From NCBI GenBank assembly GCA_963789955.1, contig CAWBMV010000030.1, positions 1 through 64,000 on the forward strand: a stretch of DNA of 64,000 bases. The letters are read 5' to 3'. The DNA comes from an uncultured Candidatus Rokubacteria bacterium (GTDB lineage: Bacteria > Methylomirabilota > Methylomirabilia > Rokubacteriales > CSP1-6). Positions 1 through 64,000 of this stretch are shown here, one piece after another (the first letter of the stretch is position 1; each line of letters begins with the position of its first letter). Both the position numbers and the translations under genes were made by a program. Below the pieces are notes generated by a model. The model saw only the letters and a program-made list of their open reading frames with translations, was not told the DNA's origin and searched no databases.

Positions 1-25
1 GGTTACGCGCGGGGCCCCGCCACCT

Positions 26-967
26 TCATTCGCCTTTGCTCCGTTTCTCGTACGAGATGGCGTAGGCGGCCGACCGGGCCAGCAGGATTGGATCGGCCGA
101 GAGGTCGATGCCGTCCGTTCTATTCGTCGGGTCGAAGATCAGGCGCCGCTCCTCGGCCGCGCTCGTCGGGGAGATGCTGGTCACTTCCAGGCGTCCCAGC
201 TCAACCACGGGCCGACTCTCAGGCCACAAAGCCGTGACGTCGTCCGTCGGATCGCCTGCCTCTGCCACTTGCAGCAATAGCCGGAACGCCACCGGGCCCG
301 TCCGCAGCCGGCCTTCCAATTCCTCGCGCAAGAAGCTGGGGCTTCGCTTACCGGCGTCGTCGGGGGAAAGAAAGGCCTCGCCTGCCTGCGGCACGAATCG
401 ATAGCGGCCGAATCGGCTCGTACGATCGGCGGCGGTGAAGCGGAAGGCGTGCTCGGCATGGTAGGCCGTCTGCGCATAGCTCGCCGGCACTGCCCTCTTC
501 ATCAGGCGCTCCACGAAGGCGCGCCCGGCGGGATGGCCGGCGAGAAAGCGCGGAACCGCGTCCGGGTCGGGGCGGCCCGTGGCCGGCTCCGGCAGCTGAG
601 CGCGCAGGAACTCGAGCAGCTCCTCGGGTGTCCGTGCGACGAATCCCTCGACGGAGTTGGCAAGGATATCGGCGCTCTTGCCGTCGGGGAGCTGAAACTT
701 GACCGCCATCGAGCGGCCGTTCGGGACACCATCGTGCACCTCGGGGTTCCCGTTGGAATTGGCGAACCGCACAATGGTTGGCACCGATTGACCTGCGAAA
801 TGGGGCGCTCGAGTCACGCGGGGAGCGTCTGCTGAAGCGCGAAACGTTCCCGTGCAGACGAGGCCCTTGGCGTGAACGGGACGGAAGCCAGGATGGGGGC
901 CGGCGAGCGCCCGCATGGCTTCGACGATCTGTCGGATGACCGATTCGGGGGTTGCCGATGCCGACAT
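26..967 (-). CDS. Catalase-related heme peroxidase (SrpA-like, small catalase family)
   Basis: RPVHAKG distal-His motif, VRFAN, RLIFDP and ILLARSAAYAISY proximal-Tyr motif; AGGAG RBS before ATG at 967. Confidence 0.88.
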   Translation of the reverse strand: MSASATPESVIRQIVEAMRALAGPHPGFRPVHAKGLVCTGTFRASADAPRVTRAPHFAGQSVPTIVRFANSNGNPEVHDGVPNGRSMAVKFQLPDGKSADILANSVEGFVARTPEELLEFLRAQLPEPATGRPDPDAVPRFLAGHPAGRAFVERLMKRAVPASYAQTAYHAEHAFRFTAADRTSRFGRYRFVPQAGEAFLSPDDAGKRSPSFLREELEGRLRTGPVAFRLLLQVAEAGDPTDDVTALWPESRPVVELGRLEVTSISPTSAAEERRLIFDPTNRTDGIDLSADPILLARSAAYAISYEKRSKGE

Positions 968-989
968 GTGCACGTCTCCTTCGCGAGGT

Positions 990-1958
990 TTACTCGATTA
1001 CCCGGTCCGCCCGCTGGACAAGCGTCTGAGGAATCGTCAGACCAAAAGATTTCGCGGTCGTGGAATTGATGATCAACTCGAGCTTCGTGGGCTGCTCGAC
1101 GGGAAGGTCGGCGGGCTTCGCGCCCTTGAGGATCTTGTCGACGTAGGTAGCGGCCAGCCGAACGATCGGATCAAGGTCCGGCCCATAACTGAATAGCGCT
1201 CCGCCCTGAGCCCACGGTCCCCAGCCCCCGACGAGCGGCAGCTTGTGGCTTCGTGCGAGCTCCAAGATGCGAACGCGGTTGAGCGTCGTCTGGCGAGACG
1301 ACACGACGACGATGGCCTCGGCGCGGCCCTTGATTGCTGCCTGGAACGCGCCTTCGACGTCGGCCGCACCCCGAATCTCCAGCGACTGGACCTGGATGCC
1401 GAGCGTCCGCGCGGCCTCCTGAGTTTCCCGCAGCTCGTCATCCGCGTGATCAGGATTCAAGAGAACGCCGACTCGAACGATCGCGGGGGCCGCCTCTTTC
1501 AGGAACTGGATCCGCTTTCCGGCGAGATCCGCCGAGAGGAAGGTGACCCCGGTCACGTTTCCGCCTGGCCGGGCGAGGCTGGTGACGAGCCCTCCCTTGA
1601 CGGGATCGGCGCTGTTCACCATCACGATAGGTATCGACTGCGTCGCCCGCTTGGCGAACGGCGCGACGTCTCCGCCGAGAGCAAGGATGACGTCGGGCTT
1701 GTGGTGCACCAGCTCCACGGCGAGATCGCCAAGGCGCCTCGGATCTCCCCCAGCGTCGCGAAACTCGATGACAAGATTCCGGCCTTCGATGTAGCCCAGC
1801 TCCTGCAGCCCCTTACGGAAGGCGGCAAGGTTCGGGTCGCCGGTGCTCAGGAGCAGAACACCCAGCCGGGCGACCTTTCCAGCTGGCTGCGCCTCGGCGG
1901 CCAACGGCGCAACAAGGAAGCTGATAGCGAGAGCAAGAACGAGCCTGATCCGCCGCAT
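990..1958 (-). CDS. ABC transporter substrate-binding protein (ABC_sub_bind type), stand-alone
   Basis: Signal peptide ..AAEAQ; GYIEGRNL, SLARPGGNVTG, KILKGAKPADLPVEQPTKLELIIN motifs; GAGGTG RBS. Confidence 0.9.
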   Translation of the reverse strand: MRRIRLVLALAISFLVAPLAAEAQPAGKVARLGVLLLSTGDPNLAAFRKGLQELGYIEGRNLVIEFRDAGGDPRRLGDLAVELVHHKPDVILALGGDVAPFAKRATQSIPIVMVNSADPVKGGLVTSLARPGGNVTGVTFLSADLAGKRIQFLKEAAPAIVRVGVLLNPDHADDELRETQEAARTLGIQVQSLEIRGAADVEGAFQAAIKGRAEAIVVVSSRQTTLNRVRILELARSHKLPLVGGWGPWAQGGALFSYGPDLDPIVRLAATYVDKILKGAKPADLPVEQPTKLELIINSTTAKSFGLTIPQTLVQRADRVIE

Positions 1959-1989
1959 GGGCACCTCTGTGGGAGTGGCTGGCGGGAGT

Positions 1990-2820
1990 CTAGCAGAGCT
2001 GCAACGGTGTGAACGGCGTGCTACGGGGCTGGCTCGAGCCGTTTCGCCCGATGCGCTTGAGAGCAAGGGCCAGGAGCTGGGCACGGCTCCTGACGCCGAA
2101 GTAGCGATAGAGCGCGGTCACGTACTGATGGACGGTAGCCTGACTCAGGCCGACGCGAGCCGCGAGCTGCTTCTCGCTGTCGCCATCCAGCAGACACGCC
2201 AGCGTCTGACGAAGGCGTGGCGAGAGTTTGTCGGAGCTCGGTTCGATCTTGCTCACGAGCGCTTGGCCGATGAGTGGGCCGAGCTCCGCGTGGAAGAAGC
2301 TCATCAACCTCTGCTGCCGCGCCGAGAACTCCCGCTTGCTCGCTTCGCGGTGCACGGAGATCACGCTGACCGCGCCGTCGCCCGAGACCTGATAGACCGA
2401 CGTGAGCTGCTCATCGATCCCGATGGGCCGGCGGTACTCCCAGGCAGCCGATCGGTACCACGCGGCGTCGGAGACGAGTTGCCGTCGAGCGCGGGTGACG
2501 ACCTGTCTGGGAACGCGCCCCAACGCCTGAAAGATGGGATCCCCACTCGGCCCCAGCTCGCGGTGGTAGGCCGTGAAGAGCTCATAGCCACGGGAATCCA
2601 AGCCGGCGGCGAACGCCGAGAAAACTTCGACCGCGCCGTGCGGCCGGATCCATCGCCCTTCGCCGCCCGACGCCACCGGAACTCCGATGAGCTGGCACGC
2701 CCCCTCGAGCATCCGACGCTGCCACAGTGCTGGGTCGCCTCCGAGATCCCGACACTCCCCGATCAACCGGTAGGCGTCGCGCACGTCCTGGAACCGCAAC
2801 AGGTCCGACTTCGTCGTCAT
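1990..2820 (-). CDS. LuxR-family HTH transcriptional regulator with N-terminal sensor region
   Basis: C-terminal LSPRLRQTLACLLDGDSEKQLAARVGLSQATVHQYVTALYRYFGVRSR resembles the LuxR HTH. Confidence 0.85.
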   Translation of the reverse strand: MTTKSDLLRFQDVRDAYRLIGECRDLGGDPALWQRRMLEGACQLIGVPVASGGEGRWIRPHGAVEVFSAFAAGLDSRGYELFTAYHRELGPSGDPIFQALGRVPRQVVTRARRQLVSDAAWYRSAAWEYRRPIGIDEQLTSVYQVSGDGAVSVISVHREASKREFSARQQRLMSFFHAELGPLIGQALVSKIEPSSDKLSPRLRQTLACLLDGDSEKQLAARVGLSQATVHQYVTALYRYFGVRSRAQLLALALKRIGRNGSSQPRSTPFTPLQLC

Positions 2821-2965
2821 CGCGCCCCTGCTTGGAGAAATTGCCAGCGTTGCTGCCCGGAATTAGATCTGACAAGCAGCGCCGCGTGGGTAATGAGAAT
2901 CGTAGAGCCGGGGGCGCTTGGCGGTCAACGATGGGCGCAAATCTGAAGGAGGATTCAGAACGTAA

Positions 2966-3238
2966 TCACGGGCCTCCCGGCACGCCGACGCTCACCGGCG
3001 CGGGAAGGGGTTGCCCCGTGCGGTTGGCTTGCGCGAGGCATCGCAGGATCTCTTCGCGGCTTCCCGGGCTGGTGAACCTGAACGTGATCCGGCCGTCGAG
3101 ATCGACCCGCTCGAGCTGCGCGGACGAGTTGCACTGCGCCCATCGCGTATAGGCCAAGTCTTGCTGTGGCGTGTTCGCGATCGCGCACGCCCCCAGCAGG
3201 AGCGTGACTCCACACCCTGCGGCGTCGCGAAGGGTCAC
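2966..3238 (-). CDS. Small putative lipoprotein
   Basis: GAGG RBS, hydrophobic stretch ending in lipobox LLGAC, two further Cys; directly downstream of the 3244-4032 gene. Confidence 0.6.
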   Translation of the reverse strand: MTLRDAAGCGVTLLLGACAIANTPQQDLAYTRWAQCNSSAQLERVDLDGRITFRFTSPGSREEILRCLAQANRTGQPLPAPVSVGVPGGP

Positions 3239-3243
3239 GATGG

Positions 3244-4032
3244 CTACCTCTTGCCGGGAGTAGCAATGAGTGCGTTAGGCACCGCCGAGCCACCCCGCAG
3301 CGACAATGTCAGAGTGGGTAGCCGCACCACGAGCTGTCTCGACGGGCCGCCGTCGAAGTTCAGCGCATCCGAGCATCCGAGCCCGCTCTTCGCGGACGGC
3401 TCGGCGAGAAAGCGCGCGAAGGCCGTGGTCTCCGCTTGAGTCGCCACGACGATGACGACTCGACCGGCGGCGGCGCAGACCGCTGTCCGTTCCGCCAGCT
3501 GCGGTTTGAGTCCCGGGACCCGTCCGCCAATGACGAGACGGGGAATGCCCTGGACGATGAGCTCGTTCGTGAGGCGATCCGGGATGCTGGCACCGAGTAC
3601 GATCCGCGCGTCCGTACCGCTGACCACGAGCGCACCCCAGCTCTTCAGCTTGCCCACGGCCAATACGCGGCCCTCGCTGACCGCGAGGCCCATCGCGCGG
3701 CCTTCTTTGTCGAAGAAGCTGGCATTGACGGCAACGACAGCCGGAAAGGACGCCGCCATCTGCTCCACGGTTTGCCTCGACGACGGGCCCCCGGCTGGGA
3801 CGAGGCGAAGGTCTGCTTCACCAAGATCGATCCGGAAAACGTGGCCTGAGAAGGGCTCACTGTCCGGCGGGTGCACCTCGAAGCTCGCGTGGCTGATGCC
3901 CGGTGCGACTGTCACAAACCGGGGCGCCTCGTCTCCTGCCCAGATCGGCACCGCGCCCCAGATCGTCAGGTGCACCAGCGCGGCGCAAGAGCTGAGAACG
4001 AAGCGATGCGTCGCGAGCCCGATCCAGCGCAT
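3244..4032 (-). CDS. Phosphodiester glycosidase (NAGPA-domain) family exported protein
   Basis: AVNASFF, AERTAV and DALNFDGGPS motifs; N-terminal signal-like segment. Confidence 0.82.
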   Translation of the reverse strand: MRWIGLATHRFVLSSCAALVHLTIWGAVPIWAGDEAPRFVTVAPGISHASFEVHPPDSEPFSGHVFRIDLGEADLRLVPAGGPSSRQTVEQMAASFPAVVAVNASFFDKEGRAMGLAVSEGRVLAVGKLKSWGALVVSGTDARIVLGASIPDRLTNELIVQGIPRLVIGGRVPGLKPQLAERTAVCAAAGRVVIVVATQAETTAFARFLAEPSAKSGLGCSDALNFDGGPSRQLVVRLPTLTLSLRGGSAVPNALIATPGKR

Positions 4033-4194
4033 GACACCTCGCTTGAGGGTGGCTGGTGGGAGTCTATCAGGATGATCAGTTGCTGATCGCAGAATCCGGC
4101 TGCTGGCTCAAGACTCGCCGGCGACCGGCCAGACGCCGGGCGACCGGTGGCGGCAACAACCCGATTCTTCTGACTTTCGAAAAATTCCCCGCGA

Positions 4195-4210
4195 TGGCAC
4201 GCGCCCTGCT
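4195..4210 (+). promoter_or_regulatory. Putative sigma-54 promoter upstream of the DedA/TVP38 gene
   Basis: TGGCAC-GCGCC-CTGCT with GG-N10-GC spacing; a TTGACA-N17-TAATAA sigma-70-like motif follows at 4230-4258. Confidence 0.5.
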
Positions 4211-4308
4211 GCCGCTGTTCCTGGAGCATTTGACATGGCAAAGCAGGCTCTGTAATAACGCTGGTTCGGGGCACGAGAGCGAACCGCGATGACGTCTCGA
4301 GTAGGCGG

Positions 4309-5016
4309 GTGAAGACAGCGCTGCGATGGGGCATCGGCGGCGTGATCGCCGCCACGCTCATCGGATATGGCGTCTGGCTCGTAGCGACCGATGCGCCCGC
4401 CTACCAGTTCCTCATCCGCCTCTACGTAGACAAGCGGTTTCTCAAGCAGACGCTCCGGGAGTGGGGCGTCCTGGCGCCGATCATCTTTATTGGTCTTCAG
4501 GCTCTGCAGGTCGTCATCGCTCCGATTCCAGGGCAGCTGACGGGGATTCTCGGCGGCTACCTGTTTGGCCAATGGGGCGGATTGTTCTACTCGACGATCG
4601 GGCTGTCGCTCGGGTCCCTGACGGCGTTTGCCGTGGCTCGGGGGCTTGGCGCTCGTTACATTCAGCGGTTCGTGAGTCCGGACATTTGGCGGAAGCTGGG
4701 TTTCATCGTCGAGGCGGAGGGCACCATCCTCTGCTTCGTGATCTTCTTGATTCCAGGGCTCCCGAAGGACATGGCGTGCTACCTCTTCGGCTTGAGTCCC
4801 ATGCCGTTCTGGGTTTTCGCGTTGATCTCCACACTCGGTCGAGTCCCGGACACCTGGGTCGTGTCGGCGCAGGGCGCGCACACCGCGTCCGGCGATTACG
4901 TCCAGGTGCTATTGCTGACGGCCATTGCGGTGGCGGTGGCCATGCCGCTGTACTACTACCGGAACCGGTTTATCGAGTGGTTCCGCGGCAGGGAGGACTT
5001 TCCACACCGCAATTGA
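4309..5016 (+). CDS. TVP38/TMEM64 (DedA superfamily, VTT domain) membrane protein
   Basis: LQVVIAPIPG, GGYLFG and FLIPGLPKD motifs; multiple TM segments. Confidence 0.88.
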   Translation: MKTALRWGIGGVIAATLIGYGVWLVATDAPAYQFLIRLYVDKRFLKQTLREWGVLAPIIFIGLQALQVVIAPIPGQLTGILGGYLFGQWGGLFYSTIGLSLGSLTAFAVARGLGARYIQRFVSPDIWRKLGFIVEAEGTILCFVIFLIPGLPKDMACYLFGLSPMPFWVFALISTLGRVPDTWVVSAQGAHTASGDYVQVLLLTAIAVAVAMPLYYYRNRFIEWFRGREDFPHRN

Positions 5017-5068
5017 GGGCTCTTCCGCATTTTCGTGTCGGCCGGTGTTCGTTTCTAATGAGAGCACC

Positions 5069-5458
5069 ATGGACCCCCGTCTTTTCGCTGAATGGGCGCA
5101 GGTTGACGAGCACTTGCGCGGTTTGATCAGCGCCCGCGACCGGCGCCGCCGTGCCGGCCAGCATGGACAGGGCAGGCCGGCCGCCCATCACTGGTCTCGC
5201 ACGCGTGGCAGCGGGAATCCGGCCGGGCCGCGTGGGGCGGACCTGGTGTTCATCGTCTCGCGTGAGGACTCCAAGACGTATACGTACTTGAAGCAGGCGC
5301 TCGCGTGCCAGAGCGTGGACGTGATCATAGACCGTCGGAGCGGGGATCGCCGGCAAGTCTGGCAGCCAGCGACGCCCGATCGACGCTGTGACGACCGGCG
5401 CCGGCACGACGTGAAGACGGATCTCCAGACGTACGGCTGGGCGTTGGCACCTCGGTAG
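5069..5458 (+). CDS. Hypothetical protein with repeated DRR/RxxxR motifs
   Basis: ORF from ATG 5069; C-terminal ..IVSRE..Y.YLK....VIIDRRSGDRR...DRRCDDRRR..G.A module. Confidence 0.55.
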   Translation: MDPRLFAEWAQVDEHLRGLISARDRRRRAGQHGQGRPAAHHWSRTRGSGNPAGPRGADLVFIVSREDSKTYTYLKQALACQSVDVIIDRRSGDRRQVWQPATPDRRCDDRRRHDVKTDLQTYGWALAPR

Positions 5459-5492
5459 GTATTCACACACCGACAGAATCCGGCGAAGGCGC

Positions 5493-5801
5493 TCAGCTCG
5501 TGAGTCGCCGGACGATCTCGGCGCCGCACGAGCACGATATCGACACCCGCGTGTCGCCAACGTAGGCCTTGATCTCCCCACACTCCCGGTGCTCGACAGA
5601 GAAACTCGCCTGCACCATCAGATCCTTGAGCAATCGGAGCGCGCTTCGGTCCTGCTTCGGCGAGTTGAAGCTCAAGATGCTGCCGTGGAACTCCGGCGCG
5701 AGGCTTCGACCTTCTGCCGTTTCCGCGGCGAGTCGCAGGAATGTCTCGCGCCACTCTGGGGAGTGACGAACGACGACGCGCCAGAGTCGCTCTGTTGCCA
5801 T
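5493..5801 (-). CDS. Hypothetical protein
   Basis: 102-aa ORF with protein-like composition and HxxC...CxC near the C-terminus. Confidence 0.5.
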   Translation of the reverse strand: MATERLWRVVVRHSPEWRETFLRLAAETAEGRSLAPEFHGSILSFNSPKQDRSALRLLKDLMVQASFSVEHRECGEIKAYVGDTRVSISCSCGAEIVRRLTS

Positions 5802-6027
5802 GGGCGAGTGGCTCCGGACGCACCGTAGCACAGCCCCTCCCGGTGGTGAAACCCTCGTCGGCCGACGTTGCCGCCGTGTGTCTTGCGCCGCCTCTGGCTT
5901 GTCTGGCGTCGGCTCAAGAATGGTCAGCCGCCTAGAGATTTACCAGCCGGAAGCTTGAGACGCGCCCGGAAGGCGTTGAAATGCCTGGAGATTCAATTCC
6001 GGTATAACTTTTGCGGACGTGTGAGGC

Positions 6028-7485
6028 ATGGACGGGCGCCAGAGCCTCGGCATGCGTCTCAGCTCGAAGATGTTCCTCTCTTCTGCGCTGGTGATCGTGG
6101 TGCTCACGAGTGTCAGCGCGTTGAGTCTCGGTGCCGTAGGTCGCCTCGTGTCCGTCAACCGGGAGACGACGACCCGTACGATCCCGGCGATGAGCCTGAC
6201 GGCGTCAGCGCGCGACGCGATTCCGCGGCTGGTCGCGCTCGAGACGCGGGCCGTGGTGCTGGGCGACAAGCGCTACGCCGCGGCCTGGAGCGAGATGGCG
6301 AGGCGGGTGACCGAGGATCTCGATCGCCTCGCCCAGCTGCCGCTGAATGAGCAGGAGACCCGGCATCGTCTCGTGGCAAGCGCCGCCTTCCAGGAGTACT
6401 GGAGTATCGTCGGCGCGGAGCAGGCCCTGCTTCAGCGCGGCGACCGCGGGGGCGCGCTTCGGATCATCGATACCATGTCGGGAGCGCGAGCCGACGAGGT
6501 CCGAGAGAGCCTGGGCGGTCTGATGGCCGCGACGCGGACTCGGATCCTGGCGGCACAGGCTGAAGCAACGCTCCTCGAGACCCGCACCTGGTCCACCGTC
6601 ATGCTCTCGTTGGGTGGAGCGGTCGGGCTGGCGCTGCTCGGGACAGCGTTCATCACGCGGCGGATGACGCGCTCGCTCCGTTTGCTCTCCGCAGCCACCG
6701 GAGAGGTCGCCGCCGGAGCCTTCCGGGAGCCCATCGCGATCGAGAGCCGCGACGAGATCGGTGCCCTCGCGTCGTCGTTCAATCGAATGGCGAGCCAGCT
6801 CCGTCAGACGGAAGAAACGAAGCAGCAGTTCTTCGCGATCGTCTCCCACGAGCTTCGCTCGCCGCTGACGTCGATCCGCGGAGCCGTCGACCTTCTCCAT
6901 CAGCGCGCGCCCGAGTCGCTTTCCGAGAATCAGCAGCGTCTCACCGAGATCATCGCGCGAAGCTCCGATCGGCTGCTTCGGCTTGCCAATCAGATCCTCG
7001 AGATGTCGCGGCTTCGCGCCGGCTTCGCGGAGCTCGATCGCAAGCCGGTCGACCTCGCGGCGCTCATCGATCGCGTCGTCGAAGATCTTCATCCCCAGGC
7101 CGAGGAGACCGGCGTCGCGCTGGAGCGCGAGCGCTACGGGGCCCACTTCGCGTATCTCGGCGACGAAGAACGGCTGTATCAGCTCGTCGTCAACCTCGCG
7201 GCCAACGCGATTCGCTTTACGCCACGCGGTGGGCGCGTCACCGTGCGCGTCATCGACGCGACCACCGAGTTCGAGCTCCAGGTCGAGGACACCGGCGTGG
7301 GCATCCCCGCCGACGCGCTCTCGACCATCTTCGACCCCTATCGACAGGCTCACCGAGATCGCGGCGGCACCGGCCTGGGCCTGGCGATCGTGAAGGGGGT
7401 GGCGACCGCCCACGGAGGGGAAGTAATCGCCGAGTCACGCGAAGGGAAGGGAAGTCGCTTTACGGTCCTGCTGCCCCGTTCGTGA
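6028..7485 (+). CDS. HAMP-domain sensor histidine kinase (2 TM, helical periplasmic sensor)
   Basis: DEIGALASSFNRMA HAMP, SHELRSPLT H-box, NLAANAIRFT N-box, DTGVGI G1, GTGLGL G2. Confidence 0.93.
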   Translation: MDGRQSLGMRLSSKMFLSSALVIVVLTSVSALSLGAVGRLVSVNRETTTRTIPAMSLTASARDAIPRLVALETRAVVLGDKRYAAAWSEMARRVTEDLDRLAQLPLNEQETRHRLVASAAFQEYWSIVGAEQALLQRGDRGGALRIIDTMSGARADEVRESLGGLMAATRTRILAAQAEATLLETRTWSTVMLSLGGAVGLALLGTAFITRRMTRSLRLLSAATGEVAAGAFREPIAIESRDEIGALASSFNRMASQLRQTEETKQQFFAIVSHELRSPLTSIRGAVDLLHQRAPESLSENQQRLTEIIARSSDRLLRLANQILEMSRLRAGFAELDRKPVDLAALIDRVVEDLHPQAEETGVALERERYGAHFAYLGDEERLYQLVVNLAANAIRFTPRGGRVTVRVIDATTEFELQVEDTGVGIPADALSTIFDPYRQAHRDRGGTGLGLAIVKGVATAHGGEVIAESREGKGSRFTVLLPRS

Positions 7486-7492
7486 GAGCGGT

Positions 7493-7798
7493 TCAATCCT
7501 CGGAGGCGGCCGCGGCAAGCCAGAATGCGCCGGCCAGCAGCACGGACGCGCACGCCACGGTGTAGGCCAGGCGCGTACCGTGCCATAGGCCATCGAACCA
7601 GGCCCGAAGCTCGGCCGCGAGCACGTTCGCTTTTCCGCCGTAGAGCTCCATTGCCCGCAAATATTGCTTCGACTGCGCGGGGTCGTATCCGAGCGCGTCG
7701 GCGGTCGAAGGCACGGCGGCCAGATAGATCCAGACCGCGCTGATGAGGCCGACCACGAGGACGGCTGCGGCGGCGAATCGAAGCTGCCGCCCGCTCAT
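7493..7798 (-). CDS. Small two-TM membrane protein, hypothetical
   Basis: Two hydrophobic helices flanking SKQYLRAMELYGGKANVLA. Confidence 0.7.
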   Translation of the reverse strand: MSGRQLRFAAAAVLVVGLISAVWIYLAAVPSTADALGYDPAQSKQYLRAMELYGGKANVLAAELRAWFDGLWHGTRLAYTVACASVLLAGAFWLAAAASED

Positions 7799-8079
7799 GA
7801 AACGACACCCCACCACGTGGTGAACACCAAGGTGAGTCCAAGGTACACAAGGGTCACGCCCAGGTAGAAAGGATAGCGGGACCAGGTCTAAACTATGGCG
7901 GGATTCACCCTAGGTCGTATCAGGGATTCACCCGATGGAGCGGGACGGCGAGCGTCATAAAGTCGACGATGTTGCGAGTCGACGGCCCGTCATCCCATCG
8001 CACTGAACGAGATACATTGGCGACGAAAGGACTCAAGCATGAAAACGCGAGGGCCCGGTATGGCGGCGGGGCGACACCA

Positions 8080-9453
8080 GTGATCTTGACCACCCTCACC
8101 GCTCGGCTCATCGGGGCGTGCACGCTCGTCGGGATCATCCTGAGTTTGATCGCACCTCACGCATGGGCCCAGCAAACTCGGCCAGGCGCGATGAGGCAGC
8201 AAACGACGGGGGCCGAAGAGGAAGAGCCCACGTCGCGGCAGCCGGTGCTGGTGCGGATCCCGGCGCTGGGTCCGACGCTTGCTCCGAGCTATCCCGGCTT
8301 GTCGAACTATCCGCTCGAGCTGCTCGGCCTCCTGATGTCGCCGCTGGAGCGCCGCGACGTCAACCTGCTCCCGACGATCTCGATATCCGAGGAGTTCAAC
8401 GACAACATCTTCCTGAACAACGCGAACAAGCGGTACGACTTCATCACCACCTTCACCCCCGGCATCATGGCGTTGGTGAATCGCCCGCGATTTCAGCTGG
8501 CCGCCGGCTTTTCGAATGACGCCAACCTGTATGCCCGCGGGAGCAGCCCCAACGACGGCCTCGCTCGTCAGAACTTCGTCCTTGGGTCGATCTGGGAGCC
8601 GACGCCGGTGCTGACGTTTGCCGTCGCCGATACGTTCTTGCGTGACCAGAGCCCGGACGCGACGGCGGGAGGCTTTGCCCTCGGTGGGCAGGCGGGGGTG
8701 AGCAACGTCCTGAATCCGACCATGGGGTGGCAGGTGGGCTCGCAAACTCGGCTGGATCTCGGGTTGATCTATAGCATTTTGCGTTTCGATGGGCAGGGCG
8801 CGGGGATCGAGTCCGACACGTATGGATTCACGAGCAACCTCAGCCACGGGTTCACGCCGCGCTTCAACGGCATGGTCGGGTACAACTTTACGTACATAGA
8901 CTTACGGTCGGGACACGGCGACAACGCGACGGTGCACAACCCCACGCTCGGCTTTTCCTACCGCGTGACCCCCACGCTCAGCATCGGGTTCGACGGTGGC
9001 CCGGCGTTCACCCACCTCGGGAACGAGGATTTCATCACGCCGGCCTTCAACGCCGGGTTCTCGCAACGATTGCCAGTCGGCAACGTGAGTGCCTACTACG
9101 CGCGGAGTATCGGCGTCGCCGGCGGCTTTGGTGGCCCGACCGACAACCAGACGGCCTCGGCAACGCTTCTATTGCCGCTGTTGCGAGATCTGATCGTTAT
9201 CTTCAATCCGGCCTGGACGAAGGCGGAGTCGCTGAGCGACCAGCAGATCCAGCGCGTCGACGTCCAAATATTCACCCTGACCCTTGGCGCGGCCTATCGC
9301 GTCAACCCCTACATCATGCTGTTCGGCGGCTACTCGTTCCTCATCCAGCGAGTCGGTCAATTCTCGACGACGCAGGACTTCGATGCCGACCAGAATCGGG
9401 TCAAGTTCGGCGTTCAGTTCGGCTATCCCTTCGCATTCGATCTGGGCGGCTAG
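8080..9453 (+). CDS. Outer-membrane beta-barrel protein (polysaccharide-export-associated / BBP2-like)
   Basis: Signal peptide ..AWAQ; PTISISEEFNDNIFL start and alternating beta-strand pattern with aromatic girdles; start codon uncertain. Confidence 0.72.
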   Translation: MILTTLTARLIGACTLVGIILSLIAPHAWAQQTRPGAMRQQTTGAEEEEPTSRQPVLVRIPALGPTLAPSYPGLSNYPLELLGLLMSPLERRDVNLLPTISISEEFNDNIFLNNANKRYDFITTFTPGIMALVNRPRFQLAAGFSNDANLYARGSSPNDGLARQNFVLGSIWEPTPVLTFAVADTFLRDQSPDATAGGFALGGQAGVSNVLNPTMGWQVGSQTRLDLGLIYSILRFDGQGAGIESDTYGFTSNLSHGFTPRFNGMVGYNFTYIDLRSGHGDNATVHNPTLGFSYRVTPTLSIGFDGGPAFTHLGNEDFITPAFNAGFSQRLPVGNVSAYYARSIGVAGGFGGPTDNQTASATLLLPLLRDLIVIFNPAWTKAESLSDQQIQRVDVQIFTLTLGAAYRVNPYIMLFGGYSFLIQRVGQFSTTQDFDADQNRVKFGVQFGYPFAFDLGG

Positions 9454-9463
9454 CCGCGCACGC

Positions 9464-10444
9464 CTACTCGATCATGTGATCGACCTGCAGTAGCACCGTC
9501 TGCGGCACCGTGAGGCCGAGCGCTCTCGCGGTCTTCAGATTGATCGCGAGCTCGAGCTTGGTGGGCTGCTCGACCGGGAGATCCGCGGGCTTGGCCCCCT
9601 TGAAGATCTTGTCGACGAACGTGGCCGCGCGCCGATAGTGGTCGGGGTAGTTGACGCCGTAGCTGGCGAGCCCCCCGACGAATTCCGTCGACGCGTACAT
9701 GGCAGGCAGCCGGTGCTTGGCCGCAAGCTCCACGATGAGCGGCGCGTTCGCCAGGGTAAGCGTCTCGAGCCCGACGACGAGCGCATCGGCGCGCTGTCGG
9801 GTGGCCATGTCGAATGCCGGTCTCAGATCTTCAACCTTGCGCACATCGAGCAGGTGAGCCTGAAGACCGAGAGCGCGTGCCGCCGTTTCCACCTCGAGCC
9901 ACTGACGGGGGATCGCCGGATTGCTCATGTTGAAGAGCACCGCGATCCGCGTGGCCCGTGGCACGAGCTCGCTCAGCAGCTCGACCCGCTTGGGATATAT
10001 CTCGGTTACAGTCGCGCTCAGGCCCGTGATGTTCCCGCCGGGGCGGGCCAGACTCGCGACGATGCCTTGCCCGATCGGATCACCCACGCCGGTGATGACC
10101 ACCGGGATCCCCCCGGCGGTGGCATGCTTGGCCGCCAGGGCCGCGGGTGTCCCTCGCGTCAAGATCAGGTCGACCTTGAGGGCGACCAGCTCGGCCGCCA
10201 GATCGCGAAACCGTTCGTCACGTCCATTGGCCGAGCGGTACTCGATGGCGAGATTTTTCCCCTCGACGTATCCCAGCGTCCGCAGTCCTTGCCGCAATGC
10301 TTCCAGGTTCGCCGCATTGACCGCGGCGGGTGTCCGCTCGAGCATGCCGATGCGATAGACCTTGTCCGGCGCCTGCGCCTCGACCGCCATCGGCGCCACG
10401 CTGGCGCCGATCGCACAAATGACCGCGAGCCCAATTAGTCGCAT
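9464..10444 (-). CDS. ABC transporter substrate-binding protein (ABC_sub_bind type), stand-alone
   Basis: MRLIGLA signal; GYVEGKNL, SLARPGGNITG, GAKPADLPVEQPTK; paralogue of 990-1958. Confidence 0.92.
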   Translation of the reverse strand: MRLIGLAVICAIGASVAPMAVEAQAPDKVYRIGMLERTPAAVNAANLEALRQGLRTLGYVEGKNLAIEYRSANGRDERFRDLAAELVALKVDLILTRGTPAALAAKHATAGGIPVVITGVGDPIGQGIVASLARPGGNITGLSATVTEIYPKRVELLSELVPRATRIAVLFNMSNPAIPRQWLEVETAARALGLQAHLLDVRKVEDLRPAFDMATRQRADALVVGLETLTLANAPLIVELAAKHRLPAMYASTEFVGGLASYGVNYPDHYRRAATFVDKIFKGAKPADLPVEQPTKLELAINLKTARALGLTVPQTVLLQVDHMIE

Positions 10445-10766
10445 GCGTACCTCGTTCTAGGGGTTCGCCCGATGTTCAGGTGCAAAGCCCCACGCACTCG
10501 GCATGCCAGAGCGCGTTGCGAACACGTCGGCAGGGTTTCCGCGTGCTTGCAAAGCGGCGGCGTCGCGTGTTGCGTGTCAATTGCGGAATCGCGCCTCGGA
10601 AAATTCGGGCGAAATTCCCGAACGCGAGCCCGTTTGCCGGACTCGCGTGGCCGATGGATGAAGTCCGAAGGAGCGTCGACCTAGTGCTCGAACCCCTGAG
10701 CGCGTAGACGCTCTTCCAACAGGCCCGGCGAGAGGCGGGCGACGTCAGCCTCGCGGCATCGATCGT

Positions 10767-11189
10767 CTAGCTCAGGGGCTTGGTCATGAAGACGCGGCTC
10801 GTACCCGGAGGCTCACAGGCGATCGTTCCGAACGCGCGGTAGCCATGTCGCTCGTAGAAGCCGGGAGCCTGGAAGCTGATCGTGTAGAGCACCGCGGCCG
10901 AACATCCTCGGCGCCGCGCCTCGTCCTCCGCGACGGCCAGGACCCGGCCCCAGCCGCTGGCCGCGCAGCGCGTCCGGCACATAGAAGAGGTCGACGAACA
11001 GAATACCGAGCGACGTGCGCCCGAGCAGGCCGCCGACCACCTGCTGGGTCGCCGGATCGGACATCAGCACGGCCAGATCACGTGAGTCCGAATAGCCGGC
11101 CTGCTCGGCGTTGAACTTGGCGAGACCGGAGCGATGACTCGCTGCTGCTCCGCGCTCGGCGCGTCGGTGAGCGTGAGAACCGCGTCCAT
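10767..11189 (-). CDS. GNAT family N-acetyltransferase (two apparent frameshifts)
   Basis: Fragments join as MDAVLTLTDAP..GLAKFNAEQAG..VVGGLLGRT..VDLFYVPDALRG..G..LAVAEDEARRRG..TISFQAPGFYERHGY; start overlaps upstream stop. Confidence 0.75.
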
Positions 11190-11449
11190 CAGCCGATTCG
11201 CTCCGCTCGGGTGACGTCGAGCGGATGATCGATCAGCGGCGCGACGCGCTCCAGGAAGTGCAGGGTATGCGGCATGGCGGCGTGGATCTCGAACGCCGCC
11301 TCGTCCTTCCAGCGCGAGTGGATGTAGAACAGCTGGGGATCGCGGATCGAGCGAAAGGCACCGATCCCAACCACGTCTCGCAACGCCTTCTCCACGGCGC
11401 TCTCGTGGCCGGGATGCGCATGGAATCGCGCGAAGATGAACAGCTCCAT
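11189..11449 (-). CDS. Antibiotic biosynthesis monooxygenase (ABM) family protein
   Basis: ARFHAHPG, FYIHSRWKDEAAFEIHAAMPHT; GGAG RBS. Confidence 0.8.
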   Translation of the reverse strand: MELFIFARFHAHPGHESAVEKALRDVVGIGAFRSIRDPQLFYIHSRWKDEAAFEIHAAMPHTLHFLERVAPLIDHPLDVTRAERIG

Positions 11450-11471
11450 GTGGCGTCTCCTGGCCGGGAGT

Positions 11472-14058
11472 CTAGCGCGCGCGCGCCGGCGCTGCCGCAC
11501 TCTTCGGGAGGGACTGCCGGGTGCGCCAGTATGCCGCCCAGGGATCCGCGGTGAGCCCGGCCAGCCGCTTTGGCACGTTCGCGATCGTGAAATGATCCGA
11601 CGTGATCCTGGTCGACAGCTCGTCCCAGGTGAGCGGCACGGACATCGTCGCTTGCGGCGTGGCGCGCGTGGAGTACGCGGCCACGCTCGTGGCCCCGCGG
11701 ATATTGCGCAGATAGTCGATGAAGATCTTGCCCCTGCGCTCCGCCTTCGCCATGCTCGTGATGTAGCGTCGGGGATTGGCGCCCGCGACGGTCTCGGCGA
11801 CGGCGCGCGCGAACGCGCTGGTCTCGTCCCAGCTCGGTCCCGGCACGAGCGGCGCCACGACGTGCAGGCCCTTGCCGCCGGTGGTCTTCACGAAGCTTTC
11901 GAGCTCGAGCGAGCGGAGCGAGTCACGGATGAGTCGGGCGCACTCGATGACCTGCGCCCACTCGACACCGGGCCCCGGATCGAGATCGAACACGACCCGG
12001 TCCGGCTGCTCGAGACGCTTCACGACCGAGTTCCACGTGTGGATCTCGAGGATCCCGATCTGGACCAGGCCGATGAGCGACGCCAGCGAGTCGACCACCA
12101 GATATTCTCCGACCTTGCGCTTCTCCTGAATCTTGACTCGTCGCAAGCTCTCTGGCGCCCAGTAGCCGACGTGCTTCTGGTAGAAGCACGTCTTGTGCGC
12201 GCCCTCCGGACAGCGCACGAGGGTGGTGGGGCGATCCTCGAGGTGCGGGAGGATCCACTTGGCGATCGACTCGTAGAACCGCGCCAGGTCGAGCTTGGTC
12301 GTGCCATGCGGCGGAAAGAGGATCCTGTCGGCGTGCGTGAGCCGGACGCCGGCGACGGTCGCCTCGCCGGTGGTCTTCGCCGACGAAGTGGGCCGAGGCG
12401 CCCGCGCGGCGCGCTTGGGCGTTGGCTTCGACGTTTCTTTCACCTCGTCGTCGGCGGCCGCGGGGCGCTCCCGGATTACCGAGTCGGCGGGCTTGTCTTC
12501 CCGAAGGCCCTGGAACGCCGGGTGTCGCAGCTTGCCGTCGCTGGTCCATTCGCTGAAGCTGACCTGCCCCACGAGCTCCGGCTTCACCCAGTGCGCGCGC
12601 GCGGCGCCGGCCGGCCGCGCGGCGAACGGGCTGGTCTTCTGCTCGAGGCGAGACAGACGCTGCTGCAGATCGCGGAGGGTCCGATTGTCGAATCCGGTCC
12701 CGATCTTGCCGACGTACACGAGGCGGCCGCTTTCGTAGACCCCGCCGAGCAGCGCGCCGATCCCGATCCGGGAGCCTTCGGGCTCGGTGTAGCCGCCGAT
12801 CACGATCTCTTGCTGCTTGAGACACTTGACCTTGAGCCAGTCGGCGCCGCGCGTGCCGCGGTAGGGCGCGTCGCGCTTCTTCGACACGATCCCTTCCAGC
12901 CCGAGTTTGCACGCGTGCGCGAAGAAGTCGGCGCCCGCGCCGACGACGTGATCGCTGTAGCGCAGCACGGCGGCCCTGTCGCTGCCCGAGGCGAGCAGGC
13001 GAGCGAGTGCCGCCTTGCGGTCTTCCAGGCGCGCGCCGGTGAGGTCGCGACCGTCGAGGTAGAGCAGATCGAAGATCATGTACGCGAGCTGGCCGCGTGC
13101 GGTGCTCGAGCCGAAATTCTGAAGCGCCTGAAAGCTACTGGTGCCGTCGGGCAACAGCACGGTGACCTCTCCGTCGAGAATCGCCCCTTCGACGGGAAGC
13201 CGCCCAACCGCCTCCGCGACGGCCGGGAACTTCTCGGTCCAGTCGTGCGCGTTACGGCTGAAGAGCTTGGCACGACGGTGCTCGACCCGCGCGAGGATGC
13301 GATAGCCGTCGTGCTTCAGCTCGTGCAGCCAGCCGTCACCGTCCGGTGGGTGCTCGACGAGGGTTGCGAGCTGGGGCTGCACGAACTTGGGCATGGCGGC
13401 CCGGCGCGCGCCCGGCACCTCGGCCGGGTCGGGGCTCGCGCTCTCGCCGCCGATCACGATTGGAGTGCCAGACACGGTCTCCGGCGGCGGCGATCTCCTC
13501 GATCGTGCGGCCGGTCGCAACGCTCTTCGGCTCACTCTCGACGATCGAACCGGCCTGGCCCGGCCGCGCTTGTTGGTCGCGCTCCTTGATGAGCAGCCAG
13601 CTCCGGTCGTCTCCGTCCTTTCGACGCCCGCCGATCTTCACGAGCGCCCAGCCCCCGCGCAGCTTCTTGCCCTTCAACGTGAACTTCAGCGAGCCGGCGC
13701 GATACGACTTGTGCGGATCCCCGACCGGTTCCCAGGTGCCGCGATCCCACAGGAGCACCGTGCCTCCACCGTACTGCCCCTTCGGAATGATGCCCTCGAA
13801 CTCTCCGTACTCGAGCGGGTGATCCTCGACGTGCATCGCCAGACGCTTGTCGGCAGGATCCAGGCTGGGTCCCTTCGGTACCGCCCAGCTCTTCAGGACA
13901 CCTTCGAGCTCGAGCCGGAAGTCGTAGTGCAGGCGCGACGCCGCGTGCTTCTGGATCAGGTACGAGCGCTCGTGCTCGCCCGGGGCTTCCGAGACCTGGC
14001 CGGCGGGCTCCGGTGTCTTCTTGAAGTCGCGCTTGCGTCGGTACTCGCGAAGCCCCAT
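11472..14058 (-). CDS. ligD: DNA ligase D (phosphoesterase-ligase-polymerase), one apparent +1 indel near 13450
   Basis: N-terminal QKHAASRLHYDFRLE PE domain (ORF 13336-14058); ELKHDGYR ligase motif I, EGIVSKK; polymerase FDLDP, KTTGGKGLHV, FIDYLRN (ORF 11472-13535); joined length 3n+1. Confidence 0.93.
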
Positions 14059-14138
14059 GGGTTCATCTTTCCACGGGCGTGGGCGACCGTCCACTCTCGC
14101 GCCGCGTGCGGGCACGTCCCTTGCTACCTCCGGAGATC

Positions 14139-14648
14139 ATGACCACGAAGATCGTGAGTACCGGGGTGAGTAGCGGCAACGTGGCGCGCGGAGCGATCGT
14201 CGGCCTGGTCGGAGGCTTGCTGGCAGCCGGCGCAATGAGTGTGGCCCATCGCGTCCTGAGCGATCTCGATCCCAAGGCTGAGGCGCCGTCGCCCAAGTCC
14301 GAAGACCCCACCATCAAGGTCGCTCGCGCGGCCACCAGCCTCGCCGGCTACACGCTCGCCGAGCACCAGCAACCGCGCGCTGGAACGGCCGTCCACTACG
14401 CGTTCGGCGCGGTCGTCGGCGCCGCCTACGGCGCCATCGCGGAGATCACCCCGATAGTGACGGCGGCCTTCGGTGTGCCCTTCGGCATTGGGGTCTGGTT
14501 TGGCGCCCACGTCGTCGCCGTTCCGGCGATGGGTCTCAGCGATCCGCCGACCCGGCAGCCCGTCGGCAAGGAGGCAGAAGAATTCGGCTTGCACGTGGTC
14601 TATGGCGCGGTGACGGAAATCGTTCGTCGTCTCCTGAATCGACGGTAG
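14139..14648 (+). CDS. DUF1440-like membrane protein
   Basis: GLVGGLLA, VHYAFGAVVGAAYG, PAMGL, HVVYG; GGAG RBS. Confidence 0.78.
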   Translation: MTTKIVSTGVSSGNVARGAIVGLVGGLLAAGAMSVAHRVLSDLDPKAEAPSPKSEDPTIKVARAATSLAGYTLAEHQQPRAGTAVHYAFGAVVGAAYGAIAEITPIVTAAFGVPFGIGVWFGAHVVAVPAMGLSDPPTRQPVGKEAEEFGLHVVYGAVTEIVRRLLNRR

Positions 14649-14663
14649 CTCCCGGAGGGAATC

Positions 14664-14918
14664 ATGGCCGTCCTTGGATGGATTGTGTTCGGTCTGATCG
14701 TCGGAATCGTCGCGAAGTTCCTGACGCCGGGGCGAGACCCGGGCGGTTTCATCGTCACCATCCTTCTGGGTATTGCCGGTGCGCTGCTGGGAGGATTTCT
14801 CGGCCGCGCGGCGGGCTGGTATCACGAAGGCGATCCGGTCGGATTTGTCATGGCCGTCGTGGGCTCGATCGTGCTGCTGGTTCTCTATCGGCTGGTGGCG
14901 AGACCCCGCCGCGCGTGA
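14664..14918 (+). CDS. GlsB/YeaQ/YmgE family stress-response membrane protein
   Basis: WIVFGLIVGIVAKFLTPGRDPGG..TILLGIAGALLGG..AVVGSIVLL; GGAGG RBS. Confidence 0.9.
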   Translation: MAVLGWIVFGLIVGIVAKFLTPGRDPGGFIVTILLGIAGALLGGFLGRAAGWYHEGDPVGFVMAVVGSIVLLVLYRLVARPRRA

Positions 14919-15005
14919 TCGCGGGCGCGACGGTCATCGGAAGCATTTACACGGTAGGTCTTACCTGGGCGACGCGCCGACTCGGGCCGTCGCGTCGCCG
15001 AGACG

Positions 15006-15529
15006 CTAGGGACGAGGCATGCCCACGGCGCGGAGCATGTCGGGCGTGAAGTGTTCGTAGTACGACGAGCCCAGGAGCGAGTCCGAGCCGTTCTTCAGGA
15101 GCCGGCGGCTGAGGATCTGGAAGCTCGGATAGGGCGACCGGCGCGTGTAGACCCCTCCGACCGAGAAGTGACTCTCGGGGTGAGCCTCGAACGCCTGGAA
15201 CTCTCGCAACTCGCCGGTAGCAAGGCGCTCGTTGAGGCGTTGGACGAAGGCCTCGAGATCCCGTACGCCTTCCGCGCGATCGGGGTGGACGACGAAAAGT
15301 GTTTCGATGGTGCCGCTTCGAGCCTGCCGCGCGAAATCCCGCACGAGGACCATGATCTCGCCGTCGGCATCGAGAGAGTCATAATGGTGTCCTTCAAGCG
15401 AGCGGCTTTCGCGAATGGACAGACCGGAAGCCCTCCGAAAACGTCGTGGGGCTGCTCGATGAATTCCTGCGACCACTTCACGACGGCCGTGACAACGTGA
15501 GCATGCGGTTCGGCAGAAACGAGCGACAC
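15006..15529 (-). CDS. Hypothetical protein (W..FIE.PH..FGGLPVCPFA motif, DUF1415-like), apparent frameshift near 15380
   Basis: GTG 2 nt after the ku stop; N-terminal part in ORF 15095-15748 frame, C-terminal part (LFVVHPD..FEAHP..TRRSPYP..YY) in ORF 15006-15476 frame. Confidence 0.6.
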
Positions 15530-15531
15530 GG

Positions 15532-16365
15532 CTATGCCGCCCGATGCCGGCGCGCCCGTGTCGGTTTTCGCGACGCGACGTGTTGCCGCGGTCGCTCCTT
15601 GAGGCTGCGCTTGAGCGCCTCCATGAGATCGGTCACGCGGGCCGGCGCCGGCAGCTCCGTCGGGCTCGGCTCTTTGCCCTTGATCTTGGCCTCGATCACG
15701 CGGCGCAAAGCCTCCGAGTAGGTGTCGCGATAGTCGGCGGGATCCCACTCGCCGCTCAGCGTGTCGACCAGCTGACGCGCCAGCTTCATCTCCGACTCGC
15801 TCCAGCCTTTGCCGGATGCGGGAAGGCCGAGGTCTTTCACCTGGCGGATCTCGTGAGCGAACCGCATCGTCGTGAGCACGAGCGCGTTGTCGGCCGGCTC
15901 GAGCGCCGCGAGATGCTCGCGCTGGCGAAGGACGATCGTCCCGATCGCCAGCTTTCCCGTGGCCCGCAGCGCGTCGCGGAGCAGAGCATAGCCCTTCACC
16001 GCCGAGCGCCCTTGCGGCGTCACGTAGTAGGGATAGTTGAAGTACAGATCCTCGACGTCAGCCGCCGGCACGAACTTGCGAATCTCGAACGTCTGCGTGG
16101 CGGGCACGCGGACCTTCTCGAAGTCCTCGTCCGTGATGACGACGTACTGGTCCTTCGCGTACTGGTAGCCCTTGACGATGTCCTTCCAGGCGACCTCGAC
16201 GTCTTCTTTCTTGCAGAACCGTTTCTCGATGATCCGGCTCTTGTCTTTCCGGTGCAGGAGATTGAAGGCCAGCGCTTCGCCGGCCTCGGTCGCGGACACG
16301 AGATTGATTGGCAGCGTCACGAGGCCAAAGCTGATCGAACCCTTCCAGAGCGCGCGAGGTGGCAT
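15532..16365 (-). CDS. ku: Ku protein, non-homologous end joining
   Basis: RALWKGSISFGLV, IVKGYQY, PYY, YALLRDAL, YRDTY, DLMEALKRSL; basic tail. Confidence 0.96.
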   Translation of the reverse strand: MPPRALWKGSISFGLVTLPINLVSATEAGEALAFNLLHRKDKSRIIEKRFCKKEDVEVAWKDIVKGYQYAKDQYVVITDEDFEKVRVPATQTFEIRKFVPAADVEDLYFNYPYYVTPQGRSAVKGYALLRDALRATGKLAIGTIVLRQREHLAALEPADNALVLTTMRFAHEIRQVKDLGLPASGKGWSESEMKLARQLVDTLSGEWDPADYRDTYSEALRRVIEAKIKGKEPSPTELPAPARVTDLMEALKRSLKERPRQHVASRKPTRARRHRAA

Positions 16366-16376
16366 GACTCGACCCT

Positions 16377-16511
16377 TCAGGCCTCGTCGGCCTCTCGTGC
16401 TTGTTCTTCGGTGTGCTGCTCGATGCGCCAGCGCCGGCGATCGCGTGAGCTGAGGATCTCTTCGGACGTGGGCGCAGGCTGAGGTTTTTTCCCGGGCCGA
16501 CGCTTCTTCAC
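16377..16511 (-). CDS. Putative 44-aa micro-protein between DUF4142 and ku
   Basis: GTG overlaps the DUF4142 stop (GTGA); MKKRRPGKKPQPAPTSEEILSSRDRRRWRIEQHTEEQAREADEA; fills the gap, stopping 11 nt before the ku ATG. Confidence 0.5.
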   Translation of the reverse strand: MKKRRPGKKPQPAPTSEEILSSRDRRRWRIEQHTEEQAREADEA

Positions 16512-17044
16512 TTCTTCGCCATCTGCGCCTGGATGCCCTCGATCGTCTTGAGGTGGTCTTCGAGGGTCGGCAGGGTCTTGTCCACCCAGGCTTTCAGATT
16601 CGGATCCACCGCGCCGGAGTGCATACGCCGGAATTCGGCGACGTCCTGCTTGTGGTCCTTGACCATGGCTTTGACATACTCGCGGTCGAACTCCGGGCCC
16701 TCGAGCTTTGCGAGTCGTGTCAGCAGTCGGTCGGGCTTCGGGGTCTTGTCGTCGAGCTGCATACCCTTGTTCTCCGCCAGCTGCATCAGCTCTTGGTTGG
16801 CGGCGCCATGGTCTTCGGCCATGCGTTGCCCGAATTGCTTGACCGCGTCGCTGGACGCTTTCCCTTGTGCGAGCTGACCGAGCTCGACCTCTGCGCGCCC
16901 GCCCGCGGCCGCCTTCGTGATGAAGTTACGGTCGGTCCACTGTGGCTTCAAGCTCGTCGGTGTCTGCTGGGCCCCCAGCCCCGACGCGAGCGTCAAGAGA
17001 CCCAACCCGGCGATCAGCGCGATCATCGATCGCGTCGCTTTCAT
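16508..17044 (-). CDS. DUF4142 domain exported protein (ferritin-like)
   Basis: Signal peptide; DRNFITKAA..EVELGQLA..VKQFGQRMAEDH..FDREYVKAMVKDH..TLPTLEDHL; GGAGG RBS. Confidence 0.92.
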   Translation of the reverse strand: MKATRSMIALIAGLGLLTLASGLGAQQTPTSLKPQWTDRNFITKAAAGGRAEVELGQLAQGKASSDAVKQFGQRMAEDHGAANQELMQLAENKGMQLDDKTPKPDRLLTRLAKLEGPEFDREYVKAMVKDHKQDVAEFRRMHSGAVDPNLKAWVDKTLPTLEDHLKTIEGIQAQMAKK

Positions 17045-17116
17045 CGCTTCCCTCCGAAATGCATCGGACCCTTCGTCGTAAAGGTCGTCGCACTGGCGGC
17101 TCCCGCATTCGATGCG

Positions 17117-17132
17117 AGCAAGGCAACTGCCA
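17117..17132 (-). promoter_or_regulatory. Putative sigma-54 promoter for the DUF4142-ku operon
   Basis: Minus strand TGGCAG-TTGCC-TTGCT, 72 nt upstream of the ATG. Confidence 0.65.
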
Positions 17133-17163
17133 AAAGCACACCTCATGGAAAAGGTGGAGGTGT

Positions 17164-17304
17164 GTGAGCCGCGTGACACTGCGCGAGGCGGTGAGCGCGG
17201 GTGAGAGTTACACGCGGAGTGAAGAAAAGGGCGAGGACCACCTGCATCGAATCCAGGAGGAAGCGCAGGCGGTGATAGCCCGCGCACTGGGCGCGCGGAA
17301 GTGA
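17164..17304 (+). CDS. Putative 46-aa micro-protein
   Basis: GGAGG RBS before GTG; MSRVTLREAVSAGESYTRSEEKGEDHLHRIQEEAQAVIARALGARK. Confidence 0.45.
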   Translation: MSRVTLREAVSAGESYTRSEEKGEDHLHRIQEEAQAVIARALGARK

Positions 17305-17359
17305 TCGCAACGACGCCGGGCACGGTGCCCGGCATCGCTCATCTCGCACGGCAGACGCG

Positions 17360-17800
17360 TTACGGTTTCAGCTGACCGCGGACCTCGCCGCCCTGATGCT
17401 GGGCGCTGTGCACGTTGACGTACAGATCGCCGGCCTTGAATGCCGCGTACTGCGCGTCGGTCAGCTTCACCCCGGGCGGGACCGCCCAAGTGTTCTCACC
17501 GTTCTTGCTCAGTGGCACCACGACGGGGCCGTTCTTGCCGGTCGCGCCATTGTGAATGTGCGCCATCGTTCCGGTCACACCGGTCGTCATCACGCTTCCA
17601 GTCACGGTCTTGTCGTCGCCGATCGAGATCGTGCCGCTCCCGGCGCCCGATGAGGTCACGGGCGGCACCTCCTGGCCTCCGCTCAACATGACCTTGACGT
17701 CCTCAGCTTGGGCCGAGAACGGATACCAGGTCACGAGCACGGCGGCGCCGAGGGCGACCACTACCAGAGAGCGCCTTGTGGTCCGAGACATCGCATTCAT
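17360..17800 (-). CDS. CHRD domain exported protein
   Basis: LSGGQEVPPV, MAHIHNG..NGPVVVPL, LYVNVHS..GEVRGQL; GGAG RBS. Confidence 0.93.
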   Translation of the reverse strand: MNAMSRTTRRSLVVVALGAAVLVTWYPFSAQAEDVKVMLSGGQEVPPVTSSGAGSGTISIGDDKTVTGSVMTTGVTGTMAHIHNGATGKNGPVVVPLSKNGENTWAVPPGVKLTDAQYAAFKAGDLYVNVHSAQHQGGEVRGQLKP

Positions 17801-17870
17801 CGTTTTCTCCAGGGGCCCATCAAGTTGTTCGGCGCAAAAAGTGTTCCGCGCAAACCGGGCCCATACACAC

Positions 17871-17886
17871 AGCATCGGTTGTGCCA
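17871..17886 (-). promoter_or_regulatory. Putative sigma-54 promoter for the CHRD gene
   Basis: Minus strand TGGCAC-AACCG-ATGCT, 70 nt upstream of the ATG. Confidence 0.6.
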
Positions 17887-17992
17887 CACCCTAAGCTCAC
17901 GAGTTCTCAAGCGTCTGGTCTCGGCGCCCACGGGCGGCACGTAAAAACGTCGAGTAAGAACTGCCGGCTCGGGCGGATCGGCGAGGCCAGCA

Positions 17993-18220
17993 TCACCAGC
18001 CGTAGCCTCGCCCATAGTATGGGCGCCCGTAGTAGGGGCGATAGTAGCCGTACCCGTACACGGGTCTGGGGACGAAGACGGGTCGAGGCGCCACGATCAC
18101 GGGTGGGGTAGCCACCACGGGACCGGGGGCCGGCACGAGGACACAGCCCGAAACGGCGACGGCGACGACGCTCACGAAAAACAGCGAAGCGGCCAAGCGG
18201 CCGAGTCTGATGCGAGCCAT
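17993..18220 (-). CDS. Small Pro/Tyr/Gly-rich putative lipoprotein
   Basis: GGAGG RBS; signal with lipobox VSGC; PxPV-like segment then YGYGYYRPYYGRPYYGRGYGW. Confidence 0.75.
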   Translation of the reverse strand: MARIRLGRLAASLFFVSVVAVAVSGCVLVPAPGPVVATPPVIVAPRPVFVPRPVYGYGYYRPYYGRPYYGRGYGW

Positions 18221-18295
18221 GTAAGCCCTCCCGCCGCATTAGACGTGGTCGGGAGTGGGTGTATTTCAGGGTGGGCGGCGACGCGGGACCCGCGA

Positions 18296-18799
18296 TCAAA
18301 GGAGATCGCGAACCATCCGGAGCATATCGACCGCGGGCGAATGCGGCAGGGATCTACGCACGCCGCCGTTCCGGAAGCCGCACCGAGCATACAGCGCGAT
18401 GGCCGACGCATTTGTCGCGGTGACCCAGAGGCAGAGGCCTTCAGCCCCGCGCTCTCGAGCCCAGCCGACGACCGCGTCGACGAGCGCGGCACCGACGCCG
18501 CGGCCGCGCGCCTCGGGGCCGACGAACATTCCGACGAGCACCGGCCTTGGATCGTCGGGCGCATCGGGGTCTACGGGCAGACCGGTGGCGATCCCCACCC
18601 ACTGACCCTCGAGCTCGGCCACGAACGTGACGGCCTCGGCGCCAGAGGCACCGCGCCGCGCCCGCTCTTGCCAGGCATCGTCTGTGAACGCCGCTTCTCG
18701 CGTCAAGGTCGAGCCAAACGCGAGGGGTGCATCAGCCAGGGCGTGGAGGCGAAGCGCGCGCAGGCGCGGTCCTTCGTCGGGGCGGATTCGCCGGATCAT
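18296..18799 (-). CDS. GNAT family N-acetyltransferase
   Basis: LRLHALADAPLAF, GMFVGPEARGRGVG, NASAIALYARCGF. Confidence 0.9.
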   Translation of the reverse strand: MIRRIRPDEGPRLRALRLHALADAPLAFGSTLTREAAFTDDAWQERARRGASGAEAVTFVAELEGQWVGIATGLPVDPDAPDDPRPVLVGMFVGPEARGRGVGAALVDAVVGWARERGAEGLCLWVTATNASAIALYARCGFRNGGVRRSLPHSPAVDMLRMVRDLL

Positions 18800-18832
18800 C
18801 GGAATTTCGTCGGAGCGCTCGATCGGCCCACG

Positions 18833-19583
18833 TCACGGCATGAAGGAGCCGCCGTTCACGTGCACAGTCTGGCCCGTGACGTGCCCCGCTTCCTCGCTCG
18901 CGAGGAATACGGCGATCCCGGCGATGTCGTCCGGCTGCGCCATGCGCCCGAGCGGCACCGCCAGGGCCATCACGGCGAGCTCGTCCTCGGTGTTGCCGTA
19001 GCGAGGCTGCGCCGTATCGGTGAGCCCGGGCGCGATTGCGTTGACACGAATCCCGTGAGGCGCCAGCTCGAGCGCCATCGCCCGGGTCATCGCGACGACG
19101 CCACCCTTGCTGGCCGAATAGTGGACACCGCGGACCGCGCCGCGGATCGCCTGCGAGGCCATGTTGATGACCGAGCCGCGCCGATGTCCCGCGATCATCG
19201 CGCGCGCCGCGGCCTGGGCGCAGAAGAATCCGCCCTTCAGATTGACGTCGAGCACCAGGTCCCAGTCGCTCTCGCGCATGTCGAGAAACGGCACGCGCGG
19301 GATAGACGCCGGCGTTGTTGACGAGCACGTCGAGCCCGCCGAGCTCGCCGACGATCTGGGTGACCATCGTCTGGGCGCCCGCCGGCCGCGCCACGTCGGC
19401 CTGGACGAGCACGGCGCGCCGGCCGGCCCCGCGGATCTCCTGGAGAAGCTTTTCGGCCGCGGCGCGATCGTCGAGGTAGTTCACGCCGACGTCGGCGCCT
19501 TCCCGGGCGAATGCCAGAGCGATCGCGCGCCCGATTCCTTGCTGGGCGCCGGTTACCAGCGCCACCTTCCCGCTGAGCCTCAT
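18833..19583 (-). CDS. SDR family oxidoreductase (FabG-like), apparent frameshift near 19300
   Basis: TGAQQGIG and NNAG in the first frame; YSASK and NAIAPG in the second; GGAGG RBS. Confidence 0.88.
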
Positions 19584-19613
19584 CGTGGCCTCCTCCGTCG
19601 ACCGCGGCGAACT

Positions 19614-19642
19614 TTGTCGACCCGCGGCGAATATGCTAGGGT
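19614..19642 (+). promoter_or_regulatory. Putative sigma-70 promoter
   Basis: TTGTCG-N17-TAGGGT with TGn extended -10, upstream of the 37-aa ORF and the amidohydrolase. Confidence 0.5.
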
Positions 19643-19673
19643 CGCGCCGAGAAACTCAACCCGGAGGGAGCCA

Positions 19674-19787
19674 ATGGACGATAAGGGACTCGGGCTCTGG
19701 CTGAACATCGGCTCGCTGATTCTCATCGCGGCGCTCGTCGTGGACTTCTACGTGGTGATCAACACCGCGCTCCACGCCAGCCACTGA
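19674..19787 (+). CDS. 37-aa single-TM micro-protein
   Basis: GGAGGGAG RBS; MDDKGLGLWLNIGSLILIAALVVDFYVVINTALHASH. Confidence 0.65.
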   Translation: MDDKGLGLWLNIGSLILIAALVVDFYVVINTALHASH

Positions 19788-19825
19788 CGAGCACCGCTCC
19801 GCCCGCCGCTCCTCACTCCCTCGCC

Positions 19826-21280
19826 ATGCCTCGCTACGATACCGCCGTTCTCAATGGCACGGTGGTCGTTCCCTACGTGGGCGCCCTGCGCTGTGACGTC
19901 GGTATCCGCGCCGGGCGTGTCGCGGCACTGGCGGATTCGATCGCGCCGGCCGACGCGGATGTGGTCGTGGACGCCCGCGGCAAGCTGGTGCTGCCGGGAG
20001 CCGTAGACTCCCACTTCCACATCGGGATCTATCGCGACCTCGCCACCGACGCGCGGAGCGAAACGGCTTCGGCGCTCGCGGGCGGCGTGACTACTGTCGT
20101 CAGCTACTTCCGAACGGGGCAGAACTACCTCAACAAGAGCGGGCCGTACCGGACGATCTTCCCGGAAGTCGTCGCGGCCACCGTCGGCCATGCGCACACC
20201 GATTTCGGATACCACATCGGCGTGATGACGACCGAGCAGCTCCACGAGGTGGACTGGCTCGTGGGCGAGCAGGGCGTCGGCTCGTTCAAGTACTACATGT
20301 TCTACAAGGGCCTGAACCTCACGTCCGACTCGACGCGGGGCAGCGCCTACACGATGGCCGACACGTACGATCTCGGCCATCTCTATCTCCTCATGCGGCA
20401 GGTCGCGGCGGCGTCGCTCAAGTACGGCGCCCACGGTCGAGTCTCTCTGAGCCTCCACTGTGAGCAGGCCGAGCTCATCCGCGTGTTCATCGAAGAGGTG
20501 AAGCGCTCGGGTCCGGGCGGCCTGGAAGGCTACCATCGCTCGCGGCCGCCGCTGACCGAGCAGCTGTCGATCGCCGAGGCCCTCGTGCTCACCGACGCGA
20601 CGCGCTGTCCCGTGAACCTGCTCCATCTCTCCAGCGCCGAGGCCGTGACGAGCGGCGCCGACGGGCGGCACCGTCATCCCCACCTCGACATCCGACTCGA
20701 GACGACGCTGCATCACCTGGCGCTCACGCACGCCACCGCCGGCGGAATCGTCGGCAAGGTCAACCCGCCGATCAGGACGGAGACCGACCGCGAGGCGCTG
20801 TGGCAAGCCGTGGAGGACGGCCGCATCGACACGGTCGTGAGCGACCACGCGTGCTGCTCCGAGGAGGACAAGGGCGAGGATCTCTGGAAAGCCCTGCCGG
20901 GCTTCGGGGGAACCGCGCTGCTCTACCCGTATCTCATCTCGGAGGGACATCTCCGGCGAGGCCTGTCGCTCACGCGGATCGTGGAGCTGGCGAGCGCCAA
21001 TCCCGCGCGGGCGTTCGGGCTCTACCCGCGCAAGGGCACGATCGCCGTCGGCGGCGACGCGGATCTCGTCGTGCTCGATCCGGCTCGCGAGCACACCGTC
21101 TCGCCCGAGGTGCTCCACTCGGCGCAAGACTTCACGCCGTTCGCGGGCATGCGTGTCCGCGGCTGGCCCACGCACACGCTCTTACGAGGACGCACGGTGT
21201 TTCGGGACGGCTCGGTTCTCGGCGAGCCGCAAGGGCAGTACGTCAAGCGTCCGATCGGGCTCTACGGTGCGGCGAGCTGA
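19826..21280 (+). CDS. Cyclic amidohydrolase (dihydropyrimidinase/allantoinase/dihydroorotase family)
   Basis: PGAVDSHFH metal motif, SFK (carboxylated Lys), HCE, HLS, SDHA, KGTIAVGGDAD. Confidence 0.9.
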   Translation: MPRYDTAVLNGTVVVPYVGALRCDVGIRAGRVAALADSIAPADADVVVDARGKLVLPGAVDSHFHIGIYRDLATDARSETASALAGGVTTVVSYFRTGQNYLNKSGPYRTIFPEVVAATVGHAHTDFGYHIGVMTTEQLHEVDWLVGEQGVGSFKYYMFYKGLNLTSDSTRGSAYTMADTYDLGHLYLLMRQVAAASLKYGAHGRVSLSLHCEQAELIRVFIEEVKRSGPGGLEGYHRSRPPLTEQLSIAEALVLTDATRCPVNLLHLSSAEAVTSGADGRHRHPHLDIRLETTLHHLALTHATAGGIVGKVNPPIRTETDREALWQAVEDGRIDTVVSDHACCSEEDKGEDLWKALPGFGGTALLYPYLISEGHLRRGLSLTRIVELASANPARAFGLYPRKGTIAVGGDADLVVLDPAREHTVSPEVLHSAQDFTPFAGMRVRGWPTHTLLRGRTVFRDGSVLGEPQGQYVKRPIGLYGAAS

Positions 21281-21323
21281 AGCGGTGCGGGGTGTCCGCG
21301 AGGAATGCGAGTGAGCCGGCGCG

Positions 21324-21443
21324 CTACGCCTTGGCCTTGGCGGCGGAGCGCCGCGGGCAGGCCTTGTGATACCAGGTCGAGCCGAGCTTGACGTGATTGC
21401 CGTTCTTTCGGATCTTCAGCTTGCACTTGGGACACGTTCCCAT
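21324..21443 (-). CDS. 39-aa basic putative zinc-finger micro-protein
   Basis: AAGGAG RBS, TGcTATAAT extended -10 at 21480-21488; MGTCPKC...WYHKACP (CxxC-x19-HxxC). Confidence 0.72.
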   Translation of the reverse strand: MGTCPKCKLKIRKNGNHVKLGSTWYHKACPRRSAAKAKA

Positions 21444-21508
21444 CTGCGCTCCTTTTTGAGTGCTGATCGAAGCGGCGCCATTATAGCAGGCGCCTCGGGC
21501 CGGACCTC

Positions 21509-21847
21509 GTGACGGACTGCGTCTTCTGTCGCATCGTCGCGCGCCAGAGCCAGGCCGACATCGAGTACGAGGACGACGCGGTCCTGGCATTCAAGGACAT
21601 CTACCCGAAGGCGCCGATTCATCTGCTCATCGTTCCCAAGCGCCACGTCAGCTCGATTATGGCGATGGAGCCCGCGGACGTCGAGGTCGTCGGCCGGTGC
21701 TTTCTGGCGGCCCGCAAGATCGGCGAGGCCAGGGGACTGGCCGAGAGGGGATATCGGCTGCGCGTGAACTGCGGCCCCGAGGGCGGACAGGTCGTCTATC
21801 ACGTGCACGTCCACTTCCAGGCCGGCGGGCGGGTAAGCGGCGCCTAG
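21509..21847 (+). CDS. HIT family (Hint-like) nucleotide-binding protein
   Basis: DCVFCRI, AFKDIYPKAPIHLLIVPK, GQVVYHVHVH histidine triad. Confidence 0.93.
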   Translation: MTDCVFCRIVARQSQADIEYEDDAVLAFKDIYPKAPIHLLIVPKRHVSSIMAMEPADVEVVGRCFLAARKIGEARGLAERGYRLRVNCGPEGGQVVYHVHVHFQAGGRVSGA

Positions 21848-21859
21848 TCGAGGCGCTGA

Positions 21860-23353
21860 TCAAGCGGAAGTGGCCGCAGTCTTCGCTTCGAGCGGCAACC
21901 CGGCGTCCGCCCAGCTGCTGAGCCCGCCCTTGAGAATTCGCACGTCGCGATAGCCCAGGTCGCGAAGCTGGCGCGCCACCCGGGCGCTCGTGGCTTCGTC
22001 GGGTCAGGAGCAGTAGGCAACGACGGTGCGATTCACGTCGAAGTCGAGGGCGCGTGCGCCCGCCTTGAGCTCTTCGGGCGCGACATGGCGGGCGTCCTGA
22101 ATCCTCACCGGGCTCTTGGTGTACGTTGGTCCGTCGCGAACATCCAGAATGACCGGCGGCGTTTCCGGTGACGCCTCGATGAGCCGCATCACCTCGGCCG
22201 GCCGGATGCGATAGCGGTTGCGCTTCGCGCGCCGCGCGAGGAACACACCGACCGCCGCGAGGATCACCACCGCCACGACCGCGGCGATCGGCGCCCACGG
22301 GAAGGGGCGAGGAGGCGGGTTCTTCGCTTCGGCCATCATGCGGCGCACGTCGGTCAAGTCGGGGAGGAGGCGGTTCGCTTCCTCGAAGTGCTTCTCGGCG
22401 CGGCCGTAGCTGCCGGAGAAAAACTCTTCGAGCCCTGCGTGCCACGCGGCGTTGAATCGACTGGCTTCGTCGAGCTTGACGCCGCTGCCCTTCAGGAACT
22501 CGCGCACCGCTGCCGACGGGATGATGAAGTTGAACCCCTGGACGATGGCACCCTGGCTCCCGGTGTCGAGGCTCACAAACGTCAGGACGCCGAGAACCCC
22601 GCCGTCCGAGCCGACGGCGGGGCCACCGCTGTTGCCCCACGCCGCCGGCGCGTCGACCTGGATCACCGGCTGATTGGCGACGTCTTGCTTGAAGCCGGAG
22701 ATCGCGCCGTTGGTCACCGAGGCCTCGACCTTGGCGGATGCGTTCAGGAGCTCGTGACTCAGCACCACGCCCGGGAAGCCCAGGATGTGAATCTTGTCGC
22801 CGATCTTCGCATTCGAGGAGTCCCCGAGAGACAGAGCCGGCATGTCGGCGGCTTCGAGCTTCAGGAGCGCGAGGTCGCGGCCCGACATCGCCTCGCCGGC
22901 GACCGGCGGGCTGTACTTGGACACCGTCGCGCCGAGCCGCATGCCGTTCGCGAGAAGCACCGAGATCGATGGATCGAGCTTGATCTTGGCCCGCGCCACC
23001 GCCGCCGCGAAGTCCCGATCGCTCACGTCGGGGCACGCCTGACGGACGCCTCGCTGCAGCAGCTCCTGCGCGATCTCCTCCTTGGGCTGGTGTGCCGGCG
23101 AGACGACGTGGCCGTTCGTGACGAGCCACCCGTTCGGATTGATGAACCACCCCGTCCCAGTTTCGCGGAAGGGTGCGGGTGACACCTGCTGCTTGCCGCC
23201 GGCCGGGCAGGTCACGGTCACTTCGGCGGCAACCTCCGAGACGACGAGCGCCACCGCTGGCTTGGCACGGAGCAAGACCTCCTGGACGGAGGGGGCGGCA
23301 TCGGCGAGACCAGGAACCGCGAGGAACAGCAGGCTCGCGACCCACGTGCGCAT
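21860..23353 (-). CDS. Exported trypsin-like serine protease - TM - rhodanese fusion; probable selenoprotein (in-frame UGA at 22006-22004)
   Basis: Signal peptide; triad TNGHVV / RDLALLK / GNSGGP; TM helix; rhodanese ILDVR..VVAYCS-UGA-PDEATSARVARQLRDLGYRDVRILKGGLSSWADAGLP continues in frame to TGA at 21862-21860. Confidence 0.85.
21973..21987 (-). other. Candidate bacterial SECIS hairpin
   Basis: GCGCC-CGGGU-GGCGC stem-loop starting 16 nt after the UGA, with G in the apical loop. Confidence 0.55.
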
Positions 23354-23367
23354 TCTCGAAATTCTAT

Positions 23368-23399
23368 ACCTCGCGAAACACAAACCTCGCGAAACACAA
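23368..23399. repeat. Perfect 16-bp tandem duplication (ACCTCGCGAAACACAA x2)
   Basis: Read directly; lies between the terminator and the TAGAAT -10 of the protease gene. Confidence 0.9.
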
Positions 23400-23434
23400 A
23401 AAAGAAGGCTCCAGGGGGGCGGCCCCTGGAGCCT
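23398..23434 (-). terminator. Rho-independent terminator after the repeat-protein gene
   Basis: 12-bp stem AGGCTCCAGGGG/CCCCTGGAGCCT, 5-nt loop, followed on the minus strand by TCTTTTTT. Confidence 0.85.
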
Positions 23435-23459
23435 GGGTGCTGCTACCGCAAAGTGCTGC

Positions 23460-24374
23460 TTACTTCATCAGGCCCATCGCCTCGACGGCCTTCGACTTGG
23501 CGGTGTCCATGTTCCCGGCCTTGCAGGCCGCCTCGGCCTCGCGGACCAGCTTCGTCGCGTCGCTACCCGACGAAGACTTGGCACCGGCGAGCGACCGCGG
23601 AGCCTGAACGTCCTGACCAGCTCGCGGAGCCTGGATGTCCTGACCCGCACGCGGGGCCTGAATGTCCTGACCAGCCCGCGGAGCCTGGATGTCCTGACCC
23701 GCACGCGGGGCCTGAATGTCCTGACCAGCCCGCGGAGCCTGGATGTCCTGACCCGCACGCGGGGCCTGAATGTCCTGACCAGCTCGCGGAGCCTGGATGT
23801 CCTGACCCGCACGCGGGGCCTGAATGTCCTGACCAGCTCGCGGAGCCTGGATGTCCTGACCCGCACGCGGGGCCTGGATGTCCTGACCTGCGCGCGGCGC
23901 CTGAATGTCCTGACCAGCGCGCGGAGCCTGGATGTCCTGACGCGAACCGGCTAGCGACCGGGGCGCCTGAATGTCCTGACCACGCGGAGCCTGGATGTCC
24001 TGACCCGTCCGCGGGGCCTGAATGTCCTGACCGGCACGCGGGGCCTGGATGTCTTGACCCGCCCGCGGGGCCTGGATGTCCTGGCCGGCGCGCGGAGCCT
24101 GGATGTCCTGACGCGAGCCCGCGAGCGACCGGGGCGCCTGGATGTCCTGCCAGCTACGCGGGGCCTGGACGTCTTGACCACGCGCGGCGCCTGGATGTCC
24201 TGGCGCGAGCCGGCGAGCGACCGCGGCGCCTGAACGTCCTGCGCGCTTCGAAACCTTCTTCAGCATGGCTTGCGCCTGGCTGACTTCGACCGGGCACTTG
24301 GTCTGCGCGTCGGCGACAGGCGCCAACGTCGCGACGACTGCGGCACTCATGATCACTGCGAAAAATCTCTTCAT
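23460..24374 (-). CDS. Secreted protein with ~23 QD(I/V)QAPR(AG) repeats between two Cys-containing helical segments
   Basis: Signal peptide MKRFFAV..ADA|QTKC; repeat variation is almost all synonymous in this frame; compensating indels at ~24180-24250 hide two more units. Confidence 0.88.
   Translation of the reverse strand: MKRFFAVIMSAAVVATLAPVADAQTKCPVEVSQAQAMLKKVSKRAGRSGAAVARRLAPGHPGAARGQDVQAPRSWQDIQAPRSLAGSRQDIQAPRAGQDIQAPRAGQDIQAPRAGQDIQAPRTGQDIQAPRGQDIQAPRSLAGSRQDIQAPRAGQDIQAPRAGQDIQAPRAGQDIQAPRAGQDIQAPRAGQDIQAPRAGQDIQAPRAGQDIQAPRAGQDIQAPRAGQDIQAPRAGQDIQAPRAGQDIQAPRAGQDVQAPRSLAGAKSSSGSDATKLVREAEAACKAGNMDTAKSKAVEAMGLMK
23580..24241 (-). repeat. Coding tandem repeat, 27-bp unit with 54-bp higher-order dimer
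   Basis: Alternating units CAGGACATCCAGGCTCCGCG(A/G)GCTGGT and CAGGACATTCAGGCCCCGCGTGCGGGT; occasional 39-bp units (..SLAGSR). Confidence 0.95.
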
Positions 24375-24502
24375 CGGTCTTTCCATTTCCCTTCGTTCTG
24401 GTTTGGTTTGGTTCGATCCGTTCACCGCGCCAACCTGCTTCGCGCTCACCCCCTCGGCGTCGAGGTCGACTCGGTCGCTACAACTCTTGGATGGAGATTA
24501 AG

Positions 24503-24518
24503 AGCAACGAGGATGCCA
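24503..24518 (-). promoter_or_regulatory. Putative sigma-54 promoter for the repeat-protein gene
   Basis: Minus strand TGGCAT-CCTCG-TTGCT, close to the TGGCAC-N5-TTGC(A/T) consensus. Confidence 0.72.
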
Positions 24519-24662
24519 GCGGCGAATCAGGCTAAGGACGAATGAAACAAGCTACTTATTCGGAATTCTCACCCCCGGCAGATGGCGTTGTGCCCGGCGC
24601 CCGGCTCGACAGGGGTGCGGCATTCTGCCCGTCGACCGCCTTGTGATAGCCTGACACCCGCG

Positions 24663-25995
24663 ATGCATTGGATCCCGCGTATTTCGCTGGTCTTTCGGGC
24701 TCAGCGCTCTAGGTCTCATGGCCTGCTCGACAGCGACGAAGGTGAAGTCCTCGGCGGCGCCCCAGGTGCCTACCCGATACGTGCTCCACAACGGTGTGCG
24801 GGTCCTCGTTCAAGAGTACCCCTCGAGTGAAGTCGTTGCCGTCCAGCTATGGGTGCGCGCGGGCGGACGCGACGAAGCCCCGACGGAGCTCGGCCTGGCT
24901 CATTATCTCGAGCACATGCTGTTCAAGGGGACCACGACTCGCTCGAAGGGCTTCGTCGACCGGGACGTCGAGGCGGTCGGCGGGCGGATGAACGCCGGAA
25001 CCTCGCTCGACTTCACCTTCTATCACGCGGTGCTGCCGGCCTCGCGCGCGGTCCCGACCATCGAGATGCTCGCCGACATCAGCGTCAACTCGATCCTCGA
25101 CGAGACCGAGCTGGAGCTCGAGAAAAAGGTCGTCATCGAGGAAATGCGGGTGAGCGAGGACACACCGCAGCGGCATCTCTCGCGTCAGCTCTACAGCATG
25201 GTGTTCGACGGCCACCCGTACGGCCGCTCCGTGCTCGGCACGCCCGAGATCATCCAGAAACTGACGCGGCAGACCCTGCTCGCGTTCTATCGCCGTCACT
25301 ACGTTCCCGAGTCCTTCACCCTGGTCGTCGTGGGGCCGGTGAATCCCGCCGAGATCCTCCAGGCCGCGGAGCGGACGCTCGGGCGCCTGCCGCGAAGCGG
25401 CTTCCAGCGACTACCGCAATCGATGCCCGGCTCGCTCGCGCCGAAGAAGACCGAGATCCCGCGGCCCGGGGCGCTGGCCTATCTCGGGATGGGGTGGCTC
25501 GGTCCGAAGCTGGATCATGCCGACACGCCGGCCGTCGACCTCCTCGTGTCGATGCTCGGTGAATCGCGCTCGTCGCGCTTGCCTCAGGCGCTCCGTGACC
25601 GGCTCGGGCTCGTCAATTCGGTGAGCTCCAACTACCAGGCGCTCGAGGCCGGAGGCGTGATCACGGTGACGGCGCAGCTCGAGGCCGAGAATCTCGCCCG
25701 CGCCGAGGCCGAGATCCTGAACGAGATCCGTCGCCTGCGCGACCGGGATGTGAGCGACGAGGAGCTGCGTCGAGCCCTCACGCGCGCCGAGGCCGAGCGC
25801 GCGTTCCGCAGCGAGACCGCCGAGGGGCGCGCCCAGCTGTTCGGCCACGCGGAGACCGTGTGGCGGCTCAGTGAAGAGCTCGCGTACATCGATCGCCTGC
25901 GATCGGTCACGCCGGATCAGATTCGTTATGCCGCTCGACGCTATCTGGATCTCGAGAGCTACGGACGGGTCGAATTCGTTCCCCCGCCACGATGA
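24663..25995 (+). CDS. M16 (pitrilysin/insulinase) Zn peptidase, catalytic subunit; probable lipoprotein
   Basis: GLAHYLEHMLFKG (HxxEH), MNAGTS, EKKVVIEE; removing one base near 24695 yields signal MHWIPRISLVFGLSALGLMA-C. Confidence 0.9.
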
Positions 25996-27302
25996 CGCGC
26001 GTCGTCCTGATGCTCGGCTCCCGTGCTGATGGCGTGCGCGCTCGCGCTCGGCGTCTCGCACGCCGAGGACCAGCCCGTCGCGCGCCAGGTTCTCGCGAAC
26101 GGATTGACGGTGCTGGTTCGCGAAAATCCAGCGGTTGGTGTCGTCGCCGTCTCGCTTCAGGTCCGCGCAGGCTCGCGGTTCGAGACCGAATCGAAGGCCG
26201 GCATCACCAACTTCCTGCACCGCGCGATGGTCCGCGGCACGGCGCGCCGCACCGCGATCCAGCTCGCGATCAGCGCCGAAGACATCGGCGGCAGTATCGA
26301 CGCGAACGGCGAGATCGAGGCCGCCGAGATACGCGGTCAGGCGCTGGCGCGCCACTGGGAGACGCTTCTGGATCTCGTGGCCGACGTGGCGCTTCAGCCG
26401 GCGCTCCGGCCCGACGAGATCGAGAAGGAGCGCCGGCTCATTCTCGGTCAGATCAAGTCGCGCGCGGATGCGCCCTTCCTGTTCAGCTTCGACGCCGTGC
26501 TTCGCGAGCTGTACGGAACGAATCCGTACGGGCGCAACCAGCTCGGCCTCAAGGACAGCGTCGAGCGGCTGACTCGCGACGATCTGCTCGCGCACTATCG
26601 CGCGATCTATCAGCCCGACCAGATGGTCCTGGCCGTCAGCGGTCAAGTGGAGCGCAAGGCTGTCTTCAAGGCGGCCGAGCGACTCTTCGGCCGTATGACG
26701 CGCTCCGGCGCCAGGGACTCAGGCGGCGCTCCCAGTTTCCGAGCCGCCGGGGGAGCGCAAGGTCATCACGCGCCCGGCCCAGCAAGCGCAGATACTGGTC
26801 GGCTATCTCGGGCCGGGCCTCGCGGATCCTCTCTACCCGGCCGCTCGCGTGCTCTCGGCCGCGCTCGGCGGGGGCATGGCGGGCCGTCTGTTCGTCGAGC
26901 TCAGAGACCGCCGCGGGCTCGCGTACTCGACGGCCGCCTTCATGCCGTATCGCACCGGACCGACGTTCCTCGATCGCGTTCCTCGGGACGGCGCCGGCCA
27001 GCGCCGCCGCGGCGGAGGCGGGGGTGCTGCAGGAGCTCGAGCGCGTGCGAGCCGCGCCGATCAGCGGCGACGAGCTGGCGCGCGCGAAAGCGTATGTCCG
27101 CGGTCAGCTCGTGATGGATCGGCGCACCAACGCGCGTCTGGCGTGGTACCTGGCCTTCTTCGAGACGGTCGGAGCCGGCTGGGATTTTCCCGACCGCTAC
27201 GCCCGAGCGATCGACGCGGTGACGGTGGAAGACGTCGCGCGCGCCGCCGAGCGGTATTTGACGCGGCCGACGATCGTCGTGCTCCAGCCGACGGCGCGCT
27301 GA
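25992..27302 (+). CDS. M16 peptidase, non-catalytic partner subunit (apparent indels at ~26022, ~26740, ~26975)
   Basis: ATGA overlap; signal peptide; LANGLTVLV, degenerate NFLHR motif; GRLFVELRDRRGLAYS in a downstream frame. Confidence 0.85.
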   Translation: MTRVVLMLGSRADGVRARARRLARRGPARRAPGSRERIDGAGSRKSSGWCRRRLASGPRRLAVRDRIEGRHHQLPAPRDGPRHGAPHRDPARDQRRRHRRQYRRERRDRGRRDTRSGAGAPLGDASGSRGRRGASAGAPARRDREGAPAHSRSDQVARGCALPVQLRRRASRAVRNESVRAQPARPQGQRRAADSRRSARALSRDLSARPDGPGRQRSSGAQGCLQGGRATLRPYDALRRQGLRRRSQFPSRRGSARSSRARPSKRRYWSAISGRASRILSTRPLACSRPRSAGAWRAVCSSSSETAAGSRTRRPPSCRIAPDRRSSIAFLGTAPASAAAAEAGVLQELERVRAAPISGDELARAKAYVRGQLVMDRRTNARLAWYLAFFETVGAGWDFPDRYARAIDAVTVEDVARAAERYLTRPTIVVLQPTAR

Positions 27303-28009
27303 TGATTCCGCTCAAGGACGACGTTCCCAGCTCGACCGTTCCGTACGTCACGATCGGTCTGATCGGGCTGAACGTCCTGGTATACCTCTACCAGGCGTCG
27401 ATCGGCCTCGGCGGGGACGTGCGGGCCGCGGAATCGGTCGTGTTCGAGTTCGGCGCCACACCCTGTCGGATCACCGGCGCGTGCGCCGTCCCCGGAGATT
27501 TCCCGAGCCCGCTCGCGACGATCTTCACCTCGATGTTCCTGCACGGCGGGCTGCTGCACGTCGGTGGCAACATGCTCTATCTGTGGATCTTCGGTGACAA
27601 CGTCGAGGACACGTTCGGTCACTGGCGCTATCTCATGCTCTACCTGCTGGCGGGAATCGCGGCGGCGGCCACGCAGATCGCCGTGAACCCTCGCTCGTCC
27701 ATCCCGATGATCGGTGCGAGCGGCGCCGTCTCCGGGGTGCTCGGCGCGTACATCCTCCTGTTCCCGTTCGCGGGCGTCCAGATGCTCGTGGTGTTCGGAT
27801 TCTTCGCCCGGATCGTGCGCTGGCCGGCGCTCGTCGTGCTCGGCTTCTGGATCATCATCCAGGCCCTGAGCGGTATTCTCACGTTCAGCGCGGCGGCCTG
27901 GGGTGGGGGCGAGGCCGGCGGCACGGCGTGGTTCGCCCACATCGGGGGATTCCTGGCGGGCATGGCCCTGCTGTTTCTGATGCGGCCCCGGCGAGTCGCT
28001 CGCCTATAA
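27302..28009 (+). CDS. Rhomboid family intramembrane serine protease
   Basis: MIPLKDD, SMFLHGG..HVGGNM, FGDNVED, IGASGA (Ser), AWFAHIGG (His). Confidence 0.95.
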   Translation: MIPLKDDVPSSTVPYVTIGLIGLNVLVYLYQASIGLGGDVRAAESVVFEFGATPCRITGACAVPGDFPSPLATIFTSMFLHGGLLHVGGNMLYLWIFGDNVEDTFGHWRYLMLYLLAGIAAAATQIAVNPRSSIPMIGASGAVSGVLGAYILLFPFAGVQMLVVFGFFARIVRWPALVVLGFWIIIQALSGILTFSAAAWGGGEAGGTAWFAHIGGFLAGMALLFLMRPRRVARL

Positions 28010-28020
28010 TGATGCGCGTA

Positions 28021-28818
28021 ATGAAACGTCCAACGAAAGTTCGGATCGACAAGCTGCTCGTCGACAAGGGACTGATCGAGAGCCGGGAGAAGGCCGCCCG
28101 GCAGATCCTCGCCGGCGAGGTGTTCGCGGATGGGCAACTCGTCGAAAAGGCGAGCGACCTGGTCGCCCCGGGGGCCGTGGTCGAGGTGCGGGCGCGGAGC
28201 CCCTTCGTGAGTCGCGGGGGCGAGAAGCTCGTTCATGCGCTGAATCACTTCCAGGTCAAGGTGGCCGGGCGCGTCTGCATGGACGTCGGCGCCTCCACGG
28301 GTGGATTCACGGATTGCCTGCTCCAGAAGGGCGCCACTCGGGTGTACGCCGTCGACGTCGGCACCGGACAGCTCGATCAGCGCCTGCGGAAGGATCAGCG
28401 GGTCGTCGTGATGGAGCACACGAACGCTCGCTCGCTCGACCCGCGGGTGTTCGGTGACCAGCCGACCCTGGCGGTCGTCGACGTGTCCTTCATCTCGCTC
28501 GAGAAGATCCTGCCGGCGACCTTCGGCGTCCTCGCCTCGCGCGGCGAGGTGGTCGCGCTCGTCAAGCCGCAGTTCGAGGTGGGCCGTGAGCACGTCGGCA
28601 AAGGCGGTGTCGTCCGCGAGCCCGCCCACCATCGAGCGGCGGTGCAGCGGCTGGCGCGGTATGCTGTGCTGCGTGGCTGGCACGTCCTGGGCGTCACCGC
28701 GTCTCCGCTGCGAGGCCCGAAAGGCAATCACGAGTTCTTCCTGCACTTCTCGACGCACGGCCGTACCGCCAGCGATCTGGAGTCGATGATCAGCCGGAGC
28801 GTCGAGGCACTTGCGTGA
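28021..28818 (+). CDS. tlyA: TlyA family rRNA methyltransferase
   Basis: S4 domain RIDKLLV, FVSRGGEKL, DVGASTGGFTD, DVSFISL, LVKPQFE. Confidence 0.95.
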   Translation: MKRPTKVRIDKLLVDKGLIESREKAARQILAGEVFADGQLVEKASDLVAPGAVVEVRARSPFVSRGGEKLVHALNHFQVKVAGRVCMDVGASTGGFTDCLLQKGATRVYAVDVGTGQLDQRLRKDQRVVVMEHTNARSLDPRVFGDQPTLAVVDVSFISLEKILPATFGVLASRGEVVALVKPQFEVGREHVGKGGVVREPAHHRAAVQRLARYAVLRGWHVLGVTASPLRGPKGNHEFFLHFSTHGRTASDLESMISRSVEALA

Positions 28819-29669
28819 CCCGGGTCGGCATCGTCGCGAAGCCCGACGCGCCCCGCGCGAAGGGCGTGATCGCGCAATTGCTGTCCTGGCTCTCGGCGCG
28901 GGGGCTCGGGGCGGTCCTCGAGAAAGAAACCGCCGACCTCGCCGCTGACGCTCCCGCGGCGGCGGGCAAAGCCGAGCTGCCGTCGCAGGTAGACCTGCTG
29001 GTCGTCCTCGGCGGCGACGGCACCCTCCTCTCGATGGCCAGAGCGGTCGGCGACCTCGGCGTGCCGCTCCTCGGCGTGAACCTCGGAGGGCTCGGCTTCC
29101 TGACGGCGACGACCCTCGACGAGATGCTCCCCGCGCTCGAGGCGTACCTGGCCGGCCGGATGACCATCGAAGAACGGATGCTCCTGGCGGCTCGGGTCAT
29201 CCGCAACGGCCAGCCGCTCTGCGAGTACGCGGCCCTCAACGACGTCGTCATCACGAAGTCGGCGATGAGCCGCATCATCGATCTCTCGGTCTCTGTCGAC
29301 GGCCGCTACGCGACGGCCTACCGCGCGGACGGTCTGATCATCTCGACGCCGACCGGGTCGACGGCGTACTCGCTTTCCGCGGGCGGGCCGATCCTGTTCC
29401 CGACCATGGATGCCGTGGTCCTGACCCCGATCTGCTCCCACACCCTGACCAACCGCCCGATCGTGCTGCCCGGCGCGGACCGCGTCGAGGTCACCCTGCT
29501 GGCGGACCAAGAGGTGATGGCGACGGTCGACGGACAGGTGGGCGTCGGGCTACGAGAGCGGGATACGGTCGAGGTGAGGAAGGCGGCCTCGCGCATCCGG
29601 CTCGTTCGGTTTCCGCAGAAGGACTTCTTCTCGGTGCTCCGCACGAAACTCAAGTGGGGTGAGCGTTAA
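28815..29669 (+). CDS. nadK: NAD(+) kinase
   Basis: GGDGT, GVNLGGLGFL, LND, TPTGSTAYSLSAGG. Confidence 0.96.
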   Translation: MTRVGIVAKPDAPRAKGVIAQLLSWLSARGLGAVLEKETADLAADAPAAAGKAELPSQVDLLVVLGGDGTLLSMARAVGDLGVPLLGVNLGGLGFLTATTLDEMLPALEAYLAGRMTIEERMLLAARVIRNGQPLCEYAALNDVVITKSAMSRIIDLSVSVDGRYATAYRADGLIISTPTGSTAYSLSAGGPILFPTMDAVVLTPICSHTLTNRPIVLPGADRVEVTLLADQEVMATVDGQVGVGLRERDTVEVRKAASRIRLVRFPQKDFFSVLRTKLKWGER

Positions 29670-29692
29670 CGCCGTATTCGCTCCGATACCGC

Positions 29693-29721
29693 TTGAGGTG
29701 TGCGCCGCGCTGACCTAGCAT
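29693..29721 (+). promoter_or_regulatory. Putative sigma-70 promoter giving a leaderless recN mRNA
   Basis: TTGAGG-N17-TAGCAT, 7 nt before ATG 29729, no SD. Confidence 0.5.
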
Positions 29722-29728
29722 CGGCCAG

Positions 29729-31417
29729 ATGCTCCTCGAGATTCGAGTCCGCAATTTCGCCGTGATCGACGCCGTCACCGTCTCGTTCCAATCCGGGCTC
29801 AACGTGCTGACCGGTGAGACCGGCGCCGGCAAATCGATGCTCCTCGACGCGATCCTCCTGATTCGTGGCGCCCGCGCCCAGACCGATGTCATCCGCACCG
29901 ACACCGAGACCGCGACCGTCGAGGCCCTGTTCGAGGCGGCGCCGCGCGGCGCAGCGGCGGCGGTGCTCGAGGAAGCGGGGCTCGGCCTCGATCAGGGACA
30001 GGTGGTGGTGCGCCGCGAGCTCACTCGCTCGGGCCGCCACCGCGCCTTCGTCAACGACTCGCCGGTGACCGTCGGGTTGCTCGAGCGCCTGGGCGACCAT
30101 CTGGTCGAGATCCACGGGCAGCACGAGCACCAGCGCCTGCTGGAGCCGGCGCGCCAGCTCGATCTCCTCGATCGCTTCGCGGATGCCGAGGAGCTCGGCG
30201 ATCGGGTGGGCGAGCTGTTCGCGAAGCACCGCGCGGCCGGGACCGAGCTCGAGCGCGCCCGGGCGGCCGAGCGAGATCGCGCCCAGCGCGAGGACCTGCT
30301 GCGGCTACAAGTCTCGGAGCTCGACGCCGCGCGGCTGCGAGTCGGCGAAGAAGAAGAGCTGCGCGTGGAGCGCCGCCGGCTCCAGCACGCCGAGCGGCTG
30401 TCGGCCGGGCTCGCCGAGGCGGCGTCACTCCTCAACGACGACGACGGCTCGGCGATGAGCCGGCTCCATCGCACCGCGCGGCTGCTGCGCGATCTCGCGC
30501 GGCTCGATCCCGCGTTCGGCGCGCCGGCGGATTCGGTCGACGGCGCCGGCGCGCTGGTCGAGGACGCGCTCGCGTCGGTCCGCGCGCTGCGGGAGAGCAT
30601 CGCGATGACGCCGGGGCGGCTCGAAGCGCTCGATGAGCGTCTCGACGCGCTCACGCGCCTCAAACGGAAGTACGGCGACACGGAGTCGGCGATGCTCGCG
30701 TTCCGCGAGGCGGCGGCGGGCGAGCTCGAGCGTCTGGGCCGCCACGAGGCGATCCTGGCCGAGCAGGAGCGCATGCTCGCCGAGCTCGAGGCGGAGCTCT
30801 CGGGCGCCGCGCACGAGCTCTCGAAGCGCCGCCACGAGGCTGCCGAGCGCTTTGCCGGGGAGGCGGCACGCGAGCTCCGGCAGCTCGGGATGGAGCGCGC
30901 CCGCTTCGAGATCGCCGTCACGCGCGCGCCGTTCGCGGAGATCGGCGCGCGCGGGCTCGACCGGGTCGAGTTTCGTCTGTCGACGAACCCGGGCGAGGAC
31001 GTGCGGCCGCTCGCGCGAATCGCCTCGGGCGGCGAGCTCTCGCGCACGATGCTCGCGCTGAAGGCCATCCTGGCGCGCGCCGACCGAGTGCCCACCATGA
31101 TCTTCGACGAGGTCGACTCGGGGATCGGCGGACGGGTGGCGGCCGTCGTCGCGCAGAAGCTGGCCGCCGCCGCGGAGGGGCGCCAGGTGCTCTGCGTCAC
31201 TCATCTCGCGCCGATCGCGGCCCGCGCCGCCCACCACGTGCGGGTCGCCAAGAGCGTGCGCGGCGGTCGGACCCGTGTCAGCGCCGAGATCGTGACCGGC
31301 GAGGCGCGCGTGGAAGAGATCGCCCGCATGGTGGCGGGCGATCGGGTCACCGAGACCGCGCGGGGCCACGCTCGCGAGCTTCTGGGTCGGCCGGCCTCGC
31401 GAAAGCGCCCTGTATAA
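29729..31417 (+). CDS. recN: DNA repair protein RecN
   Basis: GETGAGKS Walker [16 protein letters not shown] signature, [15 protein letters not shown]. Confidence 0.96.
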
Positions 31418-31427
31418 TGAGCACGAC

Positions 31428-34215
<2,788 letters not shown>

Positions 34216-34239
34216 AGAGGCGATATCTAGGGTTCTGAG

Positions 34240-34274
34240 GCGCCAGTACCCCCACGGCTGGTGCTTTTTTCTTT
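34240..34274 (+). terminator. Possible rho-independent terminator after secA
   Basis: GCGCCAG...CTGGTGC stem followed by TTTTTTCTTT. Confidence 0.5.
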
Positions 34275-34307
34275 GGTTGTATTGGGTTCCCCGTGCTAGA
34301 AAACCTC

Positions 34308-37300
34308 ATGCGCCTCGAATCCGTCTCGCTGCACGGCTTCAAGTCCTTCGCGGAAAAGTCCGTTCTCAAGGTCACGCCGGGCATCACCGCGATCGTCGGG
34401 CCGAACGGCTGCGGCAAGAGCAACATCTCGGAGTCGGTTCGCTGGGCACTCGGCGAGCAGAGCGCGAAGTCGCTCCGCGGCCAGCGCATGGAAGATCTGA
34501 TCTTCCACGGCTCGGCGTCGCGCAAGCCGGTCGGCTTTGCCGAAGTCGAGCTGACCTTCAGCAACGACGGCGTCGCTCTCCGTGCCGTGGACCGAGGTGG
34601 CGGTCAGCCGCCGCCTCTATCGCACGGGTGAGAGCGAGTACCTCCTCAACAAGAACCCGTCGCGCCTGCGCGACATTCTCGATCTCTTCGCCGGCACGGG
34701 CGCCAACCCACGCGCCTACTCGGTGATGGACCAGGACAAGCTCAACCACGTCCTGACCGCGAAGCCGCACGAGCGCCGGGTGTTCGTCGAAGAAGCCGCC
34801 GGCATCGCGCGCTACAAGCAGCAGCGCAACGAGACCGAGGGCAAGCTCGACGCCACCCGCCAGAATCTCGTACGCGTGCGCGACGTCATGGACGAGGTGC
34901 GCCGCCAGCTGAACTCGCTCGAGCGACAGGCGAAGAAGGCGCAGCAGTACAAGACGCTACAAAGCGAGAAGCGCGACCTCGGGCTGGCGCTCGTCGCCGC
35001 CGACTTCGCCGGCCTCAGCGGCGAGGGCGAGCATCTGGCCGGTGAGCTCGTGCGGCTCCGCGACGGCGAAGAGGCCCTGCGCACGCGCCTGGCGACCCTG
35101 GCGGCCCGCGAGGCCCAGGCGCGCGAATCGCTCCAGGTGAGCGAGCACCGTCTCTCGGATCTCCGCCAGGCCGTCTCGAAGGTGCAGGGCGAGCTCGAGC
35201 GGCTGCTCGAGCGTCGCGAGCAGATGGGCGTGCAGATCCGCGAGCTCGGCGAGGAGAGCCTGCGCCTCGACGAGGAGGTGCGGACCACCACCGAGCGCCA
35301 GGCCTCCATCGTCGGCGAGCGGGAAAGTGTGCGCGTGGCGCTGCGAGACACCGAGCAGGTCGCCGCCGAACGCTCGCGCGCCGCGACGGAATTCGAGGCC
35401 GCCCTCGAGCGTCATCGCGCCGCGCTCGCCCTGGAGCGCGACCACGCGGAGGCGCTGCGCCTCGAGCAGGCGCGGCTGGCCGCGGAGCGCGTCGATCTGA
35501 TGCGCAGCGCCGGCGAGCTTCGCGAGCGCGAGCTCCAGCTCGGGCGCCGCGCCGAGCGTCTCGCCGCCGAGCTCGCCCAGGCGCACGCGGAGGCGGAGCG
35601 CCTCGCGGGAGAGCGCGGGACCCTGGCGGCCGCGCGCGATCGGGCGGCCGCCGAGCTCGTCTCGCTCGAGGAGCAGCGCCAGCGGCTCGAGACGCAAGAG
35701 GCCGCCGCCGAGCGGCGGTTGACCGAAGCCGAGGCGCATCTGGCCGACGCGCGCGTCGAGCTCGCGGCGCGGCGCTCGAGCTTCGAGGCGCTCTCCGAGC
35801 TCGAGCGCGCCCGCGAAGGCTACGGCGCCGGAGTGCGCGCGGTCTTCGCCGACGGGCGCCGCGATCAGCTGCACGGGATCGTCGGCACCGTCGCCGATCT
35901 CCTCGAAGTCCCGACCGGGATGGAGCGCGCCATCGAGGCCGTGCTGGGCGAGCGCCTGCAGTGGGTGGTCGTCGAGCGGTTCGAGCATGCGCGCGCGGCC
36001 GTGACCTATCTGCACGACCACGCCCTCGGCGCGGCGACGTTCCTGCCGCTCGAGCATCTGCCGGCGCCGTCGGATCCGGGACCGGCGGATAACGGGGTGC
36101 GCTGGGTCGCCCGTCACGTCAGCGCGACGGCCGCGAGCCTCGTCCACCACCTCCTCGGCCAGGTCGCGGTCGTCGAGCATCTGGACGAGGCGGAGCGGCT
36201 CTGGCGCCGTAACGGTGTGGTCGCGACCTACGTCACGCCGGGCGGGGAAGTCCTCGGCCCGACCGGCCGCCTCCACGGCGGCGGTGACCAGGCCGACGAG
36301 CGAGACGCAGCACTCGCTCCTGGCCCGCAAGCGGCAGCTCCGTGAGCTCGAGTCGGAGGTGCAGCGGCTCGCGGCGGTTGTCGAGACAGGGCAGGCCGAG
36401 ATCACGACGCTCGGAGCCGAGTTCGCGACCCTCAAGGAGCAGATCGGAGAGCTCGCGCGCGCGGTGCAGGTGCGCCTGGCCGAGCGCCTGTCGGGCGAGA
36501 AGGACGTCGAGCGGGCCGGCCAGGAGCACGCCCGGGTGCAGCGGCACGTCGAAACGGTCGAGGCGGAATCGCGCCAGGTCGCCCGCGAGGCCGAGGAGAC
36601 CAGCACGACCCTGGCGCGGCTCGAGCCAGCGCATCGCGGTCGCGCGCGACGCCGAAGGCGCGCTCGAGGCGGCGGCCGATCGCGTCCGGGACGCGATCGA
36701 AAGCGCCCAAACCGACGAGACCGCGCTCGGGGCCGAGCTGACGGCGTGCCGGGTCGATCTCGCCTCGGTGACCGAGCGGGTCGAGGCCCTCGGCCGCGAG
36801 CTCTCACGCGTCGACGAGATCGAGCGCGATCTGACCGACCGGCTGGCTCAGGCGGAGCAGCGCCAGGCCCAGCTCGTCGAGCGGCGCGTGTGGCTCGCCG
36901 AGGAGCGCGAGCGGACGGACGTCGCGGCGCGTGAGGTCGCGGTGGAGCGCGATCGCAGCGACGCCGAAACGCGCGTGGTGGCGGAGCACCACGAGGGGCT
37001 CGCCTCCGAGGTGCGCGCGCGTCGAGCACGAGTCGCGCGGCGCCGAGAGCGAGCTCGGGCGGCTGGTCGCCTCAGCGCACGAGATCGACATTCGCGCGAC
37101 CGAGTGCCGCGTGCGGCGCGAGGAGCTCGGGCAGGAAGCGTGGCGCGTCTACGGCGTCGACGCGCAGACCCTGCTCGCCCATCACGATCCCGAGCGCGAG
37201 CTCGCGACCGTGCGCGAGCGGGTGGCGGAGCTCGAGGAGCGCCTCGCGGCGATCGGGCCCGTGAACCTGGTCGCCGACGACGAGTACCGCGAGCTCGACG

Positions 37301-37861
37301 AGCGCCTGACCTTCCTGAGAACTCAGCACGACGACCTCACCGCGTCGATCAAGGATCTGGAGAAGGCGCTGCGCGGGATGACCCGCACGGCGCAGGAGCG
37401 CTTCGTCCAGGCGTTCGAGGAGATCAACGGTCACTTCAAGAAGCTGTTCGAGCGTCTCTTCGAGGGCGGCCGCGCCGAGCTCCGGCTGGTGGAAGCCGAG
37501 GAGGGCGGCGACCCGCTCGACACGGGGGTCGAGCTCATGGCCCAGCCGCGCGGCAAGCGGCTCCAGGCTGTCACGCTCCTGTCGGGCGGGGAGCGGGCGC
37601 TCACCGGGCTGGCACTGCTCTTCGCGATCTTCTACTTCCGGCCGAGCCCGTTCTGCGTTCTCGACGAGGTCGACGCGCCCGCTCGACGACGCGAACATCC
37701 ACCGTTTTCTCCGTGTTCTCAGGGAATTGACCGGCCAGACCCAATTCCTCGTCATCACTCACAACCGCAAGACCATGGAAGCGGCTGACGTCCTCTACGG
37801 CGTCACCATGGAGGAGCCGGGTCTCTCGACCCTGGTCTCGGTCAACCTGAACGCGCAGTAA
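34308..37861 (+). CDS. smc: Chromosome segregation protein SMC (about five apparent indels)
   Basis: [15 protein letters not shown], coiled coils, hinge [32 protein letters not shown] spread across frames. Confidence 0.93.
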
Positions 37862-37901
37862 CAGGGTGAAGAAGCTGGCGGGATACGCTACGCTCGAAGC
37901 T

Positions 37902-38958
37902 ATGTCGAGCGTCGGCGCGTACCTGCGAGGGCTACGCGAGCAGCAAGGGCTATCGGTCGACGAGCTCTCGCGCGCAACCCGCGTGCTCCATCACTATCTA
38001 GAAGCCCTCGAGTCGGACAACATGGCCTCGCTGCCGGCGCCCGTCTTCACCAAGGGTTTCATCCGTGCGTATTGCCAGGCCATCGGCGCCGACCCCGAAG
38101 AGGCGCTCAAGCTCTACGATCGCAGCGCCGGTCGTCTCCCCGAGAGGCCCAAGGTTCCGATCGTCGCGGCCCCCGTCATCGTCGCGACACCGGATCCTGA
38201 CGACTACCCGCCGCTCGTCACTCAGGCCGTCGCCGCCCCCCAGAGCGAGCCCCGCGAGACTCGCTCACGTGGCACTCTGCTCGTGAGCTTCATCCTGGTC
38301 GTGGTGCTCGGCGCCGCGTTCTTCGCGGTCACCATGACGCTTCAATCGAGCCGGGACGGGGACGGCGGGCCGAGCCAGCGTGCCGCCCTTCCGGAGCCTC
38401 CACCGGCGGCCGAAGTCCCGGCCGCCTCGCCCGTCTCGGCGTCGGTTCCCGTCGAGAGTCCGGCGACTGCGCCGGCCGCAGCCCCGCCGCCGGTCGTCAG
38501 CCCCGCCGCCCCCGACGGCTCCACCCGCGAAACCGCCGGCAGCGCCGAGTGTCGCGACGAGCCTTCCGGCGCCGAGCACCCCGCCGGCGTCGAGCGTCCC
38601 GGCAGCCCCGGTAACGCCGCCAATGCCCGCGGCGGCGGGCGTTCCCGCAACGCTCCCGGCCGCCTCGCCCGCTCCCGCCGCGGTCAATCAGCCGGCTCGC
38701 GCCGCCGCGGCGCCGTACCGGCTCATCGCGCGAACGACCGAGACCACCTGGATGCGCGTGCGGACCGAGGACGGGCGAACGAGCGAAGAGACGATTCCGG
38801 CCAACGAGATCCGCGAATGGATCTCGAATGGCCCCTTCATCATCACGATCGGGAATGCCGGCGGCGTGAGCCTCGAGCTCAACGGCCGCGCGATCCCTCG
38901 GCTCGGCGCCAGCGGCTCAGTCATCACTCGATTGGTCCTGCCCTCGGACAACCAGTGA
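37902..38958 (+). CDS. rodZ: RodZ-like HTH-TM-DUF4115 cytoskeleton protein (apparent frameshift in the Pro-rich linker)
   Basis: VGAYLRGLRE..YLEALE..FTKGFIRAY HTH; TM; C-terminal TWMRV..IGNAGGVSLELNG. Confidence 0.85.
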
Positions 38959-39888
38959 AGTTTCTCTCGGCTCTGAGTGAGCGGCTCCGCGACGGGCTCC
39001 GCCGGTCGCAGGAGTATCTCGCCGGGAGTCTCGGCACCGTTCTGGACACCGACCGGCCCGTCGACGACGCGCTGCTTCGAGGAGCTCGAGGAGCTGTTGA
39101 TCGCGGCCGACCTTGGAGCGTCGCTCGCCGCTGACTTCGTCAATCGCGCGCGTGAGGAAGTCATGTTCGGGACGGTGACCCGCGCGAGCCAGCTCCGGCC
39201 GCTCTTCCGGCGCTTCCTCCTCGACACCCTGGCGCCGGTCACGCAGCCGCTCAACCTCGACCACCGTCCGGCGGTCGTCCTGCTGCTCGGTGTCAACGGC
39301 TCGGGCAAGACGACGACGTGCGGCCAAGCTCGCCGCCTCGCTCAAGGGATCCGGCAAGCGCGTGATCCTGGCCGCGGCCGACACGTTCCGCGCGGCGGCG
39401 ATCGAGCAGCTCGAGCGCTGGGGCGAGCGCGTTCGGCGTCGAGGTCATCCGGCAGGCCGCGGGCTCCGATCCCGCCGCGGTCGTGTTCGATGCGGTCAAG
39501 GCCGCCACGGCCCGCGATCTCGACGTCCTGATCGTCGACACGGCGGGCCGGCTGCACACCAAGACGAACCTGATGGACGAGCTGGCGAAGCTTCGTCGCG
39601 TGATCGAGCGCCAGCTCCCCGGCGCGCCTCACGAGACGCTGATGGTGCTCGACGCGCCGACGGGCCAGAACGGCTTCGCCCAGGCCCGGATGTTCCACGA
39701 GGCGATCGGCCTCACCGGCGTCTGCCTGACCAAGCTCGACGGCACCGCGAAGGGCGGGATCGTGGTGCGCATCGTCCGCGAGCTCGAAGCGTGCCCGTGA
39801 AGCTCATCGGCGTGGGCGAGAAGCTCGAGGACCTGCAGCCGTTCGACGCGCAGCGCATTCGTCGACGCGCTCGTGCCCCGAGGCATGA
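38955..39888 (+). CDS. ftsY: Signal recognition particle receptor FtsY (multiple apparent indels)
   Basis: [45 protein letters not shown] across frames. Confidence 0.9.
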
Positions 39889-41027
39889 AAGAGGGCGAGA
39901 CAGCGACGAGCGCTTCATGCGGCGCGCGCTCGAGCTGGCCGAGCGCGGCCGCGGGCTGACCTCGCCGAATCCGCATGGTCGGCGCGGTGGTCGTCACGCG
40001 ACGGCGACGATCGTCGGCGAGGGATTCCACGCGCGCGCCGGCGGGCCCCACGCCGAGATCGAGGCCCTCGGCGCAGCCGGCGACCAGCGCGCGCGGCGCC
40101 ACGCTCTACGTGACGCTCGAGCCGTGCGTCGCATCACGGACGCACACCGCCGTGCGCGCCCCGCGGTCGGTCAGCGCCGGGTGTCGCCGCGTCGTCGCAT
40201 CGCGTCGGCGATCCCAATCCGCGCGTCGCGGGCCGCGGCTTCGCCGAGCTGCGCGCCGCGGGCGTCGAGGTCGTCGGTCGGAGCCGGCTGCCGCGGAGGC
40301 CGAGCGCCAGAATCGGGCGTTCCTCACCGCGATGCGCGAGCGGACGGCCGCACGTCACGCTCAAGGCGGCGATGACCCTCGACGGCAAGATCGCCGACCT
40401 GCCACGGCGCCTCCCAGTGGATCACCGGGGACGCCGCTCGCCGGCGAGCGCATCGTCTGCGCAGCGAAGTCGGACGCGATCGTCGTCGGCGTCGGGACGG
40501 TGCTGCGCGACGATCCGGCGCTGACCGTGCGGCTCGAGCAGCCCTGGCCGCGCGAGCCCCTGACGGGTCGTGCTCGACACCGCGGCCCGGACTCCCGCCG
40601 GCGCGCGCGCTCATTCGCGCCGGCCGAGCCCGGCCACGCCGTGATCACGGTCGGCGACGACGCCCCGCGCGGGCGCGTCCGCGACCTGGCGGCGTCGGGC
40701 GCCACGGTCGTGTCGTGTCGGCACGCGAGACGGGCGCGTCGATCTGGGCGCGCTCCTCGCCGAGCTGCTCGCTGCGCGAGGTGCGCGCGGTGCTCGTCGA
40801 GGGCGGCGGCGAGGTCCACGGCGCCTTCCTCGACGCCGGCCTGGTCGATCGCGTGGCGGTGTTCGTGGCTCCGCTGCTGCTCGGCGGGCGCGGCGCGACG
40901 CCGGCGGTGGCCGGGGAGGGGCGCGAGCTCAAGAGCGCCGTGCGCCTGGCGCGGTTTCACGGTCACGCCCTGTCGGCGACGATCTGCTCGTCGAGGCCGA
41001 CGTGGTCCGCGGGCCCGGAGCGGCTGA
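39885..41027 (+). CDS. ribD: Riboflavin biosynthesis deaminase/reductase RibD (many apparent indels)
   Basis: [61 protein letters not shown] fragments. Confidence 0.85.
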
Positions 41028-41640
41028 TGTTCACGGGGATCGTCGAGGAGGTCGGCACGGTCCGCGCGCGTCGAGCGGCACGGGCGACGTCGCGCGCCTC
41101 GAGATCGAGCGCCGCGCGTGACCCTCGACGGGAGTCGAGCTCGGCGCCAGCGTCGCGGTGAACGGCGTCTGCCTCACGGTGGTCGAGCGGCGCCCCTCGA
41201 CGGGTTCGCCTTCGAGATCGGTCCGGAGACGCTCGCCGCACGGCGCTCGGGCACGTGGCTCCGCGGGCGACCGCGTCAACCTCGAGCGTCCGCTGCGGTT
41301 CGGCGGCGCCCTCGGCGGTCATCTGGTCCTCGGCCACGTCGACGGCGTGGGCACCGTGGACGCGCGTAACCCGTGTAGAATCGACGGCGCGGGTGCGGGT
41401 CACGCTGCCGAGCCGCGACCTCGAGCCGCTCCTGATACCCCAGGGGTCGGTCGCCGTGGACGGCGTCAGCCTGACGGTGGCGGCGCTGGGTGATCGGAGC
41501 TTCGAGGTCATGCTGATCCCGCACACGCTGGCGGTGACGACGCTTGGACGGCTGCAGGCCGGGTCAGGCGGTGAACATCGAGGCGGACGTGATCGGCAAG
41601 TATCTGCGTGCGCGCGCTGGCACTCAGGGGGACGACATGA
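41027..41640 (+). CDS. ribE: Riboflavin synthase (many apparent indels)
   Basis: [59 protein letters not shown]. Confidence 0.88.
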
Positions 41641-42851
41641 CCGGGTTCTCGACCATCGAGGAGGGCATCGAGGAGATCCGCCAGGGGCGGATGCTCGCTC
41701 GTCGTGGACGACGAGGACCGCGAGAACGAAGGCGACCTCGTGATGGCGGCGGATCGCGGCGACGCCGGAGGCCGTGAACTTCATGGCCAAGTACGGCCGC
41801 GGCCTGATCTGCGTGCCGATGCTCGGCGAGCGCCTCGACGAGCTCAAGATCTCGATGATGGTGTCCGACAACACCGCGCCCATGGGCACCGCGTTCACGG
41901 TCACCGTCGACGCCCGCCGGGGCGTCACCACCGGCACGTCCGCCTACGATCGCGCGGTCACGATCCGCACGCTCGTCGATCCGCTCATGCGCGCCCGACG
42001 ACCTGACGCGCCCGGGCCACATCTTCCCGCTTCGGGCCATGGCGGGCGGCGTCCTGCGACGGGCCGGCCACACCGAGGCCGCGGTCGATCTGGCTCGCCT
42101 GGCCGGCTGCTATCCCGCGGGTGTCATCTGCGAAGTCCTCGACGAGGACGGCGGCATGGCGCGCGTGCCGCAGCTGACCGCGCTCGCGACCTCGCACGGC
42201 CTCAAGATGATCACGATCACGGACCTCATCGAGTACCGGATTCACAAGGAGAAGCTGGTGCGCCGCATCGCGACGACCAAGCTGCCGACGGACTTCGGCG
42301 AGTTCACCGCGGTCGCCTACGACACCACGGTCGACAGCCGCGTGCCGTTGGCCCTCGTGATGGGCTCGGTGTCCGGCGACTCGCCCGTGCTGGTCCGGGT
42401 GCACTCCGAGTGCCTGACGGGTGACGTCTTCCACTCGCGTCGCTGCGATTGCGGGCTCCAGCTCGACAAGGCCCTGCAGCGGATCCAGGCCGAGGGGCGC
42501 GGCGTCTTCGTGTACATGCGGCAAGAGGGGCGGGGGATCGGGCTCCTCAACAAGATGCGCGCCTACGAGCTCCAGGACCAGGGGAAGGACACGGTCGAGG
42601 CCAACATCGCGCTGGGGTTCCACGCCGACCTGCGCGACTACGGCATCGGCGCGCAGATCCTCGTGGATCTCGGGGTCAAGAACTTGAAGCTCCTCACCAA
42701 CAACCCGAAGAAGATCGTCGGCCTCGAGGGGTACGGGCTGCACATCTCCGAGCGCGTCCCGATCGAGATTCCGGCGACCGAGACGAACCGGAAGTACCTC
42801 AGCACGAAGCGCGACAAGCTCGGGCACCTCCTGTCGTCCCTGCCGGACTGA
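41637..42851 (+). CDS. ribBA: Bifunctional DHBP synthase / GTP cyclohydrolase II (apparent indels in the 5' part)
   Basis: [45 protein letters not shown]. Confidence 0.93.
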
Positions 42852-42852
42852 T

Positions 42853-43383
42853 ATGGCCGGTCGAGCCCCGAAGTTTCGCCGCGCCGCCGGGAGCGCGGGC
42901 GCGTTCAGGTTCGCGATCGTCGCCGCCCGCTTCAACGAGCGCATCACGCAGCGGCTCGTCGCCGGCGCGCTGCAAGCTCTGCGGGCCGCGCGGCTGGGGC
43001 CCGACGCGATCGAAGTCCACTGGGTCCCGGGATCCTTCGAGCTGCCTCAGGCCGCGAACCACCTCGCGACGACCGGGCGCTATTCAGGGATCGTGTGCGT
43101 CGGCGTCGTCATCCGCGGGCAAACGCCGCACTTCGAGCACGTCGCGCGCGAGGCCGCGGCCGGCATCCGGCACGTCGCGCTCACGACGGGCGTGCCCACG
43201 ACGTTCGGCGTCATCACCTCGCTGACCGAGGAGCAGGCGTGGGCGCGCGCGGGCGGGGACGTGGGGAACCGCGGCGAAGAGGCCGCCGAGGCGGCACTGC
43301 AGATGGCCGAGTGGCTTCGCCAGCTCGGCGATCATCGCGCGGGGCGGAATCCCGCGCGCCCAGGACATGTCCGACGCCGATAA
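42853..43383 (+). CDS. ribH: 6,7-dimethyl-8-ribityllumazine synthase
   Basis: ARFNERIT, VPGSFELP, GVVIRGQTPHF, FGVIT. Confidence 0.94.
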   Translation: MAGRAPKFRRAAGSAGAFRFAIVAARFNERITQRLVAGALQALRAARLGPDAIEVHWVPGSFELPQAANHLATTGRYSGIVCVGVVIRGQTPHFEHVAREAAAGIRHVALTTGVPTTFGVITSLTEEQAWARAGGDVGNRGEEAAEAALQMAEWLRQLGDHRAGRNPARPGHVRRR

Positions 43384-43402
43384 GCCGACGAGTCGGCGCG
43401 CC

Positions 43403-43819
43403 GTGGGCAAGCGCAGGAAGGCTCGCGAAGTCGCCCTCCAGTTCTTGTACCAGCTCGACCTCAACGGCGACGACGACCCGATCCCGCACGACGAGGAGTT
43501 CTGGGCGCGCCATCCCGTCGACGACGACACGCGCGTCTTCGGCGACGCGCTCGTCCGCGGCGTCAAGTCGAACCAGGAAAAGATCGATCACGCCATCTCC
43601 CAGTTCGCGGAGCACTGGGACCTCGATCGCATGGCGGTCGTCGACCGCAACATCCTGAGGCTTGCCGTCTACGAGCTCCTGTGGACGGCCGAGGTGCCGC
43701 CGAAGGTCGCGATCAACGAGGCCATCGAGATCGCCAAGAAGTTCGGGACCAAGGAGTCGAGCCGATTCATCAACGGCTTGCTCGACCGCATCCACAAAGA
43801 ACTCCGCCCCGCGTTCTGA
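43403..43819 (+). CDS. nusB: Transcription antitermination factor NusB
   Basis: RRKAREVALQFLYQ, DRNILRL, VAINEAIEIAKKF, FINGLLD; alternative ATG at 43367. Confidence 0.95.
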   Translation: MGKRRKAREVALQFLYQLDLNGDDDPIPHDEEFWARHPVDDDTRVFGDALVRGVKSNQEKIDHAISQFAEHWDLDRMAVVDRNILRLAVYELLWTAEVPPKVAINEAIEIAKKFGTKESSRFINGLLDRIHKELRPAF

Positions 43820-43828
43820 GTCTGCCCC

Positions 43829-44554
43829 GTGCGGTATGCGGTGCTTTCGGATGTCCACGCCAACCTCGAAGCGCTCCAGGCGGTGCTCGCCGACGCCGCG
43901 TCGCGGACGGACGCGCTCCTGTGCCTGGGCGACCTCGTGGGCTACGGCGCGGATCCGGTCGCCTGCATCGAGCTGGTCGCCGAGCGGGCGCAGGCGATCG
44001 TCGGCGGCAATCACGAGCATGCGGTGGCCGGGCTCATCGATCTCGAGTGGTTCAACGTTCACGCCCGGGCCGCGGCCGAGTGGACGCGGGAGCGGGTCGA
44101 CGAAGACCATCGCACCTACCTCGCCTCGCTCCCGCTGGTCGCCCAGGTCGGTGACGCCACGCTCGTGCACGCCTCGCCCGACCGTCCGGACGAGTGGGAG
44201 TATCTGCTGACCGCGCAGGACGGCTTCGACGCGTTCGGAGCCTTCACCACACGGCTCTGCTTCGTCGGTCACTCGCATCTGGCCGGTACGTGGTCACTCG
44301 GCTCGTCGGGACCGGAGCACCGGGCAGGCGCGGTCGATGTCGAGCTCGAGCGCGGCCGGAGATATCTCGTCAACGTCGGCAGCGTCGGTCAGCCGCGCGA
44401 TCGCGATCCGCGCGCGGCCTACGCGATCTGGGACGTCGAGCGCGGAACGATCGCGGTTCGTCGCGTCGCCTACGATGTCGCGGGGGCGCGCGAGAAGATC
44501 CTGCGCGGGGGACTACCGCGGTTTCTGGCTGATCGGCTCGCGTGGGGCTCCTGA
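43829..44554 (+). CDS. Metallophosphoesterase (calcineurin-like)
   Basis: SDVHAN, GDLVGYG, GNHE, GHSH, NVGSVGQPRD. Confidence 0.92.
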   Translation: MRYAVLSDVHANLEALQAVLADAASRTDALLCLGDLVGYGADPVACIELVAERAQAIVGGNHEHAVAGLIDLEWFNVHARAAAEWTRERVDEDHRTYLASLPLVAQVGDATLVHASPDRPDEWEYLLTAQDGFDAFGAFTTRLCFVGHSHLAGTWSLGSSGPEHRAGAVDVELERGRRYLVNVGSVGQPRDRDPRAAYAIWDVERGTIAVRRVAYDVAGAREKILRGGLPRFLADRLAWGS

Positions 44555-46059
44555 GCCTGCGTCCGTCGCCGCGTCGTGCCCTCGTCCTCCTGGGCACCGC
44601 CTTCTTCATGGGGCTGGCGTTTCCTCGAACGGACTGGGAAGGGATCGTCTGGGTCGCCCTCGCCCCGCTGATCGTCGATTCGCTGCGCCAGCCGATTCGC
44701 CAGGCCTTCGCCTGGGGCTGGGCGTTCGGAACCGTGTTCTACCTGGTCCTCCTGCGGTGGCTCGACTTCACCTTCAGGACGTACAGCACGATTCCGTGGC
44801 CGCTCACCTGGGGCCCGACCTTGGCGCTCGCCGGATACTGCGCGCTCTATGTCGGCGCCTTCGCCGCCGCGATCGCGTGGCTCGGGCGGCGCTCGACCGT
44901 CTGGGCACTCTGCGCGTCGCCGTTCCTGTGGGTCGCCGGCGAGTGGCTTCGCGGCCACCTCTTCGGCGGCTTTCCCTGGGGTCTCATCGGCTACTCGCAG
45001 TACCTGCGCTTGCCGGTCATCCAGATCGCCGAGCTCGGCGGCGTGTACGCCGTGTCGCTGCTGATCGTGGCCATCAACGCCGCGATCGCCGGCTGCTTCG
45101 TGCTCGCATGGCGCCCGGCGCTGGGTGGGGTCGCGATCGCCGGGGCGTTGCTGGGAGGGACGCTCGCCTTTGGCGCCTGGCGCTTGGCGGAGCCCGCTCC
45201 GCCGGGCGAGCTGAGCGTGGCGGTCATGCAGCCCTCGATCGAGCAGCCCTTGAAGTTCGACCCCGCGTTCGGCCCGACGACCCTGGCGATCTATCTCACC
45301 CTGACGTCGCGCGCGGGCGCCGAGCGGCCCGACCTGATCGTGTGGCCGGAGACGGCGGCCCCCACGCCGCTGCGGCGCGACCCGGCGCTTCTCAGAACGC
45401 TCGGCGCGCTAGCCGGCTCTCTGCGCGTGCCGCTCCTGGTGGGCTCGATCGACGTTGATGCGTCGACTCCACCGAAGGTGCGTAACACGGCGTTTCTTCT
45501 CACGGAACGAGGCATCGTCGGGCGATATGATAAAATCCAGCTCGTTCCGTTCGGTGAGTATGTGCCGCTATCGGGACTGATCGGATTCGTTCGGGGCTGG
45601 GCCGAGTTCATCGCCGAGCTCGAGCCGGGCTCCAGCGCGAGCGTCTTCCCGGGCCCGCCAGCCCCATTCGGAGTGGTGATCTGTTACGAGGGAATCTTCC
45701 CTGAGCTTGTCCGCGAGTTCGTGAAAGGTGGCGCACGTCTGATCGTGAACATGACGAACGACGCATGGTTTGGTCGTACGAGCGGCCCGTGGCAACATCT
45801 CGCCATGTATCCGTTCCGTGCCGTCGAGCACCGCGTCGCGGTGGTTCGGGCGGCGAACACCGGGGTCTCGGCCTTCATCGCACCCAGCGGTAAGATCGTC
45901 CGCCGCGTGCCGCTGTACGAGCGGACCACGGCGACCGAGCGGGTGCCGCTCCGGACGCGGTACACGCTGTACTCGCGCTTCGGAGACTGGGTCGCGTACC
46001 TGTCGCTCGCGGTCTCGGGCGCGCTGCTCGCGCTCCACGCGTGGAAGCGAGTGGCCTGA
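44542..46059 (+). CDS. lnt: Apolipoprotein N-acyltransferase
   Basis: GFPW, VWPE, YDKIQLVPFGEY, ICYE, TNDAWFG, RAANTG. Confidence 0.95.
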   Translation: MGLLSLRPSPRRALVLLGTAFFMGLAFPRTDWEGIVWVALAPLIVDSLRQPIRQAFAWGWAFGTVFYLVLLRWLDFTFRTYSTIPWPLTWGPTLALAGYCALYVGAFAAAIAWLGRRSTVWALCASPFLWVAGEWLRGHLFGGFPWGLIGYSQYLRLPVIQIAELGGVYAVSLLIVAINAAIAGCFVLAWRPALGGVAIAGALLGGTLAFGAWRLAEPAPPGELSVAVMQPSIEQPLKFDPAFGPTTLAIYLTLTSRAGAERPDLIVWPETAAPTPLRRDPALLRTLGALAGSLRVPLLVGSIDVDASTPPKVRNTAFLLTERGIVGRYDKIQLVPFGEYVPLSGLIGFVRGWAEFIAELEPGSSASVFPGPPAPFGVVICYEGIFPELVREFVKGGARLIVNMTNDAWFGRTSGPWQHLAMYPFRAVEHRVAVVRAANTGVSAFIAPSGKIVRRVPLYERTTATERVPLRTRYTLYSRFGDWVAYLSLAVSGALLALHAWKRVA

Positions 46060-47163
46060 TGCTCGGCGATTTCAAGCGCGACCTCACGCTGTTGTCGGGC
46101 CGGGTGACCGAGCTCCGAGGCCATCTTTGACGTCCCTGCCAAGGAGCAGCGGCTCGCCGCGCTCGACAGCGACATGGCCAAGCCGTCCTTCTGGGAGGAC
46201 AACCGCCGTGCGCAAGAGGTCATCCGCGAGCGGACCGAGCTCTCGCGCCTCGTCGCCCGCCTGAAGGAGCTCAGCGGGAAGGCCGAAGATCTCTCGGTGC
46301 TCCTCGAGCTCGCCGAGGAGGCAACCGACGGAAGCCTCGACGCCGAGATCACCGACGGCCTCGCCGGCCTCGCGAAGGACCTCGACGAGTTCGAGCTGAA
46401 GATCATGCTCTCGGGCCCCCACGACACGAAGGCCGCGATCGTGTCGATCCATCCCGGCGCCGGCGGCACCGAGTCGCAGGATTGGGCTCAGATGCTCCTG
46501 CGCATGTACCTCCGCTGGTGCGAGCGCTCGGGCCTGAAGGCGGAGGTGGTCGATCTGCTGCCCGGCGACGAAGCGGGCATCAAGTCGGCCACCGTCGAGG
46601 TCTCCGGCGAGTACAGCTTCGGCTATCTGCGCGGCGAGACCGGCGTGCATCGTCTCGTGCGCATCTCTCCCTTCGACGCGTCTAGCCGCCGGCAGACGAG
46701 CTTCGCCTCGGTCGCGGTCGTGCCCGAGGTGGACGACGTCGAGGTCAACGTGCGGGAGGACGAGCTCCGGATCGACGTATTTCGAGCGTCGGGGCCGGGC
46801 GGGCAGGGCGTCAACACCGCGGACTCGGCGGTGCGCATCACGCACATGCCGACCGGCATCGTCGTCTCGTGCCAGAACGAGCGCTCACAGCTCCGGAATC
46901 GCGACACCGCCATGCGGATCTTGAAAGCCAGGCTCTACGAGATCGCCGAGAAGAAGCAGCGCGAGGAGCTGGCGGAGCTGACCGGACACAAGAAGGAGAT
47001 CGCCTTCGGCAGCCAGATCCGGTCGTACACGTTCCATCCGTACCAGCTGATCAAGGACCATCGAACCGGGCTCGAGGTCGGCAACGTGGAGGGCGTCATG
47101 GACGGCGACCTCGACCCGTTCATCAAGGCGTACCTGCTCTGGGCGAGAGGTCGTGAAGCATGA
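46059..47163 (+). CDS. prfB: Peptide chain release factor 2 with programmed +1 frameshift
   Basis: ATG 46059, codon 23 CTT then TGA C (46125-46131), GAGG upstream; SPF and GGQ motifs. Confidence 0.96.
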
Positions 47164-48683
47164 GTGACGATCGCGGAGGCCGCGGACGAGGCGAGTCCGC
47201 GCCGAACCTGGACGACAACGAGCTGATCCGGCTCCGCCGCGAGAAGCTCGACAGCTTGCGTAGCCGCGGGATCGATCCGTTCGGCGGTCGGTATCCGGTG
47301 ACGCAGTGGGCCCGCGACCTCGCGGAGCGACTCGGCAGCGCGACCGACGAAGAGCTGAAGGGCTTTGGTCCCGTGAGCCTCGCGGGTCGGATCGTGACCA
47401 TTCGCCATCACGGCAAGACGTGCTTCGCCCATCTCATGGATCAGACCGGGCGGATCCAGCTCTACGCGCGCGCCGACGGCCTCGGCGACGAGTACGCGCG
47501 GTTCGTCGAGCTCGACATGGGCGACTTCGTCGGCGTGACCGGCGAGATGTTCCGCACGCGGACGGGTGAGCTGACGGTGGCGGTGAAGGCGTTCACGTTC
47601 CTCGCCAAGTCGCTGCGGCCGCTTCCCGAGAAGTGGCACGGTCTGAAGGACATCGAGACGCGCTACCGGCAGCGCTACGTGGACCTCATCGTCAACGCCG
47701 AGGCGCGCGAGATCTTCACGATGCGCGCGCGGCTCGTTCGCGGCATTCGGGCGTTCCTCGACGCGCGGGGCTTCCTCGAGGTCGAGACGCCGATGATGCA
47801 GCCGATCCCGGGCGGCGCGATCGCCCGGCCCTTCAAGACCCACCACAACGCGCTCGACCTGGACCTCTACCTGCGCATCGCGCCCGAGCTCTATCTCAAG
47901 CGCCTGCTCGTGGGCGGCTTCGAGCGGGTCTACGAGATCAATCGAAACTTCCGGAACGAGGGGATCTCGACCCACCACAATCCCGAGTTCACGACGCTCG
48001 AGTTCTACCAGGCGTACGCGGACTACACGGACCTGATGGAGCTGACCGAGGCGCTGTTCGTGGAGCTCGCCCACGCGCTGCGCGGCTCGCTGTCCCTCGT
48101 GTGGGGCGAGCACGCGATCGATCTCAAGCCACCGTGGCGGCGTCTGACGTTCTTCGATGGCCTGTCGCAGGCCCTCGGAATCGGTGTCACACCCACGACC
48201 GACGTCGCGACCGTCGCGACGGCCGCGTCGGCGCGCGGGATCGTCCACGACGGGGGACCGGCGTCGACGCTGTGGAAGGAAGTCTTCGAGACCCTGGTGG
48301 AGCCGACCTTGATTCAACCGACGTTCGTCATCGACTTTCCGACCGAGCTCTCGCCGCTGGCCAAGCGCAAGCGCGACAACTCCCAGCTCGTCGATCGATT
48401 CGAGCTCTTCGTCGCGCGGCACGAAGTCGCCAACGCGTACAGCGAGCTGAACGATCCGATCGACCAGCTGGCGCGCTTCCGCGAGCAGGCGGCCCTGCAG
48501 GCGCGCGGCGACGACGAGGCCCACTGGCTCGACGAGGACTACGTCCGCGCGCTCGAATACGGCATGCCGCCGGCCGCGGGCGAAGGAATCGGCATCGATC
48601 GGCTCCTCATGATGTTCGCGAACCAGCCGTCGATCCGCGAGACGATCCTGTTTCCGCTCCTGCGGCCCGAGGGCGGGCGATGA
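47160..48683 (+). CDS. lysS: Lysine--tRNA ligase (class II)
   Basis: OB domain, [34 protein letters not shown]. Confidence 0.97.
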
Positions 48684-49906
48684 ACCTGCCCTTCGAGCTC
48701 CTGCTCGGCTTCCGGTATCTCCGGTCGCGCGGCCAGCGCACGAATCTCTCGCTCTTCGTGTGGATCGGCCTCGGCGGCGTCTTTCTGGGAGTCGCCGCGC
48801 TGATCGTGGTGCTCGCGGTGATGACCGGCTTCCAGGACGGGATCCGCGATCGGATCATCGCCGGCAGCCCGCACCTGCTGATCTTCCAGGGCGGCTCGGC
48901 GGGGCTCGACGACGCCGACAAGGTCGCGGCCCGCGTGAAGGCGATCCGCGGCGTTCACTCGGCCACGCCTTTCGTCCACCAGCAGGCGCTCTTCACGACG
49001 CCGAACGGCGGAGCCCGCGGCGGCCTGATCCGCGGGATCGACCTGACGACACCCGCGGTGCGAGACGACGTCCGCGCGCAGCTCCGGCAAGGCTCGCTCG
49101 ATCCGCTCGCCGACGGCGCGCCCGCCATCGTGCTCGGGCGCGAGCTGGCGCGCAGTCTCGGTGTGTTCCCGGGCGAATCGATCACGGTGATCTCACCCGA
49201 GGGCGCGGTCACGGCCGTGGGCATGGTCCCCAAGATGCGCCGCTACCTGGTGGCCGGTACGATCGAGATCGGCATGCACGAGTACGATTCCTCGATCGCC
49301 TACCTGAGCCTGCCGCTGGCGAAAGAGTTCGCCGGGCTGGCCGGGGTCACCGGCATCGAGGTCAAGCTGAACGACCCGTTCGACGCCAAGAACGTCGGCC
49401 GTTTCGTCTCGGCCCAGCTGGGCTTCCGGTACTGGGTCCGGGACTGGATGGAGATGAACCGGAGCCTGTTCGCGGCGCTCCAGCTCGAGAAGCTCGCGCT
49501 CTTCGTGGTCGTGACGATCATCGTGCTGGTGGCGGCGTTCGCGATCATCGGTCACCTCGTGCTTCTGGTCGCCGAGAAGCGCAAGGAGATCGGAATCCTC
49601 AAGGCGGTGGGGGCGTCCGCGCGCTCGATCACCCTCGTGTTCTTCGCCGTCGGCATGACGATCGGCGTCGCCGGCACGGCGGCCGGCGCCGCGGCCGGGC
49701 TCACCATGATCTGGGCCCAGAACACCTACAAGGTCATCCGGCTTGCGGGCGACGTGTACCAGATCGACTACTTGCCGATGAAGCTGACGATGAGCGATGG
49801 GCTCATGATCATCGGCGCGACGCTCCTCCTGTCGTTCCTGGCCACGATCATCCCGGCGAAGCGGGCGGGCTCGCTGGCGCCGGTCGACGTGCTCCGGTAT
49901 GAGTGA
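48680..49906 (+). CDS. lolE: Lipoprotein-releasing ABC transporter permease (LolC/E-type)
   Basis: [42 protein letters not shown]. Confidence 0.9.
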
Positions 49907-50615
49907 CGTCGGGTCCGCCGCGCTCCTCGTCGGCGAGGAGCTCGAGAAGGAGTACCGGTCCGGGCCCGAGGTCGTGCGCGTTCTCCGCGGCGCGAGCGTG
50001 ACGATTGCGCCCGGCGAGTTCGTCGCCCTGCTCGGCGCCTCGGGCGTCGGGAAGTCGACTTTGTTGCACCTGCTCGGCGGCCTCGATCGGCCGACGGCAG
50101 GCCGCGTCTTGTTCCAGGGAGAAGACCTCGCGGCGTGGCCCGAGACCGGGCTCGCACGTTATCGGCGCCGCGACGTCGGGTTCGTCTTCCAGTTCTACAA
50201 TCTCCTCGGGGACATGAGCGCGCTCGAGAACGCGATGATCCCCGCGCTGATCGAGCGCAAGCCCACTCGCGAGGTGAGGGAGCTCGCCGCGGCGGCTCTG
50301 ACGGAAGTCGGGCTGGCCGATCGGATGAGCCATCTCCCGGGAGAGCTCTCGGGGGGCGAGCAGCAGCGGGTCGCGATCGCTCGGGCGCTGATCAACAACC
50401 CCAAAGTCATCCTGGCCGACGAGCCGACGGGCAACCTGGACCCCAAGACCAGCGAGGTCATCTACGATCTCTTCCTCCGGCTTCAGGCCGAGCGGAAGCT
50501 GGCCTTTCTCGTCGCCACCCACAATCCCGACCTGGCCCAAAAGGCCGAGCGGGGCTATCGGCTGGTCGAGGGGCGGGCGCGGGAGATCCGAGGCGAATCG
50601 ACGTCGATCGGATAA
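49899..50615 (+). CDS. lolD: Lipoprotein-releasing ABC transporter ATPase
   Basis: [35 protein letters not shown]. Confidence 0.92.
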
Positions 50616-50761
50616 CGGTTTCGCGCAGTTAGTCGGCTGCGGGCAAAAAAGGCTAGCAGGCTTAGGGGGCGTGGGCTATACTGAATTCGCAGTCTGGTAA
50701 CTAGCCGTCAGAGCAAGTAAATTCGCATCTCCGCGACCTGCGGGAGGGGTGGGGACCACCA

Positions 50762-53209
50762 GTGTTTGAACGGTTCACCGAACGGGCGCGACGGGTCATT
50801 ATCTTAGCGCGTGAGGAAGCCGGTCGTTTCCGCCACGATTTCGTCGGCACGGAACACGTCCTTCTCGGGCTGATCCGTGACGGTGAGGGAATCGCGACCG
50901 CGGTTCTCCAGCGGCTGGGGCTGCGGCTCGAGACCGTCAAGGCGGAGGTCGAGCGCGCGCTCGCAGGATTCCCCAAGACGCTCACGTTCGGGGAAGTGCC
51001 GTTCACGCCGCAGGCCAAGCGCGTGCTCGAGTTGTCCATCGAGGAAGCGCGGCAGCTCGGCCACAACTACATCGGGACCGAGCACTTGCTCCTCGGCCTC
51101 ATGAAAGAGGGGCAGTCGATCGCCGCGAAGATCCTCGAGTCACTCGGCGCCCGACTCGACGAGGTTCGCCAGGAGACCCTGGCGCTGCTCGGCGACCAGT
51201 ACTACCCGCGCCCCAAGAAGCGCTCGCAGACGCCGGTCCTCGATGAGTTCGCCCGCGATCTCACCCAGCTCGCTCGCGAGACCAAGCTCGATCCGGTCAT
51301 CGGCCGTGAGCAGGAAATCGAGCGCGTCATCCAGATTCTCGCGCGCCGGACGAAGAACAATCCGGTCCTGATCGGCGAGCCCGGCGTGGGCAAGACCGCC
51401 ATCGTCGAAGGGCTCGCGCAGAAGATCATCGGCCACGACGTGCCGGATGTCCTCGTGAACAAGCGGCTGCTCCAGCTCGATCTGGGCGCTCTCGTCGCCG
51501 GGACGAAGTATCGCGGCCAGTTCGAGGAGCGGCTGAAGGCGGTCATGAAGGAGATTCGCCAGTCGGAGAACGTCGTCCTCTTCCTGGATGAGCTCCATAC
51601 GCTCATCGGGGCGGGCGCGGCCGAGGGCGCGATCGACGCGTCGAACATGCTCAAGCCGGCCCTCTCGCGCGGCGAGATCCAGACGATCGGCGCGACGACT
51701 CTCGACGAATACCGCAAGTACATCGAGAAGGACGGCGCCCTCGAGCGGCGCTTCCAGCCGGTCATCGTCAAGGCGCCGTCGGTGCCGCAGGCGATCGAGA
51801 TCATCCGCGGCCTCCGACACAAGTACGAGGCCCACCACCGGGTGAAGATCACCGAGCGCGCGATCTCCGCGGCGGTGCAGCTGGCCGATCGCTACATCAC
51901 CGACCGCCAGCTCCCCGACAAGGCGATCGACGTGATCGACGAGGCCTCCTCGCGGACGCGCCTCATGGCGCTGACGCCGCCGCCCGAGCTCAAGGAGATC
52001 GAGAAGGAGCTCGAGCGGGTGATCCGCGAGAAGGACATGTATCTCGAGGCGCAGGAGTTCGAGAAGGCCGCCTCGCTGCGCGAGAAGGAGAAGGTCCTTC
52101 GCCACCGCGATGAGGAGCTCAAGCGCGAGTGGGAGAAGAACAAGGGCAAGGGGACGCAGACGGTCGAGGAAGAGGACATCGAGTTCATCGTGTCCCGCTG
52201 GACCGGCATCCCGCTCGCCAAGCTCGAGGAGAAGGAATCCGAGAAGCTCGCCCGGATGGAAGAGGCGCTCCACGGCCGGATCATCGGCCAGAACGACGCG
52301 GTCGCGGCCGTCGCGCGCGCGATCCGCCGCTCCCGCGCCGGCCTGAAGGACGCCAAGCGCCCGGTCGGCTCGTTCGTGTTCCTCGGCCCCACCGGCGTCG
52401 GCAAGACCGAGCTGGCCCGCGCCCTCGCCGAGTACCTGTTCGGCGACGAGAACGCGCTGATCCGCGTGGACATGTCCGAGTACATGGAGAAGTTCTCGGT
52501 CTCGCGCCTGCTCGGCGCGCCTCCCGGATACGTCGGCTACGAAGAGGGCGGGTTCCTCACCGAGAAGGTGCGGCGGCGTCCGTACTCCGTCGTGCTCTTC
52601 GACGAGATCGAGAAGGCCCACCCGGACGTCTTCAACATGATGCTCCAGGTCCTGGACGACGGCCGGCTCACCGACTCGCTCGGCCACGTCGTCGATTTCA
52701 AGAACACCATCCTGATCATGACCTCGAACCTCGGGACGAGCCTGATCGGTAAGCGCGTGTCCCCCGGGTTCTTGCAGGAGACTGACGAGTCGAGCTACGA
52801 CAAGATGAAGGAGCGCGTCCTCGAAGAGATGAAGCGGGCGTTCCGGCCGGAGTTCCTGAACCGGATCGACGACATCATCGTCTTCCACGCCCTCTCGCTC
52901 GACCACATCAAGCAGATCATTCGCCTGATGATCGACCGGATCAACAAGCAGCTCAGCGAGAAGGGCATCGAGCTCATGTTGACGCCGGCGGCGGAAGCGG
53001 CGCTGGTGGAGAAGGGCTACGACCAGACGTACGGCGCACGGCAGCTACGGCGGACGATCCAGAAGCACATCGAGGATCCCCTGGCCGAGGCGATCGTTCG
53101 CGGCCAGGTCGCGGAGAGCGCCCGCATCGAGGTGGATATCGAGGGGGCGAACTTCACGTTCCGCGAAGCGCAAGCTGCCGAGGCGCCCCTCGAGCTTGCA
53201 GAGCACTAG
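50762..53209 (+). CDS. clpC: ATP-dependent Clp protease ATP-binding subunit, ClpC type
   Basis: [12 protein letters not shown]lp-N repeats, [11 protein letters not shown]-like middle domain, GPTGVGKT. Confidence 0.94.
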
Positions 53210-53238
53210 CAGGCCGTCCTGACACGCCTGAGAGCCTG

Positions 53239-55501
53239 GTGACGACAGCGGGCCGGGTGTGTCTGGCGGTCGTTGTTGTTCTGACGGCAGGCCTCTTCAT
53301 CGCCTCGACGGCCCGGGCGCAGCAGTCCCAACCGCCACCCATCCTCATCCGTGACATCCACGTCGAAGGCAATCGACGTGTGCAGGACGCCGTGATCCTC
53401 GGCCGAGTCAAGAGCACCGTCGGCTCGGCCTTCAACCCCTCGCTTCTCTCCGAGGACATCCGCTCCATCTTCAGTCTCGGCTTCTTCGACGACGTCCAGC
53501 TGCGGGTCGAGGACTTCGAGGGCGGCGTGAAGATCGTCTTCGCGGTCTCGGAGCGCCCCTTCGTCCGCGACGTCGACTTCGTGGGCAACAAGGCCGAAGA
53601 CCGGGACAGCCTGCAGGACAAGATCGACGTGAAGCTCGGCAGCGTGTACAACCCGGTCGACGTGCAGCGCGCGGTCGAAAAGCTTCGCGACTTCTACGAG
53701 GACGAGGGCTACTTCGAGGTCCAGATCACTCCCACCGTCGAGAAATTCGCCGATTCGGACGTGAAGCTGATCTTCAACATCGTCGAAGGGCGCCAGATGA
53801 CGATCGAGGCGATCCAATTCCGCGGCAACAAGGGGCTGCGAGACGACCAGCTCAAGGAAGCGATGGAGACGAAGGAGCGGCAGTACTTCATCATGCGCGG
53901 CAAGGTCCAGCGCCAGCGCCTCGAGCTGGACATCGACCGGCTGATCGGCCTCTACAACGACAACGGCTACATCCAGGCCCGCGTCGAGTCGCACGACGTC
54001 GCCGTCGATCGCGAGCGGGCGCGCGTGACGATCACGATCGTCGTCGTGGAGGGACCCCAGTTCCGCGTCGGCGACGTGAAGATGACCGGTGTCACCCTGC
54101 TGCCGGAGCGCGAGGTCGACCGGCAGATCAGGCTCAAGACCGGCGACGTGTTCTCGGTGAGTCGGGTCCGAGACAGCGTCGCGGGGATCCTGAACCTCTA
54201 CAGCACGATCGGCCGCGCCTCGGCCGACGTGAACGCCAAGCGCGACCAGCTGCCGGCGTTCAACCAGATCAACCTGACCTTCGAGATCACCGAAGGGCCC
54301 GAAGTGTACGTCGAGCGCATCAACATCAGCGGCAATGTCCGGAGCGAGGACAAGATCCTGCGCCGTGAGCTGCCGCTGCACGAGGGTGATCTCTACACGC
54401 TCCAGAACAAGGAACGGGCCCGCCAGCGGCTCGTCAACCTGGGCTACTTCGAGACGGTCAACGTCGACACGCAGCCCGGCTCGGACAAGACGCGCATCAT
54501 CGTGAACATCGTGGTCGTCGAGCGAGCGACCGGCCTGTTCAGCATCGGCGGCGGCTACTCCTCGGTGGACTCGCTGGTCGGCACGATCGACCTCGCCCAG
54601 CGCAACTTCCTGGGCCGCGGCTGGGAGGTCGCGATCCGGATTCGCGCCGGTGTCGAGACGCAGCAGGGGACCATCAGCTTCACCGACCCCTGGCTCTTCG
54701 ACCGCCCGCTGTCGGGCGGGTTCGACGTGTACAAGAGCATCCGCAACTACCAGGACTACACGTACGACACCACCGGCCTCAATCTCCGGATGAGCCATCC
54801 GTTTGCCGAGTACTGGCGCTGGAGTACCGGCTATCGCCTGTCGCAGGACATCATCAGAGACCTCAGCGACAACGCCCCAGCCGGACCTGGTGGAGCAGAA
54901 AGGGACGACGATCACCTCGTCGATCGGCGGCGCCCTGACCCGTGACAGCCGGGACTTCATCGCGGCTCCCAGCAAGGGCGGGCAGACCGCCATCACCCTC
55001 GACTTCGCCGGCCTCGGGGGCGACTCGCAGTTCTACAAAGTGAACTTCCTCCAGACGTATTTCTGGCCGATCTGGTTCGGCCACATCCTGGGAACCCGGT
55101 TCGAGACGGGACTCGTGGAAGGGTGGGGCGGCCAAGAAGTCCCGATTTACGAACGCTACTACCTCGGCGGCCCGAACACGATCCGCGCCTTCAAGTTCCG
55201 CAGCGTGTCGCCGGTCGACGACGCCGGGTTCAAGACGGGCGGCACGTCCCAGGTCCTGGCCAACGTCGAATACATCATCCCGCTGCCCTTCGGACTGCGG
55301 GTCGCGTTCTTTTTCGACATCGGTAATGTCTACGGGTTCGGCACCCCGTTCGATCCCACGGATCTGCGGTATGGGCCGGGTGCGGGTATACGATGGCAGT
55401 CACCGTTCGGGCCTATCCGGGTCGACTACGGTTTGAACGTCGCCCCGAGGCCGGGCGAGGGGTCCGGCGCATTTCAATTCTCCGTAGGGTCGCCGTTTTA
55501 G
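53239..55501 (+). CDS. bamA: Outer membrane protein assembly factor BamA (apparent frameshift ~54880)
   Basis: Five POTRA repeats, [17 protein letters not shown] loop, [14 protein letters not shown]-terminal F. Confidence 0.95.
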
Positions 55502-55510
55502 GAGGGTCGG

Positions 55511-56080
55511 ATGAGGCATTGGAGTGCTGTACTCGTACTGGTGGGGGGGCTCCTGGTCGTCGGACCGAGCCTGGCCGCGGCCCAGCAACCTGCGCCGGCG
55601 GCGGTCTCGGCGTCGTCGGTCCGGATCGCCTACATCGACGTCCAGCGCGTGCTCGCGCGGTCGTCGGCCGGCGTGGCGGCGCGCGAGCAGCTCGAGCGGG
55701 AGAAGGGGGGCATGCAGAAGGAGATGGACGGCAAGCGGCAGGAGCTCGAGAAGCTCCGCGACGAGCTCGAGAAGAAGGGGCCGCTCATGACGGCCGACGC
55801 TCGGCGCGAGAAACAGGAGACGTTCGAGCGCAAGCGCCGCGACGCCGCCCGGATGATGGACGACTACCAGAAGGAGCTCGAGAAGAAGGAGCAGATCTTG
55901 CTCCAGAAAGTGCTCCAGGAGCTGTCGGGCGTCATCGAGAAGGTGGGCAAGGACAAGGGCTTCTACATGATCGTCGAGAAGCGGGGCGCTTCGGTTCTGT
56001 ACGCGTCGCCCGACGCCGATCTGACCGACGAGGTCATCAACGCGTACAACCAGGCGGTTCCGGCGAAGAAGACCCCTTGA
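55511..56080 (+). CDS. skp: OmpH/Skp periplasmic chaperone
   Basis: Signal peptide, [11 protein letters not shown], coiled coil, [23 protein letters not shown]. Confidence 0.93.
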
Positions 56081-57168
56081 TGGGTACGCCTGCCGGGTTC
56101 ACGCTCGGTGAGCTCGCCGCGACCCTCGGCGCGAAGCTCGAGGGCGACCCCGGCCGGCGTGTGACCGGTGTCGCGGCGCTCGATGCGGCCGGCCCGGAAC
56201 AGATCTCCTTTCTGATTGACGCCCGATATCGCCCGGCCGCCGAGACTTCGCGTGCCGGTGCCCTACTGGTGGCGGACAGCATGTCGGGCCTGCCGGGGCC
56301 GCTCCTGCGCTCCAGCAGCCCGCAACAGGCCCTGATCGCGCTGCTCACCCTGTTTCACCCGGTGACGGCGCCGCCGGCCGGCATCGACTCGTCGGCGATC
56401 GTGGCCCGTGACGCGCGTATCGACCCGAGCGCGTCGATCGGTGCGATGGCGGTGATCGGCTCGGGCGCCGTGATCGGGCCGCGCGTCGCGATCCATCCGC
56501 TCGTCTATGTCGGACCGGGGGTCGAGGTCGGCGAGGCCTCGGTGCTCCATCCCCGGGTCGTGCTGTGCGAAGGCGTCCGGCTCGGATGCCGCGTCGTCGT
56601 TCAGGCCGGCGCCGTCATCGGCGGCGATGGCTTTGGCTACGTCTTCGACGCCGGCGGGCATCGCAAGATCCCGCAGGTCGGCATCGTGGTGATCGAGGAT
56701 GACGTCGACATCGGCGCCAACACGACGATCGATCGTGCCATGCTCGGCCGGACGATCGTTCGTCGCGGGACCAAGATCGACAACCTCGTCCAGGTCGGCC
56801 ACAACGTCGAGATCGGCGAGCACTCGATCATCGTGGCCCAGGTCGGGATCTCGGGCTCGTGCCGGCTCGGCCGCGGCGTCATCGCCGCGGGACAGGTCGG
56901 CTTCGCCGACCACCTGACGATCGGCGACGGCGCGGTGCTCGGTGCCCAGGCGGGCGTCTCGGAAGACGTGCCTGCGGGCGAGCGGCGTCTGGGCACGCCG
57001 GCCGTGCCGATGCTGCAGGCCAAGCGGCTCTTCGCCTCTCAGAAGCATCTGCCCGAGATGTCCCGCCGCCTTCGCGCCGCCGAGCGTCGCCTCGCTCAGC
57101 TGGAGAGCCGACTCGGAATCGCGCCGTCGCCGGCCGGTGAGCCGGGCACGATCGATGACGGCGCCTGA
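56080..57168 (+). CDS. lpxD: UDP-3-O-acyl-glucosamine N-acyltransferase
   Basis: Hexapeptide repeats, [25 protein letters not shown]. Confidence 0.95.
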
Positions 57169-58001
57169 CAGTATTCATCCGACCGCTCTGGTCGACCCCA
57201 AGGCGAGCCTCGCCCGGAATGTCCGTGTCGGTGCGTTCTCGATCATCGGTCCCGAGGTGACGATCGGCGCCGACGCCGAGATCGGTCATCACTGCGTGCT
57301 GGAGGGCCGCGTCGAGATCGGCGACCGCGCCAAGATCGGCCACGGAACGATCCTCGGCGGCCGGCCCCAGGACCTCAAGTTCAAGGACGGTACGCCGTCG
57401 GGGGTCAGGGTCGGTGCCGACACGGCCATCCGGGAGTACGTCACGGTCCACCGGGCGACACACGCCGAAGAATGGACCGAGATCGGCGCGGGCTGCCTCA
57501 TCATGGCAATGAGTCACGTGGCCCACGATTGTCGGCTCGGCGACGGAGTCATCGTGATCAACTACGCAGGCATCACCGGGCACTGTGAGATCGGCGACCG
57601 CGCCACCATCGGCGGTCACGTCGGCATCGTACCGTTCACGCGAGTCGGGGCGTACGCCTACGTCGGCGGCGCCTCGAAGGTCACCGCTGGACGTGCCGCC
57701 GTTCGTGCTCGCGGACGGAAATCCGGCCGCCGCCCACGCGATCAACGTCGTCGGGCTCAGACGCGCGGGGATGACTCCCGCGGACCGCCGGCTGCTTCAG
57801 GACGCGTATCGGCTGCTCTACCGGAGCGGGCTCGCGCCTCAGCGGGCGGTCGAGCGAATCCGCCAGGAGCTTCGGGCAACGGGCCCGGTTCTCCAGCTGC
57901 TCGAGTTCATTGCCGGGTCGCGGCGTGGTATCTGCGGTGCCGCGGAGCCCGGCAGCACGGTGGCGGACGGGGTGCCGAGCGCCGAGAGCGAGCCGGTGTG
58001 A
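57155..58001 (+). CDS. lpxA: Acyl-ACP--UDP-GlcNAc acyltransferase (apparent frameshift ~57688)
   Basis: [31 protein letters not shown]; second frame [15 protein letters not shown]. Confidence 0.93.
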
Positions 58002-59038
58002 TGGCGGTACGAGCCAGGGACGAGCGCAGGCTACGCGCTGGTGTCGTGGGCGCCGGCCACATGGGCCAGTACCACATGCTCGCCTACGCGGAGCTGTGGG
58101 ACATCGATCTGATCGGAGTCGTCGATATCGATCGCGATCGCGCCAAGCAGGTCGCGGCCTACTACGACACCCAGCCGCTGTCCGACCACCACGAGCTGAT
58201 CGGCAAGGTCGATCTCGCGAGCGTCGCCGTGCCGACCGAGCAGCACTTCCAGGTCGCCGCCGACCTGCTCGAGGCCGGCGTCGGCGTTCTCGTCGAGAAG
58301 CCGATCACCCCGACGCTCGAGGAGGCGCGCGAGCTCTTCGCGATCGCGCGCCGGAGCGGCGCCGTGCTGCACGTCGGGCACGTCGAGCGGTTCAACGGCG
58401 CGGTGCAGGAGCTGAAGAAGATCGTGGAGCGCCCGATCCTCATCGAATCGCGGCGTCTGGGACCGTTCGCCCCGCGGGTGCAGAAGGACAGCGTGGTGAT
58501 GGATCTGATGATCCACGACCTCGACATCGTGCTGGGCCTGGTCGACTCGCCGCCGCGGCGGCTCACCGCGATGGGGTCGACGGTCCACTCCGCCACGACC
58601 GACATCGCCAACGTGCAGATCGGCTTCGAGTCCGGCACGATCGCCCTCATCACCGCGAGTCGCGCCACCGAGGAGAAGATCCGTGTGCTGGCGGTCACGC
58701 AGCCGGAGGCGTACGTCGTCCTCGACTACTCCGAGCAGGACATCCGCATCCACCGTCGCGCCGCGCAGGAGTACACGCTCAACCGCGAGTCGATCCGCTA
58801 CCGGCGCGCGTCGTTCGTGGAGCACGTGCAGGTTCACAAGGACAATCCCCTCAAGCTCGAGGTCCTCCATCTGGTCCGGGCCGTCCGGCGGTCGCGCGGG
58901 GGCGAGAAGGTCGTCCTGGCCGAGACCGAGGACGTGCGCTCGCTGGCCATGGCGCTCGAGATCGAGCGCATGATCCGAGAAGGCCGCTGCGAGGCGGCCT
59001 ACTCGACTGATCCTCCGTGGAGCGCTCCCTCGGCTTGA
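58001..59038 (+). CDS. Gfo/Idh/MocA oxidoreductase (GnnA-like)
   Basis: GVVGAGHMG, LVEKP, VGHVERFN, DLMIHDLD; sits between lpxA and lpxI. Confidence 0.85.
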   Translation: MAVRARDERRLRAGVVGAGHMGQYHMLAYAELWDIDLIGVVDIDRDRAKQVAAYYDTQPLSDHHELIGKVDLASVAVPTEQHFQVAADLLEAGVGVLVEKPITPTLEEARELFAIARRSGAVLHVGHVERFNGAVQELKKIVERPILIESRRLGPFAPRVQKDSVVMDLMIHDLDIVLGLVDSPPRRLTAMGSTVHSATTDIANVQIGFESGTIALITASRATEEKIRVLAVTQPEAYVVLDYSEQDIRIHRRAAQEYTLNRESIRYRRASFVEHVQVHKDNPLKLEVLHLVRAVRRSRGGEKVVLAETEDVRSLAMALEIERMIREGRCEAAYSTDPPWSAPSA

Positions 59039-59814
59039 TATGCGGCGCCGGCGTGCTGCCGGCGCGCATGGCCGGCGAAGCGCGGCGCCACGGGTGGCGC
59101 GTGGTCGCGTTTACCTTCGGCGAGGCGCCCGGCGTGGCCGAGCATGCCGACCGCACGTTCCCGAGCCGGCTCAGCGAGACGGGCGCCGTGCTGGCGGGTC
59201 TTCAGGCCGAGCGCATCGGTGCCGTCGCCTTCTCCGGCAAGTTCTGGATGAAGGACGTGCTCCACGAGCGCCGTCCGGACGGCGTGCTCGCCGAGCTGAA
59301 GGCGGGGGGCGCGCTGACCGACGCGAATCTCGTCCAGGCCGTCGTGGCGACGCTCGGCCAGATGGGCATCGAGGTCCTCGACCAGCGGCCGTTCCTCGGC
59401 GACTGGATCGGACGAAGCGGCTGCTGGTCGAGCCGAGCCCCGACCGATACCGAATGGGCGGACGTCCAGCGGGGCCTCGGCGTCGCGCGTCTCGTCGCCG
59501 ACGCTGGTGTCGGTCAGGCCGTCGTGGTCAAGTTGGGCGCTGTCACCGCCGTCGAGGCGACCGAAGGAACGACGGAGACCATCCGCCGCGGCCTGGCGCA
59601 GGCCGGGCCCGGCGCCGTCGTCGTCAAGGCGGCAGCGCGCGAGCACGACTATCGCTTCGACACGCCCGGCGTCGGTCCCGAGACGATCGAGGCGGCGGCG
59701 TCCGGCGGCGCCAAGGTGCTCGCGGTCGAAGCGGAGCGAGTTCTCGTGCTGGATCGCGACGAGTGCCTGCGTATCGCGAACCAGGCCGGTATGGCTCTGG
59801 TCGGTGTCGAGTGA
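59017..59814 (+). CDS. lpxI: UDP-2,3-diacylglucosamine pyrophosphatase LpxI
   Basis: LGLICGAGVLP, VGQAVVV, AVEATEGT, VVVK, DYRFDTPGVG. Confidence 0.88.
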   Translation: MERSLGLICGAGVLPARMAGEARRHGWRVVAFTFGEAPGVAEHADRTFPSRLSETGAVLAGLQAERIGAVAFSGKFWMKDVLHERRPDGVLAELKAGGALTDANLVQAVVATLGQMGIEVLDQRPFLGDWIGRSGCWSSRAPTDTEWADVQRGLGVARLVADAGVGQAVVVKLGAVTAVEATEGTTETIRRGLAQAGPGAVVVKAAAREHDYRFDTPGVGPETIEAAASGGAKVLAVEAERVLVLDRDECLRIANQAGMALVGVE

Positions 59815-60962
59815 CGCCGTCCGGTTCCCCGGCCGTGATGCTCGTCGCCGGCGAAGCCTCCGGTGACCTGCACGGCGCCGTGCTGTGCCGCGCGCTCCGC
59901 GGGCTCGACCCGGGTTGCCGGCTCTTCGGTATGGGCGGGATGCGCATGGCGGCGGAGGGAATGAAGCTCATGGTGGACGTCACCACCAAGGCCGTGGTTG
60001 GCGGCAGCGAGGCGCTCGGTCAGGTGCCGCGACTGTACCGAGCCTACCGTGAGCTTCGCGCGGTGCTCGAGAGCGTCGACCGGCCCGCGGTCCTCGTGCT
60101 GATCGACTTCCCGGAGTTCAATCTGCGCCTGGCCCGCGCCGCTCGGAAGGCGCAGGTTCCGGTCGTGTATTTCATTCCGCCCCAGGTGTGGGCCTGGCGC
60201 GGCGGCCGCGTGAAAACGATCCGGCGATTCGTCTCGCTCGTGCTCGCGGTATTTCCGTTCGAGGCCGCGCTCTACCGCCGGGCCGGAGTGCCCGTGGAGT
60301 TCGTCGGCCATCCGCTCCTCGATCAGCTGCAGGCGCCGCCGACGCGTGGGACCGCGCGCGAGCAGCTCGGGATCGACGACCGGGCGGCCGTGGTCGCGCT
60401 CTTGCCGGGCAGCCGTCATCAGGAGGTCGTCCGCGTGCTGCCGGCGATGCGAGACGCCGCCACGGAAATTCTGCGGACGGTGCCCGGGACCCGGTTCGTG
60501 CTCGGCCTGGCTCCGACGATCGAGCGAGACCTGGTCGTGCAGCATCTTGCCGGCGGTCCGCCCGTGGAGATCGTCGAAGGCCAGACGCACGCCGTCATCC
60601 GGGCGGCCGACGTGGGGCTCGTCACCTCGGGCACCGTCACGCTCGAGACGGCGCTCCTCGGCACGCCAATGGTCGTCTGCTATCGTCTCTCGTTCGTGAG
60701 CGAGCTGCTCGCTCGGCTGGTGCTGCGCGTCCCGTGGGTCAGCCTCGCCAACCTCACGCTCGGACGCGCCGTCGTTCCGGAGCTCTATCGGCGGACGACA
60801 ACCGGCGAGCGCCTCGCGCGCGAGGCGCTGCGGCTCTTGACCGACGCCGGCGCCCGCGAAGCGCAGCGCGCCGCGTTCAGCGAGCTCGCCGGCCAGCTCG
60901 GCGAGCCGGGCGTGGGAGCGCGCGCGGCGCGGCTCGTGCTCGCGCAGGCGGGTGCGGCGTGA
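59811..60962 (+). CDS. lpxB: Lipid-A-disaccharide synthase
   Basis: AGEASGDLHG, IDFPEFN, PQVWAWR, FVGHPL, LLPGSR, SGTVTLE. Confidence 0.95.
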   Translation: MTPSGSPAVMLVAGEASGDLHGAVLCRALRGLDPGCRLFGMGGMRMAAEGMKLMVDVTTKAVVGGSEALGQVPRLYRAYRELRAVLESVDRPAVLVLIDFPEFNLRLARAARKAQVPVVYFIPPQVWAWRGGRVKTIRRFVSLVLAVFPFEAALYRRAGVPVEFVGHPLLDQLQAPPTRGTAREQLGIDDRAAVVALLPGSRHQEVVRVLPAMRDAATEILRTVPGTRFVLGLAPTIERDLVVQHLAGGPPVEIVEGQTHAVIRAADVGLVTSGTVTLETALLGTPMVVCYRLSFVSELLARLVLRVPWVSLANLTLGRAVVPELYRRTTTGERLAREALRLLTDAGAREAQRAAFSELAGQLGEPGVGARAARLVLAQAGAA

Positions 60963-60987
60963 TCGTGTCGCGCCGCCGGAGCGCCTG

Positions 60988-61644
60988 ATGGAACCGCTGC
61001 TCGCGCTCGTGCCGCCGCTCGCCGCCGGGCTCGTTCGTGTCGTCGGCGCGACCTTGCGCCTGCGCGCCGAGGGCGTCGACGCGCTGGCGCCGAGCTGGAC
61101 GGCCGCGCGCCCGCTCATCTATTGCGTCTGGCACGGCCGGATCCTCATGGTGCCCTGGCTCAACGCCCGCCTGCGGCGCAGCCACGGCGCGCGCGCGGTG
61201 AGCGTGCTCGCGAGCCGCTCGCGGGACGGCCGCCTCATGGGAGACTACGTGCGCCGCTTCGGGCTCGACGTGATTCGCGGCTCGTCGTCGCGGGGCGGCG
61301 CCGAGGCGCTGCGCGCGCTCAAGACGGCAGTCGACGCGGGGCGCGACGTGGCGCTGGCGCCCGACGGGCCGCGCGGGCCGCGCGGTCAGCTCGGATCCGG
61401 CGTCGTCGCGCTGGCGGCGCTCACCGGGGCTCCCGTCGTGCCGCTCGGATTCGCCGCGAGCCCGGCGTGGCATCTGTCGAGCTGGGATGCGTTCCAGATT
61501 CCGGTGCCGTTCGCGCGCGCGGCGCTCGTATTCGGGGCGATGACGTCGATCGACCGCGACGGCGATCGCGAGCAGGCCCGCAAAGAGATCCAGCGAAGCC
61601 TCGACGAGGCGACGGCCGCGGCCGACCGGCTGGTGAACGCCTGA
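60988..61644 (+). CDS. DUF374 lysophospholipid acyltransferase-family protein
   Basis: WHGR, SRSRDG, IRGSSSRGG, PDGPRGP, SWD..PVPF. Confidence 0.88.
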   Translation: MEPLLALVPPLAAGLVRVVGATLRLRAEGVDALAPSWTAARPLIYCVWHGRILMVPWLNARLRRSHGARAVSVLASRSRDGRLMGDYVRRFGLDVIRGSSSRGGAEALRALKTAVDAGRDVALAPDGPRGPRGQLGSGVVALAALTGAPVVPLGFAASPAWHLSSWDAFQIPVPFARAALVFGAMTSIDRDGDREQARKEIQRSLDEATAAADRLVNA

Positions 61645-62942
61645 TGTACGCCCTCTATACGGCCCTCGCCCTGGTCGGACTGGTCGTGCTCTGGCTGCCG
61701 GTGGCGCTCGTCCGGCGTGTGACGCGCGGCGTGCCGCTCAACGCGCGGGCGCGACTGGCGCGAGGGGCGCCGAGTGACGCGGATCGCACCGCGGGCTGGG
61801 TGCACGCGGTGTCGGTGGGCGAGGCGATTGCCGCCGCGCCGCTGGTCGAGGGGCTGCGCCGGCTGCACCCCGAGCTGCCGCTGGTGATGACGACCGTGAC
61901 GAGCACCGGCGCCCAGATCGTTCGCGAACGGTTTGCCGGGCTCGCGACCCACCGGTTCTTCCCGCTCGACCTTCCCTCGGTCACGCGCCGCGCGGTGGCG
62001 GCCATCAATCCCGCGTTCCTGATCTGCATGGAAACCGAGCTGTGGCCGAATACCCTGCGCACCCTGGCCGCGCGGGGTGTGCCGGTGATGATCGCCAACG
62101 GCCGGATCTCCGACCGGTCGTATCGCCGGTACCGTCTGATCCGGAGCTTCATGACGTCGGTCCTCGCCAACGTTCGCGTCTTCGCCATGCAGTCGGACGA
62201 GGACGCACGGCGCATCATCGCGCTGGGCGCCCAGCCGGAGCGTGTGGTGGTGACCGGCAACATCAAGGTCGACGCCTCCGTGCCCGATCCGGCGGGCTCG
62301 GTCGATCTCTGGCGCCGGCTGCTGGGCCTCGCCCCCGGGCAGCGGGTGTGGGTCGCCGGAAGCACCCATCAGGGTGAGGAAGCGCTCGTGCTCGACGCCC
62401 ACCGCGCCGCGCTCACCGAGTTTCCCGAGCTGGTCCTCGTGATCGCGCCCAGACACCCGGAGCGAACGCGCGAGGTGCTGGCGCTCGTGGATCGTCGCGG
62501 CTGGCCGTCGGTGCGCCGCAGCGAGCTTCCGGCCGCCGTGACGACCACGGACGCGCCGGTGCCGCCGGTCGTCATCCTCGACACGATCGGCGAGCTTGCG
62601 ATGCTCTACGCCATCGCCGACGTCGTATTCGTCGGCGGAAGCCTGGTGCCGATGGGAGGCCACAACGTGCTCGAGGCCGCTCAGCGGCGAAAGCCGGTGC
62701 TGATCGGTCCCCACACCGGCAACTTCCGCGAGTCGGTCGGCCTGCTCGAGTCCGCCGGCGCGGCGCTCGTCGTCCGCGACGCGTCCGAGCTGTCTCGCGA
62801 GCTCCGGCGGCTCCTCGCCGATCCCGATCTTCGCTTGAAGCTCGGGGACGCCGGACACGAGGCGGTCGCCTCGCGTCACGGCGCGGTTCGCGAGACGCTC
62901 GATCTGATCGGCCGCTATCTCTATCCAGGGCCCCGCGCATGA
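61644..62942 (+). CDS. waaA: Kdo transferase
   Basis: WVHAVSVGE, ETELWPN, NGRIS, AGSTH.GEE, APRHPER, GGHNVLE. Confidence 0.95.
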   Translation: MYALYTALALVGLVVLWLPVALVRRVTRGVPLNARARLARGAPSDADRTAGWVHAVSVGEAIAAAPLVEGLRRLHPELPLVMTTVTSTGAQIVRERFAGLATHRFFPLDLPSVTRRAVAAINPAFLICMETELWPNTLRTLAARGVPVMIANGRISDRSYRRYRLIRSFMTSVLANVRVFAMQSDEDARRIIALGAQPERVVVTGNIKVDASVPDPAGSVDLWRRLLGLAPGQRVWVAGSTHQGEEALVLDAHRAALTEFPELVLVIAPRHPERTREVLALVDRRGWPSVRRSELPAAVTTTDAPVPPVVILDTIGELAMLYAIADVVFVGGSLVPMGGHNVLEAAQRRKPVLIGPHTGNFRESVGLLESAGAALVVRDASELSRELRRLLADPDLRLKLGDAGHEAVASRHGAVRETLDLIGRYLYPGPRA

Positions 62943-64000
62943 ACTCGCGAGAGCGCTTCGTGCGCGGCTGGGAAGAGGGCTTCAAGACCGGGCCGGCGCG
63001 CATGCTCGCGGTCGCCGGCGGCGGCTACCGCGGGCTGCTCGGCGCGCGGGACTTCCTCTACGGCCGGGGTGTCCTGAAGTCGCGCGCGTTGCCCTGCCGC
63101 GTGGTCTCGATCGGCAACCTGACCGTCGGCGGCACCGGGAAGACGCCCGCGGTGGAGGTGGCCGTCCAGTCGCTGACCGCGCTCGGTCATCGTCCGGCGG
63201 TCGTCAGCCGCGGCTACGGGCGGAGCACGCGCGGCGTCCAGGTCGTCGCCGATGCCGCCTCGATCCGGCTCGATCCGGAAGAGTCGGGTGACGAGCCGTT
63301 TCTGCTCGCGCGCCGCCTGCCGGGTATTCCCGTCGTGGTCGGCTCGAATCGGCACGACGCCGCGCGCGTGGCGATCGAGCGGTTCGGCGTGACCGCGATC
63401 GTGCTCGACGATGGATTCCAGCACCGCACGCTCAAGAAGGATCTGGAGATCGTGATGGCGCGCGCGCGCCGCCCGTGGGGCAACGGACACCTGCTCCCGG
63501 CCGGCCCGCTGCGCGAGCCGCTCGACGCGCTCTCCCGGGCCGATCTCGTCGTCGCCACGGGCGCCCTCGATCTGGGCGACGCGCGCGAAGTCGTCGACGC
63601 GGTGGACGAGCACGCGCCGCGCGTGCCGGTCGTCACCGCGACGCTGGCGCCCGCCGAATGCTGGGAGGCGGGCCGCATGCGGTCGGTCCGGATCGCCGAC
63701 CTTGCCGGCAAGCGTCTCGCCGCGTTCGCCGGCATCGCCGCGCCCGCGGCGTTCGCGGACACGCTGCGGAACGCCGGCGCGGTGGTCGAGGAGATGTCAG
63801 CCTTCGCCGACCACCACTGGTATTCGAGCGAAGACCTCTCACGGCTCGACGCGCGCGCCGCCGAGCTCGGCGTCGATGTGCTCATCACGACCGAGAAGGA
63901 CTGGGTTCGCCTGCGGCGGCTGCGCCTGCCGCGCCGCCCGCTCTACGTCTTGAGCGTGCGGCTCGTCGTCCAGACGGGCGAGACCGCGTGGCGGCAAGCC
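62939..64000 (+). CDS. lpxK: Tetraacyldisaccharide 4'-kinase (runs off the window end)
   Basis: Translation by eye: SIGNLTVGGTGKTP, SRGYGR, GDEP, LDDGFQH, LLPAGPLRE, FADHH, TTEKD. Confidence 0.93.
   Translation, partial: MNSRERFVRGWEEGFKTGPARMLAVAGGGYRGLLGARDFLYGRGVLKSRALPCRVVSIGNLTVGGTGKTPAVEVAVQSLTALGHRPAVVSRGYGRSTRGVQVVADAASIRLDPEESGDEPFLLARRLPGIPVVVGSNRHDAARVAIERFGVTAIVLDDGFQHRTLKKDLEIVMARARRPWGNGHLLPAGPLREPLDALSRADLVVATGALDLGDAREVVDAVDEHAPRVPVVTATLAPAECWEAGRMRSVRIADLAGKRLAAFAGIAAPAAFADTLRNAGAVVEEMSAFADHHWYSSEDLSRLDARAAELGVDVLITTEKDWVRLRRLRLPRRPLYVLSVRLVVQTGETAWRQA

Follow-up and report, generated by a model that had tools for sequence, protein, structure and literature searches.

HtrA/S1C serine proteases, such as DegS, DegP and DegQ, are defined by a C-terminal PDZ domain and by their homotrimeric organization. 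In another field, that of bacterial selenoproteins, the groundwater MAGs of Deng et al. 2026 (Cell Rep) reportedly include one Methylomirabilota MAG with 63 predicted selenoproteins.

Rhodaneses are represented among the predicted selenoproteins. A CxU rhodanese-like selenoprotein (form 3) is 'predicted with high confidence' (PMC13188914 Table 1) and a CxU rhodanese is also listed as COG0607 form 2 (PMC9312934). Published work on DedA-rhodaneses does not present them as selenoproteins, and calls it unclear what their rhodanese does (PMC10127716, PMC12893004). No protease-rhodanese fusion is present in the selenoprotein table sections of PMC13188914, and term searches of PMC12013277 and of the supplement of PMC13326102 gave no matches. 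In the literature searched we have found no description of either a protease-rhodanese or a DedA-rhodanese selenoprotein; such proteins may nevertheless be listed in Haft and Tolstoy 2025, in Deng et al. 2026, in the supplements of either or in BSepDB. Here we describe a gene in which the recoding of a UGA codon is real and well supported, and which places a known domain in an apparently undescribed membrane-protease fusion.

An in-frame UGA inside a rhodanese domain

The gene lies on the minus strand of a 64,000-nucleotide stretch of DNA (the window; contig CAWBMV010000030.1 of assembly GCA_963789955.1) from an uncultured Candidatus Rokubacteria bacterium. Its open reading frame starts with the ATG at 23353 and runs for 449 codons until a TGA at 22006-22004, just after VVAYCS; as noticed in the preliminary description, the same frame stays open for 47 further codons (PDEATSARVARQ...LKGGLSSWADAGLP...) up to a stop TGA at 21862-21860. 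The internal UGA is codon 450, in the context YCS-U-PDE, and the read-through product is 497 aa long. The rhodanese fold is completed in this product, as had been proposed (Pfam Rhodanese, residues 389-483, E 6e-11). The features of the gene and its flanks are given in Table 1.

Table 1. Features of the protease-rhodanese gene and its flanks, in positions of the window
Feature	Position	Strand	Basis or remark
Putative signal peptide, residues 1-19	23297..23353	-	basic N-terminus, hydrophobic core, A-D-A site
Trypsin-like (S1C/HtrA-fold) protease, PDZ-less	22484..23296	-	Pfam Trypsin_2 66-256, E 1e-21
TPR-like three-helix stalk, residues about 299-344	22322..22459	-	helices 299-312, 316-329, 334-344
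Single TM helix, residues about 353-375	22229..22297	-	one hydrophobic peak, then basic RRAKRNR
Rhodanese-fold domain, residues about 385-490 (needs read-through to be complete)	21884..22201	-	
C-S-U motif	22004..22012	-	C448 (canonical rhodanese Cys position), S449, UGA = U450
SECIS-type hairpin GCGCC-CGGGU-GGCGC	21973..21987	-	5-bp stem, loop CGGGU
True stop TGA	21860..21862	-	12 nt from end of convergent HIT gene
Intrinsic-terminator-like hairpin ending upstream gene	23406..23434	-	12-bp stem and T run
-10-like hexamer TAGAAT	23361..23366	-	ends 7 nt before ATG
HIT gene, convergent	21509-21847	+	

For the analysis of the UGA column we pooled 190 loci, of which 30 came from relatives, 80 were the best among 191 species-representative matches and another 80 the best among at least 506 metagenome matches. 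The column was covered in 190/190, and 146 contexts were distinct over 300 nt; this sample is biased to the close kin of the query, its rows are related to one another, and the species-representative matches are nearly all from Rokubacteria/Methylomirabilota. The codon is TGA in 123 of the 146 distinct contexts, TGC in 6 and another one in 17 (AGC in 12, and CGC, GAA, ACG, ACC and TCG in one each). The TGC rows correspond to at least four separate changes on the tree described below, and Cys is also found in this column as YCAC in members of the P0003 cluster. Moreover, coding is conserved downstream, with 42-61 codons after the UGA in 122 of the 123 TGA homologues and 168 in the other one. 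To judge from these alignments, the UGA and the frame behind it are conserved beyond chance. One row with AGC (L032) comes from an unpublished genome, G025, which also enters the tallies of relative loci, of selA/selB and of sel genes given here.

Of the 120 best homologues in the protein database, 113 stop at YC[ST], that is, the gene is misannotated as a truncated protease in these closest entries, and the rest are two full-length proteins (P0003 with Cys and P0005 with Arg) and five shorter fragments. Members of the Cys form are automatically annotated as 'S1-C subfamily serine protease/rhodanese-related sulfurtransferase', and therefore the fusion architecture is already in the databases without Sec. 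In P0136, P0276 and P0277 the motif is YGTC, the canonical Cys being lost and the second one kept, and in L139 it is YDTS, with Asp for the canonical Cys and Ser at the Sec column. As far as these genes tell, some lineages can do without Sec and even without the first Cys (Asp in L139, Gly in P0136).

Because frameshifts are numerous in the assembly, where another rhodanese gene also has one or more in-frame TAG codons, a sequencing error or a pseudogene, with a TGC or TGG misread as TGA or mutated to it, had to be considered. This explanation is refuted by the TGA occupying the same column in those 123 contexts, which come from many assemblies and include L172, a metagenome contig 98% identical to the query, and its probability is practically nil. 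The earlier argument that the other errors in the window are only indels is weakened by the same TAG, and it is not needed. The TAG belongs to a gene on contig C37 (near 104309, plus strand) for a standalone rhodanese with a signal-like N-terminus and the motif U-x-C, the reverse of C-x-U, and in this assembly it is downstream of that motif. Contigs from public runs (two DNA and two RNA libraries, 88% likeness) cover the UGA in X2-27, X15-11 and X16-19, and only TGA letters are found at 22004-22006 among the 40 rows listed (there are 126 further rows); the RNA-library contigs are no demonstration of transcription, and the depth spike at 21968-22038 is explained by paralogues having the same UGA-hairpin block. 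A global reassignment of TGA, as in a Trp or Gly code, was rejected because TGA is an ordinary stop here and in 54 of the 123 read-through homologues, and because the codon column alternates with Cys.

The genome contains the complete Sec machinery that the preliminary description had asked for: selA, selB and the tRNA-Sec gene (selC) lie within 5 kb on contig C1 and selD is on contig C6, all of them over curated cut-offs, and selD has an in-frame UGA of its own. Among 61 genomes of the order, the source genome included, selA was found in 55 and selB in 53. In genome G023 (98% complete, 220 contigs) no selA, selB or tRNA-Sec was found despite the presence of several UGA-plus-hairpin genes, an absence that a single missing contig could explain, as these three genes are clustered. 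The sel genes, the alternation of TGA with Cys and the SECIS-type hairpin all support the proposal that the UGA encodes Sec at the position of the second Cys, and the gene almost certainly specifies a 497-aa single-pass membrane selenoprotein with Sec inserted at UGA 450.

The hairpin downstream of the UGA

In the model of bacterial SECIS elements the stem has 4-16 bp, the loop 3-9 nt with a G in position 1-2, the spacing is 16-37 nt and the MFE at most -7.5 (PMC13188914 Fig. 2). Exactly as first reported, the hairpin at 21987-21973 starts 16 nt past the UGA; its loop lies 21 nt past it, and it fits the model (5 bp, 5 nt, CGGGU, 21 nt, -7.6 to -9.3 kcal/mol), although the energy does so only just. 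Compared with shuffled sequence it does not rise above chance (z about -0.5 to +0.5), and for each spacer length the genome has 36-78 occurrences of a loose version of its geometry (TGA, spacer, 5-bp stem and G[G/U] loop), so that the significance of the hairpin is comparative. When folded in isolation, its probability is 0.25 at 40 nt, 0.75 at 45 nt and near 0 at 60 nt, the latter because of a competing helix.

The comparison of homologues gives a clear pattern. The hairpin is intact (five Watson-Crick pairs and a loop G followed by G/U) in 122 of the 123 TGA genes, in 0/6 TGC genes and in 1/17 of the other non-TGA genes. Furthermore, the stem codons of the TGA genes are frozen at synonymous sites (AGC 123/123, GCC 123/123, GTG 118/118, GCG 122/122), the residue after the stem is encoded only by C-starting codons (R/H/L/Q, 123/123), whereas in non-TGA genes both the stem codons and this residue vary, and the changes seen in the loop retain the G. 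A maximum-likelihood tree was built from 80 of the 146 rows with the Sec column masked, the 66 omitted being metagenome TGA rows and partial genes. On this tree the TGA is gained or lost 9-10 times and the hairpin 8-9 times, and the two are out of step in one row of the 80, L093, a GAA gene beside a near-identical TGA gene. Frozen in TGA genes and decayed in the others, the hairpin behaves as the Sec signal that it had been taken for, and it offers a clean natural SECIS that constrains the protein sequence and decays once the UGA is lost.

The stem is invariant within the protease fusions and by itself silent on pairing; the evidence for compensation comes from distant standalone rhodaneses, which were preselected for a TGA. 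Genomes of families f7 and f9 contain 11 protease fusions among 34 loci with YC[DT]-UGA-PDE, with a perfect stem in 10. In 40 further regions, chosen because their rhodanese match contained a TGA, the motif is found in 38, mostly DedA-rhodanese fusions and standalone rhodaneses, with the hairpin in the same place. Over 68 distinct rows, 98.5% of the stem cells pair, all slid controls being lower, and 10 cells show a compensatory change (C-G to U-A seven times, C-G to G-C once, and G-C to C-G twice), which represent perhaps three or four events as the cells are related.

Sec read-through is generally inefficient, and it could be argued that the UGA is mostly a real stop, the 449-aa form being dominant and selenium supply setting the ratio between tailed and tail-less forms. 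The marginal hairpin (-7.6 kcal/mol) with its competing helix and the lack of detectable sel genes in G023 would agree with this. However, an end at residue 449 breaks the fold right after the strand that bears C448, the Cys, Ser and Thr homologues yield the full-length form only, and the 42-61 downstream codons are strongly conserved; we consider a predominant stop very unlikely.

The protease, its membrane anchor and the tails of its relatives

Pfam matches, hydrophobicity and a structural model agree with the architecture first put forward, in which a signal is followed by a PDZ-less HtrA-like protease, TPR-like helices, a TM segment and the rhodanese. The domain is a predicted protease with the catalytic triad H82, D160 and S242 and the GNSGG motif, and the triad motifs are kept in 99 of 114 full-length TGA homologues according to a motif search. 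An invariant pair, C49/C107, likely forms a disulfide. No PDZ domain was matched in the read-through protein by Pfam at E 0.1, helices following the protease in the model, and the TPR_14 match to residues 304-342 is weak (E 0.02, below the Pfam cut-off). The basic stretch after the TM helix would place the C-terminus inside by the positive-inside rule. In an AlphaFold2 model obtained from a 27-row alignment (mean pLDDT 81.7) the protease, stalk, helix and rhodanese parts are visible, and its best Foldseek matches are DegQ, DegP, DegS and HTRA1. A three-copy prediction of residues 20-348 reached 0.80 versus 0.13 for the best control, a result that may reflect solved HtrA trimers already known to the predictor; the runs gave 0.00, 0.80 and 0.80, with a run agreement of at least 0% and a pLDDT of at least 76. 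Of 30 solved pairs 20 passed the mark, as did 1 of 23 single chains (both counts are only rough here). In the alignment, 25 of the 57 residues of the predicted trimer interface are invariant versus 34 of 272 elsewhere.

A profile search identified the signal-protease-TPR-TM unit as a wider module, shared over residues about 10-385. Among the 75 scanned of the 150 representatives listed, chosen for length and with their tails counted by eye, 47 carry an FHA tail and 6 a rhodanese match, and SHOCT, zinc-ribbon and F5/8 domains appear in single ones. The Atlas cluster of the Trypsin-TPR-TM-FHA proteins is commonest in Acidobacteriota, and no functional paper about them was found in the literature searched. 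The Ser-for-Sec paralogues of family f1 add a cNMP-binding domain (11 of the 12 AGC rows are long), which is also present in one TGA gene (L103). The source genome itself has a Sec-less paralogue (C20:127260-129200, motif YCTS) with a C-terminal cNMP-binding domain, frameshifted in the assembly. In family f7, paralogues L249, L257-L259, L272 and L273 combine YC[DG]S with a C-terminal PilZ-like domain, in which the RxxxR motif of PilZ domains is not visible. When all paralogues are counted, the protease-rhodanese family is present in 150/158 genomes of f1, 13/21 of f7 and 0/21 of f4 (tallies that the unpublished G025, G243 and G135 enter, no conclusion resting on them), and it is near-universal in one Methylomirabilota/Rokubacteria family (f1).

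From its surroundings, the gene looks monocistronic. Sequence similar to the upstream terminator is also found 5' of homologues, and 55 of 82 close homologues have a similar -10-like hexamer in the 130 nt that precede the mature N-terminus; this hexamer suggests an own promoter and a leaderless or near-leaderless mRNA. A function based on an operon was ruled out by the terminator and the convergent HIT gene. Gene order around orthologues is conserved: in 80 loci, a HIT gene is found within 4 kb in 43 (the query for this tally was an antisense frame, so it counts as a DNA marker only), an M16 peptidase in 32 and the N-terminus of a repeat protein in 24. The gene directly upstream (23460-24449, minus strand) encodes a secreted protein of about 19-25 tandem 9-residue QDIQAPRAG units with short Cys-containing ends, a possible substrate of the protease. 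At 21324-21440 (minus strand) there is a small basic protein with CxxC and HxxC motifs, which is beside the HIT gene in 42 of the 80 loci.

A receptor-like architecture such as this one, with a predicted trimer that would bring three tails together, could also work from the outside in, so that binding of a periplasmic substrate or self-cleavage would activate the Sec-rhodanese, or release it, towards cytoplasmic targets. Nevertheless, the alternative tails (FHA, cNMP, PilZ) are inputs and not outputs, and the gene has no conserved operon partner between its terminator and the HIT gene, and we regard an outside-in flow as improbable.

The C-x-U rhodanese and its possible role

In alignment with solved rhodaneses, C448 matches their YC, where the active-site strand ends; this is the canonical position, and U450 comes two residues later. 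The loop, C-S-U-P-D-E-A-T-S, is two residues longer than in 6mxv and fits neither of the types Cx4R/T or Cx5R of active sulfurtransferases and Cdc25-type phosphatases (PMC10135228). A single-sequence fold of the domain (pLDDT 58) gave no match with Z of at least 5 in a wide structure search. Its best NCBIfam match is NF041203, rhodanese_LYCAU, 'rhodanese-related (seleno)protein' (E 3e-23), with scores below the equivalog cut-off of 115 (81.7 bits for the whole protein and 84.2 for the domain alone).

Other carriers of related motifs were observed. DedA (VTT)-rhodanese fusions with C-x-UGA-PNE and the identical hairpin make up 28 rows from this phylum (within L312-L349) and occur twice in the genome itself, on C21 near 8084 (minus strand) and on C12 near 488230 (plus strand), where the assembly has frameshifts in both. 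L333:1393 is a DedA protein whose rhodanese domain is doubled in tandem, and both copies end at a UGA motif; L342:1316 has a C-x-U rhodanese followed by nucleotide-cyclase-like sequence (recognised by eye, with no Pfam match on the fragment); and L350:1388 is a U-x-U rhodanese, a form also present in PMC1976440.

In the mechanism that we propose, SelB would bind the hairpin 16 nt past the UGA and Sec at residue 450 would complete the C-x-U rhodanese. The exported PDZ-less HtrA-fold protease, followed by the TPR stalk and one TM helix (the domains are observed and the topology is deduced), would probably form a homotrimer at the membrane. The C-x-U rhodanese would be a regulatory input and not a housekeeping sulfurtransferase: depending on the redox or sulfane-sulfur level of the cytoplasm, its Cys/Sec pair would be reduced, form a selenenylsulfide or carry a persulfide. 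The three tails, clustered together, would relay this state across the membrane (or to cytoplasmic partners), tuning envelope proteolysis and taking the place of the PDZ control of DegS/DegP. We infer this regulatory step with about even confidence, and the complete picture, in which a Cys/Sec redox switch in the cytoplasm controls a PDZ-less trimeric protease of the envelope, could equally well turn out right or wrong.

A coupling of periplasmic proteolysis to sulfur/selenium chemistry had been put forward in the preliminary description; the comparative evidence leans to a regulatory over a metabolic role, because the cytoplasmic slot mostly holds readers of intracellular signals and because Sec has been lost without losing the fusion. 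Counting against it, the cNMP and PilZ additions represent few independent events, L103 combines a TGA with the cNMP domain, the PilZ shows no RxxxR, the DedA fusion and the exported standalone C-x-U protein equally fit a portable catalytic module, and a single-pass TM helix offers no evident signal path. The C-x-U domain could be a membrane-tethered enzyme, such as a sulfur/selenium transferase or reductase, for which the protease would be an anchor or a co-worker in envelope repair, with no allosteric coupling. C448 is retained in 123/123 TGA genes, the same domain occurs on DedA transporters and standalone, the UxU (L350; PMC1976440) and UxC (C37) forms exist and selenoproteins are mostly assumed to be redox enzymes (PMC13188914), all of which would suit an enzyme. 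However, the same slot is an FHA binding domain in most relatives, Sec has repeatedly changed to Ser/Thr with the fusion retained, and the loop is non-canonical; the tethered enzyme is to us a serious possibility, albeit a somewhat unlikely one.

If the regulatory reading is extended to the whole module, interchangeable sensor tails (FHA as a reader of phospho-Thr, Cys/Sec rhodanese, cNMP, PilZ) would steer PDZ-less trimeric receptor proteases from the cytoplasm. The Sec form, a near-core gene in Rokubacteriales, would be a selenenylsulfide switch through which envelope proteolysis responds directly to the sulfane sulfur or redox state of the cytoplasm, and the same module would also gate DedA. 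This is a speculative and rather unlikely scheme; if true, a major soil lineage would use selenium for a kind of inside-out signalling not described so far. Correcting the annotation brings a membrane protease, as well as DedA transporters, into the set of Sec-rhodanese carriers and points to the use of selenium in envelope signalling of soil and groundwater bacteria. Close relatives naturally supply Sec, Cys, Ser and Thr forms, so that the contribution of Sec to the rhodanese fold is directly testable.

The protein resembles the HtrA/S1C proteases DegS, DegP and DegQ in fold, in the H-D-S triad with GNSGG, in the putatively exported active site and perhaps, if the three-copy prediction is right, in forming a trimer, but in place of the PDZ domain it has a C-terminal TPR stalk, a TM helix and a cytoplasmic domain, and it scores 62.6 bits against a cut-off of 416 for NCBIfam TIGR02037. 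It shares its ectodomain with the Trypsin-TPR-TM-FHA proteins, known from automatic annotation only, from which it differs in the tail (FHA, SHOCT, zinc ribbon or others in them). The trypsin-like serine protease selenoprotein of the GOS survey is likewise a serine protease with predicted Sec, although in that protein Sec takes the place of a Cys within the COG5640 protease domain itself (PMC2398784), and here it belongs to a separate rhodanese across the membrane. DedA-rhodanese fusions (COG0586 and PF00581, e.g. PA1209) carry the same rhodanese subtype after their last TM helix, and in this phylum they have the UGA and the same hairpin too, with a transporter replacing the protease. The closest relatives of the tail itself are in the NF041203 family (form 3), with the same C-x-U-P-x-E-x-T-S-A-R-V-A loop and the hairpin in the same place; a standalone member, L318, with a signal-like N-terminus and 186 bits, which passes the cut-off, is 44% identical over 91 aa. 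The preliminary description had not recognised a characterised system here, and this holds for the fusion, which we have not found described, but not for the CxU rhodanese domain, which is an already predicted family. The NF041203 model represents a short standalone protein, whereas in the present gene it forms the predicted cytoplasmic end of a protease anchored in the membrane, and as the CxU selenoprotein domain had already been predicted, its fusion to the protease-TPR-TM unit is the new part.
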